Part shown: positions 1-64,000 of the stretch, piece by piece
Layout: each line of letters begins with the position of its first letter
Numbering within the stretch: the first letter of the stretch is position 1
DNA from: Octopus bimaculoides
Lineage: Eukaryota
Length of the DNA: 64,000 nucleotides
Reading direction: 5' to 3'
NCBI RefSeq assembly: GCF_001194135.2
Contig: NC_068991.1
Location: 53,552,810 to 53,616,809, forward strand
Program-made: the position numbers and the translations under genes
Notes under the pieces: generated by a model
What the model was told of the DNA's origin: nothing
Seen by the model: the letters and a program-made list of their open reading frames with translations, nothing else
The model's database searches: none

Positions 1-13
1 AGTCTGTCATACC

Positions 14-53
14 GGCCATGACGAAGGGAAATAGCCCTGAAACTCGAGTCGCC
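14..53 (+). ncRNA. Minimal type I hammerhead-ribozyme-like motif (Penelope-LTR type), with a 1-nt insertion in the core
   Basis: GGC / C-A-UGACGA / stem II AGGG-(AAATAG)-CCCT / GAAA / C-(TCGA)-G-TC cleavage triplet / GCC pairing back to GGC. ACTCGAGT is palindromic. The core differs from CUGANGA by one extra A. Confidence 0.5.
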
Positions 54-332
54 TTTATATATATATATTTATATTTATATATTTATATATTTGATCCTTT
101 ATATTGAACACTCAATATTTCATCTACATTCAATACTTTCTTTCATGGTGCCATCCATTTTTATTTTATTTTATTTTATATTGTATATTGTATATTATAT
201 TATATATTGTATATTCCATATTCTATACCCCACATTAGTTCTGCAGGAATATAAATAAAACATAAAAAACAGACAGTGTTGGAACTCTCTTAAACAAAAT
301 AATATATATATATGTATATATATATAAAATAA

Positions 333-1148
333 AAAAAAGATGGAGGTGGAAATAGCACAGGAGTAAATCTGAGACATTTCAATTTAAGAAACAATTTAAT
401 AGCACAGAATTTTGTCAGTGAACAGGTCACGGTCTCAAAGCGACGAAAATATTTTGACAAATTAAATTTAAATGTTGAAGTGAATCTAATGGTTTTTGTG
501 TGTTATTTTAAATGGCTTATAAACACCTTCCAAGCTGCAATTGATTTTTAAAAATATATAAAGAAAACGTTACTGGTTTTGATGATGAATCTCATCTTAT
601 CAAATATCAGTAAAAATTTTGACTGAGGGGCCAAAAACATGTCTGGAGATTTTTCATGGAAATCTTCTTCAAATATAGTTTGGTATAGAGTTCAGTGTTA
701 GAGAGTAAGAGAGGGGGTGTAGTTGTTTGTTGTTTAAAAGAAATCTTTGTCGGTCCCTACCAAGGGAGTGGCTTAAAAGCATTCATTGAATAGGTTTTAT
801 GTCCTCCTTTGTGTGTGTGTATGGTGGGGGGCAGGGACCCACAATGATTTTTTTAGACAATAGACAGCTACACCCCCTCTCTTATTCTCTAACACTTTGA
901 ACTCTATACCAAACTATATTTAAAGAAGACTTTAGTGAAAAATCTCCAGTCATGTTTTTGACCCTCAGACAGAAGATAAACTGTTTTTACTTCAAATTTT
1001 TAATAAACTTTTACTGATATTTGATGAGATTCATCATTGAAACCGGTAATTTTTTTCTTTATATAATTTAAAAAATCATTTTATTAAATTGCTTCTTAAA
1101 TTGTAATGTCTTAGATTTACTTCTGTGCTATTTCCACCTCCATCTTTT
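333..1148. mobile_element. Fold-back / MITE-like element with long inverted arms
   Basis: 335-401 is the reverse complement of 1082-1148, and 541-735 pairs with 846-1080. There is a ~110 bp spacer and an unpaired ~140 bp insert in the left arm. Flanks are TA-rich. Confidence 0.8.
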
Positions 1149-2214
1149 ATATATAAAAATTTGCTTTATTTAGATCCCTAATCTTTTTTCAACTTATATA
1201 AATCTATATCTATCTGTCTGTCTGTATACATATCTATATACATATCGTAGGTAAGCCAAATATACTATCAAGGCATTGTTTTGCAGCTGGATGCTGTTTC
1301 AGTTGCTAACCCTTAGTTGTCTTAATCTCAAGAAATGGGTATCCTAGTTCACATGACTTTAAAGTTGGGACACCAGTGGAAATGCCATCTTCATCATAGC
1401 CAGCTAAAAGTGCAACATTTTGTAGAACTGCATATCTAATCAAACACCCATGTGTGCACACACACATCTTTTGCAGTTTCCGTCTACTATATTCTTCATC
1501 TCGATAAAAACTAGTCTAGCAAATTAAATTTAGAGTAATTTTACAAAATTTCCCTACTTAAACTTAAGTCACTTAAATGTGATACTTTTCTGAATTTAGC
1601 TGTTTTGCTTGGATAATGTGACTCCACCTTAAATTGTTTATTCCCTACTTTAGATAAGGACTTGCTTAGGAAGCAAATTCTTGTCAGATTTAATTAAGAC
1701 CGAAGAAAATTTATTTTCAGTGAACTTCATCAATATAGAATCCAAAAAGTCCTTGGAGTGTCTTAATGACTCTAAATTTTGCTGACAGCTAAGTTTTACA
1801 CATTTTTTCCACAGAATTTAATTTTGGGTGGTAGTTCAGGACATTTTTTTTAATTAAGATTTTTTTCAATACATATCAATTTGCTGTGCACTTGAAATAT
1901 CAAGCATTGGTAACTCCTGGCTGTTTTCAGATTGTGCCATATCTTGTCAGTTCCTTACTCCATTGGTAAACAATCTATAGATTCAACAACTTTTTAAAAG
2001 TGTTATTAATAGCTTTGAGTTTTAAATGAAAAATCTCATATCCACTCTAGTAAGAGTTGTACTAGAATTCTTTTGTGTTGTGGGAAGGTCATTATGCTAA
2101 TAATAAACACACAAACTGGTTCTATTTCACTTCTCTATTTTTATTTTTCAATTAGTTAACATTTAAGCCGTAAACTAATTGATCGATTAATTGTTTGGTC
2201 AATCAAGTAGGTTT

Positions 2215-2620
2215 GTCAAAGTCCTTTTGTTGCAGTCGTTACCTCATCAGTAACATGTTCTGTTCAAGTCTGTCTAGAAGTTTCTCATTTACTGTCAAAG
2301 TTACAGGAAATGGTTTGATCATCAGATATACAACTGCATAAGATATGCAGTTTCTATATATTTCCAAGTGTTCTTGTCTTTTCTTGAGAGAGGATGTAGA
2401 TACCCATATCCTTGACCTCCTTTAGCTGTTCTGTAATGCAGATGTGAATTGCATGATTATCTTTGGTATCCCTTGTCAATCAAGTCAAGTATTACAGATG
2501 ATGATGTTGAGGTTATTATTGCATCATTGCTGAGAAGCAAAACAAAATCCTTCAGTTTTTTTTTATGTGAGATCTTTATCATCTGGAAAAGGTCAAATGT
2601 CTTTTGATCATTCTATGGAA
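2215..2620 (-). mobile_element. Decayed RTE-like LINE 3' fragment
   Basis: The minus strand gives frameshifted WKYIETAYLMQ and SCNFDSK*ETSRQT*TEHV, resembling the RTE C-terminal W-x-x-x-GH and RGRP-x-x-TW motifs. Confidence 0.45.
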
Positions 2621-3039
2621 TTTTTTTTTTTTTTCTGTAGTATGGCAGCAGTTTAACCATAATTTTCCTCCTTGAAACATTTTGTCAGTTATGNNNNNNN
2701 NNNNNNNNNNNNNNNNNNNNNNNNNNNNNNNNNNNNNNNNNNNNNNNNNNNNNNNNNNNNNNNNNNNNNNNNNNNNNNNNNNNNNNNNNNNNNNNNNNNN
2801 NNNNNNNNNNNNNNNNNNNNNNNNNNNNNNNNNNNNNNNNNNNNNNNNNNNNNNNNNNNNNNNNNNNNNNNNNNNNNNNNNNNNNNNNNNNNNNNNNNNN
2901 NNNNNNNNNNNNNNNNNNNNNNNNTATATATATGTTTGTATATATTTATGTGTGTCTTTGTATCTGTGTTTATCCTCCTGCCCATAGTTTGATAACCGAT
3001 GTTGGTGTGTTTATGTCCCACACATTTTTTTCTCTCTTT

Positions 3040-3220
3040 ACTTTTTTGTTCTCTCTTCATTTTTTTCCCTCTTCATTTTTTTCCCTCTCAGCCCTTTCTG
3101 CCAAAGAGTGTAGACTTGAAATATCAAAGACTTTTCCATTCTTCCCAAGCATCATACTAATACACCTGCTTGTTGTTCCCTCATCTGTCTTCATTTTCTG
3201 TTTCCTGTAAATTTGAACTA
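3040..3220 (+). repeat. Penelope-LTR-like interspersed repeat, decayed copy
   Basis: Aligns by eye with the reverse complement of 4535-4698 (ctttctg..gaagag..gaaa..aaagac..catactaataca). Confidence 0.55.
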
Positions 3221-3230
3221 TATATATATA

Positions 3231-4480
3231 TTGGGACATCCCATAAATAATGCGATTTTTACAATTGCATGAACTAAAAGTCGGAGGAGGGATGGGATAA
3301 ACTACCTGCATCAATTTGTTATAAAAGCAGGTAGTAATTTTACCTTGTACTTATTCTCAGTGCAAGTTTTGAAGAGTGCAATTTGATTTTAACAGTTATT
3401 TTTTCAAAGCTATAATGCGGGTGACAAAGGAGCACATTTGGCATATTTTGCTTTATGAGTTCAATAAAGGCAACAACACAATGGAAAGTGTGAGGAATAT
3501 TAATGCAGTATATGGGGATCAGACAATAAGCATAAGCCAGTGTCAAGAAGATACGCCTCATCCAGGAAGATCCGTAAAGCTTGACGAGGACATCCTGAAA
3601 ACTCTGGCAGAAGAAAATCCCATTGTAACTGCTGAGGAACTAGCAGAGATGCTTGGATTTGGTCATTCAAACATTCATCGACACCTGCGTGCCATCGGAA
3701 AAGTCAGCAAATTGGGTCAATGGGTTCCTCACAAACTTTCTGAGTAAATCGCATGTAGAGAGTGAATGTGTGCTCTTCTTTACTGTCACATTTCACGAAT
3801 GAACCTTTTTTGGACTGAATAGTGACTGGTGGTAAGAAATAGGTTCTCTATAAAAATGTCATGTGCCGAAGACAGTGGGTAGGGAAAGGAGAAAAACCAA
3901 CACCCCAGACTAAAGACGCTCTTCACCCACGTAAGGTGTTGTTATCTGTTTGGTGGAATATGGAAGGTTTAGTCCACTTTGAACTTTTAAACCCAAACCA
4001 AATGATAACAAAGGAGATCTTGTGCAAGCAGCTTGAGCGGCTTAAATCAGCGCTAGAAGAAAAATGACCTTGTTTGGTTTCAAAATGAAAGGTGTTCTTC
4101 CATCAGGATAATGCTCTGCCACATATAGTGAGGATGACATTCTAAAGGCTGGAGCAACTTGTATGGGAAATGATGCCCCACCCACCATTTTTGCTGGACA
4201 TTGCCCCATCTGATTATCATTTATTCCACAGTTTTCAAAATCATTTGGACAGAAAAGATATGAATTCTGTAGATGAGGTCAGAACAGTACTGGAGGCATA
4301 TTTTTCATGACAGACAAGTGAATTTTGGAAGAGGGGCCTTGCAAGTCTACCAGATAGATGCAAGAGCATTGTAAAAAATGAAGGAGAGTATATTTTAGAT
4401 TAAAAAAGAACTTCGTTTGTCTTAATTTTGAAAAATAAAAGAAGTATAAAAAAAACTGCATTATTTATGGGATGACCCAA
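3231..4480 (+). mobile_element. Full-length (1250 bp) inactivated mariner transposon (DD34D type)
   Basis: TIRs TTGGGACATCCCATAAATAATGC and TTGGGTCATCCCATAAATAATGC (reverse complement), with TA flanks inside (TA)n. Transposase remnants: HTH (3376-3747), WVPHKL, IVTG, KVLLSVWW, HQDNA, IAPSDYHLF. Multiple stops and frameshifts. Confidence 0.95.
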
Positions 4481-4534
4481 TATATATATACATATATATA
4501 AAAGTGAGAGAGTATATATATATATATATATATA

Positions 4535-4698
4535 TATGGAGAATGTACGAAAAAAACAACAACAGACGAGGACAGGTGGTGTAAACAACAAAAGGATGTA
4601 TTAGTATGACGCTCGGGAATACGGAAAGTCTTTAACGTTTCAAGCTACGCTCTTCAACAGAAAGAATACGGAGACAAGGAGAAAAACACGGAGAAAAA
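4535..4698 (-). repeat. Penelope-LTR-like repeat carrying a hammerhead-like motif at 4629-4665
   Basis: The minus strand reads TCTTT-CTGTTGA-AGAGC-GTA-GCTT-GAAA-CG-TT-AAAGA: stem I TCTTT/AAAGA, a stem II, and palindromic AACGTT at stem III. Confidence 0.55.
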
Positions 4699-4708
4699 NN
4701 NNNNNNNN

Positions 4709-4777
<69 letters not shown>

Positions 4778-5521
4778 GTTAGTAAATCATAATTCTGAAA
4801 GAGAAATACATTCAAAGTTATATAGCAGTAGAGTAATTAGGAAGTCCTGAGACGCACAAGCCAAACAAGTCAATTATGGATTGTAGTCTAAGAGAGACAA
4901 TCCCTTGCACTTAACCCTTCTCCTTTATCTGTGTGTTCAACAACTAGCCACGAGGTCTTTTCTCCCTTCACTTTGAAGAGACGTTATAGGCCACTGGCCA
5001 TTGGGGTCTGAAGAGACACTGTAAATCTAAGCGCTTTATGGACATAAAACCCAGGGTAATCCTCTTAGACTAGCCATAACTATCTTTATCTAATTATATA
5101 TAGTGTGTGTACCTGATTCTTTGATTCTCTTCTAGCTATTTTATGTTTTTCTCTACCATTGATTTTCAGCCTTCTGAAGCCTGTCTCTTAGTTGTACTGC
5201 TTCTGTTTACAATATTGTTTCAGCATCACATCACTTGGCATTTTTTATTTAAATGAGGTACTAAAGATGCTACAGGATGTTTTTAAACATTCATGTTTGT
5301 CATTGGTATTTGTAGCCGGACAGGAAATTAGCTATGATAATATCACCTCAGGTCACATCATCATCATTGTCATCATCTTCACCACCACCACCTATTTTCT
5401 ATAGTCGGTATACAGTGAAAGCTTATAATTCTATTTAATAAATCTTCAGTCACTACCATTTTCTAATTCATGCATAATTCGCACACGTTTACATGTATAC
5501 ACATATATATATTTGTGACAT

Positions 5522-5745
5522 CATGCAGGAAATGATAGTATCACCATCATACAAGAAGCACCTTTTGTTTCCATTCTTCCATGTAAACATATTTGGCCAT
5601 AGGGAAATATTACCTTGCTTGGAAGCATGTGTAGGTTATTAACAGGAAGAACCTCCAGCAGTAGAAAATCTTCCTCGATGAATTTCGTTTGACCCATGCA
5701 AGCATGCGAAAGTGGATGTAAAACGATGATGATGGTGATGATGGT
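5522..5745 (+). mobile_element. Short retroposon fragment with RTE-type 3' tail
   Basis: Ends in cccatgcaagcatgcgaaagtggatgtaaaacgatgatgatg, the same tail as the RTE copy ending at ~19145. Confidence 0.6.
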
Positions 5746-7171
5746 ACTCACTGGAAGAATATTTTAAATCTTATCTTTCAAATACAAATTGCTGAGCAAT
5801 TTCTTGTATGAAATGCAACCAGTTGTAAATTGCTTCTTGATCTTAACCTTTGTTGCAATAAAAGCAGAAATTCTTAAAATAGTAATTATGCTGAGAAAAT
5901 GAGTTACCTTTTTTTTCCCTTCTTTTTATTATCCTTAAAGTTTGAGTGGAAACAAAGTGATTTTTTTGCTTTTGGTTCCTGTTGTATCCAGTTTATCTCT
6001 GAACTGATTTGTACTTTGTCGTTCATCTAATGAAGCATGCTTTCTTCATTTCTTTGTAGTCTTTGTAGATTCTCTGAATTCAAGGCTCGTGTTACACTGA
6101 AATGCTGTGAGACGGGCCTGGATATGGGCCCTAACTTAAACAAACATATACTGATGAGGGAAATATTTGCATTCTGAAATATAGTTATCAAAGAATATTT
6201 AATATCAGGAACTATTCATACAATAATGGAACTACATTTATTAAGATTATGAATGTTCTGATATTCATTATATTGTGGCTGATTTCATCTCTAAGGGTTG
6301 TCAGGCATCTTATTCCAGGTTCTCCACATAGTAAACCTGACACCTGCCTTCAAGAAAAATGAACGTTAAATAATGATGATGATGATGATGATGAGTAATT
6401 TATTGACAACCGCTTATTTCAAACATTTAGACATTTACATTCATGAATTTTATTTTATTTTTAAGGGATTGCTGGATTTGAAATAGAAACAAAACTAAAT
6501 TATTGTCAAAGCTCGGTAATGCTCAACAGAAATAATTGAAAAGGAATGGAATTTTACCGTTTTTTTCGCATGGAAATCCCTATCCTTCAAAACAAGGTAG
6601 TGGGCTTTGAAATTATTTTGTAAATTTCATACATTTTCACTAAACCTTTCTCTCTTTATCTCTCTCTGCCTACCTACATATTAAAATATCTCTTTTATGC
6701 TCTCTCCATATATTATTCTACCTATTTTTCTCATTGATTTTTTTTGCATTCAATCATTTCTTGCTACCAGTCATAACATAAGTATCTTTTCTTTACTCCC
6801 TAGTTTTCATTGTTTATCATAATTGCATAAAATTATTCTTATTTCTAATAATTTTTGGTAGTTTTTCTTGTTTGCCTGTAAAAATTAAACTACAATTAGT
6901 AATCATCCATAATTATTTCTACAGAGAAAATTAACAATAGGATTTCTTCTATGTAAAACGGCAGTAGTAGTTTTACAGTTTATTCCAGTAATGTATGAGT
7001 AATCTATTATAAGATGCAGGTGTATTCTATACCTGTATTTTGCCAATTCCTAAAGGATAATCTACAAATTTAAGGCTGTTTCTAGATTTCCATAAACTAA
7101 GGCTCCCTTTCACCTTAGCGTCCATAATTCAGGTGATGCAGGAATTATTAATGAATGAACTGGCTGATTAA

Positions 7172-7391
7172 CCCTTTAGCAATTAAACTGGTCATATCCA
7201 TTTCAAATATTCTACCTGTTCAAACTGGCCAGTCTAGACTTTCACACCTACCCTACAATGCCATTCTAAAAATAAACCATTACATCATTGAAATCTCATG
7301 TTTTCAATTACATCATTGAAAGTTATGAGATAATACATGATTACTTCAAAACAATGTGAATAAATAAGCATTAGATTCAAATGCTAAAGGG
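7172..7391. mobile_element. piggyBac-like MITE (~220 bp)
   Basis: TTAA|CCCTTTAGCA ... TGCTAAAGGG|TTAA. The internal sequence is shared with copies at 20385, 26982, ~31350, 32474 and a partial copy at 11432. Confidence 0.8.
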
Positions 7392-8154
7392 TTAAAAATA
7401 AATGGTAACAAAGTAACACTTGGTGTAAGTTTGACTTTTCTCATCAGGGTGGAAGATTAACTTTTGTGAAGGAAGTGTTATCATTTGAATAGCTTGCTGT
7501 GTTTTACTGTGTTTTATTTGACTGACAAGAAGAATGGTAAAATCAATTTTGGCAGGAATAGAAGTGTGAATGGATGACATCAGTTACTGTTATATTTCTG
7601 TCAATTCACTAACTCATGGGATCATTAATAAAATAAGTTAAAAAGTATTGTTTGACATTTAGATGCAAGCTGCAAGTTGTGGTGTTGACTATTTTAAATT
7701 TGAATTAGTTTTGTTTCATCAAAGTCAGTATAATTACAGGCTATCATTAAATATTAATTCATGCTCTTGTCATTATAGACAAAGATTTTAATATAGATCC
7801 TGGCAGCAATTCCACATAATGTAATGAAACAGTCATATAATGACTGTTATCAGAAATGAGTAAAGTGGTCTTTTCTCTTAAAAATTACAGTGTAGAAGAG
7901 ACACATTAACCACTGAAAAACACAGGCGTCGAAATTCTTGTCACCAACTGTGACCCACTCTCTAACAGGATACTACAGCATGTGGAATCCCACTAAACCT
8001 GCTGCTATTTTTGACTAACAGCCAAGCTCTACATCAGTAGACTGATGAACATTGAGGAAGTTGATTAAATACTGGGAAACAAGTAACAAGATCAACCTCT
8101 GAAGTAGTCTTCTTCTTCAATGTGCACTCTCCATTACACAGTGGTTGCTTGTAT

Positions 8155-8405
8155 GTGGTTTGGTTATGACTGTGTAGCTAAGAAGCTTGCTTTGCAACTA
8201 TGTGGTTTTGGGTTCAGTCCCATTATGTGGCACCTTGGGTAAGTGTTTCCTACTATAGCCATTGGTCAATCTATGCCTTGCAAGTGAATTTGGTAATTAG
8301 AAACTGTGTGGAAGCTCATGATATTTATGCATGTGTGTGTGTGTGTATGTATGTGTGTGTGTGTGTATATATGTATGTGTGTGTATATATGTATGTGTGT
8401 GTATA

Positions 8406-8438
<33 letters not shown>

Positions 8439-8956
8439 GTGTGTGTATATGTGTATATATATATGTGTGTGTGTATGTGTGTATATCTATGTATAATATA
8501 TATATATATATATATATAATAAATATGTATAATAGGCGCAGGAGTGGCTGTGTGGTTAGTAGCTTGCTTACCGACCACATGGTTCTGGGTTCAGTCCCAC
8601 TGCATGACACCTTGGACAAGTGTCATCTGCTATAGTTTCGGGGCAACCAAAGCTTTGTGAGTGGATTTGGGAGATGGAAACTGAAAGAAGCCTGTCGTAT
8701 ATATGTATATATGTGTGNNNNNNNNNNNNNNNNNNNNNNNNNNNNNNNNNNNNNNNNNNNNNNNNNNNNNNNNNNNNNNNNNNNNNNNNNNNNNNNNNNN
8801 NNNNNNNNNNNNNNNNNNNNNNNNNNNNNNNNNNNNNNNNNNNNNNNNNNNNNNNNNNNNNNNNNNNNNNNNNNNNNNNNNNNNNNNNNNNNNNNNNNNN
8901 NNNNNNNNNNNNNNNNNNNNNNNNNNNNNNNNNNNNNNNNNNNNNNNNNNAAAGAG

Positions 8957-8996
<40 letters not shown>

Positions 8997-9190
8997 CAAA
9001 TAGTAAATGAGTATATGCATATATACGTACAGGTATGTGCATACCGACATCCACCTGTATGTATAGGTGCATATCTGGGTACAGGACATTGCAAACAAAA
9101 CGTAGATGAGAAAACACACAAGCCACATAGAGAACATTCTACTTCATCAGCTACCCCTGTTTTAACACCGGCGTTTCGAAGAGCTGGGCA

Positions 9191-9232
<42 letters not shown>

Positions 9233-9610
9233 GTGTCTGTGTTTATCCCCCCACTATTGCTTGATAACTGATGCTGGTGTGTTTACATCCCCGTCACTTA
9301 GCAGTTGGGCAAAAGAAACCGATAAAATAAGTACTAGGCTTACAAAGAATAAGTCCTGGGGTCGATTTGTTTGAGTAAAGGCAGTACTCCAGCATGGCCA
9401 CAGTCAAATGACTGAAACACGTAAAAGAATAAAAGAATATATATATTTGTATATGTATGTATACGTATGTGTGTGTGCTTGTCCCCCTCCACTTTTGTCT
9501 GTTTCTCTCCCTGTAAGTGAGCAGTTTAGCAAAAGAGACTGCTGTTTGGCTAAGACAGTGCCCCAGCATGGCCATGGTACCATGACTGAAACAAGTAAAA
9601 GATAAAAGAT
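8155..9610 (+). mobile_element. Cluster of tRNA-derived SINE (family A) heads and tails separated by (TA/CA/TG)n
   Basis: Heads at ~8155 and 8535 (ggcgcaggagtggctgtgtgg...gggttcagtcccactg, with A/B-box-like motifs). Tails ending gactgaaacaagtaaaaga at ~9430 and ~9605. Confidence 0.8.
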
Positions 9611-10014
9611 AAATCTGTGTCTGCTCAAAGAACTACTTTTAGACCTGCTGCAGAAACTGGAAAAATAGACCTAGAATGCAATTATCTTGATTAGCCAGGA
9701 ATTTACTAAAATTGAACAACCAAATCTGAGGTTGGTATTTACCTGTCTTTTGTGTATGTTTTGGTTCCAGTCCTAGACTGGTGACCCTCGATGGACAATT
9801 GCTGATATTTCAGTTTGGGCTTGTTAATCTGACAAGTTCTCTCCACAGTATGCAGGCAGAACAGTTAAAGCTAGGAAGCCTATTTAAATGATATTAGAGG
9901 ATACAAAGCAAGCTTAAATCTACCCAACCTCTAACAGCTATCATGTTGGTGTCATGTTTCTTAACAACATGTAGAAATATTAACCATTTCTGCCCCTGTA
10001 CTGTTTGGAAGCAT

Positions 10015-10384
10015 GGAGGCGCAATGGCTCAGTGGTTAGGGCAGTGGACTCGCGGTCATAGGATCGCGGTTTCGATTCCCAGACCAGGTGCTGTGAGTGT
10101 TTATTGAGCGAAACCACCTTAAGCTCCACGAGGCTCCTTCAGGGGATGGTGGCAAACCCTGCTGTACTCTTCCACCACAACTTTCTCTCACTCTTACTTC
10201 CTGTTTCTGTTGTGCCTGTAATTCAAAGGGTCAGCCTTGTCACGCTGAATATCACCAAGAACTACGTTAAGGGTACACGTGTCTGTGGAGTGCTCAGCCA
10301 CTTGCATGTTAATTTCACAAGCAGGCTGTTCCGTTGATCGGATGAACTGGAACCCTTGACGTCGCAAGCGACGGAGTGCCAACA
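10015..10384 (+). mobile_element. tRNA-derived SINE (family C), full length with target-site duplication
   Basis: A-box TGGCTCAGTGG, B-box GTTTCGATTCC, and a 14-bp TSD actgtttggaagca at 10000-10013 and 10385-10398. Near-identical to 58736-59118. Confidence 0.9.
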
Positions 10385-11089
10385 ACTGTTTGGAAGCACC
10401 ACAATATTGCTTTCTTCTTTAGATATAGGTCAATTTATGTTGGAGATCAATATAGTTAACCGAATTAATCCTGGTATATCAGTGATTCTTATATATCTCC
10501 GAGAGACATAAGATAATGTGAATTGTGCAAGGATTTGATTCTAAAATTCTGAGAACCAAAACTAATGTTATCTTTCTTTTCAAACATTGCATTTCTGAAT
10601 AAAGGATAATTTTAAATATCTTATCTTTTATATTTTACTTGTCTCAATCATTGGACTGCAGCCATCCTGGGGCTCTACCTTGAAGGGTTTAGTCAAATAA
10701 ATTGATATCAGTACTTACCTTTTAAGCCTGGTACTTATTGTAATGGTCTCTTATGCTGAATTGCTAAGTCATGGGGACTGACATTGGTTACCAAGTAAGC
10801 TGGAGGATCACACACACACTTATATATATTTATATATATATATATATATATATGATGAGCTTCCACATGGTTTTCATCTACCAAATACACTTACAAGAGA
10901 CTGAACCTGAATCCCTGTGGCTATGAAACGATCTCCTTTGCATTTTCCTGCTAACAGAACAAGCTACTGTTACTTGGTAGAAATACTGAATTCAACTGTA
11001 TTCAATTATTACAGCTGTATGTTTACTGTTAAACATGAAGCATTTCATGTTAACATTTACTTGCTACTGTCATCTCTAACAACCTTCAC

Positions 11090-11310
11090 TGTTTTCTAGA
11101 TGACACCTCACCTTTCATACAAGCAACTGTCATCTACACCTAACTTTGACATCCCTTGTCAAACATGCAACTAGACTTACTGACCGGGCACAATCTTTCC
11201 TACCCAGAATGTCAGCCTTTGAAATACTCTTCCTGTAAACATTTTTCCTGTAGACAATATTGACTACGAAGTGTTTAAACCAAGCATCAACTGCTGTTAT
11301 TTGACTACCA
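11090..11310 (+). mobile_element. CR1/L2-type LINE 3' fragment, decayed
   Basis: Frameshifted SFLPR..SAL.NTLPVNIFPVDNIDYEVFKPSINC matches the CR1/L2 C-terminal pattern SFFPRT..LWN.LP..VFP.....FK..IN. Confidence 0.55.
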
Positions 11311-11614
11311 GTCTTGGGTATTCAAACAATAACTTTGGGACAGTCCCTTCTTTCCCACTTAATACACTCCATCCTATCCAAAAATGGGAAACAAAGAAAT
11401 GATATGAGTCACATATAAGTAGCAGATGTCATTAGCATCCAGATTACTATATCAAATGCAATGCTTATTTATTCACATTGTTTTGAATGAATCATGCATT
11501 ATCTCATAGCATCAAGATTTTGATGAAGTGGTTTTGATGTGTAGTTTTAAAATGACATTGCAGGGTAGGTGTAAAAGGGTGGATATGATCAGTTTGAGCA
11601 GAAAAAAGGTAGAT

Positions 11615-11851
11615 TTTAAAGTTTATCTCTGTAGATTTTTTACAGAGTTTAGAGCCAGCTCTGAAATTTATATTTCATATATAGGAAGCATCTATGTAAA
11701 CAATGCAATCAAAGATAGAAAGATAGGTAATGGGTGTATATGGATATTTCAGGAGTTATTACTCCTTTTTCAGTGCCACATAATCTCATTATGTACTTTT
11801 CAGTACTGGCTCTAAATTCTATGAAACGAAATCTGCTGAGATAAATTTTAA
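11615..11851. repeat. Small inverted-repeat element (~50 bp arms)
   Basis: tttaaagtttatctctgtagat...agagccagctctgaaa (11615-11666) pairs with tttcagtactggctct...gagataaattttaa (11797-11851). Confidence 0.7.
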
Positions 11852-12100
11852 GATGAAAACAGCACACTGCGAACACAGAAGTAGGATACGGATGCATACA
11901 TATAGTTGCTCTTTATCCTTTTGCTGCCAACTCACCCAAGACTGTCCCTGATTCTATGATAAAACCTTATTGTGATAGAATTAAAACTATTCATTGAAGT
12001 TACATGCTAATTTATGTTCCAAACACTAGCTTAATAATGACTGTTATGGCGATCTTTCGATACCAATCCTCCCTTTTGCTTCAGCGTTTGTTTACATCAA

Positions 12101-12540
12101 TTCGGCAATTTCCGTAATGAAAGAGGGAAAGGGCGTTAGTCAGCGACAGCTTTGATCTGTTAAGAACACATGCCAGTTATCTCTCTTTCCCCCCCTCTCT
12201 TAAGAACACATGCCAGTTATCTCTCGCTTTCTCTCTCTATCTCTAACCCTAACCTACATGTGTTTTTAAGAGAGTGTGAAAGAGATAGATAGAGAGAGAG
12301 AAAGCGAGAGAGTGTGAAAGAGATAGACAGAGAGAAAGCGAGAGAGTGTGAAAGAGATAGACAGAGAGAGAGAAAGCGAGAGATAAGTGACGTGTTTTTA
12401 AGAGAGGGGGAGGGAGGAGGAAAGAGAGATAACTGGCATGTGTTCTTAAGGGATGGGTTTTCCTGCTGTCTGCTTACCTAACAGATCAAAGCTGTCACTG
12501 ACTAACGTCCTTTCCCTCTTTCTTTACGGAAATTGCCGAA
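12101..12540. mobile_element. Non-autonomous element with ~62 bp terminal inverted repeats, nested inner inverted repeats and a GA-rich tandem core
   Basis: 12101-12162 pairs with 12479-12540 (2 mismatches). The inner IR ttaagaacacatgccagttatctctc is duplicated on the left and has one copy on the right. The core has ~30 bp GA tandem units and a ctaaccctaacc motif. Confidence 0.8.
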
Positions 12541-12846
12541 CGATTGTCAAACGATTTGGCATTTAGAGAACTTGTACCGAAAGATTGCCCAACGTTTCGC
12601 TGAAACCATTATTATAATAGAATTACATTGGTCTGTTGTTAAGAGTTGTTTAATTACGGAAAAAAACCAGATTTTCTTTTTAGTAACAGCTTTTTTTTTT
12701 GCTTTTAATAATTTTGATTGTATTAAATTTGTAGGTTATTAATTCTTATTTATTATTTTATAACTTTATCCACTTTAAATTTGTAAATTACATTTACTAT
12801 GCCATTCCAAGACTAATTCTTAGTCTGCTTTATTCCTCTTTTCAAG

Positions 12847-12869
12847 ATGTGATATCTTCATTTTGCAAA
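12847..12869 (+). other. Candidate 23-nt 5'-UTR micro-exon
   Basis: Pyrimidine tract ctgctttattcctcttttcaag| followed by 23 nt and a perfect |gtaagt donor. No transcript evidence. Confidence 0.3.
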
Positions 12870-15518
12870 GTAAGTGAATTTATATAATTTTAATGCTTAT
12901 GATACTGACTGGCTCTACAGATGTCACAAAACAATGGTGATGCTGCTACTGCTAAATATGTATAGTATTTAGATAGTGTTTTGGGGTATTATTGAAGTTG
13001 GTTAAAGCCTAGAGATAATATTTTGCATTGGTGAAAAGAGACGGTTTTAGTTTCCTTTTCAAAGTTTAAGATAATCCAAGATTTTTAAACAGTAATTTTC
13101 AGCCCGTAATATCTTAAATATCGTTTTCAATGGTCATTTTTAGACAGTTTTCGATTGAAAAGGTTTCTCAAAGAAGAGCTCAATGAAGTGAGAAATAAAT
13201 CATGTACTCCTTTCTTTTTCCTTTTTCATGTTCTTTCCTTGTTTTGCAAATTACTTAGTGATCTTACTGGTGCTGATGACATGAAAAAAAAGAAAGCACC
13301 CAGTACACACCTTATGGTTGTGGGTATTAAGAAGGACATCCAGCTATAGAAACCACACCAAAGCTGACATTGGAGCTTGATGCAGCCTTACAGATCACTG
13401 ATCCTGCCCTTTCTATGCCAGCATTGAAAATGAATATTAAATGATGATGATAATGAAAGATACTTTTGGAGCTTAGAACCATATTTTTAAATGTAGATAT
13501 AGTCATGTAATAGTAATTAATCTTGCCCACATTTATTAATCTTGCACACATACTTCTTTGGAAGAGAATTCTAACAATAATACAAACAAAATTGTATTGT
13601 TATTTACTTTCCAATTTTTTCTTATCAAAAATTGGGTTGGAATTTCAGCAGTCAGTTTTGGAAATGACAATAACATGAACAAGAACTTCAGTCTTAATAA
13701 AGGTTAAGAAATTTCCATGTTCATTTTGTTGATATTTCAATCTAGAGAACATAGTTTTCAGAAATATTGATGTTTGTAATATTGCAATAGATTGTTGAAT
13801 GGTAAAACTATAATTTGATGTTTGGCATTTATTTGAAAGTAGTTAAATATTAAAAATAAGTGATATTTTTTGCTTGAGAATGATAGCAAATACTTAGAGG
13901 AGTTGATGTCCTGTAGAAAATGTGGTAAAGTATAAGATAATAAATGTAAATGTTGAGGAAAATATAACCTAGGATTTAATTTAGGGTATTTTTATGAGTA
14001 AAGACTGTTCTTGTCTTTTAGTTATGGAAAAGTTTACTATAAGTTAACAAATGAGATGTCTTATTACTTCAGCAAGTAAGGTGAAAGCTAGGCTTTGCTG
14101 GGGAGGTCTAATAAAATAAAAACATATCTGGAATTGTCTCTCCTATTTACCAAATACTTAAAGTAATATTTTCTTTTATTCTCTACCTTTTTTTAATTAG
14201 ATTTTTGTTGCTCTACCTTAAATATGTTCATCCCTACTGAATTATTGATCTTCATGAAGATGACATTTTTGAGTAATTAAAATATTGCATATGAGCATGT
14301 AAAAAATTAGGAGAGAAAATAATTGAATCTAAGAATGACATTTTAGTTCCTATAAATGTTTAAATTATCTGTGTAAAAGGTAACAATTAAACAGATGTTT
14401 CATCAAAGTTTTCTTTATATTAACATTTTCTAAATGTTAAAGCATTATTTACCATAAGGTGTATTTATATAATATTGAATAATTTCCATGACATTTAGTA
14501 GAATATATTGTGGAAGTCTGTAAATGCCACTTTTATTTTGTTTTATTTTGTTTCAGAAATTTACCAAGCTATATATTTACTCATAATTTTTCTCAATACA
14601 GTTTTATTTGTAAGTTCGTTGTATTATTTAGTTTGTATTTTAATTTTTTTATGTTTCTACAAGAGTCATTTCATAGGTGTGTACATGTTTGCATAAGATC
14701 ATAATTACTATTTAAAAAACAAAAGCAATTCCCCTCCCTGCCTCCTTCCCCCATATTACTCGCTATAAAAAGAGGTGAAATTAACATTAATTTCTGAAGT
14801 AGAACTTCTCTTTAATATATAAGCTTATATATAATTTCATCTACTTGACACATTTGTTAAAGTATTGTTTTATAGGCTCTTTCACTCTTATCAAATTCCC
14901 ATTTTTATATGATTTACTGTTATTAAAAAACAAAAAAAAAAAAATAAAAGATGGTTTGTACTTATTAGGAACCTTTCTGTTTAAATTTATTTCGATATTT
15001 ACTGAATAGCCAGCACAAGTTTTTCTGTTTTGACAAGGAATTTTATAACTTTCAATGAAACCTAAGTAGAACACAACATATTTTTGTGAAATCTACTCGA
15101 CTTGGCAGTTCTTAGACTACTATTACAGCTAATAAGAAAAGTTATATTATACTATTTATTTATTACATTTATTAGTTATACATACAATTCATTAGCTGTT
15201 AAAGTACTCGAGCATTGATGCAGTCAGAATTCAAGTAGGTATCAGACCCAATAGTATGGTAAGTCCTGGTTATATAATAATGCTTTCTTTCTCTATTGAA
15301 CAACTACTTAATTTTATTGATATCAATGAAGTAGGGGCAGTTATGTTTCATTAGTCTGCAGTGCTCAGTTGAAGTTCTTTTAATATATAGTTAATGGAAC
15401 ATCTCATCTCATATCCTTTATCAAGTCTCATGATATAGCAACACTTTTTCGCCATAGTGCACAGACTAAAAAAAATAGTTTACATCAAAGTTAACCTTTT
15501 AAGAAATGAGGTGATATA

Positions 15519-15916
15519 GGAGCAGTAGTGGCTGTGTGATTAGAAGCTTACTTCCCAACCACATGGTTTCAGGTTCAGTCCCACTGTGCAGCACTTGGGC
15601 AGGTGTCTTCTACAATAGTCTCAAGCCAGCCAATGTCTTGTTAGTGGATTTGGTAGACGGAAACTGAAAGAAGCCCATCATACATACATATATATATATA
15701 TGCGTGGGTGTCTGTGTTTGTCCCCTACCATACTTGACAGTGCCCCTTTAACTTAGTGGTTCAGCAAAAAAAGACTGATAGAATAAGTACTAGGCTTAAA
15801 GAAAAAAGGAGGGGGGGTGGAAACAAGTACTGGGGTTGATTCATTTGACTAAAAAAAATTCTTCAAGGTGTTGTCCCAGCATGGCCTCAGTCTAACGACT
15901 GAAACAAGTAAAAAGA
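15519..15916 (+). mobile_element. tRNA-derived SINE family A, full length, CpG-decayed
   Basis: Head, (TA)n middle and gactgaaacaagtaaaa tail, as in the copies at 8535 and 45133. Confidence 0.85.
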
Positions 15917-16191
15917 TGAAAGGAAAGATATGACTTTGGTAAATGACACTAACAACTTTTACAACCATTTTAACCATTTTATCAAATGAGTATTGATGTA
16001 TTTATATCATTGACCCTTGTACATGTATGTTTAGCAAATTGTATTACATCAGTGCAGCTTTTCTGCAACAAAAACTGTTGATCAAGCTAATTTTTTCATT
16101 GTCTACAAATGTTACATTTCTAAAAGATAAATCTATTTTTTGCTTTCTGGTAATATCAATTTCTCTGGTCTAGTCATACAACTGGCACTGT

Positions 16192-16500
16192 GTTGGTTAT
16201 GACAAACTGTGTTCCAGCTGATCTGATCAATGGAACAGCCTGCTTGTGAAGTTAATGTTCAAGTGGTTGAGCACTCCACAGACACATGTATCCTTGACAT
16301 AGTTCTGAAGGAGATTCAGCATTACACAGAATGTGTCAAGATTGGCCCTTTAAAATACAGGTACAACTCATATTTGCCAGTTGAGTGAACTGGGCAATGT
16401 GAAATAAAGTGTGTTGCTCAAGGACACAATGTGTCATCAGGAATTGAACTCACAACCTTATGATCATGAACCAAATGCCCTAACCACTAAGCTACACACG
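16192..16500 (-). mobile_element. tRNA-derived SINE related to family C, decayed
   Basis: Reverse complement of the ctcagccacttgcacgttaatttcacgagcaggctgttccgttgatc body, followed by a tRNA-like head. Confidence 0.7.
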
Positions 16501-16504
16501 TTCA

Positions 16505-16945
16505 TTTAGTCTGCTTTCCATGCTAGCATGGGTTGGACGATTTGACTGAGGACTGGCGAACCAGATGGCTGCACCAGGTTCCAGTCTGATCTGGCAGAGT
16601 TTCTACAGCTGGATGCCCTTCCTAACGCCAACCACTCTGAGAATGTCATGGGTGCTTTTACGTGCCAGTCAGGTGGTACTGGCAACGGCTATGCTCAAGT
16701 GGTGTTTTTTATGTGCCACCTGCACAGGAGCCAGTCCAGCGGCACTGGCAATGACCTTGCTTGAATGTTTTTTCACGTGCCACTGGCACAAGTGCCGGTA
16801 AGGCGACGCTGGTAACGGTCATGTTCGAATGGTGCTTTTTACATGCCACCGGCACAGAAGCCAGACAACTGCCCTGGCAGCAATCATGCTCGGATGGTGC
16901 TCTTAGCGCTCCACTGGCATGGATGCCAGTCATCGAATTTGCAAT
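16505..16945 (-). mobile_element. RTE LINE 3' UTR with ~48 bp internal tandem repeats
   Basis: Same tail and gtgccaccggcac-containing units as 18850-19145 and 22170-22620. Confidence 0.8.
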
Positions 16946-18014
16946 AAATATATAACCCTTTGATCAATAAAAGAAGACCCAAACTGAAATAAGTAGGATG
17001 TAAAATTGATTGCCTAAATTCTTTGAAGACATTGCCCTGACATAACTGCTGTTCAATGACTGAACAAATAAAAATGAAATAAATACATATATGTTAGGCT
17101 TCTACACAGTTTCCATTTCCTGAATTTTCACTCTCAAAGCCTTGTTCAATGTGAGGCTACAGTAGAAAACACCTTTTTCATGAGTGCCATACAGTGGAAT
17201 GAAACCTAGAACCTTGTAGTTACAAAATGAATTCTTTAACCACACAACTATGCTTGTGCCTATTGTTTTAACATTTTTTTTCTTTTTGTTTAAATTTTGA
17301 GCATTATGTATGATTTGTGTTGAAAGTTACTCTGTCATAACTTTATCAGATTTATGATGTTTTTGGTGATGAGCAGCCATTTGAATTTCTTAAGTAGTTT
17401 CAAATCTCAGTTTCTGTAAACTGAATGCAACACATGTTCAAAATATCTAGTTGATAAGAGCGTTGTAGTTTGCTTGAAGCATATTCGTTCCGAAGAATGA
17501 AAATAAAAGGGAAAATAAGAAAGCTTCTAAGTAGGAAGCAGTCTTGGAAAAGTCCAGTTGCACTGATTCAAGACTGTTTTCTTTTGAGGAATGGCCTTTT
17601 TGCCTGAAATATAAAGGTTTTTGTAAAAGTTTCTGCATTCATAGAAGTTTTCTTATTTTCTCTTTTATTTAGTTGAACTTCAAACTAGGTGTTTGTGTAG
17701 TTACCTCATTCTATCAAATAATTTATTTTCTAGTTATACTTTAAATCATTGTTGTCATCTCTTTTGTTGTTGTGTTTGTTGTTTGTCTCAGATCAGTTCA
17801 GAATGAATAGATTTATAATGAAAATATTCTAGCCAGCAACATGTGTACTTATTTTCTTTCTGAAGTTTGTAAACTGTCTCAACTCTTTGTCTGTCTTGTG
17901 TATCACATATGACACACAAGACATATTTCCCTGGCACTCATGTATTAAACATGTTAGACATTCCCAATTTTTTCAACCACCAGAGTAACTTGGGACCTAT
18001 GAAATGAAAACTCA

Positions 18015-18340
18015 GTAGAGGTTAGTGCTTCTGGCTCACAACCATGAGGTAGTGAGTTTGATTCCCAGGATAGACAGTGTGTTGTGTTCTTGAGTAAGAC
18101 ACTTATTTCATGTTGCTCCAGTTCACTCAGCTGTAGAAATGAGTTGTGATGTCAATGGTGCCATGCTGTATCAATGTTTGCCTTTCCCTTGAATAACATC
18201 AGTGGCATGAAGAGGGGAGGCTGGTATGCATAGGTGACTACTGGCCTTCCACAAACAACCTTGCTTGGACTTGTCCCTCTGAGGGTAACTTTCTAGGTGC
18301 AATCCCATGGTCATTCATGACTGAAGGCGGTCTTTATGTT
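18015..18340 (+). mobile_element. Decayed tRNA-derived SINE
   Basis: gaggttagtgcttctggctcacaaccatgaggtagtgagtttgattccc head followed by a SINE-like body. Confidence 0.55.
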
Positions 18341-18344
18341 TTTA

Positions 18345-19145
18345 CTCAGAAAGTATGAAACAAGGCAGTGAAACATGGGCCGTGACTGCTGAGGATATGC
18401 GTAAACTTGCAAGGAATGAAGCCAGTATGCTCCGTTGGATGTGTAATGTCAGTGTGCATACTTGACAGAGTGTAAGTACCTTGAGAAAAAAGTTGGACCT
18501 AAGAAGCATCAGATGTGGTGTGCAAGAGAGACGACTGCGCTGGTATGGTCATGTGGATGAGGATAGCTGTGTGAAAAATTGCCACACCCTAGCGGTTGAG
18601 GGAACCTGTGGAAGAGGTAGACCTAGGAAGACCTGGGATGAGGTGGTGAAGCCCGACCTTTGAACATTAGGCCTCACCAAGGCAATTACTAGTGATTGAA
18701 ACCTTTGGAGATAAGCTGTGCTTGAGAAGACCTGGTAAGCCAAGTAAGACCATAACCTGTGGCCTATGCCAGGGGTGTAACCAACCCATTTATGTGTACT
18801 TTTCCTTCATTGGATACTAAATTCTGCTTGCAATGACATGTTGAGACAAGTGAAATTGAAATCAAATTCGATGACAGCACTGCTTGACTAGCATCCGTGC
18901 TAGTGGAGTGCTAAGAGCACCATCCAAGCGTGATTGTTGCCAGTACCGCCTGACTGGCCCTCATGCCGGTGGCACGTAAAAGCACCCACTACACTCTCGG
19001 AGTAGTTGGCATTAGGAAGGGCATCCAGCTGTAGAAACTCTGCCAGATCAGATTGGAGCCTGGTGCAGCCATCTGGCTCGCCAGTCCTCAGTCAACTCGT
19101 CCAACCCATGCCAGCATGGAAAGCAGACGTTAAACAATGATGATG
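18345..19145 (+). mobile_element. 5'-truncated RTE-clade LINE (ORF C-terminus plus 3' UTR)
   Basis: GSETWAVTAEDMRKLARNEASMLRWMC ... RRLRWYGHV ... GRGRPRKTWDEVV, with an (atg)n tail. Confidence 0.9.
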
Positions 19146-19579
19146 GTTAACAAGTAAAAATGCATAACAATAGATAAATCCAAGTTGAGGGGCGAGAACC
19201 AGTAGAAATGCATGCTGCATATGTTTCTCAGCTAGCTGAAGCTATTGATGTAATAGTTATGCAATAGTTATGTTCTCTATACCTGCTACTCACTGCTTAA
19301 AGCTTATGAACCTCTTATATTGGGATGCCCAGATTGTGTATGTGTATATTTATATATATTCTTTCATTCATTTTAGTCATGTGGCTTGAGTCATGCTGGA
19401 GCACCACTCTGGTTTTGCACCATCACTTATGATTATTCTTCAGCTGATTTCCTCAGGCTGCAGGGTTTCACATCACCACTCCTGTATGTGCGTTTGTTTC
19501 GGCTGTTGGCTCATTTGGTGTATGAGAGAGTTTGATTCCGCTGCCCTTGTCTGTACCTCATGCCAGGTTGTATATATAT

Positions 19580-20040
19580 ATATATATCACAGTATTGGCC
19601 AGACATCAGATGCTGTTATACACTGCTGATCACAGTGCACTTCCAAATCTGTCTTGATTGTGCCATTTTTTTCCATCTTAACCCAAATTGCTGAACAAGA
19701 TCAACTTCCCTTTGTTGTGGAGGCTTTTGCACTGGCCTTTACTGATCTCTTGGATACCACTTGCCAACTGCATGGGTCCATCTGTGAATCTTGTGATGTG
19801 TCTGGCCCAGTGGAACTTGTGCTTTCAATATTCTGCAATTACATTGTTCACTCCACTCCATTCTCTAATTGCTTCACTTTGAATATGTTCTCGTAATGAT
19901 ATTCCTAGCATGGATCATTCTGGAGTAGATGCGAGATGTCAAATCTGGCCTGTTTGAACTTTGTCCTTTGCTTTGCAGCCAGTCAATGTTCTGTCCTCTT
20001 CATAGTAGCCCACACCTCACTTGCATATAAGGATGTGCAT
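19580..20040 (-). mobile_element. Second RTE-type LINE family, 3' fragment
   Basis: Minus-strand LLYASEVW and FHWARHITRFTD..WTHAVGKWYPRD, matching the RTE W.WAGH.AR..D.RW motif. Confidence 0.7.
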
Positions 20041-20384
20041 AAAACAAAGGTAGTCAATACCATATATGTAACTCCTTATATATTTTAGTTAATTTCTCTG
20101 TTTCATCTCCATGACTCATCATCTTCATGTTGAATTTATTTATAATCCTCAGGTGTCAGATTACTTTTAACTCTAATTCAGTTCAATTAAAAACAGTAGA
20201 TTTTCGAATTTGGCTTACTCTGGTTCCATAAGGGGCAAGTGACTTCTTAGAATGTTAGAATCCTTACTGTATCACTTGTGTACTTTGACTCTTGCTATTA
20301 TTTTTGTTTACTAATATCTGGACTGTAATTTAATTGTATTTTTATTAAAGATGTATTTACAATATTAACAAATTGCAAAATTAA

Positions 20385-20535
20385 CCCTTTCACATTCAGA
20401 TTATTCTGTTAAATGTAATGTGTATCTATTCACATTGTTTTGAATTTATCCTGCCTTCTGTTTGAACTTAAAGAAAGTAGAATATTTTGGCCAGACATGG
20501 CCAGATTAAATGTTAAACAGTTAAATGCTAAAGGG
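20385..20535. mobile_element. piggyBac-like MITE, internally deleted
   Basis: TTAA|CCCTTT ... GCTAAAGGG|TTAA. Confidence 0.75.
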
Positions 20536-20616
20536 TTAATGAATGTATCTGAATATTTTCTCTTATCTTGATATCCATTTGAAAAGAAATTCTTACTAAA
20601 CAATATTAAAAATTTT

Positions 20617-20693
<77 letters not shown>

Positions 20694-20713
20694 AGAGTAT
20701 CTTGGATTGCTGT

Positions 20714-20919
20714 ATGTCTACGCTTCGAGAATGGAAAAAGTTAGCCTGGTTTGGCACAATTGCGTTCACACTTTTTACGTTAATGAACTTTTTTCAATAC
20801 ACAAAGAACCAGACTAGCATCGATGCCAGAAATAATATTCCAGCTGGAAAGGAAAAAGGACATCTGAAGACCATCATCGACATGTTATGTCCAAACAGTG
20901 GGACACTCTGCACTGAGAG
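20714..20919 (+). CDS. Coding exon 1 of a putative type II membrane glycosyltransferase-like protein (cytosolic tail, signal anchor, stem)
   Basis: Acceptor tttag| at 20695 and ATG at 20714. MSTLREWKK is followed by hydrophobic LAWFGTIAFTLFTLMNFF. Donor GAG-AG|gtttgt at 20920 (phase 2) matches the next exon. Confidence 0.8.
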
Positions 20920-21119
20920 GTTTGTTAGTCTTATTTCTATCCACCCATAATATGTAGCATTAGGAATGTTGCTTCTCTCAAGTACTTTTCCATCGTTGAA
21001 TAAAGTTTTGAGCACCAAAACATTTTTGACTATGCTTATTTATTTCCATCATAAGTTCTTCAGATTTTACCATTTCAAAACACAAATACTTCATAATGCC
21101 CTGTTTCTCTTCTATAAGT

Positions 21120-21275
21120 CGATCACACTGACCCCAGTACTTAACTGGTACTTAATTTATTGACCCTAAAAGGATGAAAGGCAAAGTCGACCTTGGCGGA
21201 ATTTGATCTCAGAACGTAACGACAGGTGAAATACCACTAAGCATTTTGCCTGGTATGCTAATGATTCTGTCAGCC
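21120..21275 (-). mobile_element. SINE family B (central ttcatcctttcggggtcgataaaataagtaccag domain)
   Basis: Reverse complement of the family B consensus seen in the arrays at 36-47 kb. Confidence 0.75.
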
Positions 21276-21341
21276 TTATGAATGATTAATAATGAAAAAA
21301 AAATTGTGTAGATGTAGATGTATTCTTATTTATCTGAATTG

Positions 21342-21390
<49 letters not shown>

Positions 21391-21480
21391 TACTATTGTA
21401 AATATAAGGGTAATAAATTAGAATAATTTATTACCACTAGTTAGCATACATAAATAATAGTCATAAGACGTGACGTATTT

Positions 21481-22127
21481 TTAAAAATATAAGAGTGTAT
21501 AAAATATTTTCATACACAAAGAGGAGACCATTGGCAGGACTCTTTACATTCTAAAAAGGCCAGTTAAAGCTCAAACCACAAAAAGAATTCATGAGGCATG
21601 CTGTTATAACACTAGAATGAAAAAAAAAATGAATTAGTTAATCCTGAACTTGAGTTTCGCTATTAACTGCCAAATCTGTAGCTCATCAGCAGAATTGCTA
21701 ATTAATGAATAATTATGTAATAATTTTAATTCTGAGGCTATATAGGATACAGTTTTAAATTTCTTTATTTACTGCTGGACTATATATCTATGCTCATGCA
21801 CTAAGTTCAAACCCTTAATGGATAAAGATGTAACTGACTTACTTGCACACGTGTTTTCAGTATGTATTTGCAACTACATAATTATTCATTAATTAGTGAT
21901 TCCACTGATGAGCCACAGATTCCAAATTAGTGCATTTGGCAAATAATAGCGAAACTCAAGTTCAGGATTAACTAATTAAATTTTTTTTTTGTTCTAGTGT
22001 TATAATGGCATGCCTCATGAATTCTCTTTTTTGTGGTTTGGGCTTTAACCGGCCTTTTTAGCATGTAAGAAATCCTGTCAGTGGTCTCTTCTTTGTGCAT
22101 AAAAATATTTTATACACTTTTATATCT

Positions 22128-22130
<3 letters not shown>
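21481..22130. mobile_element. Fold-back MITE with ~240 bp inverted arms, intronic
   Basis: 21481-21720 is the reverse complement of 21876-22130 apart from scattered substitutions and one ~15 bp indel. The spacer is ~155 bp. Confidence 0.9.
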
Positions 22131-22169
<39 letters not shown>

Positions 22170-22170
<1 letters not shown>

Positions 22171-23383
22171 CATCATCATCATCGTTTAACGTCCACTTTC
22201 CATGCTAGCATGGGTTGGGCGATTTGACTGAGGACTGGTGAACAGGATGGCTGCACCAGGCTCCAGTCTGACCTGGCAGAATTTCTACAGCTGGATGCCC
22301 TTCCTAACGCCAACTACTCCGAGAGTGTAGTGGGTGCTTTTACGTGCCACCGGCACAAGGGCCAGTTAGGTGGTACTGGCAATGGCCACGCTCAAAATGG
22401 TGTTTTTTACGTGCCACCAGCACAAGTGCCAGTGAGGTGACGCTGGTAGTGATCACACTCAAATAGTGCCATTTACATGTCACTGGCATGAAAGCCAGAC
22501 AGCTGCTCTGGCAATGATCACACTCGGACAGTGCTGTTAGTGCTCCGCTGGCACAGGTGCCGGTCATCGAATATGGTTCAATTACGATTTCGATTTCACT
22601 TTCTCCAACAGGTCTTCGCAAGCAGAGTTTAGTGTGAAATGAAGGAGAGATTGGCATGGGTGCCAGTCGTCGAATTAAATTCGATTTCGATTTCCTCAAC
22701 AGGTCTTTGCAAGCGGAGTTTAGTGTCCAATGAAGTAAAGATACGAATAAGTGAGCTGGCTACACTTCTGGCAGAGGCCACGGATTATGGTCTCACTTGG
22801 CTTGCCGGGTCTTCACACGTACTGCATATTTTCAAAGGTCCCGGTCACTAGTCATTGCCTCGGTGAGGCCTAATGTTCAAAGGTTGTGCTTCACCACCTC
22901 ATCCCAAGTCTTCCTGGGTCTACCTCTTCCACAGGTTCCCTCAACCACTATGGTGTGGCAATTTTTCACACAGCTATCATCACCATTCTTGCCACATGAC
23001 CATACCAGCGCAACCATCTCTCTTGTACACCACAACTGATGCTTCTTAGGTCCAACTTTTCTCTCAAGGTACTTACACTCTGTCGAGTATGCATATTGAC
23101 ATTACACATCTATCGGAGCATACTGGCTTCATTTCTTGCAAGCTTACGCATGTCCTCAGCAGTCACGGCCCATGTTTCACTGCCATGCAGCATGGCAGTT
23201 CATACACATGCGTCATACAATCTGCCTTTTACTCTGAGCGAGAGGCTCTTTGTCACCAGCAGAGGTAAGAGCTCTCTGAACTTTGCCCAGGCTATTCTTA
23301 TTCTAGCAGCTACACTTTCAGCACACCCTGCCCCGCTACTAACTTCGTCATCTAGATAGTGGACTACTTCTAGTTTTTCTTCC
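22170..23383 (-). mobile_element. RTE-clade LINE fragment (same family as 18345-19145)
   Basis: Antisense of the RT C-terminus (reverse complement of GRGRPRKTWDEVV at ~22900-22940) plus the 3' UTR tandem repeats and (cat)n tail. Runs into a gap. Confidence 0.9.
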
Positions 23384-25544
23384 NNNNNNNNNNNNNNNNN
23401 NNNNNNNNNNNNNNNNNNNNNNNNNNNNNNNNNNNNNNNNNNNNNNNNNNNNNNNNNNNNNNNNNNNNNNNNNNNNNNNNNNNNATATATATATATATCA
23501 ATAATAATAGTGATTGTTTCTTATTAGGAACAAGAGGGTTAATAGGACTGCAAGAGAAGTGCTCAAGTAAGTGAGACGAGTATAACAAACTTTTGTTGCA
23601 GAACAAACAACAAATTTATGGTCATCCAACTAATATAGCACATATCGAACATTTAATCACATATAAAGAAACATAATACTTTTTCTATACATAGAATACG
23701 GAAGCACAAAATCACAGAAGATGAAACAATACTTGATTTAGACAGGTATAAAGAAAAAAAGTGAGTACAGTCTATCACGTATAAAAAAAATTTTTTAAAT
23801 TAGTAAATTAATACTTCAACGTCTAAAAAAATTTTTTTTACATTATAAAACCTAAAATAAAATAATAAATATATAAAAATATAAATAGATAAATATAAAA
23901 ATACGTATATAAAAAACATAAATACATAAGGTATAGATAAATGTTCATCGATTAAGAATATTTTATGATTAAAAGTTACTTTTTAAGGTAGAAAGAAACC
24001 TTTTAAGGTAAAAAGAAACCTTTTAAGAAAAGCTGGTATCCAAGCAAAAAAAAAACAACATAATTACAGTCCCTATGGCCATTTTAGGGGTTCATTAACG
24101 TAGTCAATGCACGGGGGTGCATTACGGTAATGACTCCTTCGTCGGGGGAAAATAGTAACACCACATACCAATACGAGATTTCTTTGTAATTTGAGATCAT
24201 TGTGATGAATGGTCAGTTTACCCTAACACACCACTAAAAATTACTAACTTTATAAACTTATTTATTACATGGGTACATACACTTACTTAGAAGTCATAGT
24301 ATATGTATATGTGTGCATACACACACACACTCATATAGACACATACGCTAACATGCTCGAGCGTATACAAGTACGCCTCATTATACACAGCTCTAAATAC
24401 ATGAATATACACATACATCTCCACACATATCTACAGTTACACCCTAGTAACCATATACATACACTCACATATCCACATATCCTTAAGCGCACGTACAGAT
24501 ATAGATATATCTCCATGTATAGTATCCGCATACATGCACACACGTCCATCCATGTATACACACATACAGTACACCTTATAAGTGTATATCTTGTTTATGA
24601 GTACATAACAGTTATATTTAATATACTATTCTCAATAGATCGAGTTACATATATTTAAAAAATTAAAAAAAAAAGTTTTTTTGATCTGTCTATGACATTG
24701 AAATGAGGGATGATCAATAAAGGAAATGGTTTAAAAAGAAAAGAAATATGTGATAAAAGGGAGCAGCAAATTAACAATAAGTGAAATAATTGATATAGAG
24801 ATATAAGGTTCTATAGGAATAGAGTTTTAAAAGAATCATTTTAAAAGAAATAGAGTTTTACAAGAATCGTTTTTAAAAAATTAATAGTGGAAGAGCATTA
24901 GAAGTAGTAAAAATACTGATAGAATAAACCGGTGATATTAGAAAGATGTTGTAAAATATTAAAAATATCAAAACCCATCAGATATATTTGGAAATTCATA
25001 AAAGATACATGACAAGATACATAAAAAGATAAATAATGATAGGTTACAAAGAGGTGAAAATAAGATGAAAGGGTAAAAAGTAAAGAGAAAATGTAAAAAA
25101 ATAAAATAAAATGAAATGAAAATTAAGATGGAAGTTAAAAATAAAGTATGAAGAACAATTATAATAGTCTGTTGTGTCTGGGGAGAGTCATTTTCTCATT
25201 GTGCCTTAAAATTTAACACACTCACCAGTAAAATTTCACTTATTTCTTATAATAGTAATAATATAATAGTAATAATATAGTGATTGGAAAAATATTGTGA
25301 TTGGAGAAATTTCAGGTCTATCTACTTGTGTAAATTATATGTCATTGGGCAACTTCTACTATATTCCTATTTTAATTGTTTAGGAAGTGTTATATGAAGT
25401 TAAAAGAGTCTAGGTTCCTATCAACTAATGATTACTAGTATAATATTGTTATAAACATTATTGAAGTTATTAGTGCTAGCTAATAGGACTTATGCGTATG
25501 GTAGTGTTATTCGAAATTTTAAAGTCAATCACTATATTATTTAG

Positions 25545-25598
25545 ATATGTTCGTGCCAGGTAAAAGCACCACTGATGCTATATTTCTAGTGAGACAGC
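25545..25598 (+). mobile_element. RTE reverse transcriptase fragment cut by an assembly gap
   Basis: FVPGKSTTDAIFLVRQ, the typical GF.PG.ST.DAIF..RQ RT motif. Confidence 0.7.
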
Positions 25599-26257
25599 NN
25601 NNNNNNNNNNNNNNNNNNNNNNNNNNNNNNNNNNNNNNNNNNNNNNNNNNNNNNNNNNNNNNNNNNNNNNNNNNNNNNNNNNNNNNNNNNNNNNNNNNCA
25701 TACATATATATATATATATATATCTAGCATAATGGTTTGACAAAAGAGACTGATAGAATAAGTACAATACTAGAAATATAGTACTGGGATTGCTTTGTTT
25801 TACTAAAAACCTTTCAAGGTGATGCCCCAGCATTGTCACAGTCCAATGACCGAAACAAGTAAAAGATAGATGAAAGATGTTATTTTTTCAAAATGGCATT
25901 TGTCAGTGAACTGGACTTTTAATGAATTTTGTTAGCTTTTATTTAATATCTGATTGAGTAGATTTATGTATGAAAATCAATCTTGGCCTGACCATCCTGT
26001 TTTTATATGGATATCTAGGTGATTCCATTATTTATTATGTCCTTTTCCTTTTAAGAAGTGAGCATGTAATATGAAGGCAACATAGCCACTATTTCTAGCA
26101 GGTTCAGTCATCATATAGCAGACTCGCTTGTTGATTGTTTCTGTTTAACATACATAATTAATGATTCTTATTTGTGATAGTTTTATAAAAAGTATCATTA
26201 TTTTGATACTCTGATAATTAGAAATAGCTTTAATAACATTCATTTACTATTAGACTC

Positions 26258-26680
26258 AAGGCAGTATGCTGGCAGAATTGTCAGTATCTTGGACAAAAAC
26301 CTTAGCAGTATTTTGCCTGCCCTTATGTTCTGAGTTGAAATTCTGCTGAGGTCGACTTTGGTTTTCATCTATTCAGGATCAATAAAATAAATACCAGTTG
26401 ATCACTGGGGTTGATGTAATCAACTAGTCTCCTCCCCCTAAATTTCAGGCCTTATGCCTATAGAAGAAAGGATTGTTAGACTTGAGTAGGTGACCTAGCA
26501 GAATCATTAACGTGCTAGACAAAATGCTTAGTGGCATTTCGTCTGTCTTTACATTCTGAGTTCAAATTCTACCAAGGTTGACTTTACCTTCCATCACTTT
26601 GGGGTAGATAAAATAAAGTACCAGTCAAGCTTGTCTCTTCTCAAAATTGCTGACCTTGTGCCAGAATTAGAGAGAGTTAT
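26258..26680 (+). mobile_element. SINE family B head-to-tail dimer, strongly CpG-decayed
   Basis: Two consecutive copies starting ~26258 and ~26480. Confidence 0.8.
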
Positions 26681-26981
26681 TAAAATTTAAGAAATAGTTA
26701 GTTTTAATATGGTCCCAGGTCAGTTTGTTATTGAGCAGACCTGTGACATGCAGATATCCAGTTGAATGACCAAGAATGACCTATAAATCTGTTGTTTCTG
26801 GTATACTGTGCTTGTGTGTCGTTGAGAAGCATACTGCATGCTCTGACATCCAGTGATGCATTCTCGTGGGACTTACCTTGTCATCTTAAAAAAGGAATAC
26901 AAAGAAACCAGCTGAATATTTCTGGGTGAAGTTGTTGAAGGAAAAGGTTGTGATTGTTGTTTATTTTCAGGTGAACCTTAA

Positions 26982-27201
26982 GCTCTTTAGCACTCAGGTT
27001 ACTCTGTCAAATGTAAAGCTTATTCATTCACATCGTTTTCAAGTAGTCATGCATTATCTCATAACTATTATATTTTGATGATGTGATTGTTTATTGTTAG
27101 AATGACATTGTAGGGTAAGTGTGAGAGACTAGATCTGGTTGGTTTGAACATAAAACAGAATATCTGAGGGGCCTGATATGGTTGGTTTAAATGCTAAAGG
27201 G
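26982..27201. mobile_element. piggyBac-like MITE
   Basis: TTAA|GCTCTTTAGCA ... TGCTAAAGGG|TTAA, with the internal sequence shared with 7172-7391. Confidence 0.75.
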
Positions 27202-27704
27202 TTAAAGAGCTGACCTATAATTAAAGGTATTGCTGCTGTGATTATCTCATCTGCTTCTCAGATTGTGTATCTTGGACTACATCATTCAGTGTATCTTTTT
27301 CTTATTTAAGATGGTGGGGCATGTTTTCAATTGGAAATGGAGGTGAAGATTTGACTGCTATTTCTATCTGTTTAAATGACCACATAAAGCACCTTCTTTG
27401 TTCAGTTTTGTAGATTTGAGGTTCACAAACTTGTGGGTAGTTTACAGGATTTTTTTTTTTAAAGATGGTGGTGGGGTGGGAGAATATATTTTGCTGTCAT
27501 TAGACTGTGTGACCATACTGGAGCACTGCCTGGTAGAATTTTTAGTTGAATGAATCGATACCAGTATTTATTTTTTTTAAAGCCTGGTACTTATTCCATT
27601 AATGTCTTTTGCTGAACTGCTGTGTTACAGGGATGTGAACCCACCAATACTGGTTTTGAGGTTTCTTGTTTTTATTAATCATAATTCTTCTTTTCCTTTT
27701 GAAG

Positions 27705-28647
27705 GATTGAAATGAATGGCAAAGAGGATATATTCTCTGACTTCAGTGAAAAATTACGACGCCATGTGGAACAATGTATTGAAAAGTTGCAAAACTTTCC
27801 TCCGGTTACTTACCAACACACCCTTTTGACTCTCTTCACAACATGGGATTATCATGATTCTAAGAAAGAACTCCATGAAAACACCGTCCGTAATTGGCTT
27901 GCATTAGGTCCGTCCGTCAAGGTGATTGTCTTCTCTACCAATCCTGAGACAAGAATTTTCTGTGAAAAGATTGGTTGTAATTACCAGTCTATCACTGTTC
28001 AGCGTGTAACTGGAGTGCCTTTATTGAAATCAATGTATTTAGAAGCACAGAAATCATTTGATAGCTTTTTTTATGCATTTGCCAATGCGGATATTTTATT
28101 TGAAGCAAATCTAATCAAGACATTGGAGCGTGTTTTGTATATGTTTAATAATACAGAAAAGGCAATTTTGATAATTGGACAACGGACAAATGTTATGAAT
28201 GTTACCAAAGAAGAAGCTGTTCCAGTTGATTCTGTGACTAAAATTGCCCTGGACCGTGGAACTATATTCCGAACTGATGCTGAAGATTATTTCATTACAT
28301 CAAGGCCATTTCCATGGAAAGCATTTCCAGATTTCATTGTTGGAAGTCCAGCATATGATAATTGGTTAGTTGCATATGCTATTCATAATAATTTCTTAAC
28401 GATAGATGCCACAAATTCTATCATAGCTGTACATCAGACCACGAGGTCTGGAAACTATGATGGGCATCACAAACGCTTTACGGATTATAATCTTAAATTA
28501 ATTAGAAAAATACGCTCACGGGTTAATGTCCTTGCTGGACACACAATTTGTACAAAATATTTTGCTCAAAAAGACTTTTGTGGGCTCACAGAAATTCTTC
28601 TGCGCAGAACAAATCCTTGTGCCAAGCCAAAATCCAGAAGAGGATGA
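27705..28647 (+). CDS. Coding exon 2: luminal nucleotide-sugar-transferase (GT-A-like) domain of an uncharacterised 382-aa protein
   Basis: Acceptor ttcttttccttttgaag| at 27704 completes AG|G (Arg) in frame with the 311-aa ORF. Motifs: TLFTTW, FANADILF, IIGQRTNV, AEDYFIT, PDFIVGSPAYDNWLV, IDATNSIIAVHQT. Three N-glycosylation sequons in the spliced protein (NQT, NNT, NVT). The function assignment is from recalled motif similarity. Confidence 0.85.
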
Positions 28648-28675
28648 TGGATATATATCTATTTTTGGAAAAAAT

Positions 28676-28766
28676 AATAAAGTTGTATAAATCACCACAC
28701 ACTTTTAAAAATAAAAGAACAACAAAAATCCAATAAATTTATTTTATATGTTTATTTTACAATAAA
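28676..28766. terminator. Two-way poly(A) signal cluster
   Basis: AATAAA on + at 28676, 28710, 28732 and 28761. AATAAA on - (TTTATT) at 28738 and 28751. Confidence 0.55.
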
Positions 28767-29425
28767 AAATTATTGAAAGTTTTGTTAGAGCACTGTGTTT
28801 TGCTTGGTCCTACCAACCAACAGCACATGTTTGGGCATCAGGTCATTGGTAATATATAATTTAAAAAAATCATAATTTTATAAAAAAATTTTGGACCAGA
28901 CTGTTCAGTAGTTTCCCTTCAGAGCATTTTTGAATGATGGGCAACTCTTCAGTAAGGAAAGTATTTGTAAATAACTGAAACTGCTTAAATTATAGACTTG
29001 GTGCCTGACAATTCCTTGATTCCATGACAAATGTATTTTCCTGTTATATAACCCCTAAATGCTGTGTTTCTGCTGATGTGATGTCAGTGTTGTGTTTGAA
29101 ATTGTCAACAGTTAGCAATATTTTGAGAATGGTTAATAATTTAAATTTTGGTGTTTGATTAATATATTGTCTTATTGAAACTATGATGTAAATGGTAAAG
29201 GAATGAATCTACAGGAAAGATTTCTGTGTCTGTATAAAGGTTATTCACTGAACATATGAAGTCTTCATTTATCACTTATTACCAAGTTTGAATACATTTG
29301 AAAATACATCCAAATATCTTCTATAACTGATTTCGTTAGTATCATTTTAGCCATTTCTATGGCTTTCATTTAATATCCTTGAATCCATATTTTTGTCTTC
29401 ATTTTTTTGTTACATTCCTTTTTCA

Positions 29426-32400
29426 CTATTCCAGCATGAGTATGTTTGGTGATGCTTAAATATATAATTACATACACATCATTAACAGCTCATTAACAGC
29501 TGGGGGCTTCTCCTCACAAGAATTCATGTGAAAAAAACCATGGATCTCAGTCTAATTTTTTTATGAGTCACTCTTATATTTATGAGTGATTCTGGTAGCT
29601 ACAAGTGAATCTGGTACTTACAAATTACTCTAGTATTTACCAGTGACTCTGGTATTGGTATAACATTATGACTTACTGAAGGGATATCCTTCTTGAAGAG
29701 GTGTGCCAAATACCCAGTCACCTAACTCTTTTAGTATCCTCTTATATGATCTATGGTTGGCTGGCTTGGTTTCAAAGTTGACCTTGATAATTAGAAACAT
29801 TTCAATGTCATCATAGAAGAGTAATTACACCAGTATTTAATTGGTAAACACTTATGTGAACTTTATATTTAGATAAGAAGTCATATTTTCTTTTGTTTCA
29901 TTCCAAGTCTCTGTGTTTAAATACACTGTTTTTAGTAAAGTGGGTGCTAAACATATTTAATGCAATGAGGTAAGAAACTGTAATTAAATATAATTTCACT
30001 TATACTAAGAAGAAATAATTATCAGCTAAATGATTAATTCTGGTCAAGAAAGGCATGGGACACATTCCTGGAATTAAATTCAAATTGATAATAAAAAAAA
30101 TAGAATACAGTGTTGGAGTGTTTTTAGAGAGTTACTTTACCTTTAGATCTACATTGAATTCATAGAGATTAATCTTTAGGGTTAAAACAAAGGTCTTGGA
30201 CAGACTTTCCTTAGAAATAAGGTGGGATAGCCATGGTTGAAATGCCTGGTCATAGATCTCAGAGTTGACATGAGGCTAATCAGCAACAAGATGGAATGGT
30301 CCTGTTTGGAATACTTTGATCATGTCTTCCTTATCAGCGTTAAACAAAAATAAGATTGGATGGTCACAAATGGATTGCCTTAATCATGTGTCTGATCAGT
30401 CCTGTGATTTAAGTATAGAAAAATCCAAACAACATTGTCTTAATAAAAAAACAATAAAATAGAGGCAAATTAAAAAGAAATATTTTATGCTTAAATGAAT
30501 AAATGCCAAGGAATTTTTTGCTTAACCTTTTGTCAGTTAATAGTCTCTTTTCTTTGTGAGAAGACGTCTTGGCTATGTAAAGAATGTTTGGTTAACATGA
30601 AAGGTTACTTGAGATTGTATATATTAACCTTTGTAAAAAATGAGAAGCTGTGTGTTGTTGCTTGAGATGGAGATCTGTTTTGGGTAAAATAAACATAGAA
30701 CAATATCATCCATCATCTTCACCATCATTTAATGTTTAAGTTAGATGGTTTGATAGGTTCAAGGACTGCATCATACTCCAGTATCTGCTTTTGTATGATT
30801 TCTAGGGCTGGATATCCCTTCCTAATGCTATCCACATTACAGAGTGTATTTGTCACTGGTGCTAATGAGGTCATCATGCACTTTGCAAGACTACAAAACA
30901 TGAGGGGGGGGGATGTAGGCTTTATGCTAGGAAATGAGGGTTATTTTATGAGAGAAAGGAGTGGGGCAGAGCTGGTTCTTGTTACAGTGGGGCAACATGG
31001 CTACTAACAATTAAACAGGAGTTGCTTTAGGTTTTTTCATTACTTAAGACTACAAAAACTATTCTAATTCCTAAGTAAGTCAAATTCCATCAGAATCTGG
31101 TTCTTTGTAATACCTGGTGGTTGACAGTAAAAAAATTCTAAAAGTGATTTGTCTGAAAGTGTCATATAAGACCTCTCCTAGTTTCATTGATGTCATTCTT
31201 TTTGAATAGCTTTGATCATCAATTCTTTAGTTAGACCTATGACACAGGGGTACCTCTTTAGTGCTTAGTGTCTCTCATATGCTTATTATATGATGCCTGA
31301 CCTATTGACTTGAGACAAACTTCATTGTTTTAAGGCTTGAAGCTTTAAGACATGCATTCAATTTACTCTGTCAAATGTAAGACTTGTTTATCCATATTAT
31401 TTTGAATTATGTATTATTACATAGCTACAAAATTTCAATGATGTGATTGTTTATTTTTAGAATGACATTGTAGGGTAGGTGTAAGAAGCTAGATCTAGCT
31501 GGTTTGAACATAAAACAGGTAGAATATCAGTACCAGATATGGCCACTTAAAATACTAAGCGGTTAAACATGTGGTCCATAATCTAAAGACTATAGGGAGA
31601 GTTTACTGCTATGATTTGCTACTGACAATGTGAAGGAAATTTCCTGTGGTCCTCAATTTCAATGCAGATCCAATATTTTCCACAATACAGTTAAATTACT
31701 TTCTACAAAAAATAAACTGGAATAGTATTACCACATCTCTAACAAATACTGTTGGGATTGTTGACTATTTTGTATTGTGGTTCAAACTTAAAACTGGGCT
31801 TCGTTCAACATTCTACTTCTTTTCATTCCATATTCATCACATACTATATTACATATTATACTAAATGCATAGACTTCCTGATAAGGATTCAGACTCTTTT
31901 TTGCTTGTGGATGTTAATTTAAGCATCATAGTGAAACTGGCAGACATTATATATTATTATATATTACAGAGTAACTGCTAAGCAGTGATGTGTATAAATA
32001 CAAACTTGTTACCAGTTCAAATATGCCTCATGCATCTTTGAACTGGTAACAGTTAATATTATATTTTGTTATATATTATAAAACATAATATGTATTACTA
32101 TGATAATATACCATGTCTGCTGGAATAATATATTATAATTTGTCATTTGTGTTGTTCGTTCATTACCCGTCCTGTTCTCAACAAAATATGGCATTATGTT
32201 TTTAGTTGAGTACCCCATTGTCATAAATATTCCATTGATCTACAATTTGTTTTAATCCTTTTGGTACCAATTCACCTGAAATGACTCCTGGTTCTGTGAT
32301 ACAAAACTGTCTATTTTAAAGTGCTCATATTTAATTTCAAAACTTCCATCATAAATGTTAGAATATTTTCCTAAGTCATCAGCTTAATAATGAAAATGTT

Positions 32401-33696
32401 ATTTTATGAATACTTTCAAAATTTTAATTATTTTTAAAGCTAATTGAAGTGCATAAGCAGTATATTTCATTAATCCTTCAGAATTCAGATTACTCTGTTT
32501 AATGTAATGTTATTTACATTGTTTTGAATTAATCATACAATTATCTTGTAGATTTAAGATTTCAATGATGCATTTGTTTACTTTTAAAATGACATTGCAG
32601 GGTAGTTGTGAGAGGCCTGATCTGGTCAGTTTGAACACAAAACAGGTAGAATATTTGGGCTAGATATAGCTGGTTTAAATGCTGAGGGGTTAAAAGTATT
32701 GTATGAAATAGTTAAGGACAGCAGTAAGATGTATAAAATATTGTGTTTTCTTCCATTCATTTGTGAGGATTTTTCTTCAGTGGTAATTATAATGGCAATA
32801 TGTTACTCTGGTACTGGTATCTTTTGTGGTTGCCTTGTCTGGATATAATAACAGCTAAACTTGTTGCTGATTATTCTGTTGTGGAGTGTGCACTTGTTGA
32901 AAAAATATTCTTCATATCTGCACTTATGTGAGTGTTGTAATGTTTCTACTTCTGGAAGTCACATGTTAGTTAAAAACTGAAAACATTTGAAGAAGTTATA
33001 TCATTAAAATAATCATGAAAAGACAGACTTTACTAACTAACAATTAACCCTGTTTTTCTCACTGGGGATATTTGCAAGGTCACTTGACTGTAAATAAACT
33101 TGTTCCAATACCAACTTATTCATTATTGTTCCATAATAACACAAGTGTATTGTACCAATCATGGAACTATTGTCCAAAGTGAATTAGTTGTTTCAAGAAA
33201 AAAGTATCTTTTTACACCTTCATAAACGACATTTTATAACTAAATCCCCAAACCAAATTTTTATTCACAAATGAAAACAATCAGTTGTATATTGTATTCT
33301 TTTAATGGATTTTTACCAAGCTGATATCAAATTTCTCTTACAATATTATTGGTTTTTTACCCGCCTACTTGCATTTGGCTGATGTTTATGATACCATAAA
33401 ATATCCTCAACAATTATCTGAATTTTTTTTCCTGTTTTACATTCATTTTTCTTTTTACCTTGTTGATTTTCTTTTTCATGACAGACCTAAGCAAATGTTG
33501 AATTTGTTGGCTGTCAAAATAATTGGACTTTCAAACAATATTACAACATTATTCTGTTTCTCTGTTTCTGTCTTCCTTGTTAAAAATTAACCCTACTCCA
33601 TCTCGGTGAATATTAAGAAGGTAATAATAAAATAAACTTACTCCAATAATATGCAAGTACTCCAATTTGGAAAAAAACAAAACAAATTTCCTTATG
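29426..33696 (-). CDS. Candidate multi-exon gene of unknown product (C-terminal ~221 aa), 5' end not found
   Basis: GT-AG exons 33696-33642, 33486-33369, 32951-32815, 32239-32167, 31152-31114, 30572-30527, 30204-30141, 29782-29677 and 29454-29426 join in one stop-free frame ending ...RILKELGDWVFGTPLQEGYPFTSPNILMLE*. Two junctions (donor 32814, acceptor 30205) are weak. No homolog recognised. Confidence 0.4.
31350..31562. mobile_element. piggyBac-like MITE, decayed
   Basis: Internal sequence shared with 7172-7391. The right end is aatactaagcgg|ttaa. Confidence 0.65.
32474..32689. mobile_element. piggyBac-like MITE
   Basis: TTAA|TCCTTCAG ... GCTGAGGGG|TTAA, with the shared internal sequence. 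Confidence 0.7.
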
Positions 33697-33732
33697 CTAG
33701 TTAAAATAGATCAAACCATTATTATTATTTTA

Positions 33733-34510
33733 AGGCAGTGAACTGGCAGAATTGTTAGAATGCTGGACAAAATTTCTGTTAAGGTCAACTTTGCCTTTTG
33801 TCCTTTCAGGGTTGATAAAATAAGTACCCTTTGAAATGAGCAATTGATTTATCCCCTCCCCTGAAATTGCTGGCCTTGTGCCAAAAGTTGAAACCATTAT
33901 TATTAAGGTGGTGAGCTGGCAGAATCGTTAGCATGCCAGGCAAAATGCTCAGTGGTATTTTGTCTGTCCTCATGTTCTGAGTTCAAATTCTACTGAGGTC
34001 GACTTTGCCTCTCATCCTTTCGAGGTCAATAGAATAAGTACCACCTCCAAAATTTCAGGATTATCATTATTATTATGGTGACAAGCTGAGAGAACTGTTA
34101 GTGCACCAGGCAAAATGCTGAGCAGTATTCTTTTTGGCCCTTTTCATTCAGAGTTCAAATTCCGCTAAGGTCGACTTTGTCTTTTATTGTTTTAGGGTTG
34201 ATAAAATAAAGTACTGGGGTTGATGTAAGCGATTATCTCCCTTCCCCAAGATTTCAGACCAAAGCATTATTATTACTGTTATTATTCAGGTGGTGAGCTC
34301 GCAGACTATAACTGTATCAAGCAAAATGCTTTGCAGCATTTCTTCCATTGGCTTTTTATGTTCTAAGTTCAAATTCTGCCATGGTCAACTTTTCCTTTCA
34401 TCCTTTTGTGGTCAATAGAATAGGTACTAGTTAAGTACTGGGGCCAATGTAATCAAGTAACACCCTCCTGCTAAAACTGCTGGCCTTGTACCAAAATTAG
34501 AAAGAATTAT
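33733..34510 (+). mobile_element. Head-to-tail array of four SINE family B copies, CpG-decayed
   Basis: Units start ~33733, 33905, 34076 and 34288, each after an (ATT)n tail. Confidence 0.85.
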
Positions 34511-34521
34511 TGTTATAATTT

Positions 34522-35300
34522 CCATTTCACTTCTCAGAGCTGTTGATTTTACATTCTCCTGTTAATTCTGTAAGAGCAGACAGCAACCAATTGTCAATGG
34601 CCTCATAGAGTCTCTTTCCACGATACTTAACACCAATCTCAAAGTCCTCTCTGTCTCCGATAGAGCAGTTTTCTGAGCATGTTCTACCCTCATGTCTGGT
34701 CCAATTTCTCCAATATTTCTCAAACCTGGTTGTTAGTGTTCCCAGTGCCCCTACACTACTGGGATGACAGTTACTCTTCATCGTCCTACAATATTCCTAC
34801 AATTTCGTCTTTTAGCAGCTTGTACTTTTCAATCTTTTTCAATTCTTTGTCACCCACTCATGCATCCCCGGGTATAGCAATATCTATGATCTTGGTTTCC
34901 TTTTTATTCAATACAACAATGTCTGGTCTCTAAGTATCAATCACTGAGTCACACTGGATTGTAAAATCCCATAAGATCTTATACTCGTTATGCTCGGTGA
35001 TGCCTCCTGGTTTCTACTTGTACCATTTCTGTGTTCTTTCAAGACCGTACTTCTCACACACTCCCCAGTGAACAAACTTAGCTATGTTACCATGTTTCCT
35101 TTTGTATTCCTTTTGGGCCAGTTTGCTACACTCACTCACAATTTGTGAGATTGTTTCATTTTTTGCTGCCATACATCCTACAAAGGATCTATTTGGAACT
35201 TGGTGTAATAACTTCCCAGAGTTTGTCCCTGGACGCTGAATATCAGTGCCTTGGTACATCCTTTCAAGTATTTTTCCTTAGCCACCTTCCAGTATTGGTC
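34522..35300 (-). mobile_element. R4/Dong-clade (restriction-like endonuclease) LINE, 3' fragment
   Basis: NETISQIVSECSKLAQKEYKRKHGNIAKFVHW, KILWDFTIQCD, RPDIVV..K....IIDIAIPGD, VIPVVVGALG. Confidence 0.9.
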
Positions 35301-35334
35301 TTGTTTGTAGTAGAATTGTTAGAACTTCAGTTGA

Positions 35335-35471
35335 AATGCCTTGCGAAATTTGTTCTGGTTATATATTTTCTGAGATCAAATCCTACTGAGGTCAATTTTA
35401 CCTTTTCTCCCTCTGGGGTCGATAAAGTAAAATACCACTCTAATACTGGGTCCACTTCACTCAAAATTGCT

Positions 35472-35509
<38 letters not shown>

Positions 35510-35815
35510 GCGAAGAGTCGAATGCATTCGCCTCAAGACACGACTGATACTTATTTTATCAACACCAAAAGGATGAAAGGCAAAATCATCCTCGGTGGAA
35601 TTTAAATCAGAATGCAAAAACAGACGAAATTCCACTAAGCATTTTGCCCAGCGTATTAATGATTCTGCCAACTCGCCCAATTTCCAGCATAGATAGAAAG
35701 CTTCAAATTTGAGGAGTGGGAATCGATTAAATTGCCTCCAGTGCATGACTGGCACTTTATTTACCATTCCCAGATGGATGAATGGCAACACTGACTTTGG
35801 TAAAATTTGAACTCA
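35335..35815. mobile_element. SINE family B copies (one +, two -) around a poly-T run
   Basis: Family B body on + at ~35335-35470 and on - at ~35520-35815. Confidence 0.7.
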
Positions 35816-36437
35816 AAATATAGAGCCAGAAAAAGTACGCATTTTATCTAACATTGTAATGATTCTGCCAAATAATAGCAAGAGAAAACAAGTGTCTAAA
35901 ACACAGAGAAAAGGTGCCACGCTACTGAACGACATGTCCTTCAGATCAATGCTGGGTTTCTACAAACCCGAGAAAAATATGTGATACGAGGAAGAAAATA
36001 ATTTATTATAACGTCAAACAAAAACATTAAGGTACTGGAAACGCTTTAGTTTGGCCAACGAGTAAAAAATGTTCTTAAAGGCTTTTTGAGTGTAGCCAGT
36101 TTCAGTTAAACTAGTAGCAGACGAGAAGAGCCACGGGAGACACACAGTCGACCTAGGTAGTGATTCTTCATCCAGCTTCTGTTTTCCTTGTTTGAATTTT
36201 ATCTTGTGTTCATTATTGTATATTTTTAAATATAATTTTATATTTATTTTGTGTTATTTAATCCTCAAAATTTTAAAATAATCATATAATATTTTCGTTT
36301 CAGTACAAGTTTGTCTTGTCCACCCTCAAGTTTTTACGTTATATTTGTATGTATATATGAGCCCTTGTGACAAATAAAGAAATTATTATTATTATTATTA
36401 TTAGTGTTATTGTTATTATTATTATTATTGTTATTAG

Positions 36438-37365
36438 GGCGGCGAACTGGCAGAATCGTTACACGTTGGGTAATATGCTTAGCGGTATTTCGTCCATCTT
36501 TACTTTGCCTTTCATCCTTTTGGGGTCGATAAAATAGTAACAGTTGAGTACTGAGATCAATGTAATCTACTTACACAATGCCTTGAAATTACTGGCCTTG
36601 TACCAAAATTTGAAACTATTATTATTATTAATATTATTATTATTACAAGCTGGCAGAATTGTTACCGCGCCAGATAAAACGCTTAGTGACATTTCTTCTG
36701 GCTTTACGTTCTGAGTTCAAATGCCGCCGAGGTTGACTTTCTTTTTCATCCTTTCGGGATCGATAAAATAATGTATCAGCATTCGATTATCTCCTCCCGC
36801 CAAATTTCAGGCCTTGTACCTATAAAAGGATTATTATTATTAATATTATCTCGTGATGGCAGAATCGTTTGAGTGTCGGAGAAAATACTTTGTTTTCTTC
36901 TGACTCTTTACGTTTCGAGTTCAAATCATGCCAAGATTAACTTTGTTTTTCATTTTTCCGGGGTTGATAAAATAAAGTTCCAGTCAAGCGGTGAAGTTTA
37001 TTTAATAGACTAAACTCTGTTCCCCAAATTCAAGGTCTTGTACCGATATGAGAAAATTATTATTTTAGTATTATTATTGTTGTTGCTATTGAATGTTGCT
37101 GTGAGCACACGTACCTTCACCCCACTCCGTAGTTTTCAATATTATTATCAAACACTATTGTTTGGTAATATTATTATCAAGGATAATATTATTATCAATA
37201 TTATTATCAAGGCGGCGAGCGGGCAGAATTGTTAGCATGCTGAGCAAAATGCTTAGCGGCATTTCGTCCGTCTGCACGTTCTAAGTTCAAATTCCGCCGA
37301 GGTCGACTCTATCTTTCATCCTTTCGGTGTGGATAAAATAAGTTCTAGTTGAGCACTGGGTCAAT
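36438..37365 (+). mobile_element. Head-to-tail array of four SINE family B copies, CpG-rich
   Basis: Units at ~36438, 36645, 36855 and 37210 separated by (ATT)n. The 37210 copy retains ~11 CpG. Confidence 0.9.
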
Positions 37366-38082
37366 GAAAGGTATTTATAGGAAATTTCATAAAAAATTTC
37401 CCATTTTTCTGACAGCTATGAGGAAACAAAACCGACTCATGTGAATTTTCCGAAACTCCTCACTCCACCATCGGAAAAATATTTTTGCTACATACTCCGA
37501 TATAATCAGAATCTACACCATCTGAAGCGTATTTGTAGGAAATGTCATTAAAAAATATCCATTTTTCTGGAAGATATGAGGCAATAAATTTGGGCGGGGC
37601 ACACATGTACAAGAATGCCCATTTTCTTATTTAAACTCATTCGTTCAGGCATGAAAACAAAATGAAGAAACCAAAAGAAGATGATAAAAAAAATCTCAAC
37701 GAAAAGAGTAAATCTTGCAACAAAATTTAATCGTTGTTGCATGTTTTCAACCGTAAGAGAAAATTGAGGTTTTGTAATGGGTTAGTAAGGCATTATAATT
37801 CTTTGACCCTTTCACAGATACCTAATCAAATCTCAGAGGAACCAAAAGCAAAGAAGATCACCTAAATAATTCCACGCTCAGGAATTACAAATATCTTGAG
37901 TGAATGTAAAATGACGTTAAATTTATTAAAAGCTCTACATAATTAACGTCCTTTCTACTAGGAATGTCGGAAAACTTAAAAATCACATCAGGATGCAAAA
38001 TATCTGGACTGATACACGACAGATAAACGACGAGAAAGTAAATGTATTTATTTACTAGATTCAAACTGAATTAAACGGGATT

Positions 38083-38132
<50 letters not shown>

Positions 38133-38809
38133 ATCATGGATATATATATATATATATATTAGTTGGCATTAGACAGACGAGAAAGTAGGTAGAAACAGAA
38201 CAAAACGGATTTAATGAAAGACAGCCGATCAACGTAAGGGCTATAAGGAAGAGAGGTTAATTGATGAAGAACGATGTTGCTATAAATTGATATAGGGAAA
38301 TATAAAATATTTATGGATAAACTCAAAGCAGGATATAATGAACAGCTTTAGGTCTGTAGCAATTACGATATGGATTGCAGGATATTATTCACTTAAAGAT
38401 AAACATAAAATGTGGCTGTAAATATTTAAACATAATATTTATTGACTGACAAATAATATATGCATCTCTGATCATGAGTGTTAGTGGGGGAGCATCATAA
38501 CCAAGAATTGAGAGGAATTTTTGGCGGGTTTGAATAATTAACTTCTAGAAACGTAAGTGTTTCGTTCAATCATCCTCAAACAACCCTTTTTCAGAGACCT
38601 TTGGAGAGGAGTGGGAAACTCGACCCGAAGAAATGTCTAACTGAGCTCCACCTGCAAAGTCATGTGCTGTTTATCTTGAAACGAGATCACTATGTCGAGC
38701 ACATGCCAGATGTATCCTTATCAGACACGTAGTCACGATGGGCATATTGGGGTTCGTATATTTGTACCCCAGCGTCAATTTGATGGTTTGTGCTGTTCAC
38801 TCACTCACT

Positions 38810-38849
<40 letters not shown>

Positions 38850-39129
38850 GCTACTACTACTACTACTACTGATCTACTGATGATGATGATGATAATAGCT
38901 TGATATGTTTGGTATTTACGATTTTGAATGTCAAAAGACAAAATAGATAGCAAATAAGGTAATGGCTAGCATTTCTAATGTTGTAATAAACTAGGGAAAT
39001 TAATTTAATTAATATTATATTCTTGAGGGGAAATATTTATTTGGTTAATTATCAGTTCCGTTCAAGAAAGAGAAGAAAATAATCCCTAAAAGTTCATTAA
39101 TATAAATCCATTCTGTTTAGGAGAAATGG

Positions 39130-39200
39130 GTGGCATTTGTAGTAACGCCTGCGCATGCGTAGAATTAAACAAGCAAGCGTTTCCCGCTCAATTCATTCTC
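39130..39200. promoter_or_regulatory. Candidate housekeeping-type promoter
   Basis: TGCGCATGCG (NRF1-like) at 39150-39159, TTTCCCGC (E2F-like) at 39180-39187, ACTACAAATGCC on - (SBS/ZNF143-like) at ~39132-39143 and TCATTC (Inr-like) at ~39192, in CpG-rich unique sequence. Confidence 0.45.
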
Positions 39201-39892
39201 TTTCTCGCTGGCCAGCGATTGAGCATGGACGTGTGTTTAAAGCTGTCTCTACATCTTTCGGTCTTACGCTCGACAGCTCGTTATTCTCACCTCTAAAGAT
39301 GTATAACTAAAGATATGTATGTTTTACCAAGTAAATAAATGTTGTTTAAGTTGTTTAGTCTGGAGTTCAGCGTTCCGTCTATTTCTTTAATTTTTTAGTA
39401 GAAAGTCAGGTATACAATCTAAAGATGTATAACCCACTTTCTACTAAACATTCTTTTNNNNNNNNNNNNNNNNNNNNNNNNNNNNNNNNNNNNNNNNNNN
39501 NNNNNNNNNNNNNNNNNNNNNNNNNNNNNNNNNNNNNNNNNNNNNNNNNNNNNNNNNNNNNNNNNNNNNNNNNNNNNNNNNNNNNNNNNNNNNNNNNNNN
39601 NNNNNNNNNNNNNNNNNNNNNNNNNNNNNNNNNNNNNNNNNNNNNNNNNNNNNNNNNNNNNNNNNNNNNNNNNNNNNNNNNNNNNNNNNNNNNNNNNNNN
39701 NNNNNNNNNNNNNNNNNNNNNNNNNNNNNNNNNNNNNNNNNNNNNNNNNNNNNNNNNNNNNNNNNNNNNNNNNNNNNNNNNNNNNNNNNNNNNNNNNNNN
39801 NNNNNNNNNNNNNNNNNNNNNNNNNNNNNNNNNNNNNNNNNNNNNNNNNNNNNNNNNNNNNNNNNNNNNNNNNNNNNNNNNNNNNNNNNNNN

Positions 39893-39933
<41 letters not shown>

Positions 39934-39939
<6 letters not shown>

Positions 39940-41126
39940 AAGTAAGTTAAAAATTAAATGCACTTTTGTTTCCGTAATTTATTTTTAAAAAGCAGGATAT
40001 GAACAATTATATTATTTTTCGACATAGTCTTCTTGCTTTTCGATGCACGTCTTCCAGTGGTCCACTAGCTTGCTTATTCCATCGGAAAAGATTTTCGGCT
40101 GGTCGCGCTGGATGTTTGAGCGGTCCAGAGAGGTAATAGCAGAAAGGGGTGAGATCTGAGCTATACGCAGGTTGCTCTAGCAACTCGATTTTTGTTATCG
40201 AAACTCAATTTTTCAATGTTTCAACGGTGTGGGCGGCCGTATGAGGGCTTGCATTGTTATGCAACAATAACACTCGCTTTGACATTAGACCTCGGCTTTT
40301 GGTGCGAATTTTCTGGTGTTACTTTGTCCTCAGTATTTCACTGTAGCCTGCACTAGTAACTGTAGACCGCTTTGCTAGGTAATGTTCCAGTATAGGCATT
40401 TTTGCGACCCCAAAATGGTTAGCATCACCTTTTCCAATGGAAGGTTGAGTCTTGAATTTCTTTTTTGCTGGCGATTCCGGCTGTTTCCATTCCATAATAT
40501 GCCTTTTGGATCCTGGCTCAAAGTAATGGACCCAGGTCTCATCCCTTGGGACTATTCTCTCCAAAAATAACCTCGCCTTCATCGTTGTAGCGGTCGAATA
40601 AACGTTGACAGATCTCCACATAATTGCGCATATGCGCTTCGATAAACTCTCTTGGTACCCCTCTCGCACAAACTTTACAAGGCAAAACTTGGCGTGGATT
40701 ATTTCATAAGCAGAATCATGACTAATCTGCAGAGAACATGTCACCTCATTGGTGGCCATTCATCGGTTCGCCAGAACCATCTCTCGAACTTGTTGAATCT
40801 TCATGTCAGTGGTGGAGGCTATTGGGCGCCCTGCTTCCTCTTCGTGCTTCACGCTTGTCCGGCCATTTTTATATTTCACAATTCACTCACACACACTCCT
40901 ATGCAGCAGAGCGATGTTCCTGTATGTAATGAAAGCCTGTGATAAATTTCAGCCCTTGACACATCTTCAGACCCCCCAAAAAATCGTACTAGTGATCTCT
41001 GTGCTTTCTTGGTGCTCATTGCCAGTGCAGCGGTCACGTTTTCTCTGTAACACAAGAAAGAAAACTTGAGCAATCAAAATCCATCTTCGGTTACGTAACA
41101 ACAAGAATCCCACTTTTTAGTACGTA
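39934..41126 (-). mobile_element. Inactivated mariner transposon (irritans/marine-like lineage)
   Basis: STKKAQRSLVRF, DETWVHYFEP, MEWKQPESPAKKKFKTQPS, NASPHTA, YSSDLTPS and C-terminal KTCIEKQEDYVEK. Many frameshifts. TIRs not cleanly resolved, so the ends are approximate. Confidence 0.9.
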
Positions 41127-43870
41127 CTAAGATTGCACTAAGGCATTAGACGTGTTAAAAATGCTGTGTCATTAGCTTCATCGCATGAAACTAATAGTAT
41201 CACATAAAAACATATATTGTGTTTATTATGACCGCAGTTTTAAAGCTGAAACAGGTTAAAGAGTTTCCTGAGCGTCCAATAATACTATCCATATCACGTC
41301 CTCACTTTGTTGTTTTTTTTTGTTTTTTTGTTATTGTTTTTTTGAACTATATATATATNNNNNNNNNNNNNNNNNNNNNNNNNNNNNNNNNNNNNNNNNN
41401 NNNNNNNNNNNNNNNNNNNNNNNNNNNNNNNNNNNNNNNNNNTATATATAAAACTGTGCCGTTAAAAATGACGGCTAATTGTAGTATTTTATATATAAAA
41501 AGGGTATAAAATAAGGGTACATAATAATCACAGATACAAACATTTACATACTTCTCTTCTACATTCATACACATACACATATATACTCACACAGAGTTGA
41601 AATGCTGTTTGATTTTCCTTTTGAGCGTTGAACGTTCACCATCCAATTTCCATTACACACACATTCACACACACACACACACACATTCACATACCTCCCT
41701 TTTACATACACACATATACTCACACGGAGTTGAAACGTTGATTTTTTTCACACCTTTCGATATTCATCTATCACCCCTTCCTTTCTCATTCATATATTGT
41801 GACGGAGAAAAGTAGAAGATACACGACGCTCTCTTTGCCAATTCCTTTTTCTCATTGCTATTACTTTCTCTCACTCTCTCTCAGTCAGGGCTATTACTCT
41901 CACAACTCCTCCTTCACTGAATTACTATTTTCTCTCCTCTCCCTTCACTTATACTACTCTTTCTCCTACGTCCTAGTCCTACTCTGTGATTTTGGACAAA
42001 TATATGTATGTATGTATGTATGTATATATATACTTACTTGGAAATGGATGCGCCGCGTTCAATTAAATAATAAATAATATATATATATATATGTATACAT
42101 ACATGCATATATGGGTACAGGACGTCACCAACGGTGCAAACAACATGATATACGTTAACAAACGTGTCAAATACGCAAACAACGAGAAAAATAGCAAACA
42201 GGACAAGTAAACACAGAGAAAGGACCCTTCATCAGTTGTCAGCTGTCTGTCTACTCCTCATTTCGAGCATTCAACAATAATATGAGCCTTCAAAGACAGT
42301 TGCTCCCATAAATTCTAAAATAAAATTTAGGATTTATGGAGGATCAAAGTTGGGAACAAAAACATGACAGTGGAGACATATAAGGAAACTGAACGAAAAC
42401 AAATATATAAAAACACTACGCTCATTATTCTATTAGGAGATTAGATGTCAGAGGCCCAAATTGTGTGTTGGCTGGGGCCATGGGAGGGTCGTGGTGACTG
42501 TCAGATATGCCCATTCAAAAAATTTAATACAAGAAATACTAAGAAATACTATGGAATTACCAAGTGCTGTATTGTGTTGTGGCTATTTATAATGGTCAGT
42601 TGTGTTTATGCAAACAATCTGGCATGTAGTCTGACTATGACGTAATTTGGCGCCTTGTAACGGAACTGCTATAAACATTGATAAAAAGGAGTGCAGAAAG
42701 TAGGCCATATAAATTTAAAAGAACAAGGAAAACGATTTATGTGAAGAAACAATTTCCGTCAAATCAACTCGATGGATTGTATTCAATGGAGATAACCGAA
42801 TCTTTAAACGTCTATTTCTAGTAATCAATAATTGTATCTCCCCATCAAAACGTTAATAAAGTCTATACTGTCGGCTGTAATGCTTTGTATTCGAGGTCAG
42901 AACTTCCAAATTACCCAATCGACCAAGATGTAAACAGGATGGAAGAGGAAAAAAAAATTATGCCTGTCCGAAGGAGTGGGGAAAGACATTGGTTTATTGA
43001 CAAATGTCTTCTGCTGCAGATGCCTATCGACCACATTTCTCTTTGAGAAACGTCTTCCCAAATAGAAGCTGCGCGGCAGCGAATTACAGTTTATTATAGG
43101 CCATTTGTGTTTTATACTTAACGCAAATACATCGCAAAAAGCAAATTTACTACGGTATTCGTCCGAAGATAAATCTTTTATGGACGTGCTGCGTTTAAAA
43201 ACATAAATACATCAGTAGCAGACGAAGACTGTTCATCAGCAGTGGCGAGAATGCTGCATGCGCATCTCTGTCCCTTTGAGCTTTATCCGTAGCATGTTCA
43301 CTCTATCATATAACGAAATCCGTCGCTACTGATATAGGAAAACAGTGATTAAATAATCACTGGCGCTGCAATTAGATTCAGACTGAATAAAAATCTGTTA
43401 CATGCAACAGAAAAAGTATAGAATTAAAATAGACAGCTGTGTATCATATTCAATGTAAATACAGCAAGAAAGAGTTGAATTTACTGCAGTATTCGTCATC
43501 TTTGCTTGTGCACAATATGTATGTGATGACAAAGAGAAATTAAACTGTGCATGAATATATACGAGTCGACAACTTGGGCAAGTGTCTTCTACTATAGTCT
43601 CGGAGCAAACAAAGCCTTGTGAGTGGATTTAGTAGACGGACACTGGAAGAAACCCCGTCGTATATATATCGACCTCACTACTTGGATTTTCAAGGCGGTG
43701 CCCCAGCATGGTCGCAGTCTAATGACTGAAACAAATAAAAGATAAAAGATACAAGATGAATATACGGCCAACTTAATCGTTAGAAACTGAAGGTGTTCGT
43801 CATTTGCAGTTTACAACCTGCCTTGGGTAATGCTCTGTTATCCCCAAGTACCTCGTTCAACTAAATCACT

Positions 43871-44005
43871 GTCTTCTTCTTCTTCTTCTTCTTCTTCTTC
43901 TTCTTCTTCTTCTTCTTCTTCTTCTTCTTCTTTTTCTTCTTCTTCTTCTTCTTCTTCTTCTTCTTCTTCTTCTTCTTCTTCTTCTTCTTCTTCTTCTTCT
44001 TCTTC
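43871..44005. repeat. (TCT)n microsatellite
   Basis: Directly visible; source of the poly-Ser ORF 43830-44030. Confidence 0.95.
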
Positions 44006-44269
44006 TTTAATAAACCGGTTGATCTCTTGAGAGTTAAGTGTTATGGCATCTACTCAGAGTGAAATACTTCTCAATTGTTATTTTAAGGAGAGAATATATT
44101 TTATGTCCCAGTAATCTGTTGTCAGGTCAACAACTTCAACAGTTAAAATATTTTATAGGCTTCTAGTCACTTACTTTTGATGCGATGATTTTTTTTTACG
44201 TCTTTGACACTTAGAAATTGGTTAAGGATGGGGTTATGGCCCATTCAATCAATATCAGTAAATGGTGCA

Positions 44270-46105
44270 GGTGTGGCTGTGTGGAAAGAAGTCTGCTTGC
44301 TAAACACGTGGTTCTGAGTTCAGTTCCACTGCGTGACACTTTGGGTAAGTGTCTTCTACTGTACCTTCCTCGGGCCGACCAAAGCCTTGTGAGTCAAGGA
44401 TTTGGTAAACAGAAAAGCCCATCGTATATGTGGGTGTGTTGTAAGAAGCTTGTTTCTCAACCACATGGTTTCAGGTTCAGTCCTACTGCGTGGCACCTTG
44501 GGCAAGNNNNNNNNNNNNNNNNNNNNNNNNNNNNNNNNNNNNNNNNNNNNNNNNNNNNNNNNNNNNNNNNNNNNNNNNNNNNNNNNNNNNNNNNNNNNNN
44601 NNNNNNNNNNNNNNNNNNNNNNNNNNNNNNNAATTCAGAAACATAAAGACAGACGAAATGTCGTGAAGCATTTTACCCGGCGTGCTTACGATTATGCCAG
44701 CTCACCACCATTCTTTGGGGAATATTCTTTTCTAGTCTCAGCACAAGGCCCAAAATTTTGGGGAAGGGGGTCAGTCAATTAGATCGACCCCAGTACGCAA
44801 CTGGTACTTAATTTATGGACCCCGAAAGGATGAAAGTCAAAGTCAACCTCGGCGGAATTTGAACTCAGAACATGAAGACGGACGAAATGTCGCGAAGCAT
44901 TTTGCCCTGCGTGCTTACAATTCTGCCAGCTCACCGCCACTTGTTTGAAATATTGACATTTCTGTAGAACAGTAGTTTCCAGTTGGGGTTCATATGGCAC
45001 TTGAGGGTCAATGTAAGATTCTGCTGTTAAAATTTATGTGCAATAAATTGGTCATATAATTACAATACACGAAATATCTGAACAATTTTTTTTTGTACAA
45101 TTTCATATAATATTTAATTATGAAAATATAATAGGCGCAGGTGTGGCTGTATGGTAAGAAGCTGTGTTCCCAATCAATGGTTCAGGGTTCAATCCCATTT
45201 TGTAGCACCTTGGGCAAGTGTTTTCTACAATAGCCTCGGGCTGACCAAAGCCTAGTGAGCGGATTTGGTAGACGGAAACTGAAAGAAGCCCGTCGTGTAT
45301 ATATATATATATATATATATATAAGTGTGTGTGTGTGTTTGTCCCCGACCGCTGTTTGACAACCGGTGCTGGTGGGCTTAGGTCCCTGTAAGTTAGCGGT
45401 TCGGCAAAAGAGACCGATAGAATAAGTACCATGCTTTAAAGAAATAAGTACTGGAGCCGATACATTATCCGACTAAAAATTCTTCAAGGTGGTGCCCCAG
45501 CATGGCTGCAGTGTAATGACAGGAGCAAGTAAAAGATGAAAGATAGGAATTATTTTGTAAACATCTATTGTCTACCAAATCCATTCACAAGGCTTTGGTC
45601 GGCCCGAGGCTATAGTAGAAGACACTTGCCCAAGGTGCCACACAGTGGGGCTCAATCCGGAACCATGTGGTTGGTAAGCAAGCTACTTACCACACAGCCA
45701 CTCCTACGCCTAAAATTTTGGGAAGTGGGAGGGGATAGTCGATTACATCAACTCCAATACTTGACTGGTACTTATTTTATCGACCTCGACAGGTTTAAAG
45801 GCAATGTAAGCCTCGGTGGAATTTGAAATCAGAACGTAAAGAAGGACAAAATGCCGCTAAGCATTTTTCCAGGCGTGCGAACGATTCTGCCAGCTCTCCT
45901 CTTTGGTTTCAAATTTTTCTTTTGCTTTTATTTATTATTTTTGTTTTTTTACTTGTTTCTGTTATTAGACTACGACCATGCTGGGCGCACCGCCTTGAAG
46001 AATTTTTTGTCTAATGAGTCCACTCCAGTATTATTCTACCGGAATCTTTTGCCGAACCGCTATGTTGTAATGTGTGTGTGTGTGGGAGTCAAACACAAAC
46101 ACAAA

Positions 46106-46200
<95 letters not shown>

Positions 46201-47190
46201 AGGCCTCTTTCAGTTTCCATCTACCAATTCCACTCACAAGGCTCTGATCGGGCCGAATCTGTAGTAGAAGACATTTCACGAAGATGCCACGCAGTGGGAC
46301 TGAACCCGGAACCATGTGGTTAGGAAGTACACTTCTTACTACACTGGCACGCCTGTGAAAAATATTTCAAATTTTGGCACAAGGCCAGCAATTCCAGTAG
46401 AGGGGGTAAGTCGATTACATCGACTCCAGTGTTCAACTGGTACTTTTTTCATCCACCCTGAAAGGATGAAAGGCAGAGACGACCTCGGCAGAATTTGAAC
46501 TTAGACCGTAAGGATGGACGAAATGCCGCTAAGCATTTTGCCCGGCGTGCTACGATTCTGCCAGCTTGCCGCCTTAATAATGGTTTCAAATTTTCGTGGG
46601 GAAAGGGGTAAGTCGATTACATGGCCCCCACTGATCAAACGCTACTTATTTTAAACACCCCGAAAGGATGAAAGGCAAAGTCGACTTCGGTGGAGTTTGA
46701 ACTCAGACCGTGAGGACGGACGAAATGCCGCTAAGTATTTGACTTGGAGTGCTAACGATTCTGCCAGCTCGCTACCTCAATAACCCTTTTTACTATAGGC
46801 ACAGGGACTGAAATTTCCTGGGAAGGAGTATGTCGATTACATCGACCTAACGTCGCCCTCGATGGCATTTGAACTCAGAATGTAAAGACGGACGAAATGT
46901 CGCTAAGCATTTTGCCCGGCGTGCTAACGATTCTGCCAACTCACTGCTTTAATAATCATTTCTATTACAGGTACAAGGCCCGACATTTTGGGGGAGAGTC
47001 CAGTCGATTAGATCGACACCAGTACGCAACTGGTATCTAATTTATTGACCCCCCCGAAAGGATGAAAGATATAGTCGACCTCGGCAGAATTTGAACTCAG
47101 AAAATAGCAGCAGACGAAATACTGCTAAGCATTTTGCCCGGCGTGCTAATGATTCTGCTAGCTCACCGCCTTTCGCCGCTTTAATAATAA
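44270..47190. mobile_element. Dense SINE cluster: family A copies on both strands and family B copies on -, including a four-unit array at 46361-47185
   Basis: Family A heads at ~44270, 44425 and 45133 (+) and at 45560-45710 and 45940-46355 (-). Family B at 44630-44940, 45710-45900 and 46361-47185 (-). Confidence 0.85.
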
Positions 47191-48062
47191 CTAAACCTTG
47201 ACTGTTCTCCAAATGGCGGTGTTAATGTAACACTTATTCCCTTGACGAAGTACTGTGACTATCAGAAAGAGTCACTGGAATGAAAACATTGAAATGTACT
47301 GACTTGCACATTTTCATTCTTTAGCCGTGAATGCAAAAAAAACCCCAGAAATATGAGCTGCTCTCTAGTTGCTATTAGCTTTCTTTCTCTTAAATACCAG
47401 TCGTTTTCTTTCAAGTAACATTCCTTGACCCATATAGATTCCCTAACAAGAAATATGGTTTCACTTACAAATCCCCAGCCTAACCCATAAAAAATAAGCT
47501 ATCGTTCACTCCAGCTTTTTCAACGCAACAATTGATGAAAAGGGAATTTTTCACGTTCTGTTCCTTGACTTTCGCTCTCTGAGAAAGCAAAGTGATTGTC
47601 TGGTGCTGAAAGTTGGCATATTCTGTTGTTATAGAGTTAAAGGGTAAAATATATAGCGTTCTGAGTAGACTATTTTTGTTTCTCATCCCTCCGGGATCAA
47701 TAAACTGGGATCGATATCATCCACTAACATTCTCCTCATATATATATATNNNNNNNNNNNNNNNNNNNNNNNNNNNNNNNNNNNNNNNNNNNNNNNNNNN
47801 NNNNNNNNNNNNNNNNNNNNNNNNNNNNNNNNNNNNNNNNNNNNNNNNNNNNNNNNNNNNNNNNNNNNNNNNNNNNNNNNNNNNNNNNNNNNNNNNNNNN
47901 NNNNNNNNNNNNNNNNNNNNNNNNNNNNNNNNNNNNNNNNNNNNNNNNNNNNNNNNNNNNNNNNNNNNNNNNNNNNNNNNNNNNNNNNNNNNNNNNNNNN
48001 NNNNNNNNNNNNNNNNNNNNNNNNNNNNNNNNNNNNNNNNNNNNNNNNNNNNNNNNNNNNNN

Positions 48063-48294
48063 ATTTGGCAAATTCGTTAGCACGCCGGGCAAAATGCTTA
48101 GCGGCATTTCGTCCGTCCTTACGTTCTGCGTTAAAATCCACCTAAGTCGAGTTTGTCTTTCATCCTTTCGGGTCGTTAAAATAAGTACCAATCAAGTACT
48201 AAGATTGATATAATCGACTAGTCCCCTTCCTACAAATTTCAGGCCTTGTACCTATTGTAGAAATAATAATTATTATCATTATCATCACCATCAG

Positions 48295-48343
<49 letters not shown>

Positions 48344-48345
48344 TA
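48063..48345 (+). mobile_element. SINE family B copy with long (ATT)n tail
   Basis: ggcaaattcgttagcacgccgggcaaaatgcttagcggcatttcgtcc..., tail at 48265-48345. Confidence 0.85.
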
Positions 48346-50470
48346 CTTTTAATTTGCATGTTTGTTACAGTCCCTTGCTGAGACACACCCAACGTCCTAG
48401 GGTGAGTGAAGGATAAGAGATGTTACAGTACAACTGAAAGCTTGGGAAAAGGAAGTGGCAGGGGTAGTAGTGAAATATCTTCATGCTCTAAAAGAACACA
48501 GACATTTAAATAGATAAGTTTTTTTTTTTAAGGATGTGAGTAGTACTTGTTAGTACAATCTTTTGGATTTCTTTGAAGCATGGTTCTCCTGGGATCTTAT
48601 CTAGATGTTTCTGACATCCTTTTTTTATCATACCTGAGGCGCCTACAATAACAGGAACAGTTCTCGCTTTAAAATGCCACATCATTTGTATTTCAATTTC
48701 CCGGCCTTTAATTTGACAACTTCCTTTACAGATATATTTTTATCAGTAGGAACACTTACATGTATTAGTCTACAAGTATTTTCTTCCCCGTCTTTAATAA
48801 TTATATCTGGTCGATTAGCCTGGATAGTTCTGTCAGTGTTGACTGGAAAATCCCAGAGGATAGTAACATTTTTACCTTCAATGACTGGCTCAGGATGATG
48901 TTCATACCAGTAAGCAGGAGTGCTGATTTTGTAATGTTTACATATTTTCCAATGTAAACACTGTCTTACCATATCGTGGAGATTTTTGTATTCGTTTGGT
49001 GACAATACAGGACATCCCGAGACGAGATGGTCTATTGTATCGTCAAATGTGTCACAGAATCTGCATTTAGGGTCAGAACCGTTTTGAAGAACGTTAGCCT
49101 GGTAGTTTTTGGTAAGCAAGCTTTGATTTTGTGCCGCCACTATGAAACCTTCAGTTTCTGCTTTCAGTCCTGAACTTCTCACTGATGGGTTGTTGCTTGG
49201 TCTACATCAACATTTCGACTTCGAAGTATATACTGTCCATGCAGAGGCTTCTGGTTCCACCGCTCCTCAATTTGTTTCTGCCTGTTCTTTTTTGCAGTCT
49301 GCTCGATCCGTTTTGCTTCTTTTTGGCAGTGGTTTCAGGTTCTTCATCTAATTTAGGGTTAATGCCAAGTTCCCTTGTGAATTTGCAAGCTTCCTTGTCA
49401 ATAGAATGTGATTTTTTGCTGCTTTCGTGTTTGTACACAAGCCGCAGCATCCAGTCCTCTGTACTAGACAAGTACCAGTTCGTTGCTATTGTGGAGTTCT
49501 TAAAGCACAGTTCTACCTGCATCATTCTTCTCCCCCCCCCCCATTACTTCTAGGCAGGTACAGACGATCAACGGCTGCTTTTGGGTGGTGCATGTTCTTT
49601 GATGTTAGTAGTTTTCTTGTCTTTTCTGTCCAGGCATTGGAGCTCTGTAAGATTCCAGTTAACGATGTTAAAACTATATAAGACTACTGGAAGTGCCAGG
49701 ATGTAAATGGCTGCGATACGATTTTTGGAGTTGAGTTCAGTTTTTAGTATGAGTCTTATTCTCCTGTAATACTGTTTTCTTATTTTTTCATTTATAGTAG
49801 CATGTTGTGTACCATCTCCTTCGTTTATCCCCAGGTATTTATAACTTTCTTGTGGGTCAAGCTCCTTGATGGTAGCGTCGGTATCTAATTTAATGGAAGC
49901 TGTTTGCCTGAGCTTGCCTCTTACAAAAGTTGCTCTAGCACACTTATTAAAGCCGGAATCCATCCCGATGTCATTGCTGAACTCTTTAACGGTTGTTAGC
50001 AGCCCTACTAGCGCTTCGTCATTTCTAGCAAACAGTTTCAGGTCGTTCATATAAAACAGATGGCTTATTGTCGTAAACCCATATTCAGTTCGTTTGGGAG
50101 TTGGATCAGTGCCATGCAAAAGAGTAATTGGGAGAGGGAGTCACCTTGAAAGATACTTCGTTTGATGTTGATGTTAGATTGGCTCATCCCATTACTATGG
50201 TTTAGGAGGAGACGTGTGTTCCACTTGGCCATGCCTCCTTGTAAGAATTTGGAGACGACAATAGAGATCTCATATATTTCAAGGACCTTGAGTAGCCAAT
50301 TATGTGGGACACCATCAAACGCTTTCCTGTAGTCTGTCCATGTCACACTCAGGTTCTTCTTTTTGCTCCGGCAATTCTCTACAATCATTTTATTTACGAG
50401 TAACTGATCTTTTCACCCATAAGAATTCCTTTCACAACCTTTTTAAGCTTGTGGAAGGATAGACTTCTGT
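48346..50470 (-). mobile_element. 5'-truncated R4/Dong-clade LINE (RT, CCHC knuckle, restriction-like endonuclease) embedded in (TAA)n
   Basis: WTDYRKAFD, IFQGDSLS, LFYMNDLKLFA, YKYLGI, ETEGFIVAAQNQSL, CRFC...TIDHLVSGC, ILWDF, NRPDIII. (ATT)n lies on the left and (AAT)n at 50480-50565 on the right. Confidence 0.95.
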
Positions 50471-50497
50471 TCAAGGAAAATAGTAATAATAATAATA

Positions 50498-50561
<64 letters not shown>

Positions 50562-51783
50562 CAATAATTTCAAATTTCATCTCGTAGTTATATTACAAAG
50601 TGAGGTGAGAATTTGATTTTAAATTCCACCCTGCAGTTTGGATTAAAGAAGATATATTTGATCACTTTGTGTTAATTAGTTAATGGTCAATCAAAAATGA
50701 TGTCGAGAGATCGGGGCAATATTTTCTCCTCAAAGAAAATCTGAAACGAACAGAACCGCAGCCAGGGCAAACAGCAATGCACACGAGGTTTGAAGGCAGT
50801 CTGTTAGCTAACGTGTGAGTGAGTAAGTGAGGGTGGGGGTTGGGTGAAAGGGGGCGGTCTTGACCAAGTGATACGTTTATGAAGGTGGCACTTTTGGACA
50901 TACTGTATATGCCTGTATGGGATGTGGGGGCGAGGTAAGGGCGACAAATCCATGGACTGACTCGGGTGGCACACACTCGAGCTACGCCATTCTTCGAAAG
51001 AAGATATAATAATGATATTGCTGTAGACTTTAATACTTGAGAGTGCATTTTTAGTAACGGTTTCGGCATTACTACCACTACCCACCCCACGTTACCGTCA
51101 CCACCACTGCCAACGTCACCGACAGCGTCACCTCCGTCGCCGCCATCACCATCATTAGTAACACCACCACCAACAACAACGACACTGATGCACATATGTG
51201 CATTTTTAGGGCCACCCTGACCATTTCTGTATATTTATCTCAGACTCACCAACAACATAAGGGACAATTTCCCTTGTCATCTGTATTCAAGTACATACCA
51301 TTCCAGGATCAGACTGCTTTCATACCTATCAACTCACAAAATGTAGGACAAGACTCCTCGAGGAAAACATCATCAACAGCTTTTTTTTTTCATGTAGTAT
51401 TTCATATTGTTTCTTCCTCTAATTGCTGTAGCTACACAGCCCACAACAAATTTATATGTCAATAGATTATCCTTAGATTAACCTTAACACCCTTTATTCC
51501 TATTATTGTCATTATCAGTTTTATGTAAGTGTTACCAGGCAGTTTGAAATTAGTCTGAGCTAGTAGACCTCTGTAATTGTCGTTCCTGATGTTGCAATTT
51601 TAACCATTTTTGTTATTATTTGACCATTTATACCCAAATAATTTCCAAGATTCATTTATATTTTCTATCCTCCTATAAGGGAGAAGGGAAGCAGGGAACT
51701 GAGGTTATAGAAACAACTTTCAATGTCTTCATCGTAGCCATATTGGAATGCTTTCTGAAATTGTTTTGATAACACAATTTTCT

Positions 51784-51970
51784 CTTCAGAAATTAAGCTT
51801 TCTTCCTTTTTCTTAATTAATTATCCCTAGGATTAGCTAAAGGCAACTAATTTTGTGGGCTAATTACAAATCATAAAAAAATGGGTGCAGTCGATCAAGT
51901 CCTTCAGAAATTAAGTTTTCTTCCTTTTTCACAATTAATCATCCCTAAGATTAGCTAAAGGTAACTAAGT
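51784..51970 (+). repeat. Short direct duplication (~66 bp, period ~117)
   Basis: cttcagaaattaag..ttcttccttttt..aattaat.atccct..gattagctaaagg.aactaa occurs at 51784 and 51902. Confidence 0.75.
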
Positions 51971-52490
51971 CGATCAGGCCCTTTCTCGACTACAACCAGA
52001 AGAATAAAACAGTAAGTGACTTGTTTCTACACATCAGTTTTGCGGCCATGCATCCACTTTTCATCAAATTTGCTTGAGTTGAGTTGAGTGAGAGTCTTGT
52101 CCGCAATACTTACAATCGTGTTTACACTAAAAACCCCCACTATATATANNNNNNNNNNNNNNNNNNNNNNNNNNNNNNTTGTCCTCCACACCACCTGACG
52201 ACTAGTGTTGGTGTGTTTATGTCCCATAACATAGCAGCTCGGCCAAAGACACCGATAGAATAAGCACCTAAGGTCGATTCGTTCGACTATAAAATTCTTC
52301 AAGGCGGTGACCCAGCATGACCGCAGTCTAATGACTGAAACAAGTAAAACGTAGAAGATAAAAGGCACCTAAAAGAAATAGTAAGCAACAGTAGTAGCAC
52401 GTGCAATCTAGAATCCTTCATTCAGACGTTAGATCTCTAACTATAGCTGCAAATGAAGCAGCTTTCGTATGACACACAGTTGCACATTTA

Positions 52491-53768
52491 CGAGAGGTGT
52501 TCATCAAAGATTCCCTCTGACCCACTTCCAGTTATTGCAGGAAACGGAACTTGTACGAGTATAATTATACATGTCTCTACATGTCACGTTGTAAATTGCA
52601 GCTTTCCACTAGTAATAGTTTGTCTTTTACGGCTGCTGAAGTGGACTAAGGTGTTATAATGGAGGCAGTTGAATGCAGATCAGTAATCTGGTTCTTATAC
52701 CTGAAAAGTCGTACACCAAAAGAGATTTTCGATGAGATGAAAGAAGTCTATGGTGACGATGCACCATCATAGGACGTAGTCAAACACTAGCATCGCTAGT
52801 TCAAATGTGGTGGGACATCGGTGGAAACTGCTCCTATTCCTGGACGACCACATTCCGCCATTTCCATAAAGTAGAAATAGTCATTTTGGAGGTTAGCCGC
52901 ATAACTATTCGGCAACTAGCCCAAGACGTGAAGATAAGTGAAGGGTCCGTGAAAAAAATAATTCACGACCAATTGTACATGCAGTAGTTGTCTGCACGAT
53001 GGATTCCCCGTTTGCTCACACCTTTTCAGAAGCAGGAACGAGTCAATTGTACTCAGGCTCTTTTGGCAATGAGCCAAAAAAATGAAGAGGACTTTTTCGG
53101 TAGACTTATCACACAGGATGAAATATGGGTCCATTACTATGATCCTGAGATTAAAGTCCAGTCGAAGTAATGGAAGCACGATAACTCACCACCTCCAAAG
53201 AAGGCTCGTGTTCTACCCTCAGCAGGCAAGATGATGCTCACAGTCTTTTGGGATCAATGTGGGGTAGTGATGATGGATTTTCTAGCAAAGCGCACCACAG
53301 TTAACGGGGAATATTATACTTCTCTGCTGCAGAAATTGCGTGACGCCATGAAAGCAGAGGTGCGTGGCATGTTGACCAAAGGAGTCCACCTCTTCCAAGA
53401 CAACGCCCCAATTCACAATGTGTATGTTGCCCAGATGAAAGCACACCCCTGCGGCTATGAAATCCTTCCTAATTCTCTTTACACTCCTAACCTCGCACCA
53501 TCTGATTTCCACCTCTTTCCAATCATGAAGTCTTTTTTGAAGGGAAAGCACTTTTCAGATGATGAACTTATTTCCGAGGTAAAGTCTTGACTCCAGACGT
53601 AACCTACCGACTTCTACAGATGAGGTCTTCACAGCTGCATAAAGCGATAGGAGAAGTGTGTCACTTTTGGTGGTGGCTATGTAGAGAAGGACTTATAATT
53701 AAGCCAAGTTTCGCTTATCCCAGTCCTTGGGAAGGGGGTCAGGGGAAATCTTTAATGAATATCCCTCG
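52491..53768 (+). mobile_element. Full-length (1278 bp) inactivated mariner transposon, irritans-like
   Basis: TIRs CGAGAGGTGTTCATCAAAGATTCC and CGAGGGATATTCATTAAAGATTTC (reverse complement), TA duplication. ATG at 52659 (MEAVECRSVIWFLYL), WIPRLLT, TQDEIWVHYY, QDNAPIH, YTPNLAPSDFHLF. In-frame stops. Confidence 0.95.
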
Positions 53769-53839
53769 TATTAAGTTTTTAAACATCACACTTTAAGTAG
53801 GGAAGCATAAAAAGATAATGTTATGGCATTATTTTGATT

Positions 53840-54150
53840 AACTATAACAGTTTCAAATTTTGGTACAAGGTCAGTAATTTTAGTGCGAGTAGGTTAGTCG
53901 ATTACATCGATCCCAGGGCTCGACTGGTACTTATTTTACCCCCCCCACCCCATGACGGACGGCAAAGTCAATTTCGGCGGAATGTGAACTCAGAATGTTG
54001 TAGAGCCAGAAAAAAATGCCGCTAAGTTAACGATTCTGCCGGCTCGCTGCCTTATTAATGGTAATAATGGTTTCTTATTTTGGTACAAGGCCAGCAACCA
54101 CGGCGGAATTTGAACTCAGAGCATGAAGACGGACGAAATGCCGTTAAGCA
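53840..54150 (-). mobile_element. SINE family B, two copies
   Basis: Reverse complement of the family B consensus. Confidence 0.75.
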
Positions 54151-54419
54151 ATTTGTTGCACTTAAATAGAAAGAAGTGGAGAAAGATTGAGCACTCAATA
54201 AGTAGACTAGTTACGTAACCACACATGGAATCGAAAAGAAATCGAAGAGATCGGTCAAGAAGAACCTGATTGAGTGTTTACTGGAGGATGTCAAGGAAGT
54301 AGAGGTACGCTAAGGGCGAACTAGTGAGCCTGGCTCAAGACAGGAAACGGTTAAAGAACACTACCAGTGGTCAAGGGACAATAACAACAACAACAACAAC
54401 AACAACAACAATAATAATG

Positions 54420-54462
<43 letters not shown>

Positions 54463-55312
54463 TAATAATAATAAGAAAAAACAATGAACATCAGCAGAAA
54501 CAGTGTCACATGAATTGCTTCCAACAGAACAGAAATCAAACATTTGTCGATAACTGTTCAATATTTGACTTTTGTCATAGAAAAATGTAACGGTTAAATA
54601 GCTCAAGTTGATTTCATTGAGGGAGAATTCATGAAAAATTAGTAGAGCCTTATTTTCTGTTTTTAATCNNNNNNNNNNNNNNNNNNNNNNNNNNNNNNNN
54701 NNNNNNNNNNNNNNNNNNNNNNNNNNNNNNNNNNNNNNNNNNNNNNNNNNNNNNNNNNNNNNNNNNNNNNNNNNNNNNNNNNNNNNNNNNNNNNNNNNNN
54801 NNNNNNNNNNNNNNNNNNNNNNNNNNNNNNNNNNNNNNNNNNNNNNNNNNNNNNNNNNNNNNNNNNNNNNNNNNNNNNNNNNNNNNNNNNNNNNNNNNNN
54901 NNNNNNNNNNNNNNNNNNNNNNNNNNNNNNNNNNNNNNNNNNNNNNNNNNNNNNNNNNNNNNNNNNNNNNNNNNNNNNNNNNNNNNNNNNNNNNNNNNNN
55001 NNNNNNNNNNNNNNNNNNNNNNNNNNNNNNNNNNNNNNNNNNNNNNNNNNNNNNNNNNNNNNNNNNNNNNNNNNNNNNNNNNNNNNNNNNNNNNNNNNNN
55101 NNNNNNNNNNNNNNNNNNNNNNNNNNNNNNNNNNNNNNNNNNNNNNNNNNNNNNNNNNNNNNNNNNNNNNNNNNNNNNNNNNNNNNNNNNNNNNNNNNNN
55201 NNNNNNNNNNNNNNNNNNNNNNNNNNNNNNNNNNNNNNNNNNNNNNNNNNNNNNNNNNNNNNNNNNNNNNNNNNNNNNNNNNNNNNNNNNNNNNNNNNNN
55301 NNNNNTTAAGTG

Positions 55313-55505
55313 CAGCGGTTCTCAACCACAACTACCAGGGATGTATACGGCCTTCAAGCAAGCATCCTTCCGGCGAGCCCCGACAGTCTTCCTGCTATAA
55401 ATATGACAAATTCTTCTTTAATTGTTTTACTTTTTTTTGGTTCGGCCCACCAAAAATTCCAGACTTTGGATCTGGTCCGGGTATTTAAAAAGTTGTGAAC
55501 AAATG
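55313..55505. mobile_element. hAT-like non-autonomous remnant
   Basis: Starts CAGCGGTTCTCAACC (hAT/Charlie-type terminus) and ends with a degenerate inverse, agttgtgaacaaatg. Internal cggccc/ggtccgg motifs. Confidence 0.45.
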
Positions 55506-55877
55506 GTTTAGTGACTCAGAATACGAGGAAAACATGAGGAAAATATGAGAACTTTTCCAATTTTTCTTGCGTTGTGGGTTACTGAATAAGAGTAATTTTC
55601 AGCAATGATGAAGAAGATCATACCAAGAGTTGTAAATGTTTTGTTAATAGGTAAATCAATTTGTGGAGTTAAAATATTTTGATGAAAATAATATGTTGAT
55701 GTTTAACCCGAGACATCTTTAATCTTTTATTTGTTTTAGTCATCAGACTGCAGCCATGCCTTGAAGAATCGATCCCAGTACTTATTATTTTCTAAAGCCT
55801 GCTATTTATTCTATTGGTCTTTTTTGTTGGACCGCTAATTTATAGGTGATGCAAACACACCAACGCCGGTTGTCAAG

Positions 55878-56709
55878 CAGTTTCGCAACCATAGGATGAA
55901 TTTGATTAGATAAAATGCTTAAATAGTCTTGACTATTAACTTTGCCACGAAGGGAAACCATTGGGCCGGCGGATTTCCAAGATATAACCCCCCAGATCAT
56001 CATAACAGTTGGAAGAAGGCAGTCTGGGTTAAATGCTTCTTTTGGTTGTCTCCATACGTATACTCAGCCAGTGGTCGGAAATAAGGTAAAGGATGACTCG
56101 TCCAAGAAAATAACATTCTTCCACTGCTCTAAGGACCAATTCTGTAGGTTTTTACTCCACTCTAAATGCTTTGCAACGTTTGTTTTTGAAAGTAGTGGTT
56201 TTCTGACTGCAGCCCTCCCGTGAAATCAGGTTTTGTGCAGTTCCCGGAGAATACTTTTTGTTGAAACTGGGTTCTTGAGGTGGTCATTAAGCTCTGCAAT
56301 GATTTCTAACAATTCGCGTAAGAGTCCGACGGTCCCTATCTGAAAGTTTTGGTTTTCTTCCAGAGTTTTGTTTCGACGAGGAGGTTTTTTCCTCTTTCTG
56401 AAAGGCTGTCATTACTTTTGAGACAGTACTTCTTGATACACCAAACATTTCGGCTGTTTTCGTTACGCTAGCGCCTGCCATACGAGCACCAACAATTTGA
56501 CCTCTTTGAAAGTCCGATAGATCTGTCATTTTAATGAATTTTAATTTCCTCATTCTGATGATATAACAAAAACCCAGCAATTTTAGCAAAACGTATTAAG
56601 CAACACTAATAATAAATCAAAAAGCATAAAAATAAACAAGCTTTTGACGGTTTTATAGATATTTCAAAATTATGATGGTAGGTGTTTCCATTATTTTGTC
56701 CAACCTCTG
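55878..56709 (-). mobile_element. Tc1-like transposon, 5' half
   Basis: Terminus TA|CAGAGGTTGGACAAAATAATGGAAACAC. MTDLSDFQRGQIVGARMAGASVTKTAEMFGVSRSTVSKVM (paired-like HTH), SGRKPKLSDRDRR, MIWGVISW. Truncated against a SINE tail. Confidence 0.9.
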
Positions 56710-56729
56710 TATATATATATATATATATA

Positions 56730-56890
56730 TGACAGGCTTCTTTCAGTCTCAGTGTATCAAGTCCACTCACAAGGCTTTTGTTGGTTAAAGTAAAAAAACA
56801 CTTACTCAAATTACCAAGCAGTGGGACTGAACCTGTAACCGCGCGGTTGGGAAGCAAGCTTCTTACCAACCAGTCACTACTGCACCTATG
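56730..56890 (-). mobile_element. SINE family A head
   Basis: Reverse complement of the tRNA-like head (gtgggactgaacc...aagcaagcttcttacca). Confidence 0.7.
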
Positions 56891-57829
56891 TTTAAAAATA
56901 AAATTAAAATGAACATTACTGGATATGTTAAAACAGTGAAACTAATCTTAAATGATATCTGTTATATTTTTGTCCAAAGGTCAATTCAATAATCAGTTTA
57001 TTATCGTTTTAATAAATTCAGTCCATATAAATATATGTAGTCTTAGAGTATAAGAAATTTCAATTGAAAGTTCAAAAGACGAAGCATTGGATCAGGATAA
57101 GAGTATTTCAATTTCCATTATTGCGGGAGCCACGTCACAACTCTAATACAACCTAAGTCTCGTGTTCTCTCAGACAAAAATAAGTCACTGAATTATGTAT
57201 AAGGCTGAATAATAATGGTATAAAATTCTCTCATTTTCTTTTACTCACTCATTTCTCTTCCCTCTATTTTCTATCCTTTTCCCCTCACATCTCTTCCGCC
57301 GAACTATAACACTTGTTCTTTCCTTTCTCTCGTTGTTTCTTTTTTTTTTTTTTTTAGTTTATTTACGCAATGGCTTTTATTTCAAGTTTTGGTGCACTCA
57401 CTGGCTACATTGTACTGTGCAACTACGATGATGTGTCTTATATATCTTACATAATGTGCATTATATACAAGAGAGTTACTATGTTGTACTCTAACATATT
57501 ATATTACTCCCGGGGCTTACAATAGCAATGACGATTTTTCACACACTAAAAGGAAATTAATATTTGGTTAATTATTATTTATCTGCTTCAGACTGACAAA
57601 CTAATCTTTATTAAATCGTGTCATTGTCTGGCGAAATTGAGGAACGGATTAAACTGTATTGATAATTCTTGCTAGATTTCCTGTTTATGCTCTCTATAGT
57701 TCATTAAGACTTTCATACAGAAATCATTCCAAACTGGTTTTGATTATCAACGGATAATTGTTTTAGAGAGGCATTTACGTTGCATCAGGGCTTTCAGTGT
57801 GGTCACGTGATAATATCAACTTCTAAATC

Positions 57830-57970
57830 AGGCCGTGTGGTTAAGAAGCTAGCTTTGCAGCTACATGGTTTCAAGTTCAGTCTCATTTTCGTGGTACTTT
57901 GGAGAAGTACCCTGGGTTGGTCAATACCCTATGAATAGATTTGAAAAGCAGAAACCGTGGAAACTCGTCG

Positions 57971-58053
<83 letters not shown>

Positions 58054-58056
58054 CTA

Positions 58057-58088
<32 letters not shown>

Positions 58089-58200
58089 GAGGGGTATGTA
58101 TGCATCTCTGCGTTTGTGTATGCCTACACTACCACTTGACAACCAATGTTATTTTGTTTGCCTGTTTCGGCAAAGAGGGCGATAGATTAAGTCCCAGAAA
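57830..58200 (+). mobile_element. Decayed SINE family A with (TATC)n/(TGTC)n middle
   Basis: Head at ~57830, tetranucleotide run at 57971-58085, tail remnant. Confidence 0.6.
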
Positions 58201-58735
58201 AAGTAAAGCGTACGGAGAAAAATAAACGAAAGAAGTTAATGTAATAGTATCATTTTGATAGTTATTTCGAGTGCCCCATGGCTTATGCTGTAACCATGTC
58301 CCTATATAATAAAGACACATGTTGTATATAATAACAAAAGTTCCTATGGGTCTGCCAGGTTACCCTCGTCAGAAGATGACAAATGTATATTTTGTAGCAG
58401 TGTTTATAAATATAAAGGTTTGCAGAGAATAGTATGGGCTAGTAAGGAAATAAGTAGAGAAAAGAAAGGGAACTGAGACAGAGTGGGGAGGTTAAACAGG
58501 AGTTAGTGTAATGAAGACATCAGTTGATGAATACCAGAGACAGATGGGAGATAAAGTTTAATGTAATAACGCCAAGGAAGGCATCAGCAGTAAGAGCCGG
58601 TAGGAAGATAAGAAGATTCTAAAAGAAAACAGATACAAGTCAATAGAATGGTAGAGGAGGTACGGCGCATTGGTAAGAGAGGGGTGGGGAGAGGAAGGAG
58701 TTTGAGAGAATTACAGTCTGTAAAAAGGAGGTTGT

Positions 58736-59118
58736 GGAGGCGCAATGGCCCAGTGGTTAGGGCAGCGGACTCGCGGTCATAGGATCGCGGTTTCGATTCC
58801 CAGACCGGGCGTTGTGAGTGTTTATTGAGCGGAAACACCTAAAAGCTCCAAGAGGCTCCGGCAGGGGATGGTGGCGAACCCTGCTGTACTCTTTCACCAC
58901 AACTTTCTCTCACTCTTACTTCCCGTTTCTGTTGTGCCTGTGATTCAAAGGGTCAGCCTTGTCACACTGTGTCACGCTGAATATCCCCGAGAACTACGTT
59001 AAGGGTACACGTGTCTGTGGAGTGCTCAGCCACTTGCACGTTAATTTCACGAGCAGGCTGTGCCGTTGAACGGATCAATTGGAACCCTCGACGTCGTAAG
59101 CGACGGAGTGCCAACACA
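58736..59118 (+). mobile_element. tRNA-derived SINE family C, CpG-intact
   Basis: A/B boxes, aaaaaggagg duplicated at 58722 and 59122, near-identical to 10015-10384. Confidence 0.9.
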
Positions 59119-60103
59119 CCCAAAAAGGAGGCTAGTTATACTTTAAAAATTATGATTTAAGGCAACAAGAGAAAGTTTTGTAGTACTTATGTTAGCACGC
59201 GAAAATTACGTGAGAGAAGCGATTTAGTCGAGAGCATTCGATGTGGTGTACAATAATGAGTCACTCATGGTAACACAGTTGGCAGGTTCACCTGACCTCT
59301 GTGTAGGAAATTATATCACACACTGTAGACTAGAACAGGTTATAGGCTAAGTCGTCAGCCTTGAGGTGCATATGTCGGTGGCGATGGAGGGTGGATTATT
59401 TCGTGTTGCACCTCGAAAAATAGCTCAGGTGTGCAAATTAACGTCGTTTAAAATAAATCGTACCGCCATTGTAGACTATGGATGTGTGGGTCTGTGGGGG
59501 TTGTGACAATATATTTATGCAAACCGTTATAGCGCACACAATAGTCATTCAATGAGCAATTCCGTGGTGCTTTACAATTGCATGCTTTCTTATTGTAGGT
59601 TAAACGTGGTTTCATTTAAAGCTCATGATAATTATTTCAATTATTAATCTTATAGATGGAACCAGAGGTATGAGCATCACTGTTTGCGAGATGGAGGGGG
59701 TTAGCGTATTTAGGATGAAGAAAGTCAGGTTTATAGTTATTGCAGATAGGTGCACCTAACTTATTACAGTTGGCGGCAATGATATTTTGTCGAGAGTTAT
59801 GTTTATTTACATTGCTAAGTTTGACATTATGATAATTGTATGCTACGTTGTAAGTATTTGTTATTTGACTTAAATATATTCTATTTCTCTTATTTGTATA
59901 ACTATGCTCGGAAATGCAATTAACTAGGGAATGCAATTAAATAAATTTGTACAGAAGACGATGAATTACGAGATTTCAGTACGTCATCAATAGGAAAGTA
60001 TTGTGTCTACACTACACACATATCTGTTCGCTTCTTGATCCTAAACTACTAACCTAATCCATTCGCTCCCTATGGATCTTAGGCCATTGACGACCCTTCT
60101 TCA

Positions 60104-60765
60104 CTATTCTTGACTCAGGGCTGTCTTTTCTGGTTTTCTCCCTTTGGATCTCTTATCTTTCAGCTTTGCTTCCAAATTTTTGTAAGACGTCCTCTCTCCT
60201 ACTTCCCTTGTGAGTTCCAGATCAGGACCTGAAGCATACAACAGGACATTCGTTTCATTAAGGTGTGGCATATCCATCTTCACTTGTGCTTCAGGGTCTT
60301 TTCTTCCGCTGGCACCTACCCCATCCGCACCTTCTGCCAAAGCCCTTCAATTTTGATGTTTCTCTTGGTTGTCAGAAGCTTACTTGTAGTTTACTTTTGA
60401 ATTTTGCTGCACCGCCTCATTCATATGTATCCCTGAAGGAAGGTCTTCCTCTATTAAGTCTTGTTGGTTTTGAACTGCCATCGATGCTTCTCTAACTTTG
60501 CTTTAGATAGAGGTGTTGGCCCTACGCAAACTCATTTTTACCGCTGTGAAAAAGCGGCTCTTATTAGTCTGGCTTCTATCCTTAGACCTGTCAAGCATGG
60601 GAGCCATATCAGGGGTTTGTGCTCTGCTTGCATAACTCTCTGGGTCGTTTAGGCACACAGGCCACTATATTGCAGCAAAGACTGGACCTTGTGTTAATTG
60701 ATTCTTCATTAGTGTCTCACACAATTTTATCCATGATAAATAGATATTTATTGAAGAGTTATTTT
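60104..60765 (-). pseudogene. Decayed reading frame of unknown origin
   Basis: One frame of ~220 codons has only 4 internal stops and no frameshift (WIKLCETLMKNQLTQGPVFAAI*WPVCLNDPESY...KPEKTALSQE). No family recognised. Confidence 0.3.
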
Positions 60766-60904
60766 ACAGAATGTCAAAATAAGATAAATATATGCCGAAA
60801 ATGTGAACTTCAGTAATTTTTTAAATACCTTAAAATGGTAAGAATAGCTAAAATATATTTGACTCTTCTGGTTATTTATAAACATAAGTTACTGACTTCT
60901 CTCA

Positions 60905-61259
60905 TTCTGATTTCAAATTTTGGCACCAGGCCAGCAATCTTGGGAGAGGGCAGAAATCAGTTATACAGACTCCAGCAAGTACCAATTGGCACTTATTTTA
61001 TCGACCCCAAAAGGATAAAAGATAATGTCGGCCTCGGTAGAATTCGAACTCAGAACGTACAGACGGACGAAATGCCGCTAAGCATTTTGCCCGACACGTT
61101 AATGATTCTGCCAGCTCACCGCCTTACTGACCCCTATCATTTTAATTCATCATCAAAATGGGAACTTCCTAAATTACAGCATTGAAATCAAATCAAATGA
61201 AATAATTCTATATATAGCGTATGCAAAACTGACTGTTTGGAAAATATTGTTATTACCCG

Positions 61260-61308
<49 letters not shown>

Positions 61309-61520
61309 TTCTAATTTTGGTTCAAGGCCAATAGTTATAAGGAATGGTGGAAAGTCGACGACATCAACCCAAGTACTTGTCCGGCATTTATTTTATTGAC
61401 TCCGAGGGAATGAAAAGCAAAGTCGACTTCGGAGGAATTTGAACTCGGAACTCAAAGAACCTGAAGTAATACCGTTATGCATTGTGTCCGGCGCGCTAAC
61501 GATTCTGCCTGCTCGCCCCC
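60905..61520 (-). mobile_element. Two SINE family B copies
   Basis: 60905-61125 and 61310-61520 match the reverse complement of the family B consensus. Confidence 0.8.
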
Positions 61521-61902
61521 GTCATTGAGTATGCAATTAAGGAGATACGTTCATTATCTTTTGTTAACAAGGCCAGCTGTTGGAGTGATCATAATATAAC
61601 AGCTGTTCTAATCGATTCTAGTTAATATGATAGATTACAAGAGCGATTCAAATAAACAAAGTTGACAGACAGCTAAAGAAATCACATGTCTCTTAATTGT
61701 ATGTCTTCTCAGTGATTTAGTTCTGTAAATACAGAACTAAACAACTAAGGTGTGTAAGCAAAAGTATGGGTGGGAAAGAGTCCTAAACAAAAGCAACACA
61801 TTGACCGGTTCAATAAACTTTTTGTGAACATAATAATTGCGTTTGAAACCCCGAGAAATCGTCATTTTATGGTAATATCACTTGTAAAACAGAAAAAGAA
61901 AT

Positions 61903-61909
61903 GCTGCTG

Positions 61910-61981
<72 letters not shown>

Positions 61982-62045
61982 ATAATAATAATAATAATGA
62001 TGATGATGATAATAATAATAATAACAATAATAATAATAATAATAG
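61903..62045. repeat. Compound (CTA)n(AAT)n microsatellite
   Basis: Directly visible. Similar runs at 38810-38890 and 54380-54475. Confidence 0.95.
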
Positions 62046-62364
62046 TAATTTCTTTTATTGACCACAAGGGCCCAAAACATGGAGGACAATATCAAAGGAC
62101 GAGTTACAGCACATAAAAACAAAAGAAAAACAAAAGACGAAAGAAAAATAAAATACAGAACCAGGTGGGGGTTTACATCGATCAAAGGGACATACTGCCT
62201 CATTAAAGGATATAACAGAAGATATATAATAAAAATTAGAGAAATAAATAATAAATAAATAAATAAATAGAATCCCCTATAGCGGGGCAGTTCACTTAGG
62301 GTAATTCGGGGTAAACCCCACGCAAAAATCCCAGATTAGACCGCCATACCCAAGGCATGGGAAA

Positions 62365-63235
62365 GGGTGACCGGACAATTCCCCGTAAACCAATTCGCCG
62401 TAGGATTATTCGCTGTAAGACAATTCGCCGTATAGATATTTCGCTGCAAGGACATTTTGCTGTAAAGCTTAGAAACTTGAAATTGCGTCGTTAATTAAAT
62501 AAGGTAGAAAAAAGAATAGTATTTCCAGCAGTCATTTTCGGTAATTGCTGAAATGATAATTTAAGAACAGAAAGGTCGTTAAAATTTGAGACTGCATCGT
62601 TAATTGCTGAAATGAGAATTTAAAAGCAGAAAGGTCGTTTAACATTTATTTAAAAATAACAAGCTTATTTTGAAAATTCAAAAGCAAAATACTTGTTTTG
62701 AGAGGTTATCTCAACCGTTTACATTACTTATATTATTTTTCTTTGAAAGTTGAAACTTAAACCCTTACTATTAAAAGCAGCAGAGGTTGTGATAAGTTCG
62801 TAAATGACTCAAACTTTATTTATAGGCAAGAAAGAAAATATGGAAGCAAGGTCTATTGGAAGGATGTTGATACAAATTGTAAGGCAGGAGTTCATGCAAA
62901 ACTGAATAGTGAAGCGATTTCTATTTGTAAAATTGTAAGTGAGCATACACATCCATCGAATCCTTGCCAACCAAAAATGCAAGAAACAATAGCAAATATG
63001 AAACAGAATGTACTTAAATCCCAGTTAGCTTCAAAATGTTTGATGGGTGCCGCATGTGGAGAATTAGAGGATGAAGGATGCTCTCTTATGCCGTCAACTT
63101 CAAGTTCATCAAGAAACAGAAGACGGAGACAAAAGAAAGAAAAGATCCCTCCTATACCTAGATCAAGAATCGGCTATGTAATTCCCGAGGAATTTACGTG
63201 TTTACAGAACAGAGAAAGATGTTTGTGTTATGTTC
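62365..63235 (+). mobile_element. Left end of a Mutator-like (MULE) transposon with FLYWCH-type N-terminus
   Basis: Terminus GGGTGACCGG followed by six ~16 bp caattcgccgt-type units. The frame is open from 62761: SSRGCDKF..NFIY....KVYWKD...CKAGVH....EHTH (degenerate FLYWCH), then PPIPRSRIGYVIPEEF, typical of the region before the MULE DDE domain. Confidence 0.75.
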
Positions 63236-63239
63236 AGAT

Positions 63240-64000
63240 GGAGGACATAACACAAACAAGAAATCTTCTCTGAGCTATTGCACTACTTGTTGAGGAACAG
63301 AAATAAGCAGTTCGAGGAAAAAGATTGTTCAAAAATAACCCGAAGCAATTCTTCCGAACGTTAGAAGGAGACAATGGGGAAAATGTTACTCTTGATGCAA
63401 ATCAAGCCAAGGAGCTCTGGAGCGGATTATGGGGAAACAATGTGGCGCATAAAAGGGATGCAATGTGGATAGGAACTATCAAGACAGAATTACAAGGAGG
63501 AAAGAAACAAAGGAATATTGTCATAAGCACGGTTGACGTGAAAGAACAAGTGAGTAGAATACCTAATTGGAAAGCCCCCAGACCAGATGGAATTCATGGC
63601 TTTTGGCCGAAGAGATGTCACGCGGTGCATGAAAGACTAGCTGCCCAATTAAATGAGTGTGTCCAGAAAGGTACAGTCCCCGCATGGATGGTGACTTAGA
63701 AGACAACACTTATAATGAAAGATAGAAGAAAGGGGAATATTGTAGGAAACTGCCGTCCCATAGCATGCCTAAACATAATCTGGAAGATACTCACTGGAAT
63801 ATGTATGGCAATGACATACTTTCCTGGCACAAGAAGAAATACTACGAAGGAAACAAAAAGGATGTAAGAAGAGTTCTCAGGGTACCAAGGATCACCTGGT
63901 CATCGAGAAAACAGTTTTGAGGCATTGTAAAAAACATCATACAAACACGTCTATGGCTTGGATTGACATTAAGAAGGCATATGATATGATGCCTCATTCT
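63240..64000 (+). mobile_element. R4/Dong-clade LINE RT fragment, runs off the window
   Basis: LFKNNPKQFFRTL, PNWKAPRPDGIHGFW, RPIACLNIIWKILTG, QKGCKK..QGTKDHL, MAWIDIKKAYD. Stops and frameshifts present. Confidence 0.9.

What the first reader, a model, noticed from the sequence alone, without database searches (positions are those of the whole stretch)
20714..28647. Uncharacterised Golgi-type glycosyltransferase-like gene with an NxD motif and a single-exon catalytic domain
The spliced 382-aa product has type II topology and a luminal domain with FANADILF where GT-A enzymes have DxD, then GQR, DYF, GSPAYDNWLV and AVHQ. From memory this motif series resembles bacterial GT2-like proteins and unnamed invertebrate proteins rather than a named vertebrate GT family. 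The whole domain sits in one 943-nt exon grafted to a separate anchor exon, as expected after retroposition or ancient horizontal acquisition. It may represent an undescribed glycosylation activity.
Basis: partly seen in the sequence, partly recalled or inferred. Interest (0 to 1): 0.75.

Follow-up and report, generated by a model that had tools for sequence, protein, structure and literature searches.

The report
Unclassified GT-A glycosyltransferase gene in octopus
This is a real, conserved octopus gene for a membrane-anchored enzyme that has the shape and key residues of a sugar-transferring enzyme, but it belongs to a large family that no database has named or tested; the family is shared by molluscs, an annelid, a few protists and many bacteria.

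Summary
Window 20714-20919 plus 27705-28647 splices (GT/AG) into a 382-aa ORF. It is identical to RefSeq XP_052827774.1, "uncharacterized protein LOC106870604 isoform X3" of Octopus bimaculoides. Both assembly gaps lie inside the 6.8-kb intron. The Argonauta orthologue has the same intron position and phase with only 287 nt, so no exon is hidden.

The protein has one N-terminal membrane helix and a luminal domain that AlphaFold models with confidence as a GT-A fold. The nearest solved structures are GT2-type transferases, but only loosely (TM about 0.4-0.5). Pfam, NCBIfam and PDB sequence searches find nothing. N196-x-D198 aligns with the DxD of GT2 profiles. N196, D198, D263, D287 and H312 are invariant, or nearly so, in 60 sequences from animals, protists and bacteria. 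dN/dS against Argonauta is 0.09.

The family is very large: 4,578 cluster representatives. In Anaerolineae its gene sits in a conserved nonulosonic-acid/glycan operon.

The "grafted anchor exon" idea is not supported. Paralogues are intronless including the anchor, and this gene has further 5' exons. Eukaryotic members form one clade apart from bacteria, so direct transfer into molluscs is not shown. The enzyme's activity is untested.

The parts
6546..6596 (+). Alternative 5' exon (ATG...AAG|GT) that gives the 23-aa N-terminal extension of RefSeq isoform X2
   Evidence: tblastn of the X2 N-terminus and direct reading of the sequence; donor GT at 6597-6598
14562..14609 (+). Alternative 5' exon segment used by isoform X1 (approximate bounds); another piece lies at about 12842-12870
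   Evidence: tblastn of the X1 N-terminus
20623..20690 (.). (AT)34 microsatellite that abuts the acceptor of the ATG exon
   Evidence: TRF
20696..20919 (+). Exon carrying the conserved start codon (ATG 20714), cytoplasmic tail, membrane anchor and start of the stem; acceptor AG at 20694-20695, donor GT at 20920-20921
   Evidence: same exon end and phase in Argonauta
20741..20797 (+). Codons 10-28, single transmembrane segment (signal anchor)
   Evidence: Kyte-Doolittle maximum 1.32 at residues 10-28; AF2 helix 4-33
20920..27704 (+). Phase-2 intron of 6,785 nt that holds both assembly gaps (23384-23484, 25599-25698) and several AT-rich repeats
   Evidence: orthologous intron of 287 nt in Argonauta
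27705..28647 (+). Last coding exon: rest of the stem plus the whole GT-A catalytic domain, and the stop codon
   Evidence: AF2 pLDDT above 90 over most of residues 100-375
28084..28092 (+). N196-A197-D198, the family's NxD at the DxD position
   Evidence: Follows beta-strand 191-195; aligns with D-x-D of the GT2 profile; N and D invariant in 60/60 sequences
28177..28191 (+). G227-Q-R229-T-N231 motif
   Evidence: G227 and R229 conserved in 59/60 sequences
28279..28293 (+). A-E-D263-Y-F265; D263 is an invariant acidic residue
   Evidence: D263 in 60/60 sequences
28342..28371 (+). G282-SPAY-D287-N-W-LV; D287 sits at the start of helix 286-296 and is the best candidate for the xED-type catalytic base
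   Evidence: D287 in 59/60 sequences, one gap; helix position; the xED Asp lies at the start of helix alphaF in GT-A enzymes (PMC7185993)
28426..28437 (+). A-V-H312-Q313; H312 is the candidate C-terminal metal-binding histidine (C-His)
   Evidence: H312 in 60/60 sequences; C-His concept from PMC7185993
28676..28766 (+). Four AATAAA signals (28676, 28710, 28732, 28761) downstream of the stop codon

Best explanation
Octopus bimaculoides LOC106870604 encodes a type II membrane protein of the secretory pathway. Its luminal domain is most likely an active, metal-dependent, inverting GT-A glycosyltransferase of a family that is not yet classified.

Proposed mechanism (inferred):
- D198 of the NxD motif and H312 hold the divalent cation that binds the diphosphate of a nucleotide sugar.
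- N196 contacts the ribose or the metal sphere.
- D287, at the start of helix 286-296, or else D263, deprotonates the acceptor hydroxyl.
- Donor and acceptor are unknown.

Evolution: the gene is one of a handful of cephalopod paralogues of a family that is greatly expanded in bivalves and gastropods. The family is also present in an annelid, in Blastocystis and other protists, and in many bacteria. In Anaerolineae the bacterial gene lies within a conserved surface-glycan operon. The intron that separates anchor and domain arose within this orthologue lineage.
For: Shown:
- The ORF and splice sites are intact, and the product is identical to a RefSeq model.
- The intron position is conserved in Argonauta.
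- A third cephalopod yields 389-aa contiguous ORFs on 2-3 kb Logan contigs in 165 blocks of the collection (each at least one run). Genomic-type contigs of the same species give only an exon-2 ORF that starts 1 nt after the junction.
- dN/dS is 0.09 overall: 0.07 for exon 1 and 0.09 for exon 2.
- The AF2 model has pLDDT 86 and the order beta1-alpha-beta2-alpha-beta3-alpha-beta4-NxD.
- Foldseek against PDB gives best hits AvpGT, PmHS2, LARGE1, K4CP, BcsA and SpsA (E 1e-7 to 1e-5).
- An independent model of the bacterial homologue P0295 (pLDDT 93.5) has only glycosyltransferases in its top 50 hits.
- Giant-virus and phage GT-A transferases are the best viral matches.
- hhalign places N196-A-D198 on the D-x-D of the operon's GT2 proteins.
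- P174, N196, D198, D263 and H312 are invariant in 60 sequences from three groups, and D287 is conserved in 59 of 60 with one gap.
- Mollusc and bacterial profiles match at probability 99.9, E 2e-36.
- Bacterial context: in about 50 of 64 Anaerolineae loci the gene lies between a CMP-sugar synthetase (CTP_transf_3) and a GT2. NeuB, GT4, a TagB-like protein and oxidoreductases surround them. This resembles the B. subtilis sps locus (PMC7439481).

Inferred:
- Inverting mechanism. An invariant Asp at the xED position is typical of inverting GT-A enzymes (PMC7185993), and the nearest structural neighbours are GT2.
- Golgi residence, from the architecture alone.
Against: - No activity, donor, acceptor or localisation has been measured for any member.
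- Structural similarity to solved transferases is only at fold level (TM about 0.4-0.5, 9-15% identity).
- The profile match to GT2 is weak (probability 27%).
- The first residue of the DxD equivalent is Asn in every member, which is unusual and might indicate different metal or nucleotide chemistry.
- Which of D263 and D287 is the base, and which Gly is the G-loop, was judged from spacing and predicted secondary structure, not from a superposition.
- RNA from this species could not be examined.
- CAZy itself could not be queried.
Confidence: 0.66

Rival explanations
1. The fold is GT-A-like but the chemistry is not classical Leloir glycosyl transfer. The enzyme might transfer a sugar-phosphate or polyol-phosphate, or use a CMP-activated acidic sugar (a nonulosonic-acid or Kdo-type transferase). 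The invariant Asn in place of the first Asp would reflect this.
For: The NxD motif is invariant in all 60 sequences. In Anaerolineae the gene directly follows, and often overlaps, a CTP_transf_3 cytidylyltransferase, next to NeuB and a TagB-like gene. The CMP-legionaminic acid transferase of the comparable B. subtilis sps system is still unidentified (PMC7439481). One bacterial fusion protein carries a faint GT29-like stretch.
Against: Known sialyl/NulO transferases usually lack a DxD-type motif and a metal requirement (stated in PMC7439481). This family keeps D198 and a C-terminal His. In other bacteria the gene has no CMP-sugar genes nearby. No Pfam sialyltransferase or Stealth/LicD signal was found. 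The top structural hits use UDP-, GDP- or dTDP-sugars.
Confidence: 0.15
2. The octopus protein is a catalytically dead GT-A relative, such as a lectin-like partner, chaperone or regulator in the manner of Cosmc. The Asn in the DxD position would mark loss of activity.
For: The first Asp of DxD is replaced. No activity is known. Many GT-A families contain pseudoenzymes (general knowledge).
Against: The Asn is not a lineage-specific loss. It is present in every bacterial, protist and animal member, together with D198, D263, D287 and H312. Bacterial members sit in biosynthetic operons. Purifying selection is strong across the whole domain.
Confidence: 0.06
3. Evolutionary reading of the first reader: the gene descends from a bacterial gene acquired horizontally by a mollusc ancestor (or from a retrocopy) and later joined to a host anchor exon.
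For: Distribution in eukaryotes is patchy, and no named vertebrate, arthropod or nematode protein appeared among the roughly 250 hits listed. Coding sequences are intronless in Octopus, Haliotis and Ostrea paralogues.
Against: The intronless paralogues already contain the anchor, so no grafting is needed. Eukaryotic sequences (molluscs, Capitella, an MMETSP protist, Blastocystis) form one group apart from the bacteria in 99/100 NJ bootstraps. Mollusc monophyly has only 52% support. Any transfer would therefore be older than molluscs, or between eukaryotes, or the family could be ancient with many losses. The tree is a simple NJ tree with only 21 bacterial sequences.
Confidence: 0.25
4. The feature is an artefact: a misassembly across the gaps, contamination, or a chance ORF.
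For: Two gaps lie between the exons, and the window has many gaps.
Against: The same two exons are adjacent in Argonauta, 287 nt apart. They belong to a single gene in O. sinensis and O. vulgaris annotations. The ORF is conserved at dN/dS 0.09. Spliced orthologous transcripts exist.
Confidence: 0.01

Closest known systems
CAZy family GT2 / Pfam PF00535 (e.g. B. subtilis SpsA, E. coli K4 chondroitin polymerase, Pasteurella heparosan synthase 2, TarP/TarS)
   Same: GT-A fold. Acidic metal-binding motif after beta4. Conserved Asp at the start of a later helix. Best structural matches for both the octopus and the bacterial model. The NxD aligns with the GT2 DxD.
   Different: No PF00535 hit at any threshold tried. 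Profile-profile probability is only 27%. TM is about 0.4-0.5 at 9-15% identity. The motif is an invariant NxD, not DxD. The family has its own motifs (TLFTTW, GQRTN, YDNW, HQ) that were not part of any GT2 match found here.
GT-A common core as defined by Taujale et al. 2020 (PMC7185993): DxD, G-loop, xED, C-His
   Same: Candidates for all four elements occur in the expected order: N196-x-D198; G254 or G227; D287 at a helix start (or E262-D263); H312.
   Different: The first Asp is Asn. The assignment of G-loop and xED rests on spacing and predicted secondary structure only.
Metazoan Golgi type II glycosyltransferases in general
   Same: Short cytoplasmic tail, one signal-anchor helix, a poorly ordered stem (pLDDT below 50 at 34-52 and 62-71), a globular luminal domain, sequons and conserved cysteines.
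   Different: No orthologue in vertebrates or model invertebrates was seen among the named hits. Bacterial relatives lack the anchor.
Bacillus subtilis sps spore-crust locus (legionaminic acid pathway; PMC7439481)
   Same: The bacterial members' operon combines NeuB, a CTP_transf_3 cytidylyltransferase, a GT2, a TagB-like protein and an RmlD-like reductase, as the sps locus does.
   Different: No member of this family is described in the sps locus. The comparison concerns the bacterial relatives' neighbourhood, not the octopus gene.

Membership tests
GT-A fold glycosyltransferase superfamily | Single Rossmann-like alpha/beta/alpha domain that matches solved GT-A structures | tested here: met
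   AF2 pLDDT 86 (octopus) and 93.5 (bacterial homologue). Foldseek probability 1.00 with E down to 1e-7 or 5e-8 against GT-A transferases. Top 50 hits for the bacterial model are all glycosyltransferases.
GT-A fold glycosyltransferase superfamily | DxD-type metal/nucleotide motif after beta4 | tested here: met
   N196-A-D198 follows strand 191-195 and aligns with D-x-D of GT2 profiles. It is the variant NxD, invariant in 60/60 sequences.
GT-A fold glycosyltransferase superfamily | xED-type catalytic Asp at the start of helix alphaF (inverting enzymes) | tested here: inconclusive
   D287 (conserved in 59/60 sequences, one gap) is at the start of helix 286-296, and D263 in A-E-D is invariant. 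Without a superposition I cannot say which corresponds to xED.
GT-A fold glycosyltransferase superfamily | C-terminal metal-binding His (C-His) | tested here: inconclusive
   H312 is invariant and lies 25 residues after D287. Metal coordination cannot be tested here.
GT-A fold glycosyltransferase superfamily | Glycosyl transfer from a nucleotide sugar | not testable with these tools
   No biochemical data exist for any member.
CAZy GT2 / Pfam Glycos_transf_2 (PF00535) | Significant match to the family profile | tested here: not met
   No hit at E up to 10 for the octopus protein and E up to 1 for 60 relatives. hhalign against the operon's PF00535 proteins gives probability 27%.
Pfam Nucleotid_trans (PF03407, GT77-related) | Significant match to the family profile | tested here: not met
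   No hit, even for homologues that UniRef calls 'Nucleotide-diphospho-sugar transferase domain-containing protein'.
Sialyltransferases (GT29 and bacterial NulO transferases) | Sialyl motifs / PF00777 match, or a GT-B or GT42-type fold | tested here: not met
   No PF00777 hit in the family domain. The fold matches are GT2-like.
Type II Golgi membrane protein | Short N-terminal tail, single signal-anchor helix, stem, luminal domain | tested here: met
   K8-K9 precede hydrophobic residues 10-28. AF2 helix 4-33. Disordered stem. Sequons at N32, N217 and N234.
Type II Golgi membrane protein | Localisation in the Golgi | not testable with these tools
   Needs microscopy or fractionation.
Horizontally acquired bacterial gene | Recipient sequences nest within or beside a bacterial donor clade | tested here: not met
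   Bacteria and eukaryotes separate in 99/100 NJ bootstraps. Method and sampling are limited.
Horizontally acquired bacterial gene | Patchy distribution in the recipient kingdom, broad in the donor kingdom | tested here: inconclusive
   Named eukaryotic hits are molluscs, Capitella, Blastocystis and one MMETSP protist. At least 589 bacterial species matched.

The most novel reading that the evidence does not exclude
The family is a genuinely new glycosyltransferase family (it would be a new CAZy family) whose bacterial members are the missing transferases for CMP-activated nonulosonic acids in sps-like loci. Its animal members were acquired from microbes before the mollusc-annelid split and multiplied in molluscs. 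On this reading they attach an acidic or otherwise unusual sugar that underlies lophotrochozoan-specific glycans.
Probability: 0.08. Interest if true: 0.85.

Novelty: new variant of a known kind. Interest (0 to 1): 0.55.

Why it matters
A fold-A transferase family with thousands of members carries no Pfam, NCBIfam or PDB label (CAZy itself could not be queried). It has dozens of copies in bivalve genomes. In Anaerolineae it holds a fixed place in surface-glycan operons. Mollusc glycans contain many linkages whose enzymes are unknown, so this family is a concrete set of candidates. The invariant NxD offers a clean mutational test. The bacterial members may help to complete nonulosonic-acid glycan pathways. 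For genome annotation, a profile of this family would rename several thousand 'hypothetical' proteins.

Tried and rejected
- Pfam, NCBIfam and PDB sequence searches found nothing. Queries were the single protein, 60 relatives, distant members, bacterial members and two profiles.
No other route was tried.
- tblastn against plasmid and phage collections gave no match.
- Literature searches found no description of the family. Terms tried were the locus name, mollusc HGT, 'nucleotide-diphospho-sugar' and nonulosonic-acid transferases.
- A hidden exon in the gapped intron is rejected on the Argonauta intron length and the orthologue alignments.
- A tandem paralogue within the window is rejected: family tblastn hits only the two exons.
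- A nucleotidyltransferase identity was considered. hhalign against the neighbouring CTP_transf_3 proteins gives probability 0.4%. RmlA/KdsB hits for the octopus model have rmsd 14-16 Å and are absent from the bacterial model's top 50.
- The first bootstrap script timed out and the Kimura distance failed at high divergence. Poisson distances were used instead.


Full report
**1. What is in the sequence.**

The window reads ATG at 20714 and a donor GAG|GTTTGT after 20919. An acceptor TTTTGAAG|G lies before 27705, and TGA is at 28645-28647.

An exact look-up shows that this protein is XP_052827774.1 and three sibling accessions, [quoted passage not shown]. The window is therefore O. bimaculoides. 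NCBI's gene model uses the same junction.

Isoforms X2 (405 aa) and X1 (463 aa) differ only by alternative 5' exons. I located these at 6546-6596, about 12842-12870 and about 14562-14609. All join an acceptor just before 20696. The conserved start in Argonauta and a third cephalopod is the ATG at 20714. The gene therefore has more than two exons and spans at least 6.5-28.7 kb.

**2. The gaps.**

Both gaps (23384-23484 and 25599-25698) lie inside the 6,785-nt intron and are followed by (AT)n runs. The exon-1 frame stops 9 codons into the intron.

The Argonauta hians orthologue has a 206-nt first coding exon, a 287-nt intron in the same position and phase (after codon 68 plus 2 nt), and then the 946-nt exon. 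Alignments with orthologues at 97%, 83% and 71-72% identity show nothing missing at the junction. The gaps do not affect the coding sequence, and no exon is hidden in them.

**3. RNA evidence.**

Reads for this genome could not be obtained. Indirect evidence comes from the orthologue of another cephalopod, P0003.
- It occurs as a contiguous 389-aa ORF on 2.3-2.8 kb Logan contigs in 165 blocks of the collection (each at least one run), with shared 3' ends.
- Members of the same 90% cluster from an 18-kb ENA contig and a few Logan contigs encode only a 313-aa ORF. That ORF starts at a TTG one nucleotide after the junction.
- This is what spliced RNA and unspliced or genomic DNA would give if the intron is conserved there too.

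Between Octopus and Argonauta dN/dS is 0.09 (exon 1: 0.07; exon 2: 0.09; dS is about 1). Both exons are under strong constraint.

**4. What the protein is.**

- Topology. Residues 10-28 are the only strongly hydrophobic stretch, preceded by K8-K9. AF2 predicts a helix at 4-33, a disordered stem (34-52, 62-71) and a compact domain from about residue 100. Sequons lie at N32, N217 and N234.
- Fold. The model (pLDDT 86, pTM 0.79) has the order beta1(110-115)-helix-beta2(140-145)-helix-beta3-helix-beta4(191-195), followed by N196-A-D198. This is the GT-A arrangement.
- Structural neighbours of the octopus model. Foldseek finds AvpGT, heparosan synthase 2, LARGE1, K4 chondroitin polymerase, BcsA and SpsA (E 1e-7 to 1e-5), but with TM of only about 0.4 and 8-15% identity.
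- Structural neighbours of the bacterial model. A separate model of the bacterial relative P0295 (pLDDT 93.5) gives only glycosyltransferases in its top 50: Leptospira GT 6p61, PmHS2, WrtF, AvpGT, K4CP, SpsA, TarP, TarS.
- Viral structures. The best matches are giant-virus and phage GT-A proteins.
- Sequence families. There is no sequence-level match to Pfam, NCBIfam or PDB for any member tried.
- Profile comparison. The family profile against the neighbouring PF00535 proteins of the bacterial operon reaches only 27% probability. It does place YaYaN-s-D-ILF on IAYtD-x-D-vyF, so the NxD falls on the DxD. The same test against the neighbouring cytidylyltransferases gives 0.4%.

**5. Conserved residues.**

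I compared 60 catalytic domains: 30 mollusc, 9 other eukaryote and 21 bacterial.
- P174, N196, D198, D263 and H312 are invariant, and D287 is conserved in 59 of 60 with one gap.
- G227, R229, G254, G282, D303 and N331 are nearly invariant.

The Asn is therefore a hallmark of the family, not a sign of decay in octopus.

The GT-A core defined by Taujale et al. comprises DxD, a G-loop glycine, an xED Asp at the start of helix alphaF (the base of inverting enzymes) and a C-terminal metal-binding His (PMC7185993). This family offers N196-x-D198, G254 or G227, D287 at the start of helix 286-296 (or E262-D263), and H312. I infer a metal-dependent, probably inverting, transferase. The residue roles are inferences from spacing and predicted structure.

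**6. Relatives.**

- Close hits. The first search found 244 proteins. All named ones among the best 120 are molluscan. Cephalopods have a few paralogues and bivalves have many, often adjacent in locus-tag order.
- Family size. An exhaustive profile search of 1.84 billion cluster representatives gave 4,578 hits at E ≤ 1e-3 and 706 at E ≤ 1e-30.
- Other eukaryotes. Further searches and cluster look-ups added Capitella teleta (annelid), an MMETSP protist transcript, three Blastocystis subtypes and many unnamed environmental sequences.
- Bacteria. Bacterial proteins are about 300 aa, lack the anchor and keep the same motif series (LTLFT, NA..SW, GTPL, NADI, GQR, DYF, GR.GWDNW, HQ). Mollusc and bacterial profiles match with probability 99.9, E 2e-36.
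- Bacterial spread. In GTDB species genomes at least 589 stretches encode a relative. The best 80 are all Chloroflexota, mostly Anaerolineaceae, including cultured Ornatilinea apprima.
- Mobile elements. There are no matches in the plasmid or phage collections.

**7. Bacterial context.**

In 64 Anaerolineae loci with a clean ORF call:
- The family gene is preceded by a CTP_transf_3 cytidylyltransferase in 53 loci (directly in 42).
- It is followed by a PF00535 GT2 in 53 loci (directly in 47).
- NeuB, a GT4 and an RmlD-like reductase lie upstream. A TagB-like protein, a GFO/IDH/MocA oxidoreductase and an SDR lie downstream. Searches show the same pattern.

This resembles the B. subtilis sps locus, which makes legionaminic acid and whose CMP-Leg transferase is still unknown (PMC7439481). 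Other bacterial members sit beside GT2/GT4 genes without CMP-sugar genes. The context supports a role in glycan assembly. It does not identify the donor.

**8. Exon structure and origin.**

- The closest paralogue (O. bimaculoides LOC106869864, same chromosome record length), Haliotis rufescens P0018 and Ostrea edulis P0119 are each encoded by one uninterrupted ORF that includes the anchor.
- In an NJ tree the window gene groups with its Argonauta and third-cephalopod orthologues (100%), then with the intronless paralogue (72%).
- The anchor/domain intron is thus most simply a gain in this orthologue lineage, not a graft of a host exon.
- All sampled eukaryotic sequences separate from the bacterial ones (99%). 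Capitella, the MMETSP protist and a Blastocystis group branch outside the molluscs with weak support (52-60%).
- A bacterial origin at some depth is plausible, given the breadth in bacteria, the patchiness in eukaryotes and the intronless genes. Direct transfer into molluscs is not shown, and an old eukaryotic family with many losses is not excluded.
- The tree is a simple distance tree with limited bacterial sampling.

**9. Verdict.**

The feature is real and well conserved. It is already annotated as an uncharacterised protein. It most likely encodes an active Golgi-type GT-A transferase of an unclassified family with an invariant NxD. The evolutionary "graft" reading is not.

Novelty lies in the family, not in this locus. 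I could not query CAZy, so the possibility that a recent CAZy family already covers it remains open.

Noticed in passing
window 48682-50119 (- strand): Two ORFs with weak matches to zf-RVT and RVT_1. This looks like a decayed non-LTR retrotransposon.
   Followed up: partly
window 40319-40759 (- strand): A 146-aa ORF (…ETWVHYFEPGSKRHIMEWKQP…). From memory it resembles the C-terminal part of mariner-type transposases. There was no Pfam hit at E ≤ 0.01.
   Followed up: partly
window 20623-20690, 23485-23498, 25699-25723: (AT)n microsatellites abut the acceptor of the ATG exon and the right edge of both intron gaps. The gaps probably mark unresolved AT repeats.
   Followed up: yes
window 6546-6596, ~12842-12870, ~14562-14609: The alternative 5' exons give RefSeq isoforms X2 and X1 longer N-termini. 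The X1 extension adds a second hydrophobic stretch and is not conserved in Argonauta or the third cephalopod, so it may be 5'UTR read as coding.
   Followed up: partly
L015-L094 (Anaerolineae genomes), e.g. L058 2960-9385: A conserved operon: RmlD-like reductase, NeuB, GT4, CTP_transf_3, the family gene, GT2, a TagB-like protein, GFO/IDH/MocA and SDR. No aminotransferase was seen among the recurrent neighbour families within four ORFs, which hints at an unusual nonulosonic acid.
   Followed up: partly
P0121, P0124, P0196, P0250, P0291: The domain also occurs in multi-domain proteins. Examples: three copies in 921 aa, two in 889 aa, two in a 1000-aa MMETSP protist protein, a 546-aa Capitella protein, and a bacterial 933-aa fusion with a radical-SAM domain and TPR repeats.
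   Followed up: no
cluster of P0001 (P0357, 311 aa, Logan contigs up to 4.3 kb): An exon-2-only ORF (starting MNGKEDIF) from an octopus closely related to the window species is present in four Logan contigs. These may be unspliced RNA or genomic reads.
   Followed up: no
UniRef names of P0014, P0046, P0100, P0112, P0250: UniRef calls several homologues 'Nucleotide-diphospho-sugar transferase domain-containing protein', although none matches PF03407 or any other Pfam model here. The name probably comes from a structure-based superfamily signature.
   Followed up: partly
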